Source of the DNA: Rhodospirillales bacterium
GTDB taxonomy: Bacteria; Pseudomonadota; Alphaproteobacteria; Rhodospirillales; UBA2165
Direction of reading: 5' to 3'
DNA length: 64,000 nucleotides
Assembly (NCBI GenBank): GCA_046582495.1
Contig: JAYGEG010000099.1
Span: 1,858 to 65,857, forward strand
Below, one piece after another: positions 1 through 64,000 of this stretch. A model generated the notes under the pieces. It was not told where the DNA came from and searched no databases. It saw only the letters and a list, made by a program, of their open reading frames with translations. Each line of letters begins with the position of its first letter. Positions within the stretch are counted from its first letter, which is position 1. The translations under genes were made by a program, and so were the position numbers.

Positions 1-3251
<3,251 letters not shown>

Positions 3252-3292
3252 GAAATGAGAAGTTCCGTGATTAGAATTTAGGTTTGTTGGAT

Positions 3293-4084
3293 TTAGTCAA
3301 ACGGCCAATACCATCGGCTTGGTTTAACTTGCGGGCGAACGGTTTTACCTTCGACGATTTCATAAGAATCTATATACCATTCACTGCCGGGGAAATTATG
3401 CCCTAACACCGATGCTGTTTTTTTTGCTTGGCTGATCAGCCCAAGAGCCAAATAAGATTCTGTCAATCGATGGAGGGCTTCAGGCACATGTGTCGTGGTT
3501 TGGTACTGATCTATGACTTTTTTATAGCGATTAATAGCTCCCAAATACTGAGCTTGATTTTCATAGTAACGGCCAATTTCCATTTCCTTGCCCGCCAAAT
3601 GATCCTGCGTCAGATCGATTTTCACCGCTGCATCGCGGGAATATTTGCCATTTGGAAAGCGGGTGACAATTTCAGTGAGCGCTTTTAAGGCCAAGCGCGT
3701 CATTTTCTGATCTCGGCCAACATCCGAAATTTGCTCATAATAAGATAACGCCTTCAAATAATAGGCGTAGGGCACATCGCGGTTGGAAGGATGAATTCTG
3801 ATAAAACGATCCAGCGCGATGATCGCGTCGTCATAGGCATTGTTTTGATAAAAACTATACGCCGCCATAAGCTGCGCCTTGGTAGCCCATACGGAATAAG
3901 GATGCTGCCGGTCTACTTCCGCGAAAGCCTTGGCAGCTGCGTCATACTCATTATTCTCAAGTTGGGTGACACCTTCATTGTAAAGACGTTCTACCGGCTC
4001 CTCTTTATAGACTTCTTCGTCAGCAGCGCAGGCAACCAGAAACAAGGTTGATGCAAAAATTATCAGGGTGCGGGTGAATATCAT
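3293..4084 (-). CDS. bamD: Outer membrane assembly lipoprotein BamD
   Basis: Lipobox LVAC, TPR helices, HPYSVWATKAQLMAAY, DHLAGKEMEIGRYY; dcw synteny. Confidence 0.95.
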   Translation of the reverse strand: MIFTRTLIIFASTLFLVACAADEEVYKEEPVERLYNEGVTQLENNEYDAAAKAFAEVDRQHPYSVWATKAQLMAAYSFYQNNAYDDAIIALDRFIRIHPSNRDVPYAYYLKALSYYEQISDVGRDQKMTRLALKALTEIVTRFPNGKYSRDAAVKIDLTQDHLAGKEMEIGRYYENQAQYLGAINRYKKVIDQYQTTTHVPEALHRLTESYLALGLISQAKKTASVLGHNFPGSEWYIDSYEIVEGKTVRPQVKPSRWYWPFD

Positions 4085-4191
4085 TTACCAAATACCAATT
4101 CTATAAATCTTGTGCGCAAATATATCATTTTTGGGCGGTTTGTCTGCTCAAATTGATCAGTTAATTGTCAAAAACACAAATAAACCGGTGG

Positions 4192-4218
4192 GTGGGCCAA
4201 ATTACAATTTCGGCCCAC
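4192..4218. terminator. Stem-loop downstream of the methyltransferase
   Basis: GTGGGCCAAATT-AC-AATTTCGGCCCAC inverted repeat; no strong U tail. Confidence 0.4.
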
Positions 4219-4230
4219 TTTACCTGAAAA

Positions 4231-5136
4231 TTATTTCTTCCTGGCATAGACCGTAACAAATATCTCAAGATGCAATAGATCGATCAAATTGAGCGAAATT
4301 CCAACGAGCGGCGCAAATATCGGCTCGGCCAATTTGCCCAACGGTAGTTTGCGAACCGCTGAAGGTGCTACCTTTGACGTCCATTCGATTTTTTCAACGC
4401 TAAGACCATGATTCGACAACAGCTTTTGCAAATTTCGGCCGTTAAAATAATTCAAATGTTCAGGCGGAATGATATAGGGCTCATTTTTACCAAGAATATA
4501 TCTGAACAAATTGTCAAAATTTGGCAAAGCGACGGCAAGCAAGCCATCGGACTTTAAAAGCTTTTGAGCCTTGCCAATCCACTCATTGATATCCAGCACA
4601 TGTTCGACAATCTGGCTCAAGATGATGACGTCGAAGCTATTGTCGGCTTCATTGAACTCTTCGAAGGGGATATTTTGAGGTTCAAGATTGTTCATATCAC
4701 TAGCGATTTTACGGTCGCTATTGGAAATCTCCAAAGCCGTTACGTCAAACCCCAAATTAATCGCTTCTCTGGTGATAAATCCGAAGCCGCAGGCCACATC
4801 AAACAGCGTCAATGCACCTTCAGGGCTTGTTGTTTTAACCAATGAATGAGCGGTGCCAACAATACGTTCAGCGTCGACGGAGGAATTCGGCCAGTCCGCT
4901 TCTTTTTTAAGTATATCACTTAATGAAACCTCGGCTTCATCTCGGAAACTATTGTCGTGGGTATTATTAGTATAAAAATCCACCAAGTACTCGAGAGATG
5001 GGCGAGGGTTTACAAAAACGTAGGAGCAATCCTGACAGCGATCGAGTTTAAACTCGCCGGCTTCAGTTGTTTTGCTATTCCACAGGCTGACGGGAGCTGA
5101 ACAGATCGGACAAGCATCCATCTTTAATTCAGACAT
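4231..5136 (-). CDS. Class I SAM-dependent methyltransferase with N-terminal Zn-ribbon
   Basis: CPIC..CQDC..VFVNPRP, SAM motif LFDVACGFG, FDVIILSQIVEH, PPEHLNYF. Confidence 0.85.
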   Translation of the reverse strand: MSELKMDACPICSAPVSLWNSKTTEAGEFKLDRCQDCSYVFVNPRPSLEYLVDFYTNNTHDNSFRDEAEVSLSDILKKEADWPNSSVDAERIVGTAHSLVKTTSPEGALTLFDVACGFGFITREAINLGFDVTALEISNSDRKIASDMNNLEPQNIPFEEFNEADNSFDVIILSQIVEHVLDINEWIGKAQKLLKSDGLLAVALPNFDNLFRYILGKNEPYIIPPEHLNYFNGRNLQKLLSNHGLSVEKIEWTSKVAPSAVRKLPLGKLAEPIFAPLVGISLNLIDLLHLEIFVTVYARKK

Positions 5137-5252
5137 TTTCCAAAATCACCCTGTTATCGATTTTATTTTGCCAACTACTCTCATGCATGTTGCACAGGAT
5201 AACACCTATTCAGGGTTATCTCGAACAGCGTCACTGGTAATTTAATGAATTT

Positions 5253-6260
5253 TTAGGCAGAAACGGCAGCTAAATCAACAATTTCAGCTTCATTCGTTAC
5301 AAAACCGGCCTCATCTGAATCGTCATTTTCTTCCGATTCGACATACCGCCAAGACGATGGGTTGGCAAATAGTGCTCGGAGCAATTGATTGGTTAAGGCA
5401 TGACCGGCGCGAACACCTTTGTAACTACCACGTATAACAGCGCCCGACGTATAAAGATCACCAACCGCATCCAAAACCTTATGGCGAACAAATTCGTCAG
5501 CGTAGCGTAACCCGTCTTCGTTCAGAACTTTGTCGTCTTCAATGATCACTACGTTGTCCAAAGAGCCGCCCAATCCCAGACCAGCGGCCCGAAGTTGTTC
5601 AACTTCATGCATAAACCCAAAGGTACGAGCGCGGGCAACTTCTTTTTTGAAAGTGCCATTTACCATGTTGACCGAAATCGCCTGCTTAGCAACGACTTTA
5701 CTTTCAAAATCAATTTCAAAACTGACAGAGAAGGTATCGCTTGGCACAAGCTCTGCCATTTTGTCGCCGATTTCAACGCGAACTGGTTTTAGAATTTCTA
5801 TAACCCGGCGCAGTGCATCTTGTTCTTGCAGGCCTGCACATTCAATAAGAAATACAAATGGTTGCGCACTGCCATCCATTACAGGAACTTCAGGGCCATT
5901 TACGTCTACATAAACGTTATCGACGCCGCAGCCAGCGAGAGCGGACATGAGATGCTCAATTGTACTGATGGTAACGCCTTCTTCGACGCCAATCGTCGTG
6001 CACATGCGGGTATCTACAACGTTGTCCCAGCGCGCTTCAATCTCTTTAGATCCAGGAATATCGGTGCGGCGAAATATAACACCTGTATTCGCTTCAGCTG
6101 GTTTCAAGGTAAGGGAGACTTTTTCTCCGCTATGAAGCGCAATGCCGACGCAATTCATCGTCCGAAGAAGCGTTTTTTGCTTCTGCGGGTCCAACAATGA
6201 TGCTTCAGGAGAAGCAGTCTCTATGTTTTTGGAAATTGTGTCCTGACCAATGTGGTTCAT
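5253..6260 (-). CDS. lpxC: UDP-3-O-acyl-GlcNAc deacetylase
   Basis: QKTL...[38 protein letters not shown]. Confidence 0.97.
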
Positions 6261-6419
6261 ACTGAATTTTTAACTTTCGTGTACCGTAGATTTTGAGACC
6301 CAATATTGCCATTAGTGGCTTGAGTACCCTGAGAGTGTTGTAGCAACGCCCCCGTGAGTACTCAAATCAACTAATGTTGCAATATATTACGCCCAAAAGT
6401 GCCTTCTTTTAAATCAAGC

Positions 6420-8252
6420 CTAATTGGCCTGGCGACGTAAAAAGGCTGGAATATCAAGGACATCCTCCTCATCCTGGACTCCGGCCAAACGATCGGCTGG
6501 ATCCAGATCACCAAGTAATGCTTGAGGGGGTGGTATGTCCTCTTCAGCTGTTTCAGCCATCGATTCGACGGGTGATTCGTCAACAGCTTGTTCGACAATT
6601 GATTCCGAAATCGGGTCTGGCACCTCTTCGATTGCAGGCTCTTCGACAATTTCCGGCTCGGGCTCAGGTTCTGGCGCAGCTTCTGCCACAATTTCAGGTT
6701 CTGGCTCAGGCGTTAACTCTGGCGTTGGCTCGGGTTGAACTTCAACTGCTTCCTCGGCAACCATTTCGGCGACGGGTGCCTCTACTTTGGCTTCAGCCCG
6801 CTTTTTATCGCCGCGAGCCACACCGGTAACACGTTCAAACAAGCTCAAACCACTTTTCTTAGGTGCCTCTTCGACCTCTGGTTCCTTATTGGCATTTACC
6901 ATATCGGCAGCGGCAAAAGGATCAGCCGATGTTTCAGTTTCCACTGACGTCATCGTGCCGGCTGGAGCCGCTGGAATGAAGACATCTTCTTCCTTTCGAA
7001 CATTGGATAGGAAAGATGGAATTTTATCATCTTCCGGCAGCGGCGCTTCTTCAACCACGGTAGCATCAGTGACCTTCTCAGGCTCAGGCATTACTTCCGG
7101 CGTCACTTCTTGCTGAACTTCCGGTTTTACCTCTGGCCGCGGAATCATAGCTACGGGAGCAACCCGAGCCATCTGCGCAACGGGCGCTGCTTCTTTTGGC
7201 GTTGGAGTACTTAAGGCTTTTGGCTTTGCAACTGCGTCGGTGACGGTACGCACAATCGGCTCTGGCCGCACGCCGGCAACAGATTCAATACCTGTTGCAA
7301 CAACGGACACACGTACTTTTCCTTCAAGCGCTTCGTCAAATGTGGAGCCAAAGATAATATTAGTTTCACCTTCCACTTCGTCACGAATGCGGTTGGCAGC
7401 TTCATCCACTTCAAACAATGTGATGTCAGAACCAGCGGTAATGTTGATCAACACGCCTTTTGCGCCGCTCATAGATATATCATCCAGTAATGGATTGGCG
7501 ATTGCTTGTTCGGCGGCATCGGTTGCCCGGCGTTCGCCTTCGGCTTCACCGGTGCCCATCATAGCTTTGCCCATCTCGCTCATAACCGACTTAATGTCAG
7601 CAAAATCGAGATTGATCAGTCCTGGCATTACCATCAAATCAGTAACGCCCCTGACGCCAGAGTACAAAACATCATCCGCCATTTTGAAAGCATCTGCGAA
7701 TGTGGTTTTCTCGTTGGCGACGCGGAACAAATTTTGGTTCGGAATAATCAATAACGTATCGACATATTGTTGAAGCTCCTCCAACCCGGCTTCGGCCATC
7801 TTCATCCGGTTGGCACCTTCGAATTGAAAAGGTTTGGTGACGACACCAACTGTCAGGATGCCGTATTCCCGGGCGGCCTTGGCAATAACAGGAGCGGCGC
7901 CAGTTCCGGTACCACCACCAAGGCCAGCTGTGATGAACACCATATTGGCATCTCGCAAATGAGAGATAATTTCTTCCAAGGATTCTTCGGCTGCGGCGCG
8001 TCCAATATCTGGATTTGCGCCGGCACCAAGACCTTGAGTGATATTGATTCCCATCTGAATACGCTGATCTGACTTCGAATGTGATAGCGCTTGCGCATCT
8101 GAATTCGCGACGAGGAATTCAACGCCTTCCAGTCCTGAAGAAATCATATTGTTAACCGCATTTCCGCCGGCACCGCCGACGCCGACAACTGTTATGCGAG
8201 GTTTTAAATCCGACTCTACAGAGCCAGTTGGTAATGTAAGATTGATGCTCAT
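6420..8252 (-). CDS. ftsZ: Cell division protein FtsZ with long acidic linker (start 8252 or 8270)
   Basis: [20 protein letters not shown] tubulin signature, C-terminal [12 protein letters not shown]. Confidence 0.98.
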
Positions 8253-8387
8253 AATGGCCTCCAACTCCAAATCATATGCTCACCCGTCGAATTTGTTGGA
8301 TTCTCCAACAGACGAGCAGCGTGTTCCCTCAATTTCCCCAATTGAGAACAAAAATTGCATTGCCCAGATTCTACGGGCAAAAGGTTA

Positions 8388-9653
8388 CTAAATGTTTTCA
8401 CGTATCCACTGTCCAATTCTGCCGAATTTTCCACTCGGCACCTCTAATGAGCGCGACGACGTCATTGCCGCAGCCGCGCGTTGCTTTAAAATCACTTGAA
8501 TAAGACCCGCAGGGGCCGAAAACGCAGGCCCATTAACGGATTCAGCCAATCCTTTGACGTAGTTTGGACGCCCCAAACGGACCTGTTTGTCCATCATTTC
8601 GGCGGCCAATTCGCGTACGCCAGTCAATTGACTGGCCCCGCCGGTGAGGACAACACGGCGCGCACCAGCTTTCTCGAATCCTGTTGGTTCGAGTTTTTCG
8701 CGAACCAACTCGTAGATTTCTTCGATACGCGGGCGAATGATTCCCACCAACATTGACCGCGAAATCTGATTTTCGCCGTCATCTTCCTCGCCAACGAGCG
8801 GTACTTTGATCACTTCCTGGTCATCTGAAGGGGATGGGACAGCGCTTCCGTAGAGCGTTTTCATGCGCTCGGCATAAGCAACGGGTGTCGACAATCCACG
8901 CGCAATATCGTTCGTCACGTGATTGCCGCCGAGGGGCACCGAATCTGTATACACAACTTCGCCGTCAAAGAAGACGGAAATGTCGGTCGTACCACCACCC
9001 ATATCGATACTGATAACACCGAGCTCTTTTTCATCTTCGACGAGGCAGGCCAAACCGGCGGCATAAGGCGCGACAACTTGGCTTTCAACATCCAAGTGGC
9101 AGCGATTTACGCAAGCCGTAATGTTTCGGAGCGCGCCGGCGGACGCCGTGATGACATGCATGTTAACACCGAGCTTTTCGCCATACATGCCACGCGGATC
9201 TTTAACGCCTGGATTGCCATCAATACTGTAAGCAACAGGTACAGTGTGAATGATTTGACGATCATCCACCTGTTGCGAATAAAGCCAAGTTGGATCGAGA
9301 GCGCGCTTAAGATCGACATCACTTATCTCGTGACCGGAGATCGCAACATCAAAGGAGATCAATTTAGATTTCGGAACGCCGCCCGAAACGCAAAGCACGA
9401 CATCTCGCACATTCTCGCCGGCCATTTGCTCAGCCGCTTCGACGGTTGTGCGTATTGAATCCTCAACCGCCACCATATCGACAATATTGCCGTTCTTAAT
9501 GCCTTTCGACACCTGGTGACCGACGCCGATCACCTCTGCCGCGCCATTTTCCAACGGCCGGGCGATGAAGCAGGCGACTTTGGTGGTGCCAACGTCAAGC
9601 GCTGTGATGAGACCAGTTCGATTGGCCGATTTTGAGGGTACTTTTTGTATCAT
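8388..9653 (-). CDS. ftsA: Cell division protein FtsA
   Basis: ALDVGTTKV, IDMGGGTT, VVLTGGASQL, C-terminal amphipathic helix WIRENI. Confidence 0.97.
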   Translation of the reverse strand: MIQKVPSKSANRTGLITALDVGTTKVACFIARPLENGAAEVIGVGHQVSKGIKNGNIVDMVAVEDSIRTTVEAAEQMAGENVRDVVLCVSGGVPKSKLISFDVAISGHEISDVDLKRALDPTWLYSQQVDDRQIIHTVPVAYSIDGNPGVKDPRGMYGEKLGVNMHVITASAGALRNITACVNRCHLDVESQVVAPYAAGLACLVEDEKELGVISIDMGGGTTDISVFFDGEVVYTDSVPLGGNHVTNDIARGLSTPVAYAERMKTLYGSAVPSPSDDQEVIKVPLVGEEDDGENQISRSMLVGIIRPRIEEIYELVREKLEPTGFEKAGARRVVLTGGASQLTGVRELAAEMMDKQVRLGRPNYVKGLAESVNGPAFSAPAGLIQVILKQRAAAAMTSSRSLEVPSGKFGRIGQWIRENI

Positions 9654-9664
9654 CTGTTTAAACT

Positions 9665-10618
9665 TTAAGTATCTCTTTCGCTGATTAATGTGCCGCCCGG
9701 ATGGCGTTGAGGGCGCTTGTTTGGTTTTTTCGGCCTGATAGATGGCTTTCTAGATGTCGGAGGAAACTTCAAAATCTCCTCTTTCTTAGCGCCTTTTTGG
9801 TTTTCTCGGATGACCACCCGGTCCGCCAAACGCAAATCCACGGTAATGAGATCTTTCGACAACAGATCGTGATTTTTGTCCAATTCGGCCAATTGCGACC
9901 AGGCCGCGCCGGGATCGTCTTCCGGTAGGCGGATTTCAATTTTGTTGTTCAAATGAAGGTTCCAACGGCGTCCGCCGACTCTAACGGCTGCCTTCACTTT
10001 GCCCGCCAGTTTTGGCTCCGTTGCTAAGACTTCAAATAGCTGGGCCGCGTGGCTGGGTGCATCTCGCCCGACAATCACGATCAGATTGCTGTATTTGCTG
10101 ACATCTTTTAGAGGGATTAACTCGCCATTGGTATCGATCAGAGAAAACTTTCCAACCCGCTGCCACAGCGCCATGGGTCGCCGCTCACTTAATTGGAGAT
10201 GCACAACGTCAGGCAATTGACGCTCGATCACTGCATTGCGCACCCAGGGAAGTGCAACAACCCGGTCACGGGCCGCCTTTGGATCAAACGCCAGGATCGG
10301 CGCTCCTCTTTCAAGGCGTAGCGCTTTCAGCAAACTCTTTCGTGATGTTTCAAATCGTCCTTCGACAAAAATCTCGCGGACTGAAAAGCCGGTTTTAGCA
10401 GCACCTGCGATCACCATCCATTTGGCACGCTCGGTTGTTTCTTGAACCCAACCACTTTGCCAGAGCCACCAACCTGCGGTGCTTGCACTGCCAAACAAGG
10501 CGAGTATGAGACTAGCCGCCACGATAGGGTGGCGCCAAATCGGTTTTACCCGACGGCGGCGCAGGCCGCGTTTGGTGTCTTTATCGGATTTGAAGAAAAA
10601 TGCCATCAATCGTCGCAT
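9665..10618 (-). CDS. ftsQ: Cell division protein FtsQ (start 10618, ORF track 10639)
   Basis: TM helix, POTRA (LPWVRNAVIERQLPD), RVGGRRWNL, VDLRLADR; synteny. Confidence 0.93.
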   Translation of the reverse strand: MRRLMAFFFKSDKDTKRGLRRRRVKPIWRHPIVAASLILALFGSASTAGWWLWQSGWVQETTERAKWMVIAGAAKTGFSVREIFVEGRFETSRKSLLKALRLERGAPILAFDPKAARDRVVALPWVRNAVIERQLPDVVHLQLSERRPMALWQRVGKFSLIDTNGELIPLKDVSKYSNLIVIVGRDAPSHAAQLFEVLATEPKLAGKVKAAVRVGGRRWNLHLNNKIEIRLPEDDPGAAWSQLAELDKNHDLLSKDLITVDLRLADRVVIRENQKGAKKEEILKFPPTSRKPSIRPKKPNKRPQRHPGGTLISERDT

Positions 10619-11508
10619 GCTGCATTCTCCACTAACCAACTTACCAGTTCGTTAAACGAAATATTTGCATGAGCTGCTTGTTCAGGTACAAGAGATGTAG
10701 GCGTCATACCGGGCTGGGTGTTGATCTCCAACATGTAGAGATTTTTGCCGTCAAAGCGAATGTCGGCCCGGGAAAGACCACGGCATCCCAAAATCTCATG
10801 AGCCAATAGCGAAATCCGCATCGCTTCATCGTATATTTTCTTAGGTATATCGGCAGGCACCTGATGCTCTGAGCCGCCGTCGGCATATTTTGCGTCATAA
10901 TCATAAAAGCCATGCCCAGTTGTAATCTCCGTTACCGCCAGCGGCCTATCTCCCATAACGGAAACCGTCAGCTCCCGGCCAGCAATAAATTTTTCCACCA
11001 TCACATGGCGGCCAAAGGTCCATTCTTCTTCGCTTGGAATGTAATTGTCACCTTCCATCACAATATGAACACCGACACTGGAACCTTCATTCAATGGCTT
11101 CACGACGAATGGCGGTTCCATTGCGCCGCCGGCAATAAGCTCTTCACGTGTCACGATTTTATGTTCGGCGACTTTAATGCCGGCGGCGGCGAACATCGAC
11201 TTTGCCACCGGCTTATCCATTGCCAATGAAGATGCCAGCACACCGGAATGGGTGTAGGGAACATCCAGAATGTTGAGCAGACCTTGGATGCAACCGTCTT
11301 CACCGTAACGGCCATGCAGCGCATTGAAGACGGCATCCGGCTTTGGAAACAGCCGGGTTAAAAGTGCACCGACATCACGCTGTACATCGATGGAGGTTAC
11401 CCGGTATCCGGCTTCACTTAGCGCATTGCTGACGGCAGCGCCGCTCACCAACGACACTTCACGCTCGGCGGACCACCCACCCATCAATACCGCGACGTGG
11501 CGCGTCAT
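10606..11508 (-). CDS. ddl: D-alanine--D-alanine ligase
   Basis: VAVLMGGWSAEREVS, LHGRYGEDG, LEINTQPGMT. Confidence 0.97.
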   Translation of the reverse strand: MTRHVAVLMGGWSAEREVSLVSGAAVSNALSEAGYRVTSIDVQRDVGALLTRLFPKPDAVFNALHGRYGEDGCIQGLLNILDVPYTHSGVLASSLAMDKPVAKSMFAAAGIKVAEHKIVTREELIAGGAMEPPFVVKPLNEGSSVGVHIVMEGDNYIPSEEEWTFGRHVMVEKFIAGRELTVSVMGDRPLAVTEITTGHGFYDYDAKYADGGSEHQVPADIPKKIYDEAMRISLLAHEILGCRGLSRADIRFDGKNLYMLEINTQPGMTPTSLVPEQAAHANISFNELVSWLVENAACDD

Positions 11509-12452
11509 TGCGGCACCTCATCTACCTGAGGGTTTTCAGGAACGCCAATCCGGCGTATTTCCCATTCAAGCTGAATGCCACTGGACTCAAAAACACGGCG
11601 GCGCACTTCTTCGCCGAGGCCTTCAAGATCTGCCGCCGTTGCCGAGCCTGTGTTGATCAAGAAATTGCAGTGTTTTTCCGAAACGATAGCCCCGCCGCGC
11701 ATTAATCCCCGGCACCCTGCCTGATCAATGAGCTCCCACGCTTTAGCACCCGGAGGATTGGTGAAGGTGCTGCCGCCAGTCGGTGTTTTAACTGGCTGGG
11801 TTAAAGCACGCTCCGCCCGGATTTCTTTCATGCGGTCAGCTATTTCTCTGGTGTTACCAGGCTCACCTTTGAAACTGGCATCTATGAAAATAAGATCAGC
11901 CGGTGCTTCGGAATGGCGATAGCTGTATTTCATCTCGGCGACCGAGAGCTCAATCAAATTGCCTTTAACGTCCAATGCCCTGACCCGTTGGACAATGTCT
12001 TTTGTCTCGGACCCATAGGCCCCAGCATTCATACGCACGGCACCACCGACGGCACCCGGAATGCCGCATAAAAACTCAAATCCCGCGATCCCACATTCCC
12101 GCGCGGCATTTGCCAGTCTGAGGTTCGAGACACCGCCCCCGGCTGTGATTTCCAAACCCTCCACAGATATTTTAGTAAACACCTCGCTAAGACGAATTAC
12201 TACACCCGGAACACCGCCATCCCGCACCATCAAATTCGAGCCGATGCCAATAATTGTGATTGGTACATCGTCGGGTTTGTTTTGCAGAAAATTCATGAGA
12301 TCATTTAAATCTGCCGGCCAGAACATCACTTCCGCCGGGCCGCCTACCCGGAACCAGGTGGATTTAGAAAGATCAGCATTCGTTTCGATCCGCCCGAGTG
12401 TTGCCGGTAATCTTGGAAACAGATCATCAGGGAATTTCGGCGCTGCCATCAT
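11505..12452 (-). CDS. murB: UDP-N-acetylenolpyruvoylglucosamine reductase
   Basis: [41 protein letters not shown]. Confidence 0.97.
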
Positions 12453-13882
12453 CCAACACCTTCCAACGCAGAGCCGCGCAACTTGGCGAGCTCTTCCGGC
12501 AGGGCGTTAGCCCAGGCGGTAATGTTGCCGGCACCGAGACAGACAACAAAATCACCTGAGCTCATGTGTTCGTTTACGAAAGCCGCTAAATCTTCAGGCT
12601 GTTCGAGCGGAATCACCATGCGATGACCATGAGAGCGCAGACCTTCAACCAGACTATCTCGGCTAATGCCCTCTATCGGCGTTTCGCCTGCTGAATAAAC
12701 ATCAGCAACAACCACAATGTCCGCATTGTTAAAACACGTGCAAAACTCTTCAAAGAGATCCTGCAAGCGTGAATAGCGATGTGGTTGAACAACAGCCATC
12801 ACGCGGCCTTCCGGCGTTGCTGTTCGGGCTGCTTCGAGTACAGCCGCTATTTCGACAGGATGATGACCGTAATCGTCGATTATTGTAATGTCATCTACCG
12901 CACCGGTTTTGGTAAAGCGACGCTTCACACCGCCAAAATTGGCGAGCCCTGTGCGGATCAGCTCCTCGGATATGCCAAGTTCCAAAGCGATACCGACCGC
13001 CGCCGTAGAATTTAGAATGTTATGAACACCGACCATCGGCAGATGGAGTTCTACAATTGATCGCTCAGCGCCCGATTTTCGATCCATGATGACAATATCG
13101 AAATTTGATCCATCTGGTGTTGTCTCAATATTCGTGACCCGCACATCGGCTTGGGGTGAGACACCATAGGTGATAATTTTTCGGTCCGAAACGCGCGGGA
13201 TAAGTGCCTGCACTTCCGCATCATCAATGCACAACGTGGCAAACCCATAAAATGGAATTTGCTCGACAAAATTAACAAATGCGTCACGCAAGGCATCGAA
13301 CGAGCCGTAATGATCCATGTGCTCATTGTCGATATTTGTTACCACTGCGATGGTCGAAGGCAGCTTTACGAATGTTCCATCGGATTCGTCGGCTTCGGCG
13401 ACCATCCAGTCACCACTGCCAAGACGCGCATTTGTCCCCCATGCATTGATGATGCCGCCATTGATAACGGTAGGGTCCATCTCCGCAGCTTCTAACAGTG
13501 CGGCAATCAAAGACGTCGTTGTGGTTTTTCCATGTGTGCCGCCAACCGCGATCGACCATTTAAGGCGCATGAGCTCGCCCAACATTTCAGCGCGGCGCAC
13601 CACGGGCATCAGGCGTTGCCGTGCAGCATCGAGTTCGGGGTTTCCTGCTTTAACGGCAGAGGAGATCACCACAACTTCAGCATCTCCCAAATTCTCTTCC
13701 GCATGGCCAACTTTGACATCAATGCCAAGTCCTCTCAGACGCACGACATTTGCACCTTCTGCCATATCACTGCCCTGCACAGCGTAGCCAAGATTATGCA
13801 GAACCTCGGCAATACCGCTCATACCAATGCCGCCAATGCCGACGAAGTGGATGGTGCCGAGATCTAGGGGCAAACCTCTCAT
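12449..13882 (-). CDS. murC: UDP-N-acetylmuramate--L-alanine ligase
   Basis: [37 protein letters not shown]. Confidence 0.98.
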
Positions 13883-15060
13883 GCGGCCTCCCTTTGATCG
13901 TCAGCGCTGGAATTTCGATTGCCGTTGCCGTTTCCATTATCCGAAATCAGGTCCATCACCATGTCAGCGAGCCTTGCAGCAGCATCTGGTTTACCGGCGG
14001 ATTTTGCCGCCGAGGCTGCGTTTTCAAGCATGCGCGGCATGGCAAACAAGGACTCAATACGATCAGCCAATACATCTTCAGAAAAAGCATCTTCGGGGAT
14101 CAACCAGCCACCGCCAACTTCATCCACCGCATGAGCGTTTTTGGATTGATGATCGTCAACGGCATGTCGATAAGGCACCATGATTGCCGGCCGACCAATT
14201 GTCGTTAGCTCGGCTATTGTCGAGGCACCAGACCGACAAATCACGAGATGGGCATCTGCAATGTGTTCGGGGACATCGTCAAAAAAATTGGAGATGGCAG
14301 CATCTATACCCAAAGCTTGGTAGGCTGACCGAGCTTGATCGATATCTTCCGGGCGACTTTGCTGGGTAATTTTAATTCGGGCGCGGGTTTTATCGCTTAA
14401 TCGTTTCATCGCAGCCGGAACAACTTCGCTAAAAATATGCGCCCCTTGACTGCCACCAAAGACCGCAAGATTGATCGTGCCATCGTCTGACAAATTTGGA
14501 TATTCCCGATCACGAACAGTCGCGACGGCGGGCCGCACCGGCATGCCTGTTACGATGACATTTGAAAGCGCAGGTTCTGGTATCGAAGAAACCTTTTCAA
14601 ATGACGTTGCAATTTTCTCAACCCGGCTCGCGAGCAAGCGATTGGCTCGCCCAAGCACCGCATTTTGCTCGTGGATGGCGGCTTTGGTGCCAGAATAAGC
14701 TGCCGCCAACATCGTTGGCACCGAGGCATAGCCGCCAAATCCGACAACAACAGCTGGCTTCATTCGGCGCAGCAAAAACCAGGCCTGAAATGTACCGATT
14801 AAAATTTCAAAGGCGCTAAATATCCGCGCAAAGAAGCCTTTACCCACGATGCCCCCGGCACGTACCCGGTGGGTTTCAAGCTCAGCCAGACGTCCGCTCA
14901 AATTGCCGCCCCGGCGATCTGTTATCAATGCCAAACGGTATCCCCGGGTACCAAGTTCAGCCGCCAAAGCCTCTGCCGGAAAGACATGGCCGCCGGTGCC
15001 GCCGGCGGCTAAAACAACGAGGGGCTTGGCCATGGTGTTTACTTGGGCATCACCTATCAT
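13879..15060 (-). CDS. murG: Lipid II GlcNAc transferase MurG
   Basis: [39 protein letters not shown]. Confidence 0.97.
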
Positions 15061-16223
15061 ATGAGGCGACCTCCCATGTCTTTGCCGCCAAGATCACGCC
15101 ACGCATTTTCCTGACCGGGTCGCTCGCGAGTGAGCGCTAAGACCATGCCAAGACCAATAGCCAGAGCCAGCATTGAAGAGCCGCCATAGGATATAAACGG
15201 CAACGTCATGCCCTTGGTTGGCATGAGGTTCAGCGTCGATGCCATATTGATGATGGCTTGTAGGCCAAACTGAACAAGCAATCCAGCGATAGCGAGTTGG
15301 ACAAAAAGATCGGTCTCCTTGAAGGCGCGGGCAAATCCTCGGAGCACAACGAACAAAAACAAGCCGACAATCAACAGTGTCATCACCAGGCCAAACTCTT
15401 CTCCGGCGACAGCAAAAATAAAATCAGCATGAGCATCCGGCAGCACTTCTTTGACGTGGCCTTCACCGGGACCGCGTCCGAAAACGCCGCCGTTTCTAAA
15501 AGCTTCAAGAGAGCGCGCAACTTGATAGGCCTCACTGCCCGCAGGATCAAAAAAGCGATCAATGCGATTTTGGACATGCTCAAAATTAAAGTAGGCCGCA
15601 AATCCACCTGATATAAATATAACGCCGATGGCCAGAACCAAGAACATCGGCAAGCCAGCTAAAAAGAACTGCACGCCCCAGACAACACTCACCAATATCG
15701 CCATGCCGACATCCGGCTGCATCAACAGCAGCGCAACGACAGCCAGGTACAAACCAACAGCCACCATATAGCCTGGAAAATCTTCCTTGAGCCGCCAGGC
15801 TGCAAACATCCAGGCAGCGATAATGGCAAAACTCGGCTTCACAAATTCAGAGGGTTGAATGGAAAGGCCCCACACTGTCACCCACCGGGTCGCACCTTTT
15901 ATTTCTGTGCCATTTAAAAATGTGTAGATTATCAAAAGGATAGAAAGGCCAAAACAAATAACCGCTAATTGTCGGACGCCGCGACGGTTTAAAAGCGACA
16001 CTGCAAACATTACGATCAGCGCGATCGGCAAGACGATAAATTGTCGGCGGGCAAAAAAGAAGGTGTCCAAACCAATGCGTTCGGCTACAGCTGGGCTCGC
16101 GGCGAGGGCCAATATCGCGCCGCATGCAGAAATCGCGATAATCGCTGCTATCATCCAGCGGTCCACCGTCCACCACCAGCGACCAAAGAGACTTTCATCG
16201 GTACGAGAATAAGTCGTATTCAT
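15057..16223 (-). CDS. ftsW: SEDS peptidoglycan polymerase FtsW
   Basis: Multi-TM, IQPSEFVKP, LPDAHADFIF, GMTLPFISYGGSS. Confidence 0.97.
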   Translation of the reverse strand: MNTTYSRTDESLFGRWWWTVDRWMIAAIIAISACGAILALAASPAVAERIGLDTFFFARRQFIVLPIALIVMFAVSLLNRRGVRQLAVICFGLSILLIIYTFLNGTEIKGATRWVTVWGLSIQPSEFVKPSFAIIAAWMFAAWRLKEDFPGYMVAVGLYLAVVALLLMQPDVGMAILVSVVWGVQFFLAGLPMFLVLAIGVIFISGGFAAYFNFEHVQNRIDRFFDPAGSEAYQVARSLEAFRNGGVFGRGPGEGHVKEVLPDAHADFIFAVAGEEFGLVMTLLIVGLFLFVVLRGFARAFKETDLFVQLAIAGLLVQFGLQAIINMASTLNLMPTKGMTLPFISYGGSSMLALAIGLGMVLALTRERPGQENAWRDLGGKDMGGRLI

Positions 16224-17608
16224 GCCGCCCCTTCCATTTTATTTACGAGATCCCGGAAGGCATCACCCCGTACTTCAAAATTTTCAAATTGATCAAAAGA
16301 TGCGCAGGCCGGTGACAGTAATACCGCACCGCCGCCTTCCTGGGCTGCCTGATGGGCTGCCTGTACAGCGACCTCTAGGTCTCCGCATTGACTTGTTGGT
16401 GCAGCCGAACCTATCAAGCTCGCCAAATCTTTTTGCGCTTCACCAATGAGATAGGCGTGTTTAACATTGCCGAGGAATTCTTTGATGGCACCTAAGTTTT
16501 CTTCCTTAAACTGCCCACCGGCGATCCAATGAATGCTGTCATAACAGGCTAGCGCTTTAGCAGCGGCTTCTGTATTGGTTGCCTTGCTGTCATTAATATA
16601 GGTGACGCCGCCAATTTCCTGGATCAGCTCCTGGCGGTGCGCAAGTCCGGTGAAGGTTTTAAGGGCCGCCGCAATTTGCTCAGGATCAATATCAGCTGCC
16701 CGCGCTGCTGCATAGGCCGCGGCGGCATTTTGCCAATTGTGTTGACCCGGCAATGTCGGCACCTCTCGCATATCCTGTATTGAAGACTGCTTATTTTCGA
16801 GATCGTCAGTCAAAATTCCGTTCTCGACATAGACACCGCCCGGCGTCCGAGCAGAACCGGAAATCGGCACGATGCCTTTACCGCCGCGATCAATCATCAG
16901 TTCCATACACATGCCACGGCAATTAGCGTCTTCCATGCCGATGATCGCCATGGAGTTAGCCGGACCGCCGTCTTTAGTGCGCTCAAATAAAATACGCTTT
17001 GCCGCAACGTAGCCATCCATACCGCCGTGGCGATCCAGATGATCGGGTGAGATATTGAGCAATATGGCAACGTCCAATCTCACTGAAGGAATACGCTCCA
17101 ACTGATAGGAAGAGAGCTCCAGCACATAGGTGCCATTATTATCCAAGGGTGATAAATCCAACGCCGGAATGCCGTAATTGCCGCCGACTTCCACAGGCCG
17201 CGCCGCCGCCTGCAAAATGTGCCCAATCAGTGCCGTCGTTGTCGACTTACCATTTGTGCCAGTGATGCCGACAAATTTTGCGTCTTCGATTTGACGCGCC
17301 AATAAATCGACATCGCAGATAATCTCACATCCTGCATCTCGGGCGAGTTGCGCAATTTTGTGAGGTTCCGGAAATTGATCAGGAATGCCGGGGCTCAGCA
17401 CCAAGGTATCCAGCTTTGACCAATCGCTTTGATAAAGGTCGGTCAGCTTTACCCCTTCCGCAATCGCTTCATCGCGTTTTGCCTCGGTATCGTCCCATGC
17501 CCACACATCCGCACCTCCTGCCGCCAGCGCACGCACGGCAGATAGGCCGGAACGACCCAGCCCCAGAACGCCAATTGGCTTATCAGCAAAGGAGGTGACG
17601 TTGATCAT
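16220..17608 (-). CDS. murD: UDP-MurNAc-L-Ala--D-Glu ligase (start MINV at 17608; ORF track 17674)
   Basis: GLGRSG, LSPGIP, GTNGKSTTT, NDSKATN, LLSPACASFDQF. Confidence 0.97.
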   Translation of the reverse strand: MINVTSFADKPIGVLGLGRSGLSAVRALAAGGADVWAWDDTEAKRDEAIAEGVKLTDLYQSDWSKLDTLVLSPGIPDQFPEPHKIAQLARDAGCEIICDVDLLARQIEDAKFVGITGTNGKSTTTALIGHILQAAARPVEVGGNYGIPALDLSPLDNNGTYVLELSSYQLERIPSVRLDVAILLNISPDHLDRHGGMDGYVAAKRILFERTKDGGPANSMAIIGMEDANCRGMCMELMIDRGGKGIVPISGSARTPGGVYVENGILTDDLENKQSSIQDMREVPTLPGQHNWQNAAAAYAAARAADIDPEQIAAALKTFTGLAHRQELIQEIGGVTYINDSKATNTEAAAKALACYDSIHWIAGGQFKEENLGAIKEFLGNVKHAYLIGEAQKDLASLIGSAAPTSQCGDLEVAVQAAHQAAQEGGGAVLLSPACASFDQFENFEVRGDAFRDLVNKMEGAA

Positions 17609-17616
17609 GTATTTCT

Positions 17617-18705
17617 CTACCTCAACTTCAATGTCGCGAGCCCGGCAATCGCCAAGATCACGGCAATGATCCAAAAACGGATAACGATGGTCGGCTCAGC
17701 CCAACCTTTTTTCTCAAAATGATGATGCAGCGGCGCCATTGCAAAAACGCGTTTGCCGGTCAACTTGAACGAAACAACCTGAACAATCACCGAGACAGTT
17801 TCCAAAACAAACAAGCCGCCGACGATGGCGAGCACCAATTCATGCTTGGTGATTACCGCGACGGAGCCGAGCGCCCCGCCCATTGCGAGGGAGCCGGTAT
17901 CGCCCATAAAAACCATCGCAGGCGGCGCATTGTACCAAAGGAACCCAAGCCCGGCACCGATCAAAGCGCCACAGAAAATTGCCAGCTCTCCCGCGCCCGG
18001 CACGTAATTCAATTGCAGGTAACTGGAAAACACAGAGTTACCCACAATATAAGCGATTAGCGCAAATACAGCGGCGGCAATCATCACTGGGCCAATCGCC
18101 AGGCCATCCAAACCATCGGTCAGATTAACCGCATTGGAAGAGCCGACAATAACCAGACAGGAGAAGGCGACAAAGAACCATCCTAGATCAATCAACACAG
18201 TTTTAAAGAATGGGATAGAAAGCGACGTCGCGAGCGGATAGCGCGTCAGGCTCATAATATAAAGCGTCGCCGCAATGGCGATGAAAATTTGCAGCAAAAA
18301 TTTCAACTTGCCGGGAAGCCCTTTGGAGTTTTGCCGGGTAACTTTAATGTAGTCGTCGATAAAGCCAATCATGCCATAGCCAACCGTCACGCCGAGTGCA
18401 GCCCAGATATAACCATTGCGCAAATCGGCCCACAGCAATGTTGAAACCACCAAAGCTAACAAAATCATAAAGCCGCCCATCGTTGGCGTTCCAACCTTGG
18501 TGAGCAAATGGCCTTCGGGTCCGTCATCCCGAATGGGCTGACCTTTCTTTTGATGCACTTTGAGCCATTTGATAATGATCGGCCCGCATATAAAGCTCAC
18601 AATCAAAGCCGTCACCATAGCGCCGCCGGTGCGAAACGTGATGTATCGGAACAGATTTAAAAACGCCAATTGATCAGCGTATTGCGCCAAGGTGTTAAAC
18701 AGCAT
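17617..18705 (-). CDS. mraY: Phospho-MurNAc-pentapeptide translocase
   Basis: [36 protein letters not shown]. Confidence 0.98.
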
Positions 18706-20122
18706 TATGGGGCTCCTTATTATTTATAAGAGCATCAACGATTTTGCCCATTTGTGATCCCGCCGAGCCTTTAACCAAAACAGCATCGCCGGGCTTGATT
18801 TCACCCAATAGCGGCTGAATGAGATCTTCAGAATCTGAACTGTGTATGACGCTGATGCTTTCAGTCAGAGCTGCGCACATATGGCTCATTTCAGGACCGG
18901 CGGCGAATACCAATTCAACGCCGGCGGTAGCGATGTTTTTTGCCAAGCCGCGATGGAGTTCTTTTGATTGCGCGCCGAGTTCACGCATATCACCTAAGGC
19001 AGCAATACGCCGGCCTGAAGGCCCCAACTCTATTTGAGCCAGGACCTCCAGTGCCGCCGCGATCGAAACTGGACTGGCGTTATAGCTGTCGTCAATCAGC
19101 TCATAGTCGCCGTCCTTAATTGGAAGTGTGTGCCGAGCGCCGCGTCCTTTGGCAGGTTTGATCTCAGCAAATGCTGTCGCCGCGGCAAATACATCTGCGC
19201 CAACCGCATGCACTGCGGCCAAAACAGCCAAACTATTCTGTACCCAATGCTGTCCTGGCATCGAAAGCCGATAGGTAATGGTATTTCCCTCGAAAGAGGC
19301 CTCAACTTTTGAGCCGTCTGGTCCAAGCTCAGAATCAACGAGTTTAAAATCGGCGTCTTCATGCGATCCAAAGCCAATGATTTTACCAGCGCCCGCGGCC
19401 TCTGCTGCTTTCGCCAGCAATTCATAATAGCCATTGTCCCGATTGAGGATTGCGGTGCCGCCTTTTTCAAGACCTTGGAAAATTTCCGCCTTAGCGCGCG
19501 CAATGTCATCTACTGAGGAAAAGAACTCGATATGGGCGGGCTCAACCGTCGTTACAATTGCAACGATGGGCCGCACCATTTGGGACAGCGGTATCAGTTC
19601 GCCAGCATGGTTCATACCAAGTTCGAACACCGCGAATTCAGCATTTTGTGGAAGCCGCGCGAGAGATAACGGCACGCCAAAGTGATTGTTGAAACTACCG
19701 CGGCTATAAGACGTTGCGCCTTGGCCCGAGAGCAATTGACCGAGCGCTTCCTTGACGCCGGTTTTACCGACACTACCGGTGACGGCAATGACTTTGGCTT
19801 GGCAACGATCTCGGCCGGCGCGCCCAAGCATATTCAAGGCTTCAAATGTGTCTTCAACCTCCAGCAAAGCCGCGTCTTTTCCCAAGTTTTCAACCGCATG
19901 AGAAATCATTGCGGCCGAGGCACCATTTTGCAGCGCGCTTCCGACATAGTCGTGGCCATCAAAATTCGGCCCAGAAATGGCTAGAAATAGATCGCCAGGT
20001 TCGGCAGTCCGGCTGTCAATTGAAACGCCAGTGGCACTCCAATCGACAGTCGAGCTACCGTTAGTGGCCTGTACCGCTTCTGCGGATTTCCATAAAATTT
20101 CCTTTGCCTGAAGGTCGGTCAT
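18695..20122 (-). CDS. murF: UDP-MurNAc-tripeptide--D-Ala-D-Ala ligase
   Basis: [40 protein letters not shown]. Confidence 0.97.
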
Positions 20123-21603
20123 GACCCACCTCCTTTAGCGGCCTTTCGGGCGATCTCGGCATCATCGAAGGGCAACACATCATTCCCAACAATCTGGCCC
20201 TGCTCATGGCCTTTACCGGCGAGAACCAAAAGATCACCTTCGATAAGACCTGCCACCGCTGTAAAGATCGCTTCCTTGCGGTCGCCAATTTCTGTAGCTC
20301 CCGGACAGGCTGCCAGTATTTGCGCGCGAATAGGGGCGGCATCTTCGAACCTTGGATTGTCGTCGGTTACGATCACTTCATCAGCGAGGCGGGCTGCAAT
20401 CTCACCCATCTCCGGGCGTTTACCTTGATCACGGTCACCGCCGCAGCCAAACACAACTTTCAATTTTTGGCGGGTATGGGGACGGAGCGCTGTGAGCACG
20501 TGCTCGAGCGCGTCGGGCGTGTGGGCATAATCTACATATATGCCGGCGCCATTTGCGTGACGCGCCGCCAATTCTATTCGACCACGAACGCCCTCGAGAC
20601 TTTCAAGCGCCGCAATTGCTTTGGCCTGATCACCGCCACCCGCCAATACAATACCCAACGCGCACAATGCATTCATGGCTTGGAAATCCCCTATCAGCGG
20701 CAACGTAAGATCAACGTCTTGACCGAGCACGTTCAGGGAAAGCCGCTGACCATCGGCGAGCGCTTCTGCGTTTCTTAAATTAATGTCTTTGGCATTCCGG
20801 CCATAACTGAGTGTTGTTATCCCGCGTCTTTGAAGTGCGCCAGTAAGGTCCTTGTAGGTTTCATCATCAGCATTGATGACCGCCGAACCACCCGCATCCA
20901 ATACCTCGGTGAATAGTCGGAGCTTGGCACCAAAGTAGTCTTCCATGGTTTCGTGGTAATCGAGATGATCCCGACTGAGATTGGTGAACGCGGCAACACT
21001 CAAATTAACGCCATCAAGTCTATACTGATCGAGCCCGTGGCTGGACGCCTCAACGGCGACGTGATGGACACCGTCCTCGGCAAGCGCCGTTAAAGTTTTG
21101 TGCAAATCTGCGGGATCAGGCGTCGTTAAATTTCCGCTCTCAGATTTATCGGACGTGACCAAGCCGAGCGTGCCAAAACTTGCAGATTTAAGGTCACACA
21201 TTTGCCACAGCTGGCGGGAAAATTCTACCGCCGATGATTTACCATTGGTGCCGGTTACAGCTGCAATATTGTCAGGTTGAGGTTGATAGAAACGTCCGAC
21301 CATCTTGGCGTAGCGTTGTCGCGGGTTGCGATCAGGGACAAAGCTGACTTCTGGATCAACTGAATCTATAGGCGTGCCTAAGGGTGCCAAGACAGCTACA
21401 GCGCCGCGCAAAATCGCGTCTGCAATAAAATCACGGCCATCACTATTGCTGCCCGGTAAAGCGGCGAACAAAAAACCCTCTTCGACGCTACGCGAATCCG
21501 CCGTTATTCCTGTAATGTCAGAATCTACAAAATCTTTACCCGACATACTCTTCCATTCATATCCCACCAATAATTCTGCTAATCGCAACGGGAGTTCTCC
21601 CAA
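20119..21603 (-). CDS. murE: UDP-MurNAc-dipeptide--meso-DAP ligase
   Basis: TGTNGKSS, EASSHGLDQ, DYAHTPDAL, DDNPR (DAP-specific motif), GKGHE. Confidence 0.97.
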   Translation of the reverse strand: MGELPLRLAELLVGYEWKSMSGKDFVDSDITGITADSRSVEEGFLFAALPGSNSDGRDFIADAILRGAVAVLAPLGTPIDSVDPEVSFVPDRNPRQRYAKMVGRFYQPQPDNIAAVTGTNGKSSAVEFSRQLWQMCDLKSASFGTLGLVTSDKSESGNLTTPDPADLHKTLTALAEDGVHHVAVEASSHGLDQYRLDGVNLSVAAFTNLSRDHLDYHETMEDYFGAKLRLFTEVLDAGGSAVINADDETYKDLTGALQRRGITTLSYGRNAKDINLRNAEALADGQRLSLNVLGQDVDLTLPLIGDFQAMNALCALGIVLAGGGDQAKAIAALESLEGVRGRIELAARHANGAGIYVDYAHTPDALEHVLTALRPHTRQKLKVVFGCGGDRDQGKRPEMGEIAARLADEVIVTDDNPRFEDAAPIRAQILAACPGATEIGDRKEAIFTAVAGLIEGDLLVLAGKGHEQGQIVGNDVLPFDDAEIARKAAKGGGS

Positions 21604-21618
21604 AATATATTCATCGCG

Positions 21619-23379
21619 TTAGCGTTTTGTCGCCTTGGCCGCGATGAATAAATCATCGCCCGGCTTCGGCACTTTCTCTGTTTGCTTCGATGGTACGAGT
21701 CCCAAAATGGGTGCCATCCGTTTCACCACACGGGCAACAATCGGAGCGGCCACCCAACCGCCTGTTGCGTATCCACGCGTGCGTTGTGTTCCTTTCGGCT
21801 CGTCGATCAAAGCCAGTATGACGTAGCGCGGCTTGTTCATTGGGAAGGCCGCGACAAAGGATGAAATCACCCGGCGACCGCTATAACCGTCGCGCGGACC
21901 TGGCTTATCCGCGGTCCCAGTTTTCCCGCCGATTAGATAGCCCGGCACGTCAGCGTTTCGCCCGGTTCCATTCCGCACCACCAAACGCATGAGCCCCCTC
22001 ATTTTTCGAGATGTCGCTTTTGACAACACGCGCGAGCCGACGATTTCCTTGCCGCGCGGTATTTTGATCATTCTCGGATTGTACAAAACGCCGCCATTGA
22101 CCAAGGCAGCGACTCCGGCTGCCAATTGAAGCGGGCTGATGGCAATGCCATGGCCATAAGAAATCGTCATGGTGTTGATCTCGCGCCAATGATCGGGCGT
22201 CAGAGGGGAGCCGATTTCCGGCAGCTCTATGCGGGCCGGCGTTAATAGGCCAAACCGCTTGAGATATTTTTTCTGGCCCGCGGTGCCAACCTCAAGTGCC
22301 ATTTTTGCAGCACCGATATTGGAGGAATAAACAATGATTTCCGGCACCGTTAGCCAACGATTTTTGCCGTGGTAGTCGGAAATCTTGAAACGGGAAATTT
22401 TTATCGGCTTGGTCGCATCAAATCGATCACGCAAGCGGGTCACGCCGGAATCCAAGGCCATCGCGGCGGTAAACAATTTAAAAGTCGAGCCCATCTCATA
22501 AACGCCCTTGGTCGCCCGATTGAAACCGGCAATTCCTGCAGCCGTCACCGGCTTGTTCGGATTAAAGTCTGGCAGAGAGACCATGGCGCGCACTTCACCG
22601 TTGGTAACATCCATCACAATTCCGGCAGCACCAATCGCCCGAAACTCTGCCATCGATTTGAGCAACTCTTCCCGCAGCACTGATTGCACCCGAATATCAA
22701 GAGACAGTGAGAGCGGCTCATCGGTACCGCGAAGAGATTTATCGAAATAGCCTTCAATGCCGGATAATCCTCGGCCATCAATGTTGGTTAACCCCAAAGC
22801 ATGAGCAACCATCCTGCCGTGCGGATATACGCGGCGCTCGGTGCGTTGAAAGTAGAGGCCTGGAATTCCCAACGCATTGACCGCGAATTGGGTTTTTGGC
22901 GTGAGATTGCGATGCAGCCAAACAAAAGTTTTGTCGGATGCCAGTTTCGCTTGAATTTTTTTCTTTTCAAAGCTCGGGAAAACGCGCGCCAATTTTCTGG
23001 CAGCTTCTTTGGGATCAAGAACATGGCGCGGATTGGCGTAGAGCGAGGCAGTTGGCAAACTTGAAGCAAGCAAGATACCGTTCCGGTCGGTAATGTCGGC
23101 GCGCACTTTTCGTAATTTCAAGGTCGCTGCGATGCGTGCGCCTCGGGTTTCCTCACCCGCTTGATCGACCACCGCCAATTCTACGAGCCGGCCGGCAATA
23201 ACGGCAAAAGCGAGCATAAACAAAGCGCCCGTCACCAGTAAGCGATTGCGACCGGTCTCCAGAGCATGACGGCGAATGCCTTCAAACTTGATGTGGGTGG
23301 GGATTTCAGAAGCTGTCTCCGATGCCGATACATTTGTGTCGGCGGGACTAAAGGGATGACGGAGACGTTCGAAGATCAC
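21619..23379 (-). CDS. ftsI: Division transpeptidase PBP3
   Basis: RADITDRNG, catalytic GSTFK, SSN and KTGT motifs. Confidence 0.96.
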   Translation of the reverse strand: MIFERLRHPFSPADTNVSASETASEIPTHIKFEGIRRHALETGRNRLLVTGALFMLAFAVIAGRLVELAVVDQAGEETRGARIAATLKLRKVRADITDRNGILLASSLPTASLYANPRHVLDPKEAARKLARVFPSFEKKKIQAKLASDKTFVWLHRNLTPKTQFAVNALGIPGLYFQRTERRVYPHGRMVAHALGLTNIDGRGLSGIEGYFDKSLRGTDEPLSLSLDIRVQSVLREELLKSMAEFRAIGAAGIVMDVTNGEVRAMVSLPDFNPNKPVTAAGIAGFNRATKGVYEMGSTFKLFTAAMALDSGVTRLRDRFDATKPIKISRFKISDYHGKNRWLTVPEIIVYSSNIGAAKMALEVGTAGQKKYLKRFGLLTPARIELPEIGSPLTPDHWREINTMTISYGHGIAISPLQLAAGVAALVNGGVLYNPRMIKIPRGKEIVGSRVLSKATSRKMRGLMRLVVRNGTGRNADVPGYLIGGKTGTADKPGPRDGYSGRRVISSFVAAFPMNKPRYVILALIDEPKGTQRTRGYATGGWVAAPIVARVVKRMAPILGLVPSKQTEKVPKPGDDLFIAAKATKR

Positions 23380-23729
23380 CGGCGTGCCCCCCTTCCGGAC
23401 GGTCTAACCGAAATTTTATCAGCAGAAATAGCCTGCTCATCACCATCGGGGGCAGCTAAAGCTTTGCTTAAATCTTCTGGAGATTTAATTTGAGTGGGCT
23501 CGGTTGGCTTCATATTGAGATAGCGCGATGCCAAGTCTTTAATTCGTGCGACGTCGTTCAAGTGGCTCCATTCCGCTTTGAGAACATGGATGCCTTCTTG
23601 ATCGGCAACAATCGCACGGTTGAGAACGTCAAGCTCCTGTTCCAGATCGGTGACCTCATATTTCAAATAAAATAACGCAACGCTCATTATGGCTGCGAGT
23701 AGAAGCGTGAGTATCGTCGTTTGTCGCAT
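23376..23729 (-). CDS. ftsL: Cell division protein FtsL
   Basis: TM plus coiled coil, IHVLKAEWSHLN; between rsmH and ftsI. Confidence 0.9.
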   Translation of the reverse strand: MRQTTILTLLLAAIMSVALFYLKYEVTDLEQELDVLNRAIVADQEGIHVLKAEWSHLNDVARIKDLASRYLNMKPTEPTQIKSPEDLSKALAAPDGDEQAISADKISVRPSGRGARR

Positions 23730-23743
23730 GCTCCTCTTCTCCT

Positions 23744-24703
23744 CTATATACCTGAATTATTTGACCAAGCTGATGCATCATTGCGCTCAGCGACTCGTAA
23801 CCGGGCAGACCGCGCCCGTGGATTTTGCGAAGCTTCATCCTTCCCCGGTTTGATTGCGCCGCGTTTCAATAAACTGAAACTCGGGATCGGCGCTGCATCG
23901 GGCAATTCAGGTAGGTGGCGGGAACCACGCCCAGTTGCTCCACTATGCTCATGGAGGAAGGATTTCACTTTGCGATCTTCCAGGGAGTGGAAGGAAACAA
24001 CGGCCAGACGGCCGCCGGGAGCCAATATTTGTTCAGCCCCTATCAAGCCACGTTCAAGCTCACCGAGCTCGTCATTGACCTGAATTCGAAGCGCCATAAA
24101 AGTCCGGGTTGCGGGATTAATTCCATCCTTTGAACGACGCACAATGCGATGAATAATCTCGACCAGGTGAGAGGTGGTCAAAATTGGGTTGTCTTCGCGG
24201 GTTTCAACAATAGCGCGGGCAATGCGGCGGGCATAGCGCTCCTCGCCATAGTGATAAATGACATCGGCAATTTCTTCTTCCGGCGCTTGATTAACAAAAT
24301 CGGCGGCCGTAGGTCCTTCATCTGCCATGCGCATATCGAGCGGACCATCGAAGCGGAATGAAAATCCACGTACCGGATCGTCAATCTGCGGCGAGGAGAC
24401 ACCAAGGTCGAGCGTCACACCATCGACTTTGGTCACACCCGCATCCGCCATCAGCGAGGCCATATCACCAAAGCAGCCTTCAAGCACAATGAGGCGGCCA
24501 TCATATTTGCTGCTGAGTTCTGCGCCAAAAGTAATCGCCGCAGGATCTCGGTCAATGCCAAAAACCTGCGTTGCGGCTGTCTCTAATATTGCCTGGCTAT
24601 AGCCTCCGCGGCCAAAGGTGCCATCAACATAAATACCGCCATCGCGGGGGGCTAGGCCATCGATCACTTCCTTGATCATCACCGGGATATGATCAGCTGT
24701 CAT
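23744..24703 (-). CDS. rsmH: 16S rRNA m4C1402 methyltransferase
   Basis: HIPVM, DGTFGRGGYS, DLGVSSPQ, DGPLDMRM, SFHSLEDR, NPRARSARLR. Confidence 0.98.
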   Translation of the reverse strand: MTADHIPVMIKEVIDGLAPRDGGIYVDGTFGRGGYSQAILETAATQVFGIDRDPAAITFGAELSSKYDGRLIVLEGCFGDMASLMADAGVTKVDGVTLDLGVSSPQIDDPVRGFSFRFDGPLDMRMADEGPTAADFVNQAPEEEIADVIYHYGEERYARRIARAIVETREDNPILTTSHLVEIIHRIVRRSKDGINPATRTFMALRIQVNDELGELERGLIGAEQILAPGGRLAVVSFHSLEDRKVKSFLHEHSGATGRGSRHLPELPDAAPIPSFSLLKRGAIKPGKDEASQNPRARSARLRVAERNDASAWSNNSGI

Positions 24704-25194
24704 GATGCGCCCTCCGCTTTGGACCCATCGCTGGATCTAAGACGCAAGGTGGCACCCCGCGAACGGGCGCGCTCAAAGGCTTCGGCATTATGGGTTTCAT
24801 AAGCGCCGGCTTCCCAAATCTGAAAGCGTGTTCCGCGACCGACAAAAACAGCCTCAGCGCCGAGGCCGGCATAATCAATCAGCGCTTTCGGCAGCAGAAC
24901 ACGACCTTCGGTGTCATAGGCAAGTTGGTGGGAGTTCTCGAGGATTGTCGTCGCGAGATCGTCCTGTTCATCCGAAAACAATTCCAAGTCGTCCAGGCTA
25001 TCGATGACACGCTGAATAAAAGCCTCACCACAGCCTTCAATGGCGGGAAATTTGAAGGAGCGGTAGACGTAGATGCCAGAGAATTCAGATTTTGCGGAAT
25101 TGGGTACAGAAAGGGCGTCGCGAAACGGCTTGGGAACCGATACACGCCCCTTTTTATCAATCTTATTGATATGCCGGCCGATTAACGCAGCCAT
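24700..25194 (-). CDS. mraZ: Transcriptional repressor MraZ
   Basis: Two DxxGR motifs (IDKKGRVSVP, YDTEGRVLLP), FQIW; first gene of dcw. Confidence 0.95.
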   Translation of the reverse strand: MAALIGRHINKIDKKGRVSVPKPFRDALSVPNSAKSEFSGIYVYRSFKFPAIEGCGEAFIQRVIDSLDDLELFSDEQDDLATTILENSHQLAYDTEGRVLLPKALIDYAGLGAEAVFVGRGTRFQIWEAGAYETHNAEAFERARSRGATLRLRSSDGSKAEGAS

Positions 25195-25314
25195 TTTTTT
25201 CCCGCCTCAACACTAATGACGGCAGACTTTTTCAGCTTTTCATGAGAGGTCCCGACCCCTGTAGAAAATGCAAAGCAACCGTCAATTTAACACCCAAATC
25301 TATGGCACTCCCCA

Positions 25315-25379
25315 TGGGTATATTTGGGATAGCATGGGATTTAATGGGCGTCAATGGGATAACATGCCGGATTATGGGT
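25315..25379. promoter_or_regulatory. Probable MraZ operator: TGGG boxes at 10-bp period
   Basis: TGGG at 25315, 25325, 25335, 25345, 25355 and 25375 (degenerate TGCCG at 25365), upstream of mraZ; same unit and period as the TGGGN-N5 repeats bound by E. coli MraZ. Confidence 0.8.
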
Positions 25380-25547
25380 TAACAAAGCCTTTCCAGGCTC
25401 AATTTTCAGCCTTTGCCGCCCTAAAATTCAGACAGGAATAAACACCCTAATTTCGACCGAAATAAGGTTGAATAATGGTATCCGGGTCACATTTTAAATT
25501 TAACCCGGGGCAATTTATTAAAATGTAAATTTTTAGGAAAAGGGGCG

Positions 25548-26489
25548 TTAAATCGCTTCAGCGAAATAGGCGATGGTTTTCTCAAGGCCTTGTTCCAACT
25601 GGATGGTCGGCTGCCAATCGAGTTTTTCTATTGCCAACGATATATCGGGGCAGCGTTGGAGCGGATCATCCTCCGGCAAAGGCTCGTACACCAACTCGGA
25701 GTTCGCCCCGGTCATTTTGATGACAAGCTCCGCCAATTGTTTGATCGTGAATTCACCCGGATTGCCTAAATTTACCGGCCCGATCATGTCATCGGCGGAA
25801 TCCATCAACCGCACAAAGCCCTCAACCAAATCATCAACATAACAGAAAGATCTGGTCTGACTGCCATCGCCATAAATCGTAATTGGCTCGCCGCGAAGTG
25901 CCTGCACGATAAAGTTTGAAACAACCCGGCCATCGTCCGGCCGCATCCGCGGTCCATAGGTGTTGAATATTCGGGCGACTTTGATTTTCAACTTGTGCTG
26001 ACGATGATAATCGAAAAACAACGTTTCGGCGCAGCGTTTGCCTTCATCGTAGCAAGCGCGCGGGCCAATCGGATTAACATTGCCGCGGTAATCCTCGGTT
26101 TGCGGATGAACGGTGGGATCGCCATATACCTCACTGGTCGAAGATTGAAAAATTTTGGCGCCCGTGCGTTTCGCAAGCCCCAGCATATTGATCGCTCCGT
26201 GGACACTGGTCTTAGTCGTCTGAACCGGATCATATTGATAGTGGATCGGCGAGGCAGGACAAGCGAGGTTATAAATCTCATCGACTTCGACATAGAGTGG
26301 AAATGTCACATCATGTCGCATCAACTCAAAATTTGGGTTTTCCAATAACGGCGCAATATTGTCCTTGGTTCCCGTAAAGTAGTTATCCAGACATATGACA
26401 TCATGGCCTTCGGTGACCAGGCGTTCGCTGAGATGAGAGCCAATAAAACCGGCACCACCGGTAATTAAAATTCGCTTACGGGGAGGCAT
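25548..26489 (-). CDS. UDP-glucuronate decarboxylase (UXS-like SDR)
   Basis: [43 protein letters not shown]. Confidence 0.93.
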
Positions 26490-26762
26490 AAAAACTCCAA
26501 ATCCTTAATTGATTATCCGAGACATATTGGATCAAACATTGTTGTGGACAATATCACTGTAATGCCGCCCCGATAAGAAAATATTCTTAACCTCTATATA
26601 TCGGTTATAGTTAGCCAGCGTAACGTCCAACGGTTTATAGTTGGTTAAGTGTTTTAGGGTATAAATATGCTAATTGGCCAATCTATGCTTTGGGCTTATT
26701 TCTGTAAAAAATACCAGTGAGAAAACGTGTGAAAATTCCTGTGGTGAAATCCCCGGTTAAAA

Positions 26763-28046
26763 ATGGCTGACAATTCGTCGGTAATCACATCCGTATCAGA
26801 ACGGCGAACACCTGAGAGTTCGCTGCTCGATCATGTTGAACGCGTCGCTCATAGTCGAAGCGGACGGTTTGCGGTGCAAGTTCATTTGTCCGACCTACGT
26901 CCCCACAATCGAAAACCACACCATATCCGTATTGCAGCGCGTTCATTTGATTCGGTATTGAACTCTGCTGAATCCAATCTCTATGTCCTGACGTCGAACG
27001 ATCTCGTGCTAATCTGCAAAGACGTTCGCATCGACGATCTTGATAATGCGATCGATAAATTACGCAGACTTTTCCGCAACGATCCATTGGCGGCTGGCGG
27101 CAGAGGCGGTGGCCAAGATGGTTTTACCAGCTGGTTCGATTTTGAAGCCGATTACGATAACTTCCTCCAACTGGTCATCGAAATGTCCGATGCGCGTGGA
27201 ACTGAGTTTGGCATCGGTGAAGATGCCTCGGCGGGGCGTGAATTAGGTGTCGGCTTTATGGGCGAAGTACTAGATCCGTTCAGTTTGGCAAAGGTCGACG
27301 ATTCGCTCAATCGCACTCGCATTGAAGATATGATCCAGCAACAACCCGCGGTAATTATCGGCGCGGATGGCACGGAACGCATTTTGTTTCAAGAAAATTA
27401 TCTCTCAATCGCCGAGCTTCAACGCCGTATTGCACCGGGCTACAACCTGATTTCTAACCAATGGCTATTCCAACACCTCACCCAGACTATAGATCGCCGC
27501 ATGTTGGCGACGCTTGCCCGCGATGATTTCGGCTCTATGTCAGATGCCATCAGCATCAACTTGAATATCAGCACAGTCCTGTCGAAAGATTTTCAACGCT
27601 TTGATGAAGCGGTGGCGGAATTCACCGGCAAGGTTGTTATTGAGTTACAACAGATCGACATCTTTTCTGATTTGGATAGCTTTTATTACGCTCGCAATTG
27701 GCTCAGAGACCGCGGCTATCGAATTTGTATCGACGGCCTGACCTATGAAACGATTTCCTTCATTGACCGGGAAAAGCTTGGTGCGGATATGGTCAAACTG
27801 ATCTGGAATCAAGAACTGGTCGATAGCGTCGGAAAAGAGGAGGCTTCCCGTATTGTTGCTGAAATAAGTGGGTCGAGGATTATCCTATGCCGCTGTGATG
27901 ATGAAACAGCGATTGAGTTTGGTCAATCGGTCGGCATTAGCATGTTCCAAGGCCGCCATATTGAGAACCTGATTGCCGAGGAAAATCGCCGCCGGGAAAT
28001 GGAAATGGCAAAACGGCGCACCCAAAATTTGAACTTCATTGATTAG
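26763..28046 (+). CDS. Degenerate EAL-domain protein
   Basis: ISINLN, VVIEL, RICIDG, DMVKL, ISMFQG match the EAL barrel strands; canonical ExLxR, DDFG and EGVE are missing. Confidence 0.7.
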   Translation: MADNSSVITSVSERRTPESSLLDHVERVAHSRSGRFAVQVHLSDLRPHNRKPHHIRIAARSFDSVLNSAESNLYVLTSNDLVLICKDVRIDDLDNAIDKLRRLFRNDPLAAGGRGGGQDGFTSWFDFEADYDNFLQLVIEMSDARGTEFGIGEDASAGRELGVGFMGEVLDPFSLAKVDDSLNRTRIEDMIQQQPAVIIGADGTERILFQENYLSIAELQRRIAPGYNLISNQWLFQHLTQTIDRRMLATLARDDFGSMSDAISINLNISTVLSKDFQRFDEAVAEFTGKVVIELQQIDIFSDLDSFYYARNWLRDRGYRICIDGLTYETISFIDREKLGADMVKLIWNQELVDSVGKEEASRIVAEISGSRIILCRCDDETAIEFGQSVGISMFQGRHIENLIAEENRRREMEMAKRRTQNLNFID

Positions 28047-28088
28047 CTCACACTATTTGCATTTTCAGTCTGTAGAGGATATCGGCAA

Positions 28089-28778
28089 ATGCTCGATTTA
28101 ATTAGCCGCAAGCTAAAATTAATTACTATTTTGACCACCTTTGCAATTGGCCTATCCGCCTGTGCCAGCGGGCCAAAAATACCAACTTCGGAAGCATTGG
28201 TTACATCTGCGGCGCGCACTTTAAATATTCTCAAAAACCGGGCCGATCTCGAACGGTTCAACAGTCAGCTTAAAAAAGCGGCTGGAGTTGCGATCTTTCC
28301 GTCGGTTTACAAAGTTGGCTTTTTTGTCGGCGCGGAAGGCGGCAATGGCCTTTTGATCGCCAAAAATAAAAATGGCGATTGGGGTTACCCGGCATTTTAC
28401 ACATTGGCTTCCGGCAGCTGGGGCCTGCAATTTGGCGGTCAAAAATCCGGCGTAATTTTGATTATTCGGAGCCCCGCCGCTGTTGCTGCGCTGATGAAAC
28501 ATCAGGGTAAATTCTCTGCCGATGCCGGTATAGCCGTCGGCACTGTCGGCACCGGCATCGAAGGATCGGTAACGTCAAACCTCGGCGCAGATATTATCGC
28601 TTATAGTGATTCAAAGGGATTGTTCGGTGGCGTTTCACTGGAAGGCTCAGCCATTGTTCGACGCAATGACCTAAACTCGGAATATTATGGAGGGGCGGTA
28701 GAGCCCCGCGCTATTCTCATTGATCATGCTCATCAGAATGCACAGGCGAATGTTCTTCGCCAAAATCTGAGCGAGTAA
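28089..28778 (+). CDS. SYLF/Ysc84 lipid-binding domain lipoprotein
   Basis: Lipobox LSAC; KVGFFVGAEGGNG, GSWGLQFGGQ, YSDSKGLFGGVSLEG. Confidence 0.88.
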   Translation: MLDLISRKLKLITILTTFAIGLSACASGPKIPTSEALVTSAARTLNILKNRADLERFNSQLKKAAGVAIFPSVYKVGFFVGAEGGNGLLIAKNKNGDWGYPAFYTLASGSWGLQFGGQKSGVILIIRSPAAVAALMKHQGKFSADAGIAVGTVGTGIEGSVTSNLGADIIAYSDSKGLFGGVSLEGSAIVRRNDLNSEYYGGAVEPRAILIDHAHQNAQANVLRQNLSE

Positions 28779-28826
28779 CGTTACTCCAGCCGGATTTTTT
28801 AACTTCTAGGTCACACTCACATTCCG

Positions 28827-28851
28827 CAAAAGCTTGGTCTCCAGGCTTTTT
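28827..28851 (+). terminator. Rho-independent terminator
   Basis: AAAAGCTTGG-TCT-CCAGGCTTTTT. Confidence 0.6.
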
Positions 28852-28922
28852 ATTTGGCAATTTGTGAGATACATAATGCCTACCTTTTTTCCACATCAAT
28901 ATTATGAACGGTCTACGCATAA

Positions 28923-30623
28923 ATGAGCCCATCAGATACACCCATCACGACCGAAGATGATGAAGGATCGCGCGATTTTATACGCGATATTGTGCATGAA
29001 GATTTGAATTCTGGGCGCAAATCATCGGTCGTTACGCGATTTCCGCCAGAACCAAACGGCTATCTCCACATCGGACACGCAAAATCGATTGTTTTAAATT
29101 TCGGCATTGCCGAGGAATTTGGCGGCCGCTGTCATTTGCGTTTTGATGACACCAATCCAGCCAAAGAAGAGCAGGAATACATCGATGCCATTCAAGAGGA
29201 CGTGCGCTGGTTGGGTTTCAATTGGGGCGATCACCTTTATTATACATCTGATTATTTTGAGCAGCTTTATGTCTGGGCCCAACATCTGATCACCGAAGGC
29301 TTGGCCTATGTCGACGATTTGACTGCCGATGAAATTCGCGAGCACCGCGGCACCTTGACCGAATCCGGTACCAACAGCCCCTACAGGGACCGTGCACCGG
29401 AAGAAAGCCTTGATCTGTTTCAGCGTATGCGGGCTGGTGAGTTTGAAAATGGTGCCAAAGTATTACGTGCTAAAATCGATATGTCCTCAGGAAATATCAA
29501 TCTGCGCGATCCGGTGATTTATCGCATCCTGCATGCCGAGCATCCGCGCACGGGCAAGGATTGGTGCATATATCCTAATTATGATTTTGCCCACGGCCAA
29601 TCAGATGCGATTGAGGAGATCACACACTCTATTTGCACGTTGGAGTTTGAAGACCATCGACCGCTTTATGACTGGCTGATCAAGAACCTTCCGGTGCCAT
29701 CCGAGCCTCACCAATATGAGTTCGCTCGGCTCAATCTGACCTATACAGTTTTATCTAAACGTCGCCTCATGCAATTGGTAAACGAAGGCCATGTCGAAGG
29801 CTGGGATGATCCCCGCATGCCTACGATCAGCGGGTATCGCCGGCGCGGCTATCCAGCGGCGGCAATCCGTGACTTTGCTGGTCGAATTGGCGTTTCAAAA
29901 TCAAATGCAACCCTTGAAGTACAAGCGCTTGAAGCCTGCGTGAGGGATCATTTAAACACACATGCCGAACGCCGCATGGCCGTCCTCAATCCTTTAAAAG
30001 TCGTGATCGAGAATTATCCTGAAGATCAATCGGAAGAGCTTGATGCCCTTAATAATCCAAACGATGAAACCGCTGGCAAACGCAAGGTTCCTTTTAGCCG
30101 GGAGCTCTATATCGAGCGAGATGACTTCATGGAAGACCCGCCGAAAAAGTTTTTCCGTTTGGCACCAGGCCGAGAAGTACGGTTGCGCTACGCCTATTTT
30201 GTCACCTGCACCGAAGCGATCAAAGACGACAACGGCGAAATTGTCGAACTGCGCTGCACCTATGACCCAGAAACAAAAGGTGGTAACGCGCCAGATGGCC
30301 GCAAGGTCAAAGCAACGCTTCACTGGGTATCAACGGCCCATGCTGTCGGTGCCAGAATTCATCAGTATGAGCATTTGTTTACGGAAGAAATTCCGGGTGG
30401 CGGCGCGGGTGATTTTTTAGAGGACATTAATTCAAACTCGTTATCTATATTAACCGGTTGCAAACTTGAACCCGCTTTGCAAAATGCTAAACATGGGGAA
30501 ACAGTTCAATTTGAACGCCTCGGGTATTTCTGCCTCGACAAAACCGCGACCTCAGATGAACTTGTCTTCAATCAAACCATTGGCTTGAGAGACAATTGGG
30601 CTAAAGTGAAAGCCAAAGGCTAA
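28923..30623 (+). CDS. glnS: Glutamine--tRNA ligase
   Basis: [36 protein letters not shown]-terminal beta-barrel with FERLGYF. Confidence 0.96.
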
Positions 30624-30652
30624 AATTTAAATTCGTAAGGGGAGAAGTTAAA

Positions 30653-31078
30653 ATGACAAAACAAATTGAACACTTACACTGGCCTGATGCGCCGGACATG
30701 TGGATGCCCTATGCACCGGCGATCAAAGTTACCGGTGGCTCAACGATTTATTGCGCTGGTGTTACTGCAGCGCCGGTCTACCACCATCATCCGCATCGCC
30801 CTGAAGAGTTTGATTCCATGCCCGACGACATGGAAGGGCAAGCTCGCGCGGTTATGGAAAATCTAAAACATGGATTGGAAGCCGCCGGAGCCACCTTTGC
30901 AGATGTCATAGTATGCGACCGTTTTCTCACAGACATGGAAATGCAAGACGATTTGAATAAAGTCTGGAATGAGTATTTCACCGATCATAGTCCGGCTTCA
31001 ACAACGGTTCAGATTGTCCGCCTCGCGACTGATCCGCGCTGTCTCTTGGAGGTCAACGCGATCGCCGTGATCGACTAA
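30653..31078 (+). CDS. RidA/YjgF/UK114 family protein (no catalytic Arg)
   Basis: PYAPA, QARAVMENL..LEAAG, LLEVNAIA; PAST in place of PARS. Confidence 0.85.
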   Translation: MTKQIEHLHWPDAPDMWMPYAPAIKVTGGSTIYCAGVTAAPVYHHHPHRPEEFDSMPDDMEGQARAVMENLKHGLEAAGATFADVIVCDRFLTDMEMQDDLNKVWNEYFTDHSPASTTVQIVRLATDPRCLLEVNAIAVID

Positions 31079-31106
31079 TCAACACACCTATATTTTTGAA
31101 TTTTTT

Positions 31107-31145
31107 GGCCGCCTGCGTTTATCGCTGGCGGTTATTTTGTTTTTG
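31107..31145 (+). terminator. Rho-independent terminator after the Rid gene
   Basis: GGCCGCCTGCG-TTTAT-CGCTGGCGGTT followed by a T-rich tract. Confidence 0.6.
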
Positions 31146-31224
31146 AGGCACTTAATCCCACTTATAATTATAGGAAATGCACATATAATAGTATAGTCGT
31201 TAAAAATGCCGCGAGTTTAATTTT

Positions 31225-32991
31225 ATGAATATGATTATTAGAACTTTCGCGATTGCGATCATCTATGCATTCACCGGATATAATAGGACAATTGATTTCC
31301 TTGCCGCCCGGGAACGTAACATTTTTGTGGCCGCCATCGGGTATCGCTTTATCTGCTATAATCCTATTGGGAGCTAGTGCACTTCCCGGAATTTTTTTGG
31401 CGCACTCGTCATAAATGGTTGGACCTTCTTTAACGGCTGGAGTTTTGATGCTCTAACCGTCCAAACCAGCATTGGTATTGCAATTGGATCCTGCCTCCAA
31501 CCACTCGCCGGCAAATATCTCATCGATAGATTTATCCGAAGTGCCAATCCTTTTAGCAGTTTTAAGACCTCCTCGCAGTTTGCTGTCATCGCACTCCTCA
31601 TATGCTTGATAAGTTCATCCATCGGCGTCACGAGTCTTTTGCAAGGCAGCTACATTCAATTCGTCTCCCTTCAGTTTACCTGGCTCACTTGGTGGGCTGG
31701 CGATTTAATCGGCATTATAATATTTACGCCAGTCATACTTTTGTTGTCGCGGATGTCGTTAAACCGAGCTGGTATAATTGTTGCCATTTTAGTTGTCGGG
31801 CTCATCGCATCAAATATGCTTAGCCGTGTTTTGCGAGAAGAAGCGGAAAGGAACTGGAAGGCTCAGGCGGAACAATCGGCAGAACGCGCCACCTCAACTT
31901 TTCTTTTCTGGTTGGATATCACCTATGCACCAATCAAAAGCCTGGCATTAATATTTAATAGCTCCAGCAATGTAACGGAAAAAGAATTCCTCGATGCAGC
32001 CGGCGCTTTTAAAGACCAAGAAGATGGCCTGATACCGGATGCTATCGCTTTTGTAAGAAAGCAGAAATTCACGAGTAATGCCTCTGCTCGATATATTGTT
32101 GACTATTCAACCGATAAAAGTGGCTTTTTGTCTCCCGGCTCCGAAGTGACGGAAAATCCCCTTGTCAAAGCCGCCGCAAAATCTGCAGAAGCAAACAAAA
32201 ATCAATTAACAATTGGCGCGTTGCAAACTTCAAAATCATCGGACGCCTCTGCTTTTGTTGCTATAACGGTCCGCAACGGAGAACAGGAAGGGATTATTAT
32301 AGGAAAGATCGGGTTAAATAATTTGATAGACGGGCTCTACAATTTGCGCGTACCCACTGGACTTCATTTAATGCTACGAGGCCGGGCAGCGGATACGCCT
32401 GAAAAAAACCCGCTTCAAAGATTGTATCACCACGGTGCCAAGCATCATACGGCGGAAGACATCACTTCAATTCGAACAAAAAGCGCTAAAGCGGATCTTG
32501 AGTTTAGCTGGTCCGTTAGCTCTGACTTTATAGGTGGGGCAAACGTGCAATCATCATCGATCCTATTGGTAGGTGGATCGATTGTAACTTTAATGATTTC
32601 ACTATTTACCCTGTTCCTTTTTGAACAAAACCGAAAAGTCCAACAGCGCGTATTGGATCGCACCGCTCAACTTATATCTAGTGAAAGGCGATTGCTTGAT
32701 ATTCTGAAGCAAAGCCCGATGGGTGTGGCAATTTCGGACATTTCAAAAGAAGGCATAATTCATTATGCAAATCCGCGCTTTGCAGAAATGTTCGGATTAG
32801 AAGTGGAAGATTTGATCGGAGCGCAAGCGAATGGTCTTTACGCTAATCCGGAGGACAGATTTAAAATTATCAAAGAATTTGAAGAAAAAGGAGCCGTCGG
32901 ACGAGAATTGCGAATGATCGATTTGAAAAAAGAGATCAACGAGCTTATGGAAGAAACAGGTAGCGACGCGCCTTACGACGTTTTGGATTGA
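31225..32991 (+). pseudogene. MASE1-CHASE-like-PAS membrane sensor, doubly frameshifted and apparently internally deleted
   Basis: ATG 31225; +1 shift near 31280 gives the MASE1 motif FLWPPSGIALSAIILLG; -1 shift in the T run 31392-31398 returns to the 31606 frame (WWAGDLIG, periplasmic domain, TM, half PAS, GRELRMIDLKKEINEL). Confidence 0.75.
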
Positions 32992-33458
32992 GCCTCTGAA
33001 TTTCCGAGAATTGTCGTAATCCGCATCAGCATGTTCAACAATTGCTCGCGTTCACCAACCTCTAGCACGGTATCCATTAGGCATTCCTGAGCTTCGATGC
33101 TGGTTGTTGAAAGCTCGGCTTTGTTTTGTCCAACCTTTGTCAGCCACAATCCGAAATAGCGACCATCTTCGGCATTTCTTCTCCGGTTAATCCATTTACG
33201 GTCCATCAGTCGATTAACCGCATAAGAAAGCGTAGACTTATCAAGCCCGTATAATTTTGTCAGCGTCTTCTGATTGATGCCAGGATTGGCTCCCACAATC
33301 GTCAGCAAACCGAACTCACCTGGCGTCACGCCAATGCTTTTCATCTTGGCTTCAATATCGCGAAAAACCGCTGTTTGAGCTTGGCGAATTTGATAGCCGA
33401 GATAACTTGGCAAGGCCGCCAATTTTACAGCGTCATCATTTTGTTCTTCATCATGCAT
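32973..33458 (-). CDS. MarR family regulator
   Basis: YLGYQIRQAQ, GVTPGEFGLL..NPGINQ, wing EDGR..LWLT; divergent from the oxygenase. Confidence 0.92.
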   Translation of the reverse strand: MHDEEQNDDAVKLAALPSYLGYQIRQAQTAVFRDIEAKMKSIGVTPGEFGLLTIVGANPGINQKTLTKLYGLDKSTLSYAVNRLMDRKWINRRRNAEDGRYFGLWLTKVGQNKAELSTTSIEAQECLMDTVLEVGEREQLLNMLMRITTILGNSEAQSKTS

Positions 33459-33499
33459 TAAATAAATCCAATGATATCAAATCCTTGTGATATTATATA

Positions 33500-33530
33500 A
33501 AAAATTAGTTGGTAGTTCAAACTATTTTTT
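33500..33530. promoter_or_regulatory. Probable MarR operator palindrome
   Basis: AAAAATTAGTT-GGTAGTTCA-AACTATTTTTT (TAGTT-N9-AACTA) between the divergent marR and oxygenase genes. Confidence 0.65.
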
Positions 33531-33601
33531 GTACTATCCAGAAACAGCTGTAAGGCAGCCCAAGAAAAGCTCAGCAATAGAGCCGGAGGAAACCCTTAAT
33601 T

Positions 33602-34915
33602 ATGAAGCAAGACAGAAACGATTTATTGACGCTCACCGGTCCGGGGCATCCTGCCGGAAAAGTGCTGCGTCAATATTGGATGCCGGCAGCCCTCAGTGAT
33701 GAGTTGGATGATCATCGGCCGATCGTTCCGATCAGGCTGATGGGCGAAGATTTGGTATTATTTAGAAGTGATGAAGGAGCACTCGGCCTGCTCGATCGCC
33801 AATGTCCGCACCGCGGGGTCGATTTATGTTATGGCCGTCTCGAAGACGGTGGGCTTAGATGCCCGTTTCACGGCTGGCATTTCACGACGGATGGTCAATG
33901 TACCGAACAACCGGGTGAGCCTGCAGATTCAATAATTTTTGAGCAGATCAAAACGACGGCCTATCCCGTGGTCGAAAAGAACGGCATCATTTTTGCTTTC
34001 ATGGGCGAAGGGGAGCCGCCTGCTTTCCCGGAACTTGATTGCTTCAGAGCACCAGACAGCCACGTTTTTGCCTTCAAAGGACTATGGCAATGCAATTGGC
34101 TGCAAGCGCTTGAGGTCGGTATCGATCCGGCGCACGCCTCTTTCCTTCATCGTTTTTTTGAAGACGAAAACCCAGATGATCAATACGGCAAGCAATTTCG
34201 AGACACTGCGGCGGATACCGACATTCCAATCACTCAGGTGCTGCGCGACTACCATCGCCCGGAAATCATCACAGAACAGACAGATTTTGGTATTCGCATC
34301 AAAACTTTGCGGCATCTTGAGAACGACAAAACCCATGTTCGCGTAACCAATCAAGTCTTCCCTTCAGCCATCACCATTCCAATGTCGAGCGATATGACCA
34401 TCACCCAATGGCATGTTCCGATAGATGAGCAGAATTGTTATTGGTACGCCATATTCACCAGTTTTACCGATCCCATCGACAAACAAAAAATGCGTGATCA
34501 GAGATTGGCGGAACACTCCCTCCCGGATTACATGCCAAACAAGAATAAGAGCAATCACTACGGCTTTGACAGCGAAGAGCAAAAATCTCTCACCTATACC
34601 GGCATGGGCATGGACATAAACGTCCATGATCAATGGGCCTGCGAGTCCATGGGTGTTGTCCAGGATCGTACTAAGGAACATCTCGGCACCACCGACAAGG
34701 CCATTTCAGCCTATCGGCGTCTGCTGCTGCAAACGATTTCCAAAATTGAAAATGGAGAAAAGGATCTCATCGGCATCGTTACCGAAGATACGGCGAAAAA
34801 CATTAAAGGGCCAATTGCGCTGGACGCGATAGGTGAGACGGAAAATTGGGAAAACACCTGGATAGACGGCGATGCAAAACGGCGCGCCGTCTGTCCTTGG
34901 GATGCCGACCTTTAA
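33602..34915 (+). CDS. Rieske non-heme iron oxygenase, alpha subunit (phthalate 4,5-dioxygenase/LigX-like)
   Basis: CPHRG...CPFHGW Rieske site, IDPAHASFLH mononuclear Fe site, DQWACESMG, EHLGTTD. Confidence 0.9.
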   Translation: MKQDRNDLLTLTGPGHPAGKVLRQYWMPAALSDELDDHRPIVPIRLMGEDLVLFRSDEGALGLLDRQCPHRGVDLCYGRLEDGGLRCPFHGWHFTTDGQCTEQPGEPADSIIFEQIKTTAYPVVEKNGIIFAFMGEGEPPAFPELDCFRAPDSHVFAFKGLWQCNWLQALEVGIDPAHASFLHRFFEDENPDDQYGKQFRDTAADTDIPITQVLRDYHRPEIITEQTDFGIRIKTLRHLENDKTHVRVTNQVFPSAITIPMSSDMTITQWHVPIDEQNCYWYAIFTSFTDPIDKQKMRDQRLAEHSLPDYMPNKNKSNHYGFDSEEQKSLTYTGMGMDINVHDQWACESMGVVQDRTKEHLGTTDKAISAYRRLLLQTISKIENGEKDLIGIVTEDTAKNIKGPIALDAIGETENWENTWIDGDAKRRAVCPWDADL

Positions 34916-34942
34916 AGAAACACTGGGAACACGAGGCACTTT

Positions 34943-36409
34943 ATGAGCGAAAATAACGGTAGTATGGGTCGCGACAATTTTGCGGAGCGATTTGATCTTT
35001 GGAACATTGAGCAAAAAGCCGCTGCCAAAGACATCGAAAAGCAAATCAAAGACCTGGATCTTGAGGTCATTCGAATTTCCTTTCCAGATCAACATGGCAT
35101 ATTGCGCGGCAAAACGATTGTCGCCGATGAAATTTCGTCAGCGCTCCGCAATGGCGTCGGCATGGTGACGACCTTGCTTGCCAAGGACACATCGCACAAA
35201 ACGGTTTTTCCGTGGTTTACTGAGGGCGGCGGCTTCGGCATGGAGGAAATGACCGGCGGTGGTGATTTTTTGATGGTGGCGGACCCGACGACCTTTCGGG
35301 TTCTGCCTTGGGCACATAAAACCGGCTGGCTCCTCGCCGACATTTATTTTCCGAACGGCAAGCCGGTACCCTTTTCAACCCGCCAAATTCTGCGCGACGC
35401 GTTAAGTGAGTTAGGCGAGGCCGGCTATGATTACGTCAGTGGCCTTGAAGTTGAATTTCATCTTTTTAAGCTAGAAGACCCTAAACTCCGCCCTGAACAA
35501 GCTGGCCAGCCTGCCGAGCCGCCGGAGGTCAGCCTACTGGCCCATGGATTCCAGTATTTGACCGAGCAGCGCATGGACGAAATTGATCCCCATCTTGAGA
35601 CTTTGAGGCGGCATTTGCTTGATATTGGTCTACCTCTTCGTACTCTCGAAGTGGAGTATGGCCCGAGCCAGGTCGAAATTACCTTTAATCCCGGCGTTGG
35701 GTTGGCAACTGCGGATGCGATGATTTTGTTTAGAAGTGCGGTGAAACAAATCGCTCATCGCCAAGGACTTCACGCGACATTTATGTGCCGGCCCAATTTG
35801 CCAAATTTGTTTTCATCTGGCTGGCATCTCCATCAAAGCCTGCTCGACAAAAATACCGGAGACAACGTATTTATCCCGGATACAGATGAGCACGCGCTCT
35901 CCCTGCTTGGCCGTCAGTTTGTTGCCGGGCTTTTGAAACATGCCAGAGGTGCCGCACTTTTCTCAACGCCAACGATCAATGGCTACAAGCGCTATCAGCC
36001 TTATTCTCTGGCACCGGACCGCGCGCTTTGGGGGCGAGATAATCGCGGTGCCATGCTGCGGGTTATTGGCGGTGCAGGTGATGCCGGCTCCAGGATCGAA
36101 AACAGAATTGGCGAGCCTGCCGCAAATCCGTATCTCTATCTCGCCTCACAGATATATTCAGGTCTCGACGGTATCTATAATGAGCTGGAGCCATCGACAC
36201 CGGTCGATGCCGCCTATGATACCGATGCCCCACCGCTTCCCCGCTCGCTGTTAGAGGCGACATTTGCGCTCAAAGAAGATAGCTATATCCGGGAGAAATT
36301 CGGTGATCAGTTCATCGATTATATCCTGCACATCAAGGAAGCCGAAATCAGCCGTTTCCTCTCAACCGTCACCGATTGGGAACATAAAGAATATTTCGAG
36401 ATTTTTTAA
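34943..36409 (+). CDS. Glutamine synthetase-like (gamma-glutamyl ligase) protein
   Basis: DQHGILRGK, GLEVEF, EYGPSQVE, SGWHLHQS, WGRDNRGAMLR, ENRIGEPAANPYL. Confidence 0.9.
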   Translation: MSENNGSMGRDNFAERFDLWNIEQKAAAKDIEKQIKDLDLEVIRISFPDQHGILRGKTIVADEISSALRNGVGMVTTLLAKDTSHKTVFPWFTEGGGFGMEEMTGGGDFLMVADPTTFRVLPWAHKTGWLLADIYFPNGKPVPFSTRQILRDALSELGEAGYDYVSGLEVEFHLFKLEDPKLRPEQAGQPAEPPEVSLLAHGFQYLTEQRMDEIDPHLETLRRHLLDIGLPLRTLEVEYGPSQVEITFNPGVGLATADAMILFRSAVKQIAHRQGLHATFMCRPNLPNLFSSGWHLHQSLLDKNTGDNVFIPDTDEHALSLLGRQFVAGLLKHARGAALFSTPTINGYKRYQPYSLAPDRALWGRDNRGAMLRVIGGAGDAGSRIENRIGEPAANPYLYLASQIYSGLDGIYNELEPSTPVDAAYDTDAPPLPRSLLEATFALKEDSYIREKFGDQFIDYILHIKEAEISRFLSTVTDWEHKEYFEIF

Positions 36410-36522
36410 TAAAACTCAAATATTTTACCTCGTGAAATCGCCATAGATTTTAGGAGAATAGTGAGTTCATACGTTTTAGGGTGTATTTTGATATTCTCAT
36501 GATGGCGGGATTTGTATAGCTG

Positions 36523-37410
36523 ATGCTGCTATCCGCTCAAACAGGTAAAACGCGTATGAAAAGCCCCTTTAAACTTCAAGATGTTCCTGTCTCTGATTCA
36601 GACGTCTCAATTTATGAGCGAGACGGCGTTGTTTGTATCAAAAATGCTATTTCCATTGATTGGATTGAAAAACTTCGTGTCGCCGCTGACTGGGTACAGC
36701 AAAATCCAGGCCCCTATGACACTGATCTTACAACTGGCGGGAAAGGTCAGTTCTATGGCGGGCAATTTTTGTGGTTACGCCGCGAGGAATTCAAAGAGTT
36801 TCTCTTCTCCTCACCAATTGCCGCCATTGTCGCCCGCCTGATGGCCAGCAAGCGCGTACAATTATTTTATGATTTTTTACTGACCAAGGAACCAGGCGGC
36901 TCAAACAAAACGCCCTGGCATCAGGACAGGCTCTATTATCCTCTTAAAGGCAAGGGAGCCGATAATATCTGTTCCACCTGGATTGCGCTTGATCCGGTTA
37001 CCATCGATTCTGGCGCCGTCGAATATATTTCCGGTTCCCACAAATGGGGCCACGCTTATGTGCCCGAATCTTTTACTTTCGATGAGCGTTTTGACGGCCA
37101 TGACGATATCAAAAAACTGCCCGATATAGATGCAGACAGAGATCAATATGACATTAAAAGCTGGGATTTGGAGCCCGGCGATATAGTGGCCCATCACGTT
37201 TTAAATGTTCACGGCGCACCTGAAAACACAGCCGACATTCGCCGCCGCGGTCATGCCATTCGCTGGATCAGCGGTGAAGTGAAATTTGATCCACGTCCCG
37301 AGACTCAGCCGATATTGAGGGAAGCGGTTGAAAATGGCCCAAGCCCTCAAACAGCAAATCAGGTGCTATCGGGCGAAACATTTCCTGTCATAAATTTTGG
37401 TGATAATTGA
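36523..37410 (+). CDS. PhyH-family Fe(II)/2-oxoglutarate dioxygenase (start may be 36556)
   Basis: TPWHQD (HxD), WIALD, GSHKWG, VHGAPEN, RRR. Confidence 0.88.
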   Translation: MLLSAQTGKTRMKSPFKLQDVPVSDSDVSIYERDGVVCIKNAISIDWIEKLRVAADWVQQNPGPYDTDLTTGGKGQFYGGQFLWLRREEFKEFLFSSPIAAIVARLMASKRVQLFYDFLLTKEPGGSNKTPWHQDRLYYPLKGKGADNICSTWIALDPVTIDSGAVEYISGSHKWGHAYVPESFTFDERFDGHDDIKKLPDIDADRDQYDIKSWDLEPGDIVAHHVLNVHGAPENTADIRRRGHAIRWISGEVKFDPRPETQPILREAVENGPSPQTANQVLSGETFPVINFGDN

Positions 37411-37453
37411 AAAGACGGTATATACTTAAAATACAAAATCGGAGACCATTGAA

Positions 37454-38023
37454 ATGCCATATACGCTTGAAAACTTTTGTGATGATTGCCGGGCCACCTA
37501 TGATCCGGCCACCGGCAACGCCGATCTTGAAGAGGTGAGAGTTCATCTTGAAAGCTTGCTGGAGAACCAAGAGTTTCTTCAAGAACATTGCGGACCTGAC
37601 GCTGAAATTGGCGCTCATACCCTTTATACAGATGATGAAAGAGGATTTATTGTCTTGGCCCACATTATGGAAAATGGGCGCACGTCGCCGCCGCATGACC
37701 ATGGCGCTTCTTGGGCGATATATGGCCAAGCGACTAAATTCACCGACATGACCGAATATGACAGGCAGGATGACGGATCGGAGCAAGATAAAGCCAAAGT
37801 CGAAAAAACGAGAAAATATCGACTGGAACCGGGTATGGCCGGAATATTTGGCGCGCACGAAATTCATTCCATCCATTTTCCGGACAACGCACGTTTTATC
37901 CGCGTGACCGGCACCGATCTCAGCACCATCGAAACTTTGGCATACAATATGGACGAAGGATCGGTAAAAGTTATCCCGCCAAGTGCTGATGGATTAGGCG
38001 CTGGACAGGCCTCCGCCGACTAG
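37454..38023 (+). CDS. Cysteine-dioxygenase-like cupin
   Basis: SPPHDHGASWAIYG...EIHSIH metal-binding cupin pattern. Confidence 0.7.
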   Translation: MPYTLENFCDDCRATYDPATGNADLEEVRVHLESLLENQEFLQEHCGPDAEIGAHTLYTDDERGFIVLAHIMENGRTSPPHDHGASWAIYGQATKFTDMTEYDRQDDGSEQDKAKVEKTRKYRLEPGMAGIFGAHEIHSIHFPDNARFIRVTGTDLSTIETLAYNMDEGSVKVIPPSADGLGAGQASAD

Positions 38024-38025
38024 CG

Positions 38026-39117
38026 CTACGCAAACTCCGGAAACAGCTTTTTGAGACCTTCTGCACTGGCGTCACTGACACCGCGCTCGGTGATTAAACC
38101 AGTGACCAAACGCCGCGGTGTGACATCAAACGCATAATTTGCCGCCGGACTGCCATCCGGTGTGATTTGAACGTCTGAGATCACGCCTGAGCTATCCCTG
38201 CCGGTCATGATCGTAACCTCGGTCGCATCACGTTCTTCGATGGGGATATCACGCACACCATCTTCTACGGTCCAATCAATGGTTGGCGATGGAAGACCAA
38301 CGTAAAACGGCAAGCCATTATCGAAGGCGGCGAGCGCTTTCAAATAAGTACCTATCTTATTACATACATCACCCGTGAATGTCGTCCGGTCCGTGCCCGT
38401 GATGACCATATCAACTTGGCCATGTTGCATCAGATGGCCACCGACATTATCAACGATCACTGTGTGCGGCACGCCGTGCTGGCCAAGTTCCCAGGCGGTG
38501 AGGCTGGCCCCTTGGTTGCGCGGCCGGGTTTCATCCGCCCAAACATGCACATCAATGCCGGCGTTATGAGCTTTGTAGATAGGTGCCAACGCCGTGCCCC
38601 AATCGACAGTCGCCAGCCAACCAGCATTACAATGGGTGAGTATATTGACGGTCTTGCCATTTTTTTTGGCAGCGATTTCTTTGATGATCTCCACACCGTG
38701 CTCGCCGATGTTCGAGCAAATCTCGACATCCTCATCACAAATCTCGGCGGCACGTTTGTAAGCCGCCGCCTCGCGTTCACTCAACGGCAGAGGCTCGAGC
38801 AAAGCTTTCATATCATCCAACGCCCAGCGCAAATTGACCGCCGTTGGCCGCGTCGCAAATAAGTGATCGTACATAGAGGCGAGATTTGCATCAGAGGCAT
38901 CTTCGCGCATTGCCAGCGCGGCGCCGTAAGCCGCTGTCGCGCCGATTAGCGGCGCCCCCCGCACCCGCATGTCTTTGATCGCGATCGCCGCGTCTTGCAT
39001 CCTCTCAAGCCGCACCGTGACAAACTCATGCGGCAGCTTGGTCTGATCGATGATCTCTGCCGCCCAGCCGTCTTCTGCGAGCCAGATCGTCCGGTAAGGC
39101 GTGCCGTTGACTTCCAT
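38026..39117 (-). CDS. mtnA: Methylthioribose-1-phosphate isomerase
   Basis: [45 protein letters not shown]. Confidence 0.97.
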
Positions 39118-39992
39118 TATTCCAGCACCCTGCCCGCAACCGCGTCGAGCTTCGCCAGCACATCTGGATCACGTGCATCCGGCGACGTGATCAGCGCGTT
39201 ATCAAGCGCGGTGTGGCAGCCATCGGAACAAAGTTCGGTGCGGCCGGAAAGTTTAGGCGCAACTTCTTTGACCAAAGACGCTGCGTTTGCTGCATTGCCG
39301 AGCAGGACCTTAATAATCGCATCGACCGTCACGTCATCATGATCCGGATGCCAGCAATCAAAGTCTGTCACCATCGCCACCGTCGCGTAACACATCTCGG
39401 CTTCGCGGGCGAGTTTGGCTTCCGGCATATTGGTCATGCCGATCACATCACAACCCCAGGATTTATAGAGTTGCGATTCTGCGAGGGTCGAAAATTGTGG
39501 GCCTTCCATCGCCAAATAGGTGCCGCCGCGCTGGGTTTTGATACCGAGCGTTTTTGCGCCTTCTTCCAAAGCATCACCGAGCCTGGAACACACCGGATGA
39601 CCAAAGCCGACATGAGCGACCATGCCGGTCTCAAAAAAACTTTTTACACGGGCAAAGGTGCGATCAATAAACTGATCAACGATGACGAAGGCGCCGGGAT
39701 CAAGCTCTTCTTTGAACGAGCCACAGGCCGATAGCGACAATATTTCGGTAACACCGGCGCGTTTCAAAGCATCAATATTGGCCCTGAAATTTAATTCTGA
39801 TGGCGGGATTTTATGACCGCGGCTATGGCGCGGCAAAAACACCAACTGCTGCCCTTCTAATTCTCCAAATAGAAACTCATCCGAAGTTTCACCGAACGGA
39901 CTTTCGATCCGCTCCCAGCGGGTGTTGGTGAGACCGTCGATCTCGTAAAGACCACTGCCACCGATAATGCCGATAATTGGTGTTTCTGACAT
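39117..39992 (-). CDS. mtnP: S-methyl-5'-thioadenosine phosphorylase
   Basis: [42 protein letters not shown]. Confidence 0.96.
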
Positions 39993-40002
39993 GTCGAAGC
40001 CT

Positions 40003-40584
40003 CTATTCAGATATTATTTTTGCTTTTTCGATGATCACCTGTTTTGTCGGCACATCGGTTGGGAACGGTCCACCGGATCCGGTCTCCATCCTGGAAATAC
40101 GGCCAACAATGTTCATGCCGTCAATAACCCTGCCAAAGGCGGTATAGCCCCAGCCTTGCTCGGTCTTGGAGCGATGATTGAGTCCGCCATTAAACTTCAA
40201 ACTGATAAAAAACTGATTTGTCGCGGAATGCGGATCATTTGTCCGTGCCATCGCGATGGTGCCGCGTTCATTTGATAGACCTTTGTCAGCTTCGTTCTCA
40301 ATCGGCGCGCGGGTTGGCTTTTTGTCATAGTTTGCCTCAAAACCTCCGCCTTGGATCATGAAGGATTTGATCACACGATGAAAAATCAGACCATCATAAT
40401 GACCATCCCGGACATATTGCATAAAGTTCGCAACCGTATTGGGCGCGCGGTCCGGCTCCAGCTCCAACGTGAAATCACCGACATTGGTTTTGAAGTGAAC
40501 TTTTGGTTTGCCTGCTGCTTCCACGTTACTAACAATCGCAAAGACTGCCAAAAACGGCAGCACGAACATGAGTAATTTTTTCAA
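40003..40584 (-). CDS. ppiA: Periplasmic cyclophilin-type peptidyl-prolyl isomerase
   Basis: Signal peptide, FHRVIKSFMIQGGG, GTIAMART..PHSATNQFFI. Confidence 0.9.
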   Translation of the reverse strand: MKKLLMFVLPFLAVFAIVSNVEAAGKPKVHFKTNVGDFTLELEPDRAPNTVANFMQYVRDGHYDGLIFHRVIKSFMIQGGGFEANYDKKPTRAPIENEADKGLSNERGTIAMARTNDPHSATNQFFISLKFNGGLNHRSKTEQGWGYTAFGRVIDGMNIVGRISRMETGSGGPFPTDVPTKQVIIEKAKIISE

Positions 40585-40619
40585 TTTTATAGTCTCCCAA
40601 TTTGATGCACCCCATTTTA

Positions 40620-40663
40620 CAAAAAGAAAAGGCGTTCAGACAGACTAAACTATCTAAACGCCT
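40620..40663 (-). terminator. Terminator of petABC
   Basis: AGGCGTTCAGACAG...CTATCTAAACGCCT stem with an A-rich tract on its left (U tail on minus strand). Confidence 0.6.
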
Positions 40664-40683
40664 CCCCTTCGGAAACTGTTTTT

Positions 40684-41472
40684 TTAGTGCAGTTTTGCCC
40701 AAACCTGGCGTTTCACCGCATAGAGCAGAGCGGTAAAGACAAATAGGAACAACATTACTTTGATGCCCATCCGCTTGCGCTCTTCCAATTCAGGCTCGGC
40801 TGACCAAATCAAAAAGGCAGTGACGTCTTTTGCCATTTGTCCAACAGTGGCTTTGGTGCCATCCGCATATTCAACACCATCATCACTGAGCGGCGCTCCC
40901 ATCGCAATTTGCGATCCTGAAAAATACGGATTGTAGTTCATGCCTTCAGACAATTTGAATCCTGACGGCGCATCTTTATAGCCGGTCAACAAGGCATGGA
41001 CGTAATTTGGCCCATTAAGCCGGGCTTTGGTCATCAAAGTGAGGTCAGGTGGCAATGCACCGGCGTTAGCCGCACGTGCAGCGAACTCATTTGGATAAGG
41101 CGAAACGATCCGGTCAAACGGTTTACCTGGACGCACGATAAGCTCGCCGTCATCATGGGTATCACCGTCTTCATTGGGACCGGCAGCAACTTCAGCTTCA
41201 GCAGCGATTTTTTTCACTTCCTCCGGAGAAAATCCGATTTCCTCAAGATTGCGATAAAACAATAGACGCACAGAGTGGCAGGACGCACAGATTTCACTGT
41301 AAACCTGAAAACCGCGTTTCAACTGCTTGCGATCAAAAAAGCCAAACAAACCATTGGTCGTCCAGTCTTGTGAATTAATTTCGGCGCCGCCTGCGGCCCG
41401 AACTGAGCCAACGTTTACACTGCTGGAAAAAGCAACCACGAAAGCAGCTAGGATAATTACTTTTTTAAACAT
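40684..41472 (-). CDS. petC: Cytochrome c1
   Basis: RGFQVY..CASCH, PPDLTL, C-terminal TM anchor. Confidence 0.97.
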   Translation of the reverse strand: MFKKVIILAAFVVAFSSSVNVGSVRAAGGAEINSQDWTTNGLFGFFDRKQLKRGFQVYSEICASCHSVRLLFYRNLEEIGFSPEEVKKIAAEAEVAAGPNEDGDTHDDGELIVRPGKPFDRIVSPYPNEFAARAANAGALPPDLTLMTKARLNGPNYVHALLTGYKDAPSGFKLSEGMNYNPYFSGSQIAMGAPLSDDGVEYADGTKATVGQMAKDVTAFLIWSAEPELEERKRMGIKVMLFLFVFTALLYAVKRQVWAKLH

Positions 41473-42752
41473 TAGCTGCCCTCCTTTGCATCAGATCCGC
41501 CGGCGGTAACCGCCGCGCTAATACTATCTGGCAAGGGTTTGGTTTTCTCAAACTTACCAAGCAAGGGCATGAAAACCACGAGATGGAGGAAGTAGTAGGC
41601 TGTTGCGATGCGTCCAATCAGCAGGAAGTTTCCTTCTGCGGGTTTGGCGCCCATAAAGCCGAGAATGATCGTGTCGATGACAAATATCCAGAACAGCCAG
41701 AAATAGGTTGGTCGGAACCTTGCACTTCGAACTTTGGAAGTATCCAGCCACGGCAAAACCATGAGCAAAAGAATAGAGGCAAACATACCAATCACACCAG
41801 CCGTCTTGGCTGGAATAATCACCGGCAATATACCCCAAACATCAATGAAGTTGTCCGGCACCGCCCGCAAGATTGCATAATACGGCAGGAAGTACCATTC
41901 CGGCACAATATGCGGTGGCGTTACCAGCGGATTGGCTTCAATATAGTTATCCGGCTCGCCAAAGAAGTTCGGCGCGAAGAACACAAACCCTAGATAAACG
42001 ATCAGGAAAACGCCGACGCCGAATGAATCTTTAGCGGTGTAATAGGGATGAAACGGAATTTCGTCCTGATCGCCTTTGACCTCAACGCCAAGCGGATTAC
42101 CCGATTTATGGGTGTGGAGCGCCCAAAGATGGACAAACACCAAACCAAAAATCACAAACGGCAACAGATAATGCAGCGAGAAGAACTTATTCAATGTTGG
42201 GTTATCAACTGAGAAGCCGCCCCAAAGCCACTGCACAATCGCTTCGCCGAAGAACGGAATAACCGAGAACAAATTGGTAATCACGGTCGCGCCCCAGAAG
42301 CTCATTTGGCCCCACGGCAACACATAGCCCAGGAACGCCGTTGCCATCATGGCAAGGAAGATCATAACGCCGATGATCCACAGCAATTCGCGGGGATTTT
42401 TGTAAGAGCCGTAATACATGCCACGAAAAAGGTGAATGTAGACGACAATAAAGAACATCGAACCGCCGTTCATATGAAGATAACGGATCAACCAGCCATA
42501 GTTGACGTCACGCATAATGCGCTCGACCGAATCAAAGGCCATTGACGTATGGCCGGTATAATTCATAGCCAAGACGATGCCGGTGGCGATCATAATCACC
42601 AAAATCATGCCGGCGAGAGAACCGAAGTTCCACCAGTAGTTCAAATTTCGAGGTGTCGGATAGGTAATGATCGAATGATCGAGGAAGGTGAACACCGGCA
42701 AACGGTGATCGACCCATTTAATAATTGGATTTTTCCAGGTTGGCGTGCTCAT
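41472..42752 (-). CDS. petB: Cytochrome b
   Basis: [26 protein letters not shown]. Confidence 0.99.
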
Positions 42753-42763
42753 GTTTTGGCTCC

Positions 42764-43336
42764 CTAACCTATGAGAATATTTGTATCATCGATGAATTTA
42801 TAGGGTGGAACCTGTAAATTCTTCGGTGCCGGACCTTTGCGGATGCGTCCGGAAGTATCATAATGCGATCCATGGCAGGGGCAGAACCAGCCATTAAAAT
42901 CACCCTTTACATCACCGCTTTTCTGGCCTGATGGAATGCAGCCGAGATGCGTGCAAATCCCAACTAAAATCAGCCACTGATCTTTTTTGACACGATCTTT
43001 ATCAGCCTCAGGATCTTTCAAATCCGCCAAATTAACAGCTTTTGCGGCGGCTATTTCTTTTGCGGTACGCCGACGAATAAATACCGGCTTGCCGCGCCAA
43101 ATCGCCGTAATACTTTGTCCGACCTCGACCGACGATATATCCAGCTCGGTTGACGCCAGCGCCAACACGTCTTTCGATGGATTCATACTGTCAATGAAGG
43201 GCCAGACTGCCAAGACCGTGCCTGCGGCACCGACGGCAATCGTGGAGTTTAACAGAAAGTCGCGCTTGGAATCGTCGTGAGACTCATCATGAGAATCTTT
43301 TTCTGTGCTTTCTGCGGTAGAAGCTGTGTCAGCCAT
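42764..43336 (-). CDS. petA: Rieske Fe-S subunit of bc1 (start 43336; ORF track 43354)
   Basis: CTHLGC, CPCHGS, GPAP; Tat-like SKRDFL. Confidence 0.97.
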
Positions 43337-43525
43337 GTCTACTTCCTTTTTCACACCGGATATTTCCGGATGTTCAGTCCTTTGTAAAAGTTCTCAAAAC
43401 ATAGACTGGGAATTATTTTTTGAATTTACATAGTCCAGGCCATTGAATGGGCCAAGGTATAATGCAGAATACTTCATTAGAAAAGGCCAAAAAGCCTAAA
43501 TAATGTTCAATTATTGGGGAATTAG

Positions 43526-43543
43526 GGTCAATTTTTTGTCGCA
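43526..43543 (-). promoter_or_regulatory. Possible RegA/PrrA-type site upstream of petABC
   Basis: TGCGACAAAAAATTGACC on the minus strand resembles the GCG(G/A)C-AT-rich-GNC(G/A)C pattern; RegA regulates petABC in Rhodobacter. Confidence 0.3.
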
Positions 43544-43571
43544 TTAAATTGATAATAAAGGTCATATTTTC

Positions 43572-44027
43572 ATGCGTTTAGCGCTTTTTGAGCCGGATAT
43601 CCCGCAAAACACCGGGACAATACTGCGGTTAGCCGCTTGTTTTGGCATTGGTGTAGATATCATCGAGCCCTGCGGCTTCGTCTTTAGCGACCGACGCCTG
43701 AAACGAGCGGGCATGGATTACATCGAGCAAGTCGAGCTTAGACGGCACGAATCCTGGGCCAAGTTTTTCGAAGATAACAATAAACATGAACGAATCGTTC
43801 TGCTCACGACAAAAGGCGAAACCTCTCACACAGACTTTAAGTTTCAGGCGACGGACATTTTATTACTCGGCAGGGAAAGCGCCGGCGTGCCGGTTGACGT
43901 ACATCAAGTCGTTGATGCCGAAATTCGTGTACCTATGATGCCAGAAACGCGAAGCTTGAATATTGCTGTTTCAGCGGCGATGGTGTTGGGAGAAGCGTTG
44001 CGTCAAACAGATGGATTTCCAATGTAA
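43572..44027 (+). CDS. trmL: tRNA (cytidine/uridine-34 2'-O)-methyltransferase
   Basis: [28 protein letters not shown] (SPOUT). Confidence 0.93.
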
Positions 44028-44920
44028 TGCCAGAAAAAATGCCAGAAAAAATGAGCGATATAGAAACTCAACAAAAAACCGCGCGCGCGTGGTTTGAAAG
44101 TTTGCGCGACGACATTTGCAGCGCCTTTGAAGCCATCGAAGATGACGTCACTGGCGCAGATGAAATCATGACGCTTGAGCCGGGTCGCTTTGAACGTAAA
44201 AGCTGGGACCGACCGGAAGGGCAAGAAAAAGGCGGCGGCGGCGGCATCATGTCTGTCATGCGCGGCCGCGTATTTGAGAAAGTCGGCGTCAATGTATCGA
44301 CCGTCCACGGCGAATTTTCAGAGCAATTTCGAGCTTCCATGCCAGGTACTGAAGAGGATCCCCGCTTTTGGGCGTCAGGGGTATCTCTGGTTGCCCATCC
44401 GCGCTCCCCGCGCGTACCCATCGCCCATATGAACACGCGCATGATTGTCACCACCAAGCAATGGTTTGGCGGCGGCGGCGACTTAACGCCAGTGTTCCCT
44501 TTAGATCAGGATACGGCTGATTTTCATGGCGCGTTTAAGGCCGCCTGCGATGGCCACGATGAGAGCTACTATCCGAAATATAAAGAATGGTGCGACGAAT
44601 ATTTTTTTCTGCCACACCGCGATGAAGCACGCGGTGTAGGCGGCATCTTTTATGACAATCTCAACACCGGCGATTGGCAGGCTGACTTCGCCTTCACGCA
44701 GGATGTCGGCAAAGCTTTTAAAAATATCTACAACGAACTCGTCCGCCGCCACATGAATGAAAGCTGGACCGAAAAAGATAAAGCAGCCCAACTCATCAAA
44801 CGCGGCCGCTATGTCGAGTTCAACCTCATCCATGACCGCGGCACCAAGTTCGGCCTGATGACCGGCGGTAATACCGAAGCGATCCTGATGTCACTGCCGC
44901 CAATGGCCGCTTGGGAGTGA
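44027..44920 (+). CDS. hemF: Oxygen-dependent coproporphyrinogen III oxidase (start may be 44051)
   Basis: [35 protein letters not shown]. Confidence 0.97.
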
Positions 44921-45034
44921 CAAAGGGCATCGCATTTTTCCTACTTTTAAATTGGATTTAATTTAACTCTATTTTTTGAGGAACGTAAATGACAGCCGTC
45001 ACATATAAAACCACTGATAAATCTATCGATAATT

Positions 45035-47119
45035 CTATTGGCCTTCCCGCCACCAAGATAACATCACGCCGCCGGCGACCAGTAGCAGGAATAATAGCGC
45101 TGGAAATAGCGGCACTTGGCGGACGCCGGTCACCGTATAGGCACCATTGTTGACCATGCCAAACCAGCCATTACCGGCGCCGCTACGACCCGGCTTGGTG
45201 CGGCGGAAATCCGGAATACCCTCTGATATCCAGGCAATGCCGCCGCCACTTGCTTTAACCAAAGGCTGAATAACCTCGGGCGAGGCGCGAAGATCCGAAA
45301 GCTCGGCAGGATTTAGCTTGCCGACAGCCGCCAAAGTCTGCCGCTGGCCATCTTCAATTTTATAAAGGCCGGTTTCATCTGCAGTTACGGTCACACTCGC
45401 CGCGCCATTTTTATTTTCCTCGAGCTTTAAAACGGTTTTTTTGCCGGACGGAGCTGTGAGCGTGATAGGGGGATGCGACGGCTCCAAGGAACGGCGCTCA
45501 ATCGTCAGCTCCCTGCCGTCGACCTTGGCGCGCAAATCCTCTTCCTCTAAATCAGGCTCCTTCATCAACCAGTGAGACAAGCGGCGCAAAAGCTCTGCAT
45601 GCGGCCCACCGCCGTCATAACCTCTTGCCCAAAGCCAGATTTGATCACTCATAAATTGGGCAACGCGGCCTTCGCCAACTCTGTCGAGGATCAATAGCGG
45701 TTTGCCTTCCGCGCCGTTCATCAATGTATGGCCTTTTCGCGCCACCGCATCTATTTGGCGGAACCAACGGCCCCATTTCGGCTGCTTGCCTGTTGAGACT
45801 GCCGAGCCCGGCAATCCGCCGGTTACTGGATGGCGGCGGCCTTTTTCAGTTAATTTAGCGCGGAATCCCGTTTCGATCACAGGTCCGGAAGGCTCACCCG
45901 GCAATATTTTTCCAAGCGGGGTGTGATAAAGACTGCGAACGCCGGCAAAGTCCGGCCCAACGGCGGCTAAAACGGCACCGCCTTTTTGCACATATTGCTC
46001 AATGTTCTGAAAATAGTTGGGCGGCAAGACAAAGCGAATGACATAACGATCGAAGACAATCAGATCGAATTCATGCAGTTTGATCTCAAACAACTCGCGG
46101 ATAGGAAACGAGATCAGCGCCAATTCATTGAGCGGTGTGAAATCGTTTTTCTCAGGCGGGCGCAAAATCGTAAAATGCACAAGATCAACGGAAGGGTCAG
46201 ATTTCAAAAGATTGCGCCATGTGCGCTCGCCAAGATGGGGCTGGCCTGACACCAACAACACCCGCAAGCGATCCCGCACACCATTGACCGTGATAACAGC
46301 GCGATTGTTGGCGAGTGATAATTCACGCGCCATCGCTTGAGCTTGCAATTCAATAATCATCGCGCCGCCATGATCGACCGGCACGGAAATTGATTTGCTT
46401 TGACCAATCGGCACAGTGGTTTCAATAATTTTTTTGCCATCAATTTTGAGCTTCAAAGCAGCGCTACCGGATGCTCCACCTGACCTTTTTGGATTGTCCT
46501 CAATGCGAACGCGGATTTTAACTTTTTTACCGACAATGCCATAGGCCGGCGCGCGTTCGATGACCAAACGGCGATCCCGCTCATTTGGCTTTCCCGTCAA
46601 TAAAAGGTGCAAAGGGCGTTCGAATTTTTGATCTTTCGAATTTGGCGTATCGTGCACTTGGCCATCTGAAATAATGACCGCGCCAGCGAAACGTCCTTTC
46701 GGCAAATCAGCGAGCGCCCGGTTGAGCTCTCCAAATACTTCCGTGCCATCCTCGGTTTCCTGCCCGCGAATAACCCGAATTTGCAGATTTTTGTACTTCG
46801 CCAAACTTGCCTGCACTTGCTTGAGCGCAGCTTTCAATTGCGCGCGCCTGTCGCCGGTGTTTTGGCTGGAGGATTCATCGACGGCGATAATGGCGATATC
46901 GGGCTGTGCAGTCCGGTTCTCGCTTTCAAGATGAGGATTGAACAGCGCGAAGACGAGAATGCCGAGCGCCGCCATGCGCAGCACGGAGCCACGCGCACCT
47001 CTGAAAATGCCAAACACCAAAAGCGCCAACGCGATGCCGCCAAGCAGAGCAATAATCTCCCAGGCGATGAGGGGCGAGAACCCAATGCCGGTAAGGCCGA
47101 TGCCGCTCATGATATCCAT
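45035..47119 (-). CDS. Membrane protein with vWA-like and glutamine-amidotransferase-like domains (MoxR operon)
   Basis: VDESSS, ISDGQVHD, WRNLLKSDPSVDLVHFTILRPP, terminal TM and WWREG. Confidence 0.8.
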   Translation of the reverse strand: MDIMSGIGLTGIGFSPLIAWEIIALLGGIALALLVFGIFRGARGSVLRMAALGILVFALFNPHLESENRTAQPDIAIIAVDESSSQNTGDRRAQLKAALKQVQASLAKYKNLQIRVIRGQETEDGTEVFGELNRALADLPKGRFAGAVIISDGQVHDTPNSKDQKFERPLHLLLTGKPNERDRRLVIERAPAYGIVGKKVKIRVRIEDNPKRSGGASGSAALKLKIDGKKIIETTVPIGQSKSISVPVDHGGAMIIELQAQAMARELSLANNRAVITVNGVRDRLRVLLVSGQPHLGERTWRNLLKSDPSVDLVHFTILRPPEKNDFTPLNELALISFPIRELFEIKLHEFDLIVFDRYVIRFVLPPNYFQNIEQYVQKGGAVLAAVGPDFAGVRSLYHTPLGKILPGEPSGPVIETGFRAKLTEKGRRHPVTGGLPGSAVSTGKQPKWGRWFRQIDAVARKGHTLMNGAEGKPLLILDRVGEGRVAQFMSDQIWLWARGYDGGGPHAELLRRLSHWLMKEPDLEEEDLRAKVDGRELTIERRSLEPSHPPITLTAPSGKKTVLKLEENKNGAASVTVTADETGLYKIEDGQRQTLAAVGKLNPAELSDLRASPEVIQPLVKASGGGIAWISEGIPDFRRTKPGRSGAGNGWFGMVNNGAYTVTGVRQVPLFPALLFLLLVAGGVMLSWWREGQ

Positions 47120-49869
47120 TATTGGCCGAGCCTTTCCAAAATGGCGGGCAAATGGACTTGATCGGCTTTGTAATTACCGGTGAGGACATACATCATCAGA
47201 TTGATGCCAAATCGATAAGCCATTTCGCGCTGGCGTTCACCGCCCGGCACAACGGGATAAAGCGGCTTGCGAGCTTCATCCATCGCCCAGGCTCCGGCCC
47301 AATCATGGCCGCCAACAATAATCGACGAAACGCCATCATTGGCGCGCTCGGCTGCCTGGCTGGTGGATCGCTGCACCCAAACCCGGCCCCCAGTCCAGCG
47401 TCCTGGAAATTCGCGCAATAAATAATAGGCTTTGGTCAGCACATGATCCGAGGGAATTGCCGTCATCGGCGGCACATCCAGATGGCGGGCGATCTCCTCT
47501 AAACGATCCGCACCAACACCGCCGCCCGAACTATCTCGCGTATCGAAAAAGATCGTGCCGCTGTTTTTGAGATAGCGGTTTAGTTTTATCGCTGTCGCCG
47601 GCTCGATCACGGGCGCATCTTCGGTGATCGGCCAATAAATCATTGGATAATAGGAGAGCTCGTCTGTTGCCGGATCGATGGCGATTGGCTTACCCATATC
47701 GGCAGCCGTCCGACTGTTGGCGATAAAGGCCAAGCCTTCCAAACCGGCGCGGCTGGTATTATCGATTTGGCTGTTGCCGGTTTTGACATAGGCAATCCGT
47801 ATGTTAAGAGCAGGCGCAAATTCGCGGGCGTCATTCGCTTGAACGCGATTATCGGGAACCACTGTTTGAGCTTGAGCGGTGCTGAAAATTAACGGTGCCA
47901 TCATGAGTGCAATAAGCGCTGCAGTTGCCCGATTGAAGGTAAAAAAACCACGCAGAGCAAAGCTCGCGATGATATCTAAAATAGCGAGGACCATTGCTGC
48001 GAGGAGTAGCGCGCCGCGAAAATCCTGCTCGCGGGTTTCTTGATAAGTGTCTCGGGTGACGCCAGCCCCCAAATCGCTGAGCGGCGTAAGATGGGTGATT
48101 GAAGGGGACAGATTAAAGGCGCGCCGTGCGGTTTCGTCGCCATAAAATCCCGGAGGATGTTTCGGGCCCGCTTTACCGCTCAAAAAATCACTTGCTTTCA
48201 TCGCCAAAGCGCCCGGTCTTGGATCGGTGAGGCGGCCAAAACCGTCGATTGACTGGATTGGTTTGAGAATTCGCTCACCGGTTTCGCCAACAATACCCCT
48301 GCTTAACTGCACGAGATTTTGCAACATACCAACAAACAAACCCGACAGCGGCAAATTAGACCAGCTAGGGCTCGCGGTGATGTGGAAAAAGACCAGCCAA
48401 CCATCACCGCGCTTTTCCGCCGTGACCAAAGGTGTGCCATCCGTCAATTGCGCCCAGGTTTTTTCAGGTAGATCAACGCTTGGCTGCGCCAAAACTTGGC
48501 GGCGAACGCGTACATCTTTTGGAATAACCAGACCCGCGAAGGGACTGTTTTGTCGAAAGGCAGCAAGTGCCGCTGGCTTCGCCCATGATAACGCGCCGCC
48601 CAAATCTCGACTACCCTGGCGGAGTCTCACTGGGAGAACAGGATTTTTTTCAGACGCCAATCTTGGGCCGGCAAAACGAAGCGCAATACCGCCCAGCTTA
48701 ACCCAACGCAGCAATCGATCATTTTGTTTTGTTGTCATTTTGCCGGGATCAGCGAGCACAACCATGGCAATCTCGCGCTTAAACAATTCCTCCATCGTGC
48801 CCACCCGTACTTCGGTGAACGGATCAAGTGCCTTATCAAGATAAAATAAATTATCCAACAATGGCTGACTCGAGCTGCGTTTGCGGGCCGACACCAAACC
48901 AACCGGGCGGCGGCGCCAGCGCTCATCCACCAACACCGTAGATCCGGCAGAATTAAAATTTTCAATTTCTATAAAGGTTACTTTATTCCGAATTTCGGCA
49001 GGTAAAGTGAGCTTGAGCTTGCCTGTCGTTTCGCCTGCATCAAACTTTATAGGCTGGCGGGTTAAGACATTGCCGTCCTCACCGCGCACGCGCACACTCA
49101 AAGAGGAGGCAACGCCTGAAGCAGCCCGCCTGGCAGAAATCGTCAATCCATCGCGCTCTGAAACCGGCGGCATCAAAAGCGGCGACAAAGCGCCTGGTGT
49201 ATCTGCCAACACTGTCAGGTCGCCGATTTTTTGCAAGATAGATGTAAATTCGGCGACATCGCTGCCATCGGGTTTGTCATTTAAGCCGTTGCTCAGCCAA
49301 ACGACTTGCGGCGTTCCTTGATACTTCAATTCGTTTAAAATTGATGTCGTCGCGATCCGGTTGACCGGCCAGGGCTTCGGTTGCAAGGCACCCAGCAATT
49401 GGCGCGCAGCATCGGCTGTCAGCAATGATTCCATCGCACGGGATTGGTCGGCATTCCCGGGCGCCGTCGTGATTACCGCGACGGCGCGGCCTTGTCGCTC
49501 GGCTTGATCCATCAAATTTGAAAATGCTGTTTGGCGCTTATTCCAATGGCGGGCAGAGGCCCAGCCATCATCGACAATCAGGATCAGTGGGCCATCTTCG
49601 GCGAATTGATTTGTGGCATTTAAGATCGGATGGGCCGCACCCAATATGACCAGCGTGATCAACGCCAATCGCAATAGCGTCAACCAGAGCGGTGTTTTGG
49701 CTGAGCTTTCCTCGGGATTAACCAGCCGCATTACCAAACGGATAGCGGGAAAACGAACCCGCCTTGGTGCTGGCGGAATAACCCGGAGCAGCCACCACAA
49801 AATCGGCAGCGTTGCCAAGCCAAAAAGGGCAAGGGGAGCAACGAAGGAAATGGCACCGAGGGTAAACAT
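47119..49869 (-). CDS. BatA/vWA/DUF4159 membrane protein (start 49869; ORF track 49890)
   Basis: BatA N-terminus (LPILWWLL..PP..RFPA), DDGWAS, C-terminal RFGINLMMYVLTGNYKADQVH. Confidence 0.85.
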   Translation of the reverse strand: MFTLGAISFVAPLALFGLATLPILWWLLRVIPPAPRRVRFPAIRLVMRLVNPEESSAKTPLWLTLLRLALITLVILGAAHPILNATNQFAEDGPLILIVDDGWASARHWNKRQTAFSNLMDQAERQGRAVAVITTAPGNADQSRAMESLLTADAARQLLGALQPKPWPVNRIATTSILNELKYQGTPQVVWLSNGLNDKPDGSDVAEFTSILQKIGDLTVLADTPGALSPLLMPPVSERDGLTISARRAASGVASSLSVRVRGEDGNVLTRQPIKFDAGETTGKLKLTLPAEIRNKVTFIEIENFNSAGSTVLVDERWRRRPVGLVSARKRSSSQPLLDNLFYLDKALDPFTEVRVGTMEELFKREIAMVVLADPGKMTTKQNDRLLRWVKLGGIALRFAGPRLASEKNPVLPVRLRQGSRDLGGALSWAKPAALAAFRQNSPFAGLVIPKDVRVRRQVLAQPSVDLPEKTWAQLTDGTPLVTAEKRGDGWLVFFHITASPSWSNLPLSGLFVGMLQNLVQLSRGIVGETGERILKPIQSIDGFGRLTDPRPGALAMKASDFLSGKAGPKHPPGFYGDETARRAFNLSPSITHLTPLSDLGAGVTRDTYQETREQDFRGALLLAAMVLAILDIIASFALRGFFTFNRATAALIALMMAPLIFSTAQAQTVVPDNRVQANDAREFAPALNIRIAYVKTGNSQIDNTSRAGLEGLAFIANSRTAADMGKPIAIDPATDELSYYPMIYWPITEDAPVIEPATAIKLNRYLKNSGTIFFDTRDSSGGGVGADRLEEIARHLDVPPMTAIPSDHVLTKAYYLLREFPGRWTGGRVWVQRSTSQAAERANDGVSSIIVGGHDWAGAWAMDEARKPLYPVVPGGERQREMAYRFGINLMMYVLTGNYKADQVHLPAILERLGQ

Positions 49870-49871
49870 GG

Positions 49872-50798
49872 CTAGGCTGTCCCTGTCCATTCTATTGTCG
49901 CCGTCAGCGCGACATACAAATTAAGCAACGTTGCTTGTAACGGTTGGTCGGTCATATGAGTACTAAACCCCCAGCCAGCCGTGCGGGCAATAGCTTCGAG
50001 TCCACGGCGCTGCGCCGCCATCTCGGTTTTGTAATCCTCGCGCACACCTTCGACCCGGCCGATAAGCGCATTGCCTTCATTTTCGGTGCCTTCAAAACGC
50101 GTGCGTCCGCCAAACGGCAGGCTTTGCTCGGCAGGATCAAGAACCTGTAAAATATAGCCATCAACGCCGCGATTGGAAAACACGCCGACAGCGTGATTAA
50201 TCTCTTCCAAGGGTTCCAGAAAATCACTGATCAGAACGACGCGGCCATGTTTGGGAACTTGCTCAAACGGCGGCAGACTTCCTGTGTCGGTTTCTTTTTT
50301 GGCTTTTCGCTGGGCCAACTCCTCTTCTCGGTCTTCGAGGGCGGCAGCCAGAATATTCAACGCCATCCGGCCGGTTGACGGAATGGTGCCGCGGCCAAGC
50401 GGCGCGACATGTTCGCCGCCCCGCACCAAAAGCGAGGCCAAAGCGAGCGTTAGCAAATCGGCATGTTCCAGCTTGGTCTGAAGCTTTTTGGTCGATTGAT
50501 AGTGCATTGATGGAGACGCATCACTCCACAACCAAACACTTTGCGCCGCTTCCCATTCGGTTTCCCGCAAATAGACGCTGTCTGAACGGGCCGAGCGCCG
50601 CCAATCAATGTGTTGGATCGAATCACCGCGTTCATAGTGGCGGAACTGCCAGAAGGTTTCACCTTGGCCAATACGCCGTCTGCCATGCACGCCTTGCGCA
50701 ACCGTAGCAGCGACGCGCTCTGCCGCGACCATCAAAGGCGGCAGATTGGCGGCTAATAATTCCGCACGGTTGTGGAGCTCTGCGAGTGGCGTCGTCAT
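49872..50798 (-). CDS. DUF58 family protein
   Basis: GETFWQFRHY..GD..IDWRRSAR, DASPSM, ISDFL, DPAE. Confidence 0.9.
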   Translation of the reverse strand: MTTPLAELHNRAELLAANLPPLMVAAERVAATVAQGVHGRRRIGQGETFWQFRHYERGDSIQHIDWRRSARSDSVYLRETEWEAAQSVWLWSDASPSMHYQSTKKLQTKLEHADLLTLALASLLVRGGEHVAPLGRGTIPSTGRMALNILAAALEDREEELAQRKAKKETDTGSLPPFEQVPKHGRVVLISDFLEPLEEINHAVGVFSNRGVDGYILQVLDPAEQSLPFGGRTRFEGTENEGNALIGRVEGVREDYKTEMAAQRRGLEAIARTAGWGFSTHMTDQPLQATLLNLYVALTATIEWTGTA

Positions 50799-50809
50799 GT
50801 CAGGTGTTC

Positions 50810-51832
50810 TTATCCAATCCGACTCGCTAATTTATCAATAACTTTTTCAAGTGTGACACCTTCTGCGCGGGCAGCAAAGTTCAACGCCATGCGATGGCGC
50901 AAGACCGGTTGGGCCAAAGCCAGCACGTCGTCAATTGAGGGGGCCAATCTTCCTTGAATGACAGCGCGCGCGCGAACTGCCAGCATCAGCGCCTGACTGG
51001 CGCGCGGACCTGGACCCCAGGCAACATGCTCTATCACCTCAGGTATATCGGAAGACGTTGGGCGACCGGAGCGCACCATTTCCAATATGGCGGCCATGAC
51101 GCTGTCGCCAACCGGCACATGGCGGACAATCCTTTGAGCATGTTGCAACTCATCACCGCTCATAACCTGGACCGGTTTTTCTTCTTCAATGCCGGTCGTT
51201 GCTGTCAGAATTTCGCGTTCAGCCGCGAGCTGAGGGTAATCAATATTTACCTGCATCAAAAAACGGTCGAGCTGAGCTTCAGGCAGCGGGTAAGTGCCTT
51301 CTTGTTCGAGCGGGTTTTGTGTCGCCAATACATGGAAAGGTGTGGGCAATTCGTGGTAGTGACCGGCAATAGATACGCGCCGTTCTTGCATCGCCTGGAG
51401 AAGCGCCGATTGGGTGCGCGGGCTTGCCCGGTTGATCTCATCGGCCATCAATAATTGGCAAAACACCGGTCCTTGAATGAATCGGAAAGAGCGCTTGCCA
51501 CCCTCACCTTCCTCGAGAACTTCGGAGCCCAAGATATCAGCCGGCATGAGATCAGGTGTAAACTGCACCCGCTTTTCATCCAACCCCAAGACGGTGCCGA
51601 GCGTTTCAACCAAGCGGGTCTTGCCCAGACCGGGCACACCGATGAGCAGAACGTGACCGCCTGACAGCAACGTGATAAGAGTTTCCTCAATAACCGGCTG
51701 TTGGCCAAAAATAATTCGGCCAACGGCGTTACGCACATCGATTATTTTTTTACTGATGTCTTCAAGTTCATCGATAACATCATTAGTATTGGAGCCATCT
51801 GGAGCTACTGTTGGTTTGACTGCGTCGGTCAA
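50810..51832 (-). CDS. MoxR family AAA+ ATPase
   Basis: GVPGLGKT, QFTPDLMPAD, DEINRASPRTQSALL, GTYPLPEAQLDRF. Confidence 0.95.
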   Translation of the reverse strand: MTDAVKPTVAPDGSNTNDVIDELEDISKKIIDVRNAVGRIIFGQQPVIEETLITLLSGGHVLLIGVPGLGKTRLVETLGTVLGLDEKRVQFTPDLMPADILGSEVLEEGEGGKRSFRFIQGPVFCQLLMADEINRASPRTQSALLQAMQERRVSIAGHYHELPTPFHVLATQNPLEQEGTYPLPEAQLDRFLMQVNIDYPQLAAEREILTATTGIEEEKPVQVMSGDELQHAQRIVRHVPVGDSVMAAILEMVRSGRPTSSDIPEVIEHVAWGPGPRASQALMLAVRARAVIQGRLAPSIDDVLALAQPVLRHRMALNFAARAEGVTLEKVIDKLASRIG

Positions 51833-51877
51833 TAGGTTTCTCCTTTAGTATTAATTCTCACTCGCGCGGTACGTCTA

Positions 51878-52492
51878 ATGAATAAACAAAAATTAGATGC
51901 TTTAAATTCCCTTTCCAGCCTACCAAATTTAGCTGGTAATAATGAGTCTAATTCTCCCGGCGATTCGCCTGAAGGTCAAACCTTATGCGGTGATTTCGAC
52001 ATTCGGATCGACCGCGATGGTCTATGGTTTTACCATGGATCGCCCATTGGTCGCAAAGAACTCGTGAAACTGTTCTCCTCCGTACTAAATCGTGACAAAG
52101 ATGGCAAATATTGGCTTATTACGCCGGCGGAAAAAGGTGAAATTGTCGTCGAAGATGTACCTTTTCAAGCCGTAGAGCTGACGGTAGAAGGCGAGCTGAA
52201 ACACCAAAATTTAACCTTTCGCACCAATATTGACGAAATTGTGATGGCGGATGAAGCCCATCCGATCCGGATCGAGACCGATTCGCAAACCGGAGAACCC
52301 TCGCCCTATATTATGGTGCGGGACGGCTTGGAGGCTAGATTGACCCGCGCAGTGTTTTATCAAATGGTTGATCTGGGTGTTGAAATAGCGGCAGAAATAG
52401 CGCAAGGAGACACTAATTATCACGATAAATCATTTGGTGTATGGAGTGGTGGACAATTCTTTCAGATCGGCACATTAACGGATCAAGACTAA
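51878..52492 (+). CDS. DUF1285 family protein
   Basis: CGDFDIRIDRDGLWFYHGSPIGR, LITPAEK, FRTN, PY..VR.GLEA. Confidence 0.88.
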   Translation: MNKQKLDALNSLSSLPNLAGNNESNSPGDSPEGQTLCGDFDIRIDRDGLWFYHGSPIGRKELVKLFSSVLNRDKDGKYWLITPAEKGEIVVEDVPFQAVELTVEGELKHQNLTFRTNIDEIVMADEAHPIRIETDSQTGEPSPYIMVRDGLEARLTRAVFYQMVDLGVEIAAEIAQGDTNYHDKSFGVWSGGQFFQIGTLTDQD

Positions 52493-53115
52493 CTCTGGAT
52501 GATGTGGTTGCGCGCCTAGACGCCACTGCAAATGGCATTGGCCGTCGCTCCAACGAAGCAGCCGAACCCGCTGAAATCGAAGAGCAGAACCGCAATGAAT
52601 GGGTGAAGGGCGATAAGCCTCTGAAAGCCGCCGCCGTCCTGGTGCCGCTTGTGGTGCGCGAAGACGGGCTCAACGTCTTGCTAACCAAGCGCACGGACCA
52701 CCTTAAAAACCACGCCGGGCAGATCAGTTTTCCCGGCGGCCGCGTTGATGACACCGACCGCGACGCCCTTCATACAGCTTTGCGCGAAACCGAAGAAGAG
52801 CTCGGCCTTCCCGCCAAGCACATCAATATTATTGGCGAGTTAGACGAGTATATTGTCGGCACCGGCTATCTCGTCAATCCGATTATTGGTGTGATCGAGC
52901 CGCCGTTTGAGCTCAACCCTGAGGAAAACGAAGTCGCCGAAGTCTTCGAAGCCTCACTCGACTATCTGATCGCGCCCGAGAATATGGGAACCTACGCCCG
53001 TGATTACCAAGGGGCGACGCGGCATCATTTTGCCATCACCTGGGAAGAACATTTTATCTGGGGTGCGACCGCCGGCATGTTGCGCAATCTATCGCAACGG
53101 CTGTTATCGGAATAG
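52441..53115 (+). CDS. Nudix CoA pyrophosphatase (start uncertain, perhaps GTG 52504)
   Basis: AAVLVPL, HAGQISFPGG, ALRETEEELG, IWGATAGML. Confidence 0.92.
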   Translation: MEWWTILSDRHINGSRLTLDDVVARLDATANGIGRRSNEAAEPAEIEEQNRNEWVKGDKPLKAAAVLVPLVVREDGLNVLLTKRTDHLKNHAGQISFPGGRVDDTDRDALHTALRETEEELGLPAKHINIIGELDEYIVGTGYLVNPIIGVIEPPFELNPEENEVAEVFEASLDYLIAPENMGTYARDYQGATRHHFAITWEEHFIWGATAGMLRNLSQRLLSE

Positions 53116-53127
53116 AGGAGAAACGCG

Positions 53128-53394
53128 ATGCGGATATTTCTTCATATCTTTCTGCCGCTGATTACACCACTGATCCTCTATTCAATCTGGGCTAATATTG
53201 ATGCCAAACGAAAAGGCAAAGGCCTGCCTGATTGGGAGGAAGGCCAGTGGTTCTGGGTTCTGGTTGTGGGATTTGTACTAACCGCCGGCTCGTTGATTTA
53301 CCTGACGACTTTGGGCGAAGACACCGAAAGAGAGTACCAATCTCCGCGTTTTGAAAACGGCCGCATTGTCCCCGGTCATTTTAAAGATAAATAA
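53128..53394 (+). CDS. Small membrane protein (DUF6111-like)
   Basis: Two TM helices and YQSPRFENGRIVPGHF; usual position between Nudix and cca; GAGGAG RBS. Confidence 0.75.
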   Translation: MRIFLHIFLPLITPLILYSIWANIDAKRKGKGLPDWEEGQWFWVLVVGFVLTAGSLIYLTTLGEDTEREYQSPRFENGRIVPGHFKDK

Positions 53395-53421
53395 AATTGC
53401 GATGAGCCGGAAGAAATAGAT

Positions 53422-54855
53422 ATGATTGAAGACTTTCTCAATTTTATCGAAGGACCGGCACGCTGGACCATCACCGCCCTGGCGCTGATGGTGTTTTTGT
53501 TTCTCGTCGCCCGCCGCAAATCCTCACGCCGCAAATTGTTTGAGCCGACTGCCAAACCTTCCGACATCATCGTTAAATGGGGCAAGCAGGCTGGCGGCCA
53601 AATTCCGATTGAACCCTGGATGGACAACCCAGAGATCAATGCTGTCATGGAGGCGATCACCAAAAACGGTAAAGAAGCCCGCTTTATTGGCGGCTGCGTC
53701 CGCGATTCCATCTTAAAACGGCCGGTCAAAGATGTTGATATAGCGACCCAGGAGACACCTGATCAGGTCACGCAATTGCTCGAAGAGGCAGGTATAAAAG
53801 CTGTCCCCATCGGCATAGAACACGGCACGATTATGGCGGTAATCAATCACAAAAGCTTTGAGATCACCTCGCTTAGAAAAGATATTAAGACCGATGGTCG
53901 CCATGCGGTTGTCAAATTTACCGATGATTGGCGGCAAGATGCGGCCCGGCGCGATTTCACTTTCAACACGTTGAGCGCAACACCCGACGGCATGGTGTTT
54001 GACTATTTTAACGGCATCCAGGATCTCGCCGATCGGGTGATCTGATTTGTCGGCCGCGCGCCTGAGCGGATCGCGGAAGATCGCCTTAGAATTTTGCGCT
54101 ACTTTCGCTTTATCGCCACCCTTGGCATGCGGGTTGAAAGCAAAACGGAGTTCCAAGCCTGTATTGATAAAGCGGGTGACCTAAAAGAGCTTTCTGCCGA
54201 ACGCATTCGATCCGAGCTTTTCAAAATTCTCGCTTCCACGATGCATCTCGACGTCATTGCGTTGATGTATACCCACGGCATCCTCAAAGTTATCCTGCCC
54301 CACGTCACCAAACCTGAGCGGTTGCGTCAATTGGCCTGGCTGGAAACCGTCGCGATTAAGTTCGATATGATCGGCATTGATCCGATCCGCCGTCTGGCCG
54401 CCTTGGTTGAGACGGATGAGAACGGGGTGACGGATATAACGGATGCCTTGAAACTTTCGAAAGCCGAGCAAAAACGATTGGCCTCGATGGTCGCACCACA
54501 AATAGAAATCACCTGGGACATAAGCGACAACGATCTACGCGCCGCCTTTCATCAAGTGGGCGCCGAGACGGTCATCGATCTGGTACTGCTCAAATGGGCA
54601 GAGATGCTCGTCGCCTCACCAACCGGGCTCGGCGAGGAAAAACAAGGCTGGCTTCATATCATTGAAGAAGCGGACCGGGTTTTGGCAGAAGAGAAAATCA
54701 GTTTTCCACTCAAAGGCCAGGACGTGCTCAATCTCGGCATCGAACCCGGCCCGGAGGTTTCCCAATTGCTGGATCAAGTTGAGCAGTGGTGGATGCTGGA
54801 AGGTTGCCGCGCTGATCACGCATTGTGTTTTGATAAACTAAAAACGCTCCTCTAA
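53422..54855 (+). pseudogene. cca: CCA tRNA nucleotidyltransferase interrupted by an in-frame TGA at 54043-54045
   Basis: FIGGCVRD, DVDIAT, DAARRDFTFN, then VI*FVGRAPERIAEDRLRILRYFRF, LSAERIRSELFKIL; ORFs 53422 and 54094 share a frame. Confidence 0.85.
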
Positions 54856-54871
54856 AGATATATTATGTGTT

Positions 54872-54992
54872 CCCTCAATCGCCGGGCGCTTACGCCGTAA
54901 GCTTGGCTACGCCGCATAAGCGACGACCCGCAGTCGCGGGCTTAGAGGATGTATTCCCTCTCCCCTGGAGGGAGAGTGTTAGGGTGAGGGGG
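54872..54992 (+). repeat. Structured repeat copy 1 (70-bp core plus CCCTCTCCC..GGGAGAG..AGGGTGAGGG REP-like hairpin)
   Basis: 54872-54941 matches the reverse complement of 57298-57367 at 64/70 (hand alignment). Confidence 0.9.
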
Positions 54993-55034
54993 AAACACCC
55001 AATTTAGCTGAATTTATTCTGCCCTTACCTCCAA

Positions 55035-55062
55035 TATTGTCCTCTCAATCGCCGGGCGCTTA
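55035..55062 (+). repeat. Partial repeat copy 2
   Basis: TATTGTCCTCTCAATCGCCGGGCGCTTA matches the outer end of copies 1 and 3. Confidence 0.85.
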
Positions 55063-56709
55063 TCCGACCACCGCGCCAGCGATCCCTTCGGCGCATTTAT
55101 CAGTGATGAGGAAGCCGCATTGTGGGTGGCGGATGAAACGCGCGACAACGACCCCTTCGGCGCTTTCATAAGTGATGCCGATCTTGCATCATTTATGTCC
55201 AATGAAGATGAACATGCCGAGGAATTCTCGAGTGTCGGCTCCCTCGACGGGAACACATCAGGGCTCGGCACCTCGGCGACCGACACAGGATATTTAGGCG
55301 ATGCGTTCCAGAGTTTTGCCGATGACATTGCAGGCATGTCTGTCGGTGAATTTGAAAGCGAGTGGAATTCAGGGGCAACACCTTCCTCAGCACCCTCTGG
55401 TTCTTCTACAGAATTTGGCATTTCGGATGGTATCGATCCGGGTGCGCTGATGGGCAGTTCCGCTACCGAAACTCTCTCTGATGCCGAGAAAGGCGCGGCC
55501 ATCACCGCCGCGGTCGAGGCGCAAATGGCCGACGGTACGGCTGCGCGCGCCGAGCAAGCGATTGGCGGTGCGATCAATATTGGTGCAGGATATCCCAGCG
55601 CTGATCCGGCAAGTGCCGCGATGACAGCTTACGGCACCTCAATCGATCCCTGGGGCGGACCAAATTCAACAAGCGATACAACAAGCGCTGTCGCAACCGG
55701 CACCTCCGGCGCCAGTTTCAACGGCATGAGCACCAGTGGCATGGGTATGGGCATGGCCGGCCATGGACGACGAAGCCGCAGACCTCAGCTCGGCCATCTT
55801 CGGTGCACACAATGAAATGTTCGGAAACTCGTTAGGAGAACAAAACGACAACATTGGCGGTAATTTACTTGGCAGCGAGACCAATACATATACAGGCAAA
55901 ACCGTTAGTTCGGTAAGGGCGACAACATCGACATGGGCGACGAAACAGGAGGAGCCGGAGATGAATGCTTCACCGGCGACACGCCGATCCTGATGGCGGA
56001 TGGCACGGAAATGCCGATCGAATATGTTCAGGCGGGCGACAAAATTGCCTCCTTTTCGGGGCTCGGCCAACTCGTCCCGCAGACCGTATTGGAAAATTTA
56101 ATTTCGAGCCGTCGTCGTCTGATCAACATTGATGGCGTGCGTGTCACGCCGCCGCACCCATTTTTGTGCTCAAATGGCAAATGGCTGTTTGCCCGCGAAA
56201 TCGAGCCTGGCATGGAGCTCATCAAAGCCGACGGCTCTATCTATTAGGTCAGATCGGTGTTCGCCGATGGCTATGGCAGCACGGTCTACAATCTCGAAGT
56301 CGATGGCGGTGATTGTTTTATCGCCGGCGGCTTTCGCGTTCACAACTCGACCATCATCTGCGCTGAACTGCATCGCCAAGGCTGGTTCAGCGATGCGGAA
56401 TGGGACATTGAGCGACGCTATTCACGCTACGAAAATCCGTTTCGCGGCTATGGCGAAGACTGGGATAGCGTCAGCCACATCTACCGTCTCATCGCCGAGC
56501 CACTGATTGCACTCTCCCGGCGGGCGCCGATGACGTTTGGCCGCGCGCTTGCAGGCTTGATCCGGCCCTGGATCACCGAGCTTGGCTACCGTTATGCCGG
56601 CTGGCCCAAAGGCCACATTCTCGGCCATCTCGCGATGAAATACGGCACACCGATTATCCGCTTTCTGTGGGGCATAAAAGTTAAGTCGCCGGAGAAAGCG
56701 AATGCTTAA
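55063..56709 (+). pseudogene. Acidic Ser/Gly/Ala-rich protein with intein-like Hint domain and C-terminal IICAELHRQG domain; 5'-truncated, two frameshifts, one amber
   Basis: ORFs 55120, 55736, 55933 and 56257 join via +1 (near 55762), -1 (near 55909) and TAG (56245); Hint 55966-56346: CFTGDTPILMADG...VTPPHPF...VYNLEV...RVHN/S. Confidence 0.85.
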
Positions 56710-57238
56710 AGATATTACCGGCCGGGAGTTTGACGACGAGCTGACCGATTTTTTACGCTGGTTCACCCGCCATCACGGCGAAATCACGGTGCCGGCCAAC
56801 GACGCCATGAGTTTTGTCGGCGGCCATGCGGGTCTGGTCATCTTCAGACGCGGCCAGTTCCAGGTGCAACTCTTTACCGGTGGGCCCAACCTCAACATAC
56901 CGGATCACACACATCCCAACGTCGATTCCTACGAGGTGTTTCTCTACGGCATGCTGTTCACGCTCGAGGGCAAAAGCATAGCGCCGAATGAAAAGGAGAT
57001 GCTGCGCGGCACCCGCGTCTTGCCATGGGACACCTCGGCGCCCTTGCATGCTTATAAATGCATTCGGGTTTTGCCGAACAACAAACATGGCGGCGTGGTG
57101 AGCTCTAAAGGCGGTGCGTTTCTGTCTGTCCAGCAGTGGCTCAATGGCGTCAAGCCGACTTGTGTGACGACCGATTGGGACGGTGAACATATCGACGCCG
57201 GGCATAAAGCTCGCCAGCACGCGGTCGCCGGGAGATAA
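56702..57238 (+). CDS. Cupin-fold hypothetical protein
   Basis: FQVQLF..PN..IPDHTHPNVDSYEV...HGG...GAFLSVQQW; overlaps the upstream stop (translational coupling). Confidence 0.7.
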   Translation: MLKDITGREFDDELTDFLRWFTRHHGEITVPANDAMSFVGGHAGLVIFRRGQFQVQLFTGGPNLNIPDHTHPNVDSYEVFLYGMLFTLEGKSIAPNEKEMLRGTRVLPWDTSAPLHAYKCIRVLPNNKHGGVVSSKGGAFLSVQQWLNGVKPTCVTTDWDGEHIDAGHKARQHAVAGR

Positions 57239-57261
57239 ATGTAAATGAAATTAGTAACCCA

Positions 57262-57375
57262 CCCCTCATCCAACCCTCTCTCATCAAGGGACAGGACGCC
57301 TGCGACTGCAGGTCGCCGCTTATGCGGCGCAGCCAAGCTTACGGAGTAAGCGCCCGGCGTTTGAGGGGACAATAA
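57262..57375 (-). repeat. Structured repeat copy 3 (inverted relative to copy 1)
   Basis: Core 57298-57367 plus degenerate REP-like CCCCTCATCCAACCCTCTC at 57262. Confidence 0.9.
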
Positions 57376-57388
57376 AAAGGAACCAGTT

Positions 57389-57754
57389 GTGAACTCACCA
57401 GACCAAAAGACCAATAACATCGATTATGACCGAGCTTTTGTACCGTCTTTTAAAGCCGGGCTCGGACGGCTCAACTCATCGGAACAGCAATATCTCAAAC
57501 ATCTCATCACCCCCGAGGCTGCCTTTCTTATGGCTAAAGCGTTCGGCCCCGATATGGGCGTGATGTTATGGCCTTTCATCGCCGAAGACACCCCCAAGGC
57601 TTGGGCGATGATCGGAAAAATAGCCCGGCTGAGGATTGACATGGCCTCAGCCCGCTATTCGGCCGCCTGCAATTCTGGGGCTCTCCCCGGGCTCCATACC
57701 AAAACGGGATTGCGGGCGGCTTTGGTTTCATCAAGGCGGCGGCGCGGCGTATAA
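57389..57754 (+). CDS. Small hypothetical protein; 3' end doubtful (runs 100 nt into gcvPB)
   Basis: AAGGAA RBS plus GTG; protein-like core LGRLNSSEQQYLKHLITPEAAFLMAKAFGP. Confidence 0.5.
   Translation: MNSPDQKTNNIDYDRAFVPSFKAGLGRLNSSEQQYLKHLITPEAAFLMAKAFGPDMGVMLWPFIAEDTPKAWAMIGKIARLRIDMASARYSAACNSGALPGLHTKTGLRAALVSSRRRRGV
57616..57658 (-). terminator. Terminator of the gcv operon
   Basis: GGCTGAGG-N10-CCTCAGCC stem right after the gcvPB stop, with AAAAA on its left (U tail on minus strand). Confidence 0.7.
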
Positions 57755-59187
57755 CGCGGTGCCGCCTTGAAATCCTGCGTATTGCCCGACTGTGCCTTCT
57801 CCGCCAAAGCGCGGATCACATCAACAAATTCGTCGAGCGTTTCTTTGCCTTCGGTTTCTGTCGGCTCCATCAAAAGCGCGCCATGAACAACCAGCGGAAA
57901 ATACATCGTCATCGGATGGAAACCTTCATCGATCATCGCTTTGGCAAAATCGAGGGTCGTCACATCGGTGTCTTTGAGAAATCGATCATCGAACAAAACT
58001 TCATGCATGCACGGGCCGTCATAGGACACGGTTAGAAGATCGCTGAGCTTGGCCATCAGATAATTGGCATTGAGCACCGCATCGCTGGAAGCTTGGCGCA
58101 GGCCATCGCTGCCCATCGACAGCATATAAGAGAGCGCCCTGACAAAGACGCCGAACTGACCGTGGAAACCTTTCATGCGTCCGTAGGGTTTTGCATCACT
58201 GGAAAACTCGGCGGCATCGTCTGCCTGCTCGATGAGATCGAAGCCGTCTTTACCGTGCACGACATAGGGAAGCGGCGCGAATGCGGCGAGCGCCTCTGAC
58301 AAGACAACCGGGCCTGCGCCGGGGCCACCGCCGCCATGCGGTGTCGAGAACGTCTTGTGAAGATTAAGATGCATCGCATCAATGCCGAGATCGCCGGGAC
58401 GTACGCGGCCAACAATGGCGTTGAAATTCGCGCCATCGCAATAAACCAAACCGCCAATATCATGGACGGCTTTGGTCATCTCGATAATTTCATCTTCGAA
58501 CAAACCGCAGGTGTTGGGATTGGTCACCATGATTGCCGCAACATCATCGCCGAGCTTGCCTTTGAGCGCGGCTAAATCAACCCGGCCCTGATCGGTCGCC
58601 GGAATGGTTTCGACCTGATAGCCACACATATGCGCACTTGCGGGATTTGTGCCATGCGCTGATTCCGGTACAAGAACGCGGGACCGGGCATCGCCTCTGG
58701 CTTCAAGCGCCGCCCGAATGCTCATCAAGCCGCAAAGTTCACCATGCGCACCCGCAGCAGGCGACATCGCAATCGCCGGCATTCCGGTCAATGTCTTTAG
58801 CCAGTGCGCCGTCATATCCATCAGCTCAAAGGCACCTTGAACGGTCGATTTCGGCTGCAATGGGTGAATGTCGGCAAGGCCGGGCAAGCGCGCCATCTTC
58901 TCGTTGAGACGCGGATTGTGCTTCATCGTGCAGGAGCCGAGCGGATACAGCCCGCCATCAATGGCAAAGTTCTTTTGGCTCAGACGCAGATAGTGGCGAA
59001 CGACTTGCGGCTCCGAGAGGCCGGGCAGGCCAATGGGATTTTTACGCGCCGCATTACCGAGCCGGCTTTCTACATTTGTGATTTCATGAGGATTGGGTAA
59101 ATCAACCGCCGTCATGCCGGGTGAGTTTAGTTCAAAGATCAGCTTTTCTTCGAGTTGAAGACCTCTATTTCCGGTGACTGTACTCAT
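57655..59187 (-). CDS. gcvPB: Glycine dehydrogenase subunit 2
   Basis: YPLGSCTMKHNP, AHGTNPASA, HLNLHKTFSTPHGGGGPG, EPTETE. Confidence 0.97.
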   Translation of the reverse strand: MSTVTGNRGLQLEEKLIFELNSPGMTAVDLPNPHEITNVESRLGNAARKNPIGLPGLSEPQVVRHYLRLSQKNFAIDGGLYPLGSCTMKHNPRLNEKMARLPGLADIHPLQPKSTVQGAFELMDMTAHWLKTLTGMPAIAMSPAAGAHGELCGLMSIRAALEARGDARSRVLVPESAHGTNPASAHMCGYQVETIPATDQGRVDLAALKGKLGDDVAAIMVTNPNTCGLFEDEIIEMTKAVHDIGGLVYCDGANFNAIVGRVRPGDLGIDAMHLNLHKTFSTPHGGGGPGAGPVVLSEALAAFAPLPYVVHGKDGFDLIEQADDAAEFSSDAKPYGRMKGFHGQFGVFVRALSYMLSMGSDGLRQASSDAVLNANYLMAKLSDLLTVSYDGPCMHEVLFDDRFLKDTDVTTLDFAKAMIDEGFHPMTMYFPLVVHGALLMEPTETEGKETLDEFVDVIRALAEKAQSGNTQDFKAAPRYTPRRRLDETKAARNPVLVWSPGRAPELQAAE

Positions 59188-60539
59188 TAAAGGACCCCCT
59201 CTAATGCGTCGATGAGCCGATCCATATCCGAAGGCGTGACGGTTTCGGTCACGGCCAGGATCAATAGATTTTCAAGATCATCATTGCCGGGATAGAGACG
59301 CGAGGCCGGCACACCTGCCAAAATCCCTTGCGCTGCCAAGCGATCAACAATGTCGGCGGCGGGCTTGCTGAGGCGCACCGTAAATTCATTAAAAAACGTG
59401 TCATTTATGACGTCGACACCTGACAGGGCATCAAGCCTGTCGGCCAGCTCAATGGCCTTGGCGTGGTTGAGATGGGCAAGCCGCGTAAAGCCCGCTTCGC
59501 CCAGCAATGTCATATGGATCGAAAATGCCAAGGCGCAAAGCCCCGAATTCGTGCAAATGTTGCTGGTCGCTTTTTCCCGGCGGATGTGTTGTTCGCGCGT
59601 CGACAGCGTCAGCACCCAGCCGCGTTTGCCTTCAATATCTTCGGTTTCACCGGCCAGGCGTCCCGGCATCTGGCGGAGGTGCTTTTCGCGCACCGCAAAT
59701 AGACCAACATGAGGCCCGCCAAAATTGAGCGCATTGCCTATGGATTGGCCTTCTGCGGCAACAATATCGGCGCCCATATCACCCGGTGCCATAACCGCGC
59801 CCAAAGACACAATTTCTGTAACAACAACAACCAGTAGCGCGCCCTTTTCATGGCAGGCTTCTGCCAATTGGGAGTGATTTCGAACCTGTCCGAAGAAGCT
59901 CGGATTTTGGACAATCACGCAGGCTGTATCGTCATCTATCTGCGCGGCGAGGCTTTCGGAGTTTTCCAAGCCTTCCGGATCAGCAGGATTTGTGACAATT
60001 TTAAGATCTAAAAATTTTGCATTGGTCGCGGTCACTTCACTGTAATGGGGATGTAGCCCACCTGAAATTATGACTTTATTCCGCCGCGTTACCCGGCAAG
60101 CCATCATCGCCGCCTCTGCGGTTCCCGTCGCGCCGTCATAAAGCGATGCGTTCGCAACTTCCATACCGGTGATCATCGCGACCTGGGTTTGGAACTCAAA
60201 CAAAGCCTGTAATGTGCCTTGCGACACTTCGGGCTGATACGGCGTATAGGAGGTTAGAAATTCACTGCGTTGAATGAGATGATCGGCGGAGGCCGGGATG
60301 TGATGGCTGTAATTGCCGGCGCCTAGAAAAAACGGCGCCGCGCCAGCGCCTAAATTCTTCGCCGCCAAGCCGGCAATGATTTGCTCGACCTCCATCTCAC
60401 CCTTTGTTGTGGGCAGATCAACCGGCTTGTCCAGTAATACCTCTTGGGCGACATCTTTATAGAGCGCTTCTATATTTGGCGCGCCAATGGCCGCCAGCAT
60501 TTCCTGCCGATCATCATCAGTGAGAGGCAGATAACGCAT
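59187..60539 (-). CDS. gcvPA: Glycine dehydrogenase subunit 1
   Basis: [40 protein letters not shown]. Confidence 0.97.
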
Positions 60540-60916
60540 TAGTCGAGTTCCGCGACATATGCCTTATAAGCAGCTTCATCCATCAGACCATCAAGATCGG
60601 AGACGTTGGTGACTTTGATTTTATAGAACCAGCCATCGCCTTCGGCATCGGTGTTGACCGCCGCCGGATTGTCTTCAAGAGCCTTATTGGCCTCAACGAT
60701 TTCACCATCGACCGGGGCATAGACCTCGGAGGCTGCTTTTACGGATTCAACCACAGCAGCTTCTTCGCCTTTGTTGAAACTGGCACCTGCTTCCCGCACC
60801 TCAACATAGACAACATCGCCGAGCTGACCCTGGGCATAATCTGAAATCCCAACTGTGCCGATATCGCCATCCATGGATATCCACTCATGTTCTTCGGTAA
60901 ATTTTACTGTCGCCAT
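60539..60916 (-). CDS. gcvH: Glycine cleavage H protein
   Basis: [17 protein letters not shown], lipoyl-Lys motif VESVKAAS. Confidence 0.98.
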
Positions 60917-60934
60917 CTTCTTAATTCCTGTTCT

Positions 60935-62038
60935 TTATCCACGATAATACTTTTGTTCTACAAACGGCATTTTGACCACTTTTGAATTTAAACTTTTACC
61001 TCGGACCGTCAATTGCAGTGTCGTATCAGCGGCTGCATTTTCGATTGTCACATATCCCATCGCTACTGGCCCGCCGACCGTCGGACCAAACCCACCGCTG
61101 GTTACAGTGCCGATTTGAGTGCCAGAAGCGTCGGAAATTTCGGTGTGATCCCGAGCCGGCGCTCGGCCCTCGGGTAGAATTCCAACCCGCCGGCGCGATG
61201 GTTTATGGGTGATTTCGTTGATGATTCGCTCAGCGCCCAAAAATCCGCCTTCTTCCCGGCGGCGTTTGCCTATTGACCACAGCAGTCCAGCTTCGATCGG
61301 TGAGGTGATTTCATCAATATCATGACCATACAGACAAAGCCCTGCTTCCAGGCGCAAGGTATCTCTGGCACCGAGGCCAATCGGTTGAACTTCTGCCTCG
61401 CCCAATAATATTTCAGCAAGCTCAACGGCTTTACCCGCCGTGACAGAAATCTCGTAGCCGTCTTCACCGGTATAACCGGAACGCGATACCAGACACGAGA
61501 TACCGGCGACCTCGACATCTTGCAGGGTCATGAAAGACATCGTCCCGACATCTGCCGCGTGTCGGCTAAGTACATCAGCGGCTTTCGGACCTTGCAGCGC
61601 AATCAAACCCCGATCCTCGAGGATTTCGAGATCAACTTGGTCTCCAATACGATCCTGAATATGGGCAAAGTCCGCATCCTTGCAACCTGCATTCACCACT
61701 AAAAAGAGGTGGTCGCCGCGATTGGTGACCATGAGGTCATCAAGAATTCCGCCGGCTTCATTGGTAAATTGAGTGTAGCGCATCTGGCCTTCACTCAAAC
61801 CGGCAATATCCCCCGGCACCAAGGTCTCAAGAGCCGCGGCCACATCATCGCCGCGCAATATCGCTTGGCCCATATGGCTTACATCGAATAATCCGGCTTG
61901 ATCCCGGGTGTGGCGGTGCTCTGCCAAAATGCCTTCCGGATACTGAACCGGCATATCGTAGCCAGCAAAGGGAACCATTTTAGCGCCGAGGTGAAGATGA
62001 AGATCATGCAGAACCGTGGCGTTTAATGTATCGCTCAT
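60935..62038 (-). CDS. gcvT: Glycine cleavage aminomethyltransferase T
   Basis: FAGYDMPVQY, LFDVSHMG, RSGYTGEDGYE, GLGARDTLRLEAG. Confidence 0.98.
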   Translation of the reverse strand: MSDTLNATVLHDLHLHLGAKMVPFAGYDMPVQYPEGILAEHRHTRDQAGLFDVSHMGQAILRGDDVAAALETLVPGDIAGLSEGQMRYTQFTNEAGGILDDLMVTNRGDHLFLVVNAGCKDADFAHIQDRIGDQVDLEILEDRGLIALQGPKAADVLSRHAADVGTMSFMTLQDVEVAGISCLVSRSGYTGEDGYEISVTAGKAVELAEILLGEAEVQPIGLGARDTLRLEAGLCLYGHDIDEITSPIEAGLLWSIGKRRREEGGFLGAERIINEITHKPSRRRVGILPEGRAPARDHTEISDASGTQIGTVTSGGFGPTVGGPVAMGYVTIENAAADTTLQLTVRGKSLNSKVVKMPFVEQKYYRG

Positions 62039-62622
62039 TATCTGACACCAGGAATCTGTCGTTTTTGCCGATTAAATTTTAATTGTTCGGGCGTTAATTG
62101 AAAGCCGATATAGATTTTTGAGGACGGCCCTTTGCGTGTTTTGGTGATGGGGATTGAAATTTCAACGTCGTCGTCAACGATCCGCATGGTGTTTCTATTG
62201 GGCGGGAATTTTGCCCGTGCAGTAAAGACCTGTCGCCCTTGAGGTTTTGGATAAAACTCCGGCATCGCGATAAAATACCGAACATCGATGATACGGCTTT
62301 TTTCTGCCGGTCCGCGGGAAATATCAAAACCTACTTTGAGGGTGACCTTGACCGAAGAATAAACGCCGTTTTTGCCAATATATTCGCAATCGCCTTTAAA
62401 CCCTTTGAGATCGGCTTCATAGCGAATATCGGTGATATCGCGACCGGGCCCTGAGCGATAGGTCGTTATCGTATCCGTGTCTTTGAGAAGCTGAACTTTT
62501 GGACACGCAGGAATTGGATATTTAGATGCCCACGGATTAAGGTCTTTCGCCGTATCACAGGCTGAGAGCAGTAGTCCAAAGCAAGCGAGAGCGGTTAGGT
62601 TTAAACCATGCCTAACGTTCAT
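62038..62622 (-). CDS. Conserved hypothetical lipoprotein
   Basis: Lipobox LLSAC, ACPKV, IYIGFQLTPEQLKFNR; stop overlaps the gcvT start. Confidence 0.75.
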   Translation of the reverse strand: MNVRHGLNLTALACFGLLLSACDTAKDLNPWASKYPIPACPKVQLLKDTDTITTYRSGPGRDITDIRYEADLKGFKGDCEYIGKNGVYSSVKVTLKVGFDISRGPAEKSRIIDVRYFIAMPEFYPKPQGRQVFTARAKFPPNRNTMRIVDDDVEISIPITKTRKGPSSKIYIGFQLTPEQLKFNRQKRQIPGVR

Positions 62623-62650
62623 CTAACATCGCTCCCGTTCAAATCATTAA

Positions 62651-62893
62651 TCAAAGTGTATTGTGGCTACCATCACAAAATGGTGCGTTTTTAGTTTGCT
62701 TGCAGGCGCAAAGCGCGCGCGATTCGCTCGTCTCAGCAACAAAAACGTTTGGTTTAAATTCACCGGCTTCTTTGTGGGAACCGTTGCAAAACGGTTGCTT
62801 ATCACTCAAGCCACAACTGCACCATGCATATTTTTGACCTTCTTCAAGGTCAACTTTGATAGGTGTTTCTTGTGCTACGACTGCATCACTCAT
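62651..62893 (-). CDS. Tandem CDGSH iron-sulfur protein (MiNT/CISD3-like)
   Basis: WCSCGLS..QPFCNGSH and LCACKQT..APFCDGSH. Confidence 0.93.
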   Translation of the reverse strand: MSDAVVAQETPIKVDLEEGQKYAWCSCGLSDKQPFCNGSHKEAGEFKPNVFVAETSESRALCACKQTKNAPFCDGSHNTL

Positions 62894-62996
62894 GTTAATT
62901 CCTCCGTAATGAGATAATTGATTTTATGAGAGGGACTTTAGTAGAGCAGACCGAGGGCTACAAGGCACTCTATCGTCAAAAAGAGATTAAATGAAC

Positions 62997-64000
62997 TTAG
63001 CGAAATTCATATAAAGTCGCGGCCATTTTGGCCAATGCGCGGGCGCGGCCCCAGGCATTTTCAATTGATTCCGCAATGGCGATTCCTCGATTAAAAGCGT
63101 TCGCCGCCCGATCAACTTGCCCAGCTTGAATGTTTTCCGAGGCAAGATCGCTTAACATCCAAACTTGACTGAGAGTACTGCCAATGGCGTCCGTGGCTTC
63201 GACCGCCAACACCTCTGTTTTTTTGGTTTCTTTGATGAGGCCTTTTTTGGCCTGGGCGGCGGCAACCGACCACAAAGCATATGCGCGCAGACGGTCATTT
63301 TCTATTTCAAGCGCAGTTTCGACGGCTTTTTCAATGTTCGCCGATTTATCTTGGACACCGATATCGATTAGCGACAATGCCAATTGGCCTATCGCATAAG
63401 ACCGTGCATAGGAAAGTTCTATATCAACCGCTTTTGAAAGTGCACGGCGGATGGTGACAACTGCCTTCAGTTTTTGGCCTTTGGCGGATAAGGCGACGGC
63501 TATTCGGCCCATCACAACCGAACTGTATCGCTCATTTTTGATGCGCCGGGCAGTGTTTAAAGCTGCTTTGGTATCGCCTGCTGCGGCTTGTGCGGTCGCG
63601 GCGCTCATTAAAACAGCCGTCTTATCATAAGCGCCGGATACTTCCTTAATGAGCGACAACGCGCGAAGCGGTTGACCGATTTCTGCAAAAGCCGAAGCGA
63701 CATGACGCAGTGCCGCGCCGCGTTCCATCGAAGACAATTGATTTTCAAAATCTTTGGTCCGCGCCAGAACTTGGGCTTGGGTCAACGCCTCTTCGGCACC
63801 CCCAGTATCACCAATCTTGGCCAATACCACTGCCATCTGCGCCAATCAAAGTTACCTGTTGGAGAGGATTTTTAAGTTTGGCCGACAATAGAACTATTTG
63901 CGCTGCGGTTTCATGCGCCCCGTCATGATCTTTATTTTTAAGCTGAATGTCAGCAATTGCTGCAAACGCTTCAAGCCCGTTGGAAGGCACTTGGAATAAC
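62997..64000 (-). pseudogene. TPR-like helical repeat protein, 5' end outside the window, frameshift near 63846
   Basis: Ala-rich helical repeats in both ORF 63808-63990 and ORF 62997-63845; join ACT TTG (A) TTG GCG CAG. Confidence 0.65.

Follow-up and report, generated by a model that had tools for sequence, protein, structure and literature searches.

The window, i.e. the whole stretch of DNA analyzed (64,000 nt), derives from a marine bacterium of the order Rhodospirillales and contains a broken remnant of a gene encoding a protein with a Hint domain. All parts of this gene are located on the plus strand: (i) a low-complexity N-terminal remnant in frame 1 (55066..55757), which aligns with the intact orthologue P0003 over residues 134-229 (E 1e-9), (ii) a linker segment in frame 2 (55760..55993; stop codon at 55991-55993), corresponding to residues 324-378 of the same protein (E 8e-9), and (iii) an ORF of 258 codons (55933..56709), whose start is overlapped in a different frame by the linker segment. 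This ORF encodes an 11-residue N-flank (MGDETGGAGDE), followed by the Hint domain (55966..56346) and by an all-helical C-terminal domain (C-extein) of 120 residues (56347..56706), which starts STIICAELHRQGW; a TAG codon (56245..56247) is present in frame within the Hint. The stop codon of the gene is overlapped by 8 nt by the start of a cupin-fold ORF (56702..57238, plus strand) encoding 178 aa.

In the initial annotation the TAG was the only lesion of the gene. This view had to be abandoned, since the gene is also truncated at its 5′ end, carries an extra base at 55757 (55757..55757, plus strand), which shifts the reading from frame 1 to frame 2, and is broken by a second frame change between positions 55909 and 55993. 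For comparison of strains, we used assembled contigs of four independent marine metagenome runs (X1, X2, X4 and X5), originating from four studies. Aligned to the window, each spanning contig shows exactly one gap, placed at 55757, and none contains an indel within 55760..55993. The extra base, missing from all four runs, is either an assembly error or private to this strain, and the second frame change is common to the four runs. Among the single-base variants observed in the remnant, 10 of 14 alter the protein, although these are small numbers. The window lacks the ~130 N-terminal residues of the orthologues, which were not found elsewhere in the genome either.

The TAG occupies codon 94 of the 127 codons of the Hint. 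In three of the four runs (X1, X2 and X5) an A to G change at 56246 converts it into TGG (Trp), and TAG is retained in the fourth (X4). A database protein of 258 aa (P0004), uninterrupted and 99% identical to the product of the window ORF, also has Trp at this site. The TAG is thus a strain or population polymorphism, a nonsense allele carried by some strains. Reading through it, as was proposed initially, does restore the ORF 55933-56709, but leaves the gene as a whole broken. Reassignment of TAG as a sense codon was rejected, since other strains carry TGG and the neighboring genes are open under translation table 11. A programmed -1 frameshift joining the frame-2 N-terminal part to the Hint ORF was likewise discarded: the region 55880-55993 lacks an X XXY YYZ site, and each orthologue reads as one ORF. 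That a nonsense allele segregates here among wild marine strains warns against assuming that a lone in-frame stop in a metagenome-assembled genome is fixed.

Two congeners (genomes G007 and G003) carry intact orthologues, of 759 and 826 aa and each encoded by one ORF, at the corresponding locus. The window gene and both orthologues stand alone between gcvPB and cca, and no phage genes are located beside the bacterial orthologues. As annotated, the host protein is not a replication enzyme: the Hint is placed between a Gly/Asp/Ser-rich linker and an unannotated C-terminal domain. Past residue ~132 the linker cannot be aligned even between the two orthologues. Profile searches of their N-terminal parts found no secretion or trafficking domain, and no MuF domain was detected. 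When residues 1-135 of P0003 were used as the query in a word-index search of proteins of 417-1329 aa, only P0003 itself was matched. Among the collected proteins, none that lacks the Hint shares the N-terminal part of the orthologues.

Detailed inspection of the Hint confirmed the coordinates and residues of the initial annotation. The domain, which starts CFTGDTPILMADG, begins with Cys1 (TGC, 55966-55968) and contains a block B with the TPPH signature (VTPPHPF; His codon at 56155-56157), the sequence VYNLEV downstream of it, and a C-terminal VHN (56338-56346) ending in His-Asn (codons 56341-56346), directly followed by Ser+1 (56347-56349). All residues needed for self-processing are thus in place, and C12, H75, H137 and N138 (P0004 numbering) are invariant in the eight aligned sequences. 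With a length of 127 residues, the domain has no space for a homing endonuclease, and none is present.

The profile searches agreed with this assignment, giving matches far above chance. The window Hint was matched by Pfam Vint (PF14623; E 6.6e-12, 46 bits, cut-off 27) and by the 24-residue model TIGR01443 intein_Cterm (18.4 bits, cut-off 15.6). With the TAG translated as X, it scored 27.3 bits against Pfam PT-HINT (PF07591), 0.4 bit below the gathering cut-off of 27.7, which is exceeded by both intact orthologues (34.2 and 30.4 bits) and by the copy in the viral contig L008 (28.8 bits). The other intein models remained below threshold, with 18.2-22.7 bits for Intein_splicing (PF14890; cut-off 35.8) and 17.4 bits for TIGR01445 (cut-off 24.5). 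A profile of the Hint family searched against PDB gave the bacterial intein-like (BIL) domain of C. thermocellum (2LWY) as the best match (E 2.2e-18), followed by RecA mini-inteins (5e-12).

The AF2 model of the 258-aa form (overall pLDDT 75.4; ~75-96 in the Hint blocks) led to the same relatives. Foldseek yielded 63 matches of the modeled Hint in PDB at E<=0.001, and the ~45 listed were all BIL, intein, Hedgehog or Vint structures. The best was BIL2 (6Y75; E 1e-10), with 2LWY superposing at a TM of 0.85 and an rmsd of 2.1 Å, and then DnaB and RecA mini-inteins (e.g. 4O1R; E 2e-9, TM 0.79); along its full length, the Hint part of the model can be superposed on both mini-inteins and BILs. The closest solved relatives of the window Hint are therefore BIL domains, and then mini-inteins. 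The proposal that the locus encodes an undescribed auto-processing module is not upheld by these data: with orthologues scoring 34.2 and 30.4 bits against the 27.7 of PT-HINT, and BILs as the best solved matches, this is probably an ordinary Hint of the BIL type A/PT-HINT kind. Domains of this kind are already known, and what is undescribed is the putative cargo domain. As BIL and PT-HINT domains preceding C-terminal modules are well known, the Hint itself adds little.

In the initial annotation the C-terminal domain was not recognized as any known toxin, and indeed no named toxin and no Pfam or NCBIfam family matches it. Its relatives comprise 71 representatives (E<=1e-3), 47 viral loci and 21 genome loci. 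The domain is usually joined directly to a preceding Gly-rich linker, and in all 47 viral loci it is placed at the C-terminus of the protein. The AF2 model is confident (pLDDT 85.4) and comprises five helices. No match to the domain was found in PDB, either with a sequence profile (none at E<=10) or with Foldseek (none at E<=0.001); in a wide VIA-align search the best Z was 4.4 and no fold was assigned, which does not make the fold new. Its matches in BFVD are uncharacterized phage proteins, probably homologs. Literature searches on BILs, Hint domains of phage ejection proteins, PT-HINT, HMO-2011 structural proteins and polyvalent proteins brought up no paper dealing with this domain or with a Hint preceding it. 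A widespread C-terminal domain lacking family annotation is thereby defined, for which the five-helix model is confident and no similar solved structure was found.

The domain is carried by a variety of scaffolds, including RHS with PT-HINT, RTX, cell-wall hydrolase, phage-lysozyme and ART-PolyVal proteins. It ends the RHS/SpvB/TcdB/PT-HINT protein P0069, where it follows PT-HINT, a second RHS protein (P0076) and the RTX protein P0074, and ART-PolyVal is present in P0084. Its gene neighbors in viral loci encode portal, adaptor, head-closure, DNA-ejection, internal-virion and tail-fiber proteins. Six relatives (those of L008, L019, L035, L022 and L012, and gp49 of the Puniceispirillum phage HMO-2011) are encoded inside blocks of virion structural genes, and three of them (L008, L019 and gp49) next to the portal gene. 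The closest viral copy is that of L008 (62% identity), which contains a Hint and is located between the portal and major-head genes. The gene for gp49 lies between that of the portal-like gp51 and a coat gene. As in the window gene, the C-terminal domain (RVICTELYKQG...) of this hypothetical protein of 762 aa is preceded by a long region of low complexity and forms its end; in contrast to the window gene, gp49 has no Hint, and no similarity was detected between the N-terminal parts of the two. The C-extein of the window gave no match in a tblastn search of the phage collection, and a more typical member of the family (P0028) used as the query matched HMO-2011 and a Synechococcus phage. For the window clade itself, a phage link is suggested by a single viral contig (L008) and by the adjacent cupin of viral type.

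Forms lacking the Hint, in which a Gly-rich linker is directly joined to the motif xIC(T/A/S)ELxRQG, had been predicted and proved to be abundant. The strict motif is present in 59 of the 71 representatives, and in only 4 of these 59 is it directly preceded by a Hint. Among the viral loci, 46 of 47 are Hint-less, the exception being L008. Natural Hint-less junctions include GGGT-IICSEL and WASST-VICTEL.

These forms bear on the identity of the Hint. In our judgment the domain is probably a type A BIL/PT-HINT release module, placed between a hypervariable linker and a phage-type C-terminal cargo, in a gene that is phage-derived and decaying. It could instead be a true class 1 mini-intein, i.e. 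a selfish inserted element, by now without its endonuclease, that excises itself precisely, leaving a mature linker-plus-C-domain protein as in the Hint-less relatives. Its Cys1, block B His, His-Asn and Ser+1 are those of class 1 mini-inteins (Npu/Ssp DnaB, Mtu RecA), which are close fold neighbors of the model, and TIGR01443 exceeds its cut-off. Excision would produce the junction ...GGAGDE-STIICAEL, resembling the natural ones, and the insertion is located 2-3 residues upstream of the most conserved motif of the C-terminal domain. Ser+1 is kept in all four close sequences (window/P0004, G007, G003 and phage L008/P0005), and the domain may thus have remained adapted to splicing.

Several observations nevertheless make a mini-intein unlikely. 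Intein models other than that of the short C-terminal motif stay below threshold (18-23 bits versus 35.8 for Intein_splicing, 17.4 versus 24.5 for TIGR01445), and BILs outscore every intein in both profile and fold comparisons. Block F has Asn (VYNLEV), in place of the Asp usual in splicing inteins. The host is no conserved enzyme: the insertion is found at a boundary between linker and domain, its N-flank is a hypervariable linker with no conserved host site, and neither the collected proteins nor a word-index search of proteins of 417-1329 aa yielded a Hint-less form that shares the N-terminal part. The relatives also accept any +1 residue. In P0006, which has the same architecture (45% identity), it is Ala. 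Outside the orthologues, the most similar Hints (37-45% identity) are followed by unrelated C-flanks, with T, V, K, E, V and K at +1, and across related Hints and other lineages combining a Hint with the C-terminal domain the residue is A, K, R, I, T, V or E. In a second set of proteins with the same C-terminal domain, the Hints are only 25-28% identical to that of the window and the junctions (slash, end of the Hint) are HN/KG-IICTEL, HN/RDGDGGDGGT-LICTEL and HN/IIQNGF-ISHEL. The pairing of Hint and C-terminal domain has therefore arisen more than once, and without a +1 nucleophile.

The preferred reading, a release module, may be compared with known systems. Type A BILs (2LWY; BUBL BIL2 of Tetrahymena, 6Y75) share with the window Hint its fold and size (~130 residues), the Cys at the N-terminus, TxxH and the final His-Asn, the lack of an endonuclease and a position between variable flanks, and they are its best profile and fold matches. 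According to PMC4031507, type A BILs end in His-Asn and their cleavage products predominate. The window clade differs from them in keeping Ser+1, as BILs are defined in PMC4031507 by the absence of a +1 nucleophile from the C-flank; moreover, a specific conserved domain forms its C-flank, and its closest viral copy is located in a phage head-gene block. PT-HINT domains of polymorphic toxins (RHS, CdiA or MafB-type) likewise precede a C-terminal module, which in P0069 is the same one, and the orthologues pass the gathering score. Unlike in those systems, neither a secretion-related N-terminal domain nor a convincing immunity gene was found at the window gene and its orthologues, and most carriers of the C-terminal module are proteins of phage virion modules without a Hint.

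The cupin-fold ORF is a candidate for such an immunity gene. It has been considered that the locus is a bacterial polymorphic-toxin pair, in which a pretoxin Hint releases the C-terminal domain as an antibacterial toxin and the cupin is the immunity protein. PT-HINT is a hallmark pretoxin domain, the C-terminal domain also ends the RHS and RTX proteins P0069, P0076 and P0074, and the cupin ORF, besides overlapping the stop codon, has a fast-diverged counterpart downstream of the G003 orthologue (36% identity, E 2e-36). However, the ORF, found in 2 of 41 genomes, is lacking in G007, which carries an intact Hint gene. In the Atlas, the clusters closest to it are those of viral cupins (score 0.97, TM 0.75-0.80), and its intact metal-binding motif HxH...E...H suggests an enzyme; the ORF was not found in the collected viral loci. 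Furthermore, the N-terminal parts contain no detected secretion or trafficking domain, and most members of the C-domain family are encoded in phage structural modules, with structural genes downstream (e.g. that of head closure Hc3). A toxin-immunity pair is, in consequence, improbable.

Given the conserved residues and the known chemistry of the family, the release module would act in two steps in the intact proteins. The Hint is placed exactly where the long hypervariable Gly/Asp/Ser-rich linker meets the conserved all-helical C-terminal module. Cys1 would attack the preceding peptide bond, creating a thioester, and the terminal Asn would then cyclize and cut the bond to Ser+1. The C-terminal module would thus be freed from its carrier, with ligation (splicing) as a possible minor or alternative outcome. 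The module (~115 residues) is a putative cargo, mainly of tailed phages, and may be called effector-like from its architecture only; it forms the end of proteins from virion and ejection gene blocks, and occasionally of bacterial RHS, RTX and polyvalent scaffolds. In this species, the window gene would be a phage-derived accessory gene in decay, with at most the 258-residue Hint-plus-cargo ORF left.

A related concept, autoproteolytic release of domains, has been put forward for phage head and ejection proteins equipped with delivered effector domains (MuF-fusion and polyvalent proteins), as described in PMC5512222. Portal-adjacent relatives, variable carriers and the ART-PolyVal of P0084 are points of resemblance to that description, from which the present system differs in having no detected MuF and in a putative release by a Hint rather than by zincin-like peptidases. 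A wider hypothesis, which we advance tentatively and hold to be rather unlikely, is that the xICTELHRQG module is an undescribed cargo packed and delivered by tailed phages and borrowed for RHS and RTX weapons, and that in several lineages Hints were recruited independently at its N-terminal boundary as a switch, perhaps thiol- or unfolding-triggered, for release after delivery. The chromosomal copies of the marine Rhodospirillaceae type would then be captured phage genes at various stages of decay. The domain marks proteins of phage virion and ejection blocks, including those of HMO-2011, a cultured phage type abundant in the ocean, in addition to ending RHS, RTX and polyvalent proteins. The repeated placement of a Hint at its boundary offers a natural experiment on the need of phage or toxin proteins to shed this domain.

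The island is bracketed by a 74-nt inverted repeat, whose left (54868..54941) and right (57298..57371) arms are 91% complementary. The left arm belongs to a dispersed REP/MITE-like repeat, of which other contigs of the genome contain ~6-9 copies, and many unrelated metagenome contigs start or stop at this arm. It is followed by a short dispersed repeat of a second type (54956..54995), present in 6-7 copies in the genome; many short contig pieces were found at 54953-54995 in all four runs. A joint between 55133 and 57307 in run X5 (depth 2.2, side 28), considered as a candidate for an island-free allele, was taken as a repeat-mediated or foreign contig end. A partial third copy of the flanking repeat (55035..55062; 93% complementary to 57347-57374) abuts the point of the 5′ truncation of the gene, and the frame-1 reading that aligns with the orthologue starts just past it.

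The Hint domain (window positions 55966-56346, plus strand) contains all of the residues listed in the initial annotation, each at its stated place: Cys1 at 55966, followed by CFTGDTPILMADG, the VTPPHPF and VYNLEV blocks, His-Asn at 56341-56346, Ser+1 at 56347 and an in-frame TAG at 56245. The profile search proposed there supported the assignment. The window protein, scored with X at the TAG position against the Pfam and NCBIfam profiles, passed the cut-offs of Pfam Vint (E 6.6e-12; 46 bits vs 27) and NCBIfam intein_Cterm (18.4 bits vs 15.6) and fell just short of that of PT-HINT (27.3 bits vs 27.7), which is passed by two intact orthologues (34.2 and 30.4 bits); Intein_splicing (18.2 bits vs 35.8) and intein_Nterm (17.4 bits vs 24.5) remained below their cut-offs. 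A PDB search with a profile of eight Hint-plus-C-domain sequences gave as its top match the bacterial intein-like (BIL) domain 2LWY of C. thermocellum (E 2.2e-18), with further matches to 8W20 (E 4.5e-15), the BIL2 domain 6Y75 (E 3.5e-12) and RecA mini-inteins (from E 5e-12). The AlphaFold model of an uninterrupted 258-residue natural allele (pLDDT 75.4) matched 6Y75 (E 1e-10) and 2LWY (TM 0.85; rmsd 2.1 Å; 25% identity), the next PDB matches being DnaB, RecA and DnaE mini-inteins.

Based on these profile scores and profile and model matches, the predicted fold and the catalytic set place the domain in the Hint superfamily, with type A BILs and pretoxin Hints as the nearest described kind. Residues, profiles and modelled fold thus bear out the proposal of a complete self-processing-type Hint in an unusual host; the suggestion that the module might be undescribed proved wrong, since a described kind is near and the intact orthologues pass PT-HINT. 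This kind of Hint domain is already known, and it is the C-domain following it that is the unannotated part; what is new is this unannotated domain, with its phage association, and the finding that it has been paired with a Hint repeatedly.

Catalytic residues, fold and family placement are supported directly by our data. In PMC4031507, BILs are defined as lacking a +1 nucleophile, whereas the window Hint and its clade carry Ser+1; type A BILs are described there as having His-Asn, being capable of splicing and mostly cleaving. By analogy with the intein and BIL chemistry outlined in the same source, processing would comprise (i) an N-S acyl shift at Cys1, (ii) Asn cyclisation at the C-terminal junction and (iii) one of two outcomes: the C-domain is set free, or the flanks are ligated through attack of Ser+1 on the thioester. 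Self-cleaving release is probably the main outcome, and efficient splicing appears rather unlikely.

No Pfam or NCBIfam family matches the 120 residues that follow His-Asn. A search of 1.84 billion clustered proteins identified 71 representative relatives of the C-domain (E≤1e-3), in which the match runs from the counterpart of Ser+1 almost to the C-terminus. The strict motif [IVLM][IVLM]CxELxx[QH] is present in 59 of the 71, only four of which have a Hint end (..HN) just ahead of it. Hint-less forms, also sought in the initial annotation, are accordingly common in one sense, the motif being preceded in 55/59 cases by a stretch without a Hint C-terminus (in most cases a Gly-, Ser- or Asp-rich one); searches of limited reach found no Hint-less protein with the N-terminal part seen in Hint-bearing proteins. 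Residues C5, E7, L8, Q11, Y46, A50 and G93 are invariant in a 32-sequence alignment. The AlphaFold model of the C-domain is confident (pLDDT 85.4; pTM 0.75) and consists of five helices. The PDB provided no match by sequence profile and none by Foldseek with the model at E≤0.001, and a wide VIA-align search (best Z 4.4) gave no convincing solved neighbour. In a viral model library the model matched uncharacterised phage proteins, including a DUF4815 protein, and its ESM Atlas neighbours, which we treat as a lead only, are mostly viral hypothetical proteins.

A Pfam scan of the C-domain carriers revealed cell-wall hydrolase N-termini (3 proteins), a phage tail lysozyme N-terminus (1 protein), a giant RHS/SpvB/TcdB/PT-HINT protein, a second RHS protein, an RTX protein, InlB B-repeats, an ART-PolyVal polyvalent protein and DUF4815; further carriers are small stand-alone proteins, some of which have a transmembrane helix. 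Scanning of IMG/VR yielded 47 loci (41 distinct proteins), with the C-domain at the C-terminus of the ORF in 47/47. The only one with any Pfam match (the Hint) is L008, whose C-domain is the viral one most similar to that of the window (62% identity); it has the same Hint with Ser+1 and is encoded between portal and major-head genes. PHROG annotation of L008 and 12 more of these loci placed the C-domain gene in virion modules: (i) immediately after the portal gene (L019), (ii) two genes after it (L008), (iii) between head-tail adaptor Ad3 and head closure Hc3, near a DNA-ejection gene (L035), (iv) after an internal-virion-protein-like gene (L022) and (v) after tail-fibre genes (L012). The N-terminal part of the carrier resembles a DNA ejection protein in L048 and an injection transglycosylase in L018. 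The C-domain also ends gp49 of the cultured Puniceispirillum phage HMO-2011 (a 762-aa hypothetical protein encoded between portal-like gp51 and the coat gene) and a 616-aa protein encoded among the fibre genes of a Synechococcus myovirus. The 21 bacterial-genome loci are mixed, some being prophage-like and some not. Delivered phage effectors with autoproteolytic release are described for polyvalent proteins in PMC5512222. Given carriers of the virion or ejection type and toxin scaffolds, our guess is that release might let the module act apart from its bulky carrier, which would fit this theme.

The Hint is placed exactly at the linker/domain boundary, two residues ahead of the motif's IIC. 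At +1, the four close sequences have Ser, and P0006, a protein of the same architecture (45% identity), has Ala. In a second Hint-plus-C-domain group, whose Hints share only 25-28% identity with that of the window, the junction (a slash marks the end of the Hint) is HN/KG-IICTEL (P0045, P0056, P0080 and P0085), HN/RDGDGGDGGT-LICTEL (P0087) or HN/IIQNGF-ISHEL (P0055, after two tandem Hints). Hints closer to that of the window (37-45% identity) are followed by unrelated C-flanks, whose +1 residue is T, V, K or E; two giant alphaproteobacterial proteins in this set have V and K. From the varied +1 residues and junctions, the distant Hints of the second group and the unrelated C-flanks of closer Hints, we read these sequences as suggesting that a BIL-type Hint was recruited modularly ahead of the C-domain cargo on at least two occasions, a pattern that does not resemble an intein spreading within a single conserved site of its host.

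Other arrangements of Hints were also observed. Loci L004 (G031:C48) and L005 (G018:C2) of related alphaproteobacteria are open frames of ~2,560 and ~2,725 residues, each with a BIL-type Hint (HN/V and HN/K; 37-42% identical to that of the window) followed by VVLDLDGDG-type repeats; these are ordinary BILs of large secreted proteins. P0039 contains tandem Hints, at least three and probably four, each ending HN/KGGG directly into the next Cys1, and then a Tim44-like domain. In P0055 the two Hints stand ahead of a Cys-to-Ser variant of the C-domain.

The Hint gene is present in a single copy. The intact homologues sought in the initial annotation were found in two congeneric genomes, likewise between gcvPB and cca (826 and 759 residues; 72-77% identity over Hint and C-domain). 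The window copy begins only at about orthologue residue 134, and the conserved 132-residue N-terminal domain of the orthologues was found nowhere in the genome (95.8% complete). The window gene moves out of frame 1 into frame 2 at 55757, and the piece in frame 2 aligns with orthologue residues 324-378. Frame 1 resumes at some point after its stop at 55906-55908 and before the frame-2 stop at 55991-55993. We aligned to the locus the contigs of four marine metagenome runs, each belonging to a different study. Base 55757 is absent from all four runs and is therefore an assembly error or a change private to the assembly; each spanning contig has exactly this one gap and no other indel, so the second frame break is common to 4/4 runs. 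Programmed frameshifting is unlikely, as no slippery heptamer was found and the orthologues are single ORFs. At position 56246, three runs have G (TGG, Trp) and the fourth has A (TAG), and a 258-residue library protein (99% identity) has Trp at the TAG position. Of 14 single-base variants in the remnant, 10 alter the protein, which, small as the numbers are, fits relaxed constraint. The missing N-terminal part, frame breaks, TAG/TGG difference and protein-altering variants indicate that the window copy is a decaying, pseudogene-like remnant in this species, in which at best a 258-codon ORF (an 11-residue flank, Hint and C-domain) survives.

The remnant lies in a 2.5-kb island that has the CCA-adding enzyme gene (ending at 54855) on one side and convergent gcvPB (57655-59187, minus strand) on the other and is bracketed by inverted copies of a dispersed repeat of ~72-74 nt (54868-54941 and 57298-57371). 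Its plus strand contains, in order, a low-complexity reading frame, the 127-codon Hint, the 120-codon C-terminal region and a 178-codon ORF (56702-57238), whose ATG overlaps the stop codon of the Hint gene and whose product has a cupin metal motif and fold. Among 41 genomes this ORF occurs only in the window and in G003, always just after the Hint gene (36% identity). Such close linkage might suggest a toxin-immunity pair; this is less favoured, as the cupin ORF is missing after the orthologue of the other congener, G007, and its nearest Atlas clusters are viral cupins (score 0.97; TM 0.75-0.80; clusters 84-100% viral). The same two observations favour a phage-derived two-gene remnant.

Two kinds of short dispersed repeat (~72 nt and ~40 nt) occupy 54868-54995, 55035-62 and 57298-57371, and other contigs of the same genome carry roughly 6-9 copies of each kind; the partial copy at 55035-62 lies where the gene is truncated at its 5′ end. 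In X5, one of the metagenome runs, a single low-depth contig (depth 2.2; shorter side 28 letters) joins 55133 to 57307, skipping 2,173 bases; either an artefact of the repeats or a rare island-free allele could explain this. The CCA-adding enzyme gene has an in-frame TGA at 54043-54045 where three congeners have Arg (..DRVI*FVGRAPERI.. vs ..DRVIRFVG..), splitting it into ORFs 53422-54045 and 54094-54855. This second single-base nonsense change, of transition type and less than 2.2 kb from the TAG, may be a strain allele or an assembly/consensus artefact. A conserved small ORF of ~70 residues (..YDRAFVPSFKAGLGRL..YLKHLITPEAAFLMAKAFGPDMG..; 57389-57610, plus strand) adjoins the 3′ end of gcvPB; its listed 121-aa version, which extends into gcvPB, is probably too long. 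It is present in five of 41 related genomes, including two in which no Hint gene is seen, and its sole PHROG match is weak (phrog_6738; E 0.005). Upstream of the Hint gene, the intact loci of G007 and G003 (L006 and L007) carry extra small genes absent from the window, namely a 193/208-aa ORF and, in G007, also a 100-aa zinc-ribbon-like membrane protein. Other genes flank cca in G008 and G001; together with these extra genes, this shows that the cca-adjoining region is variable within the genus.
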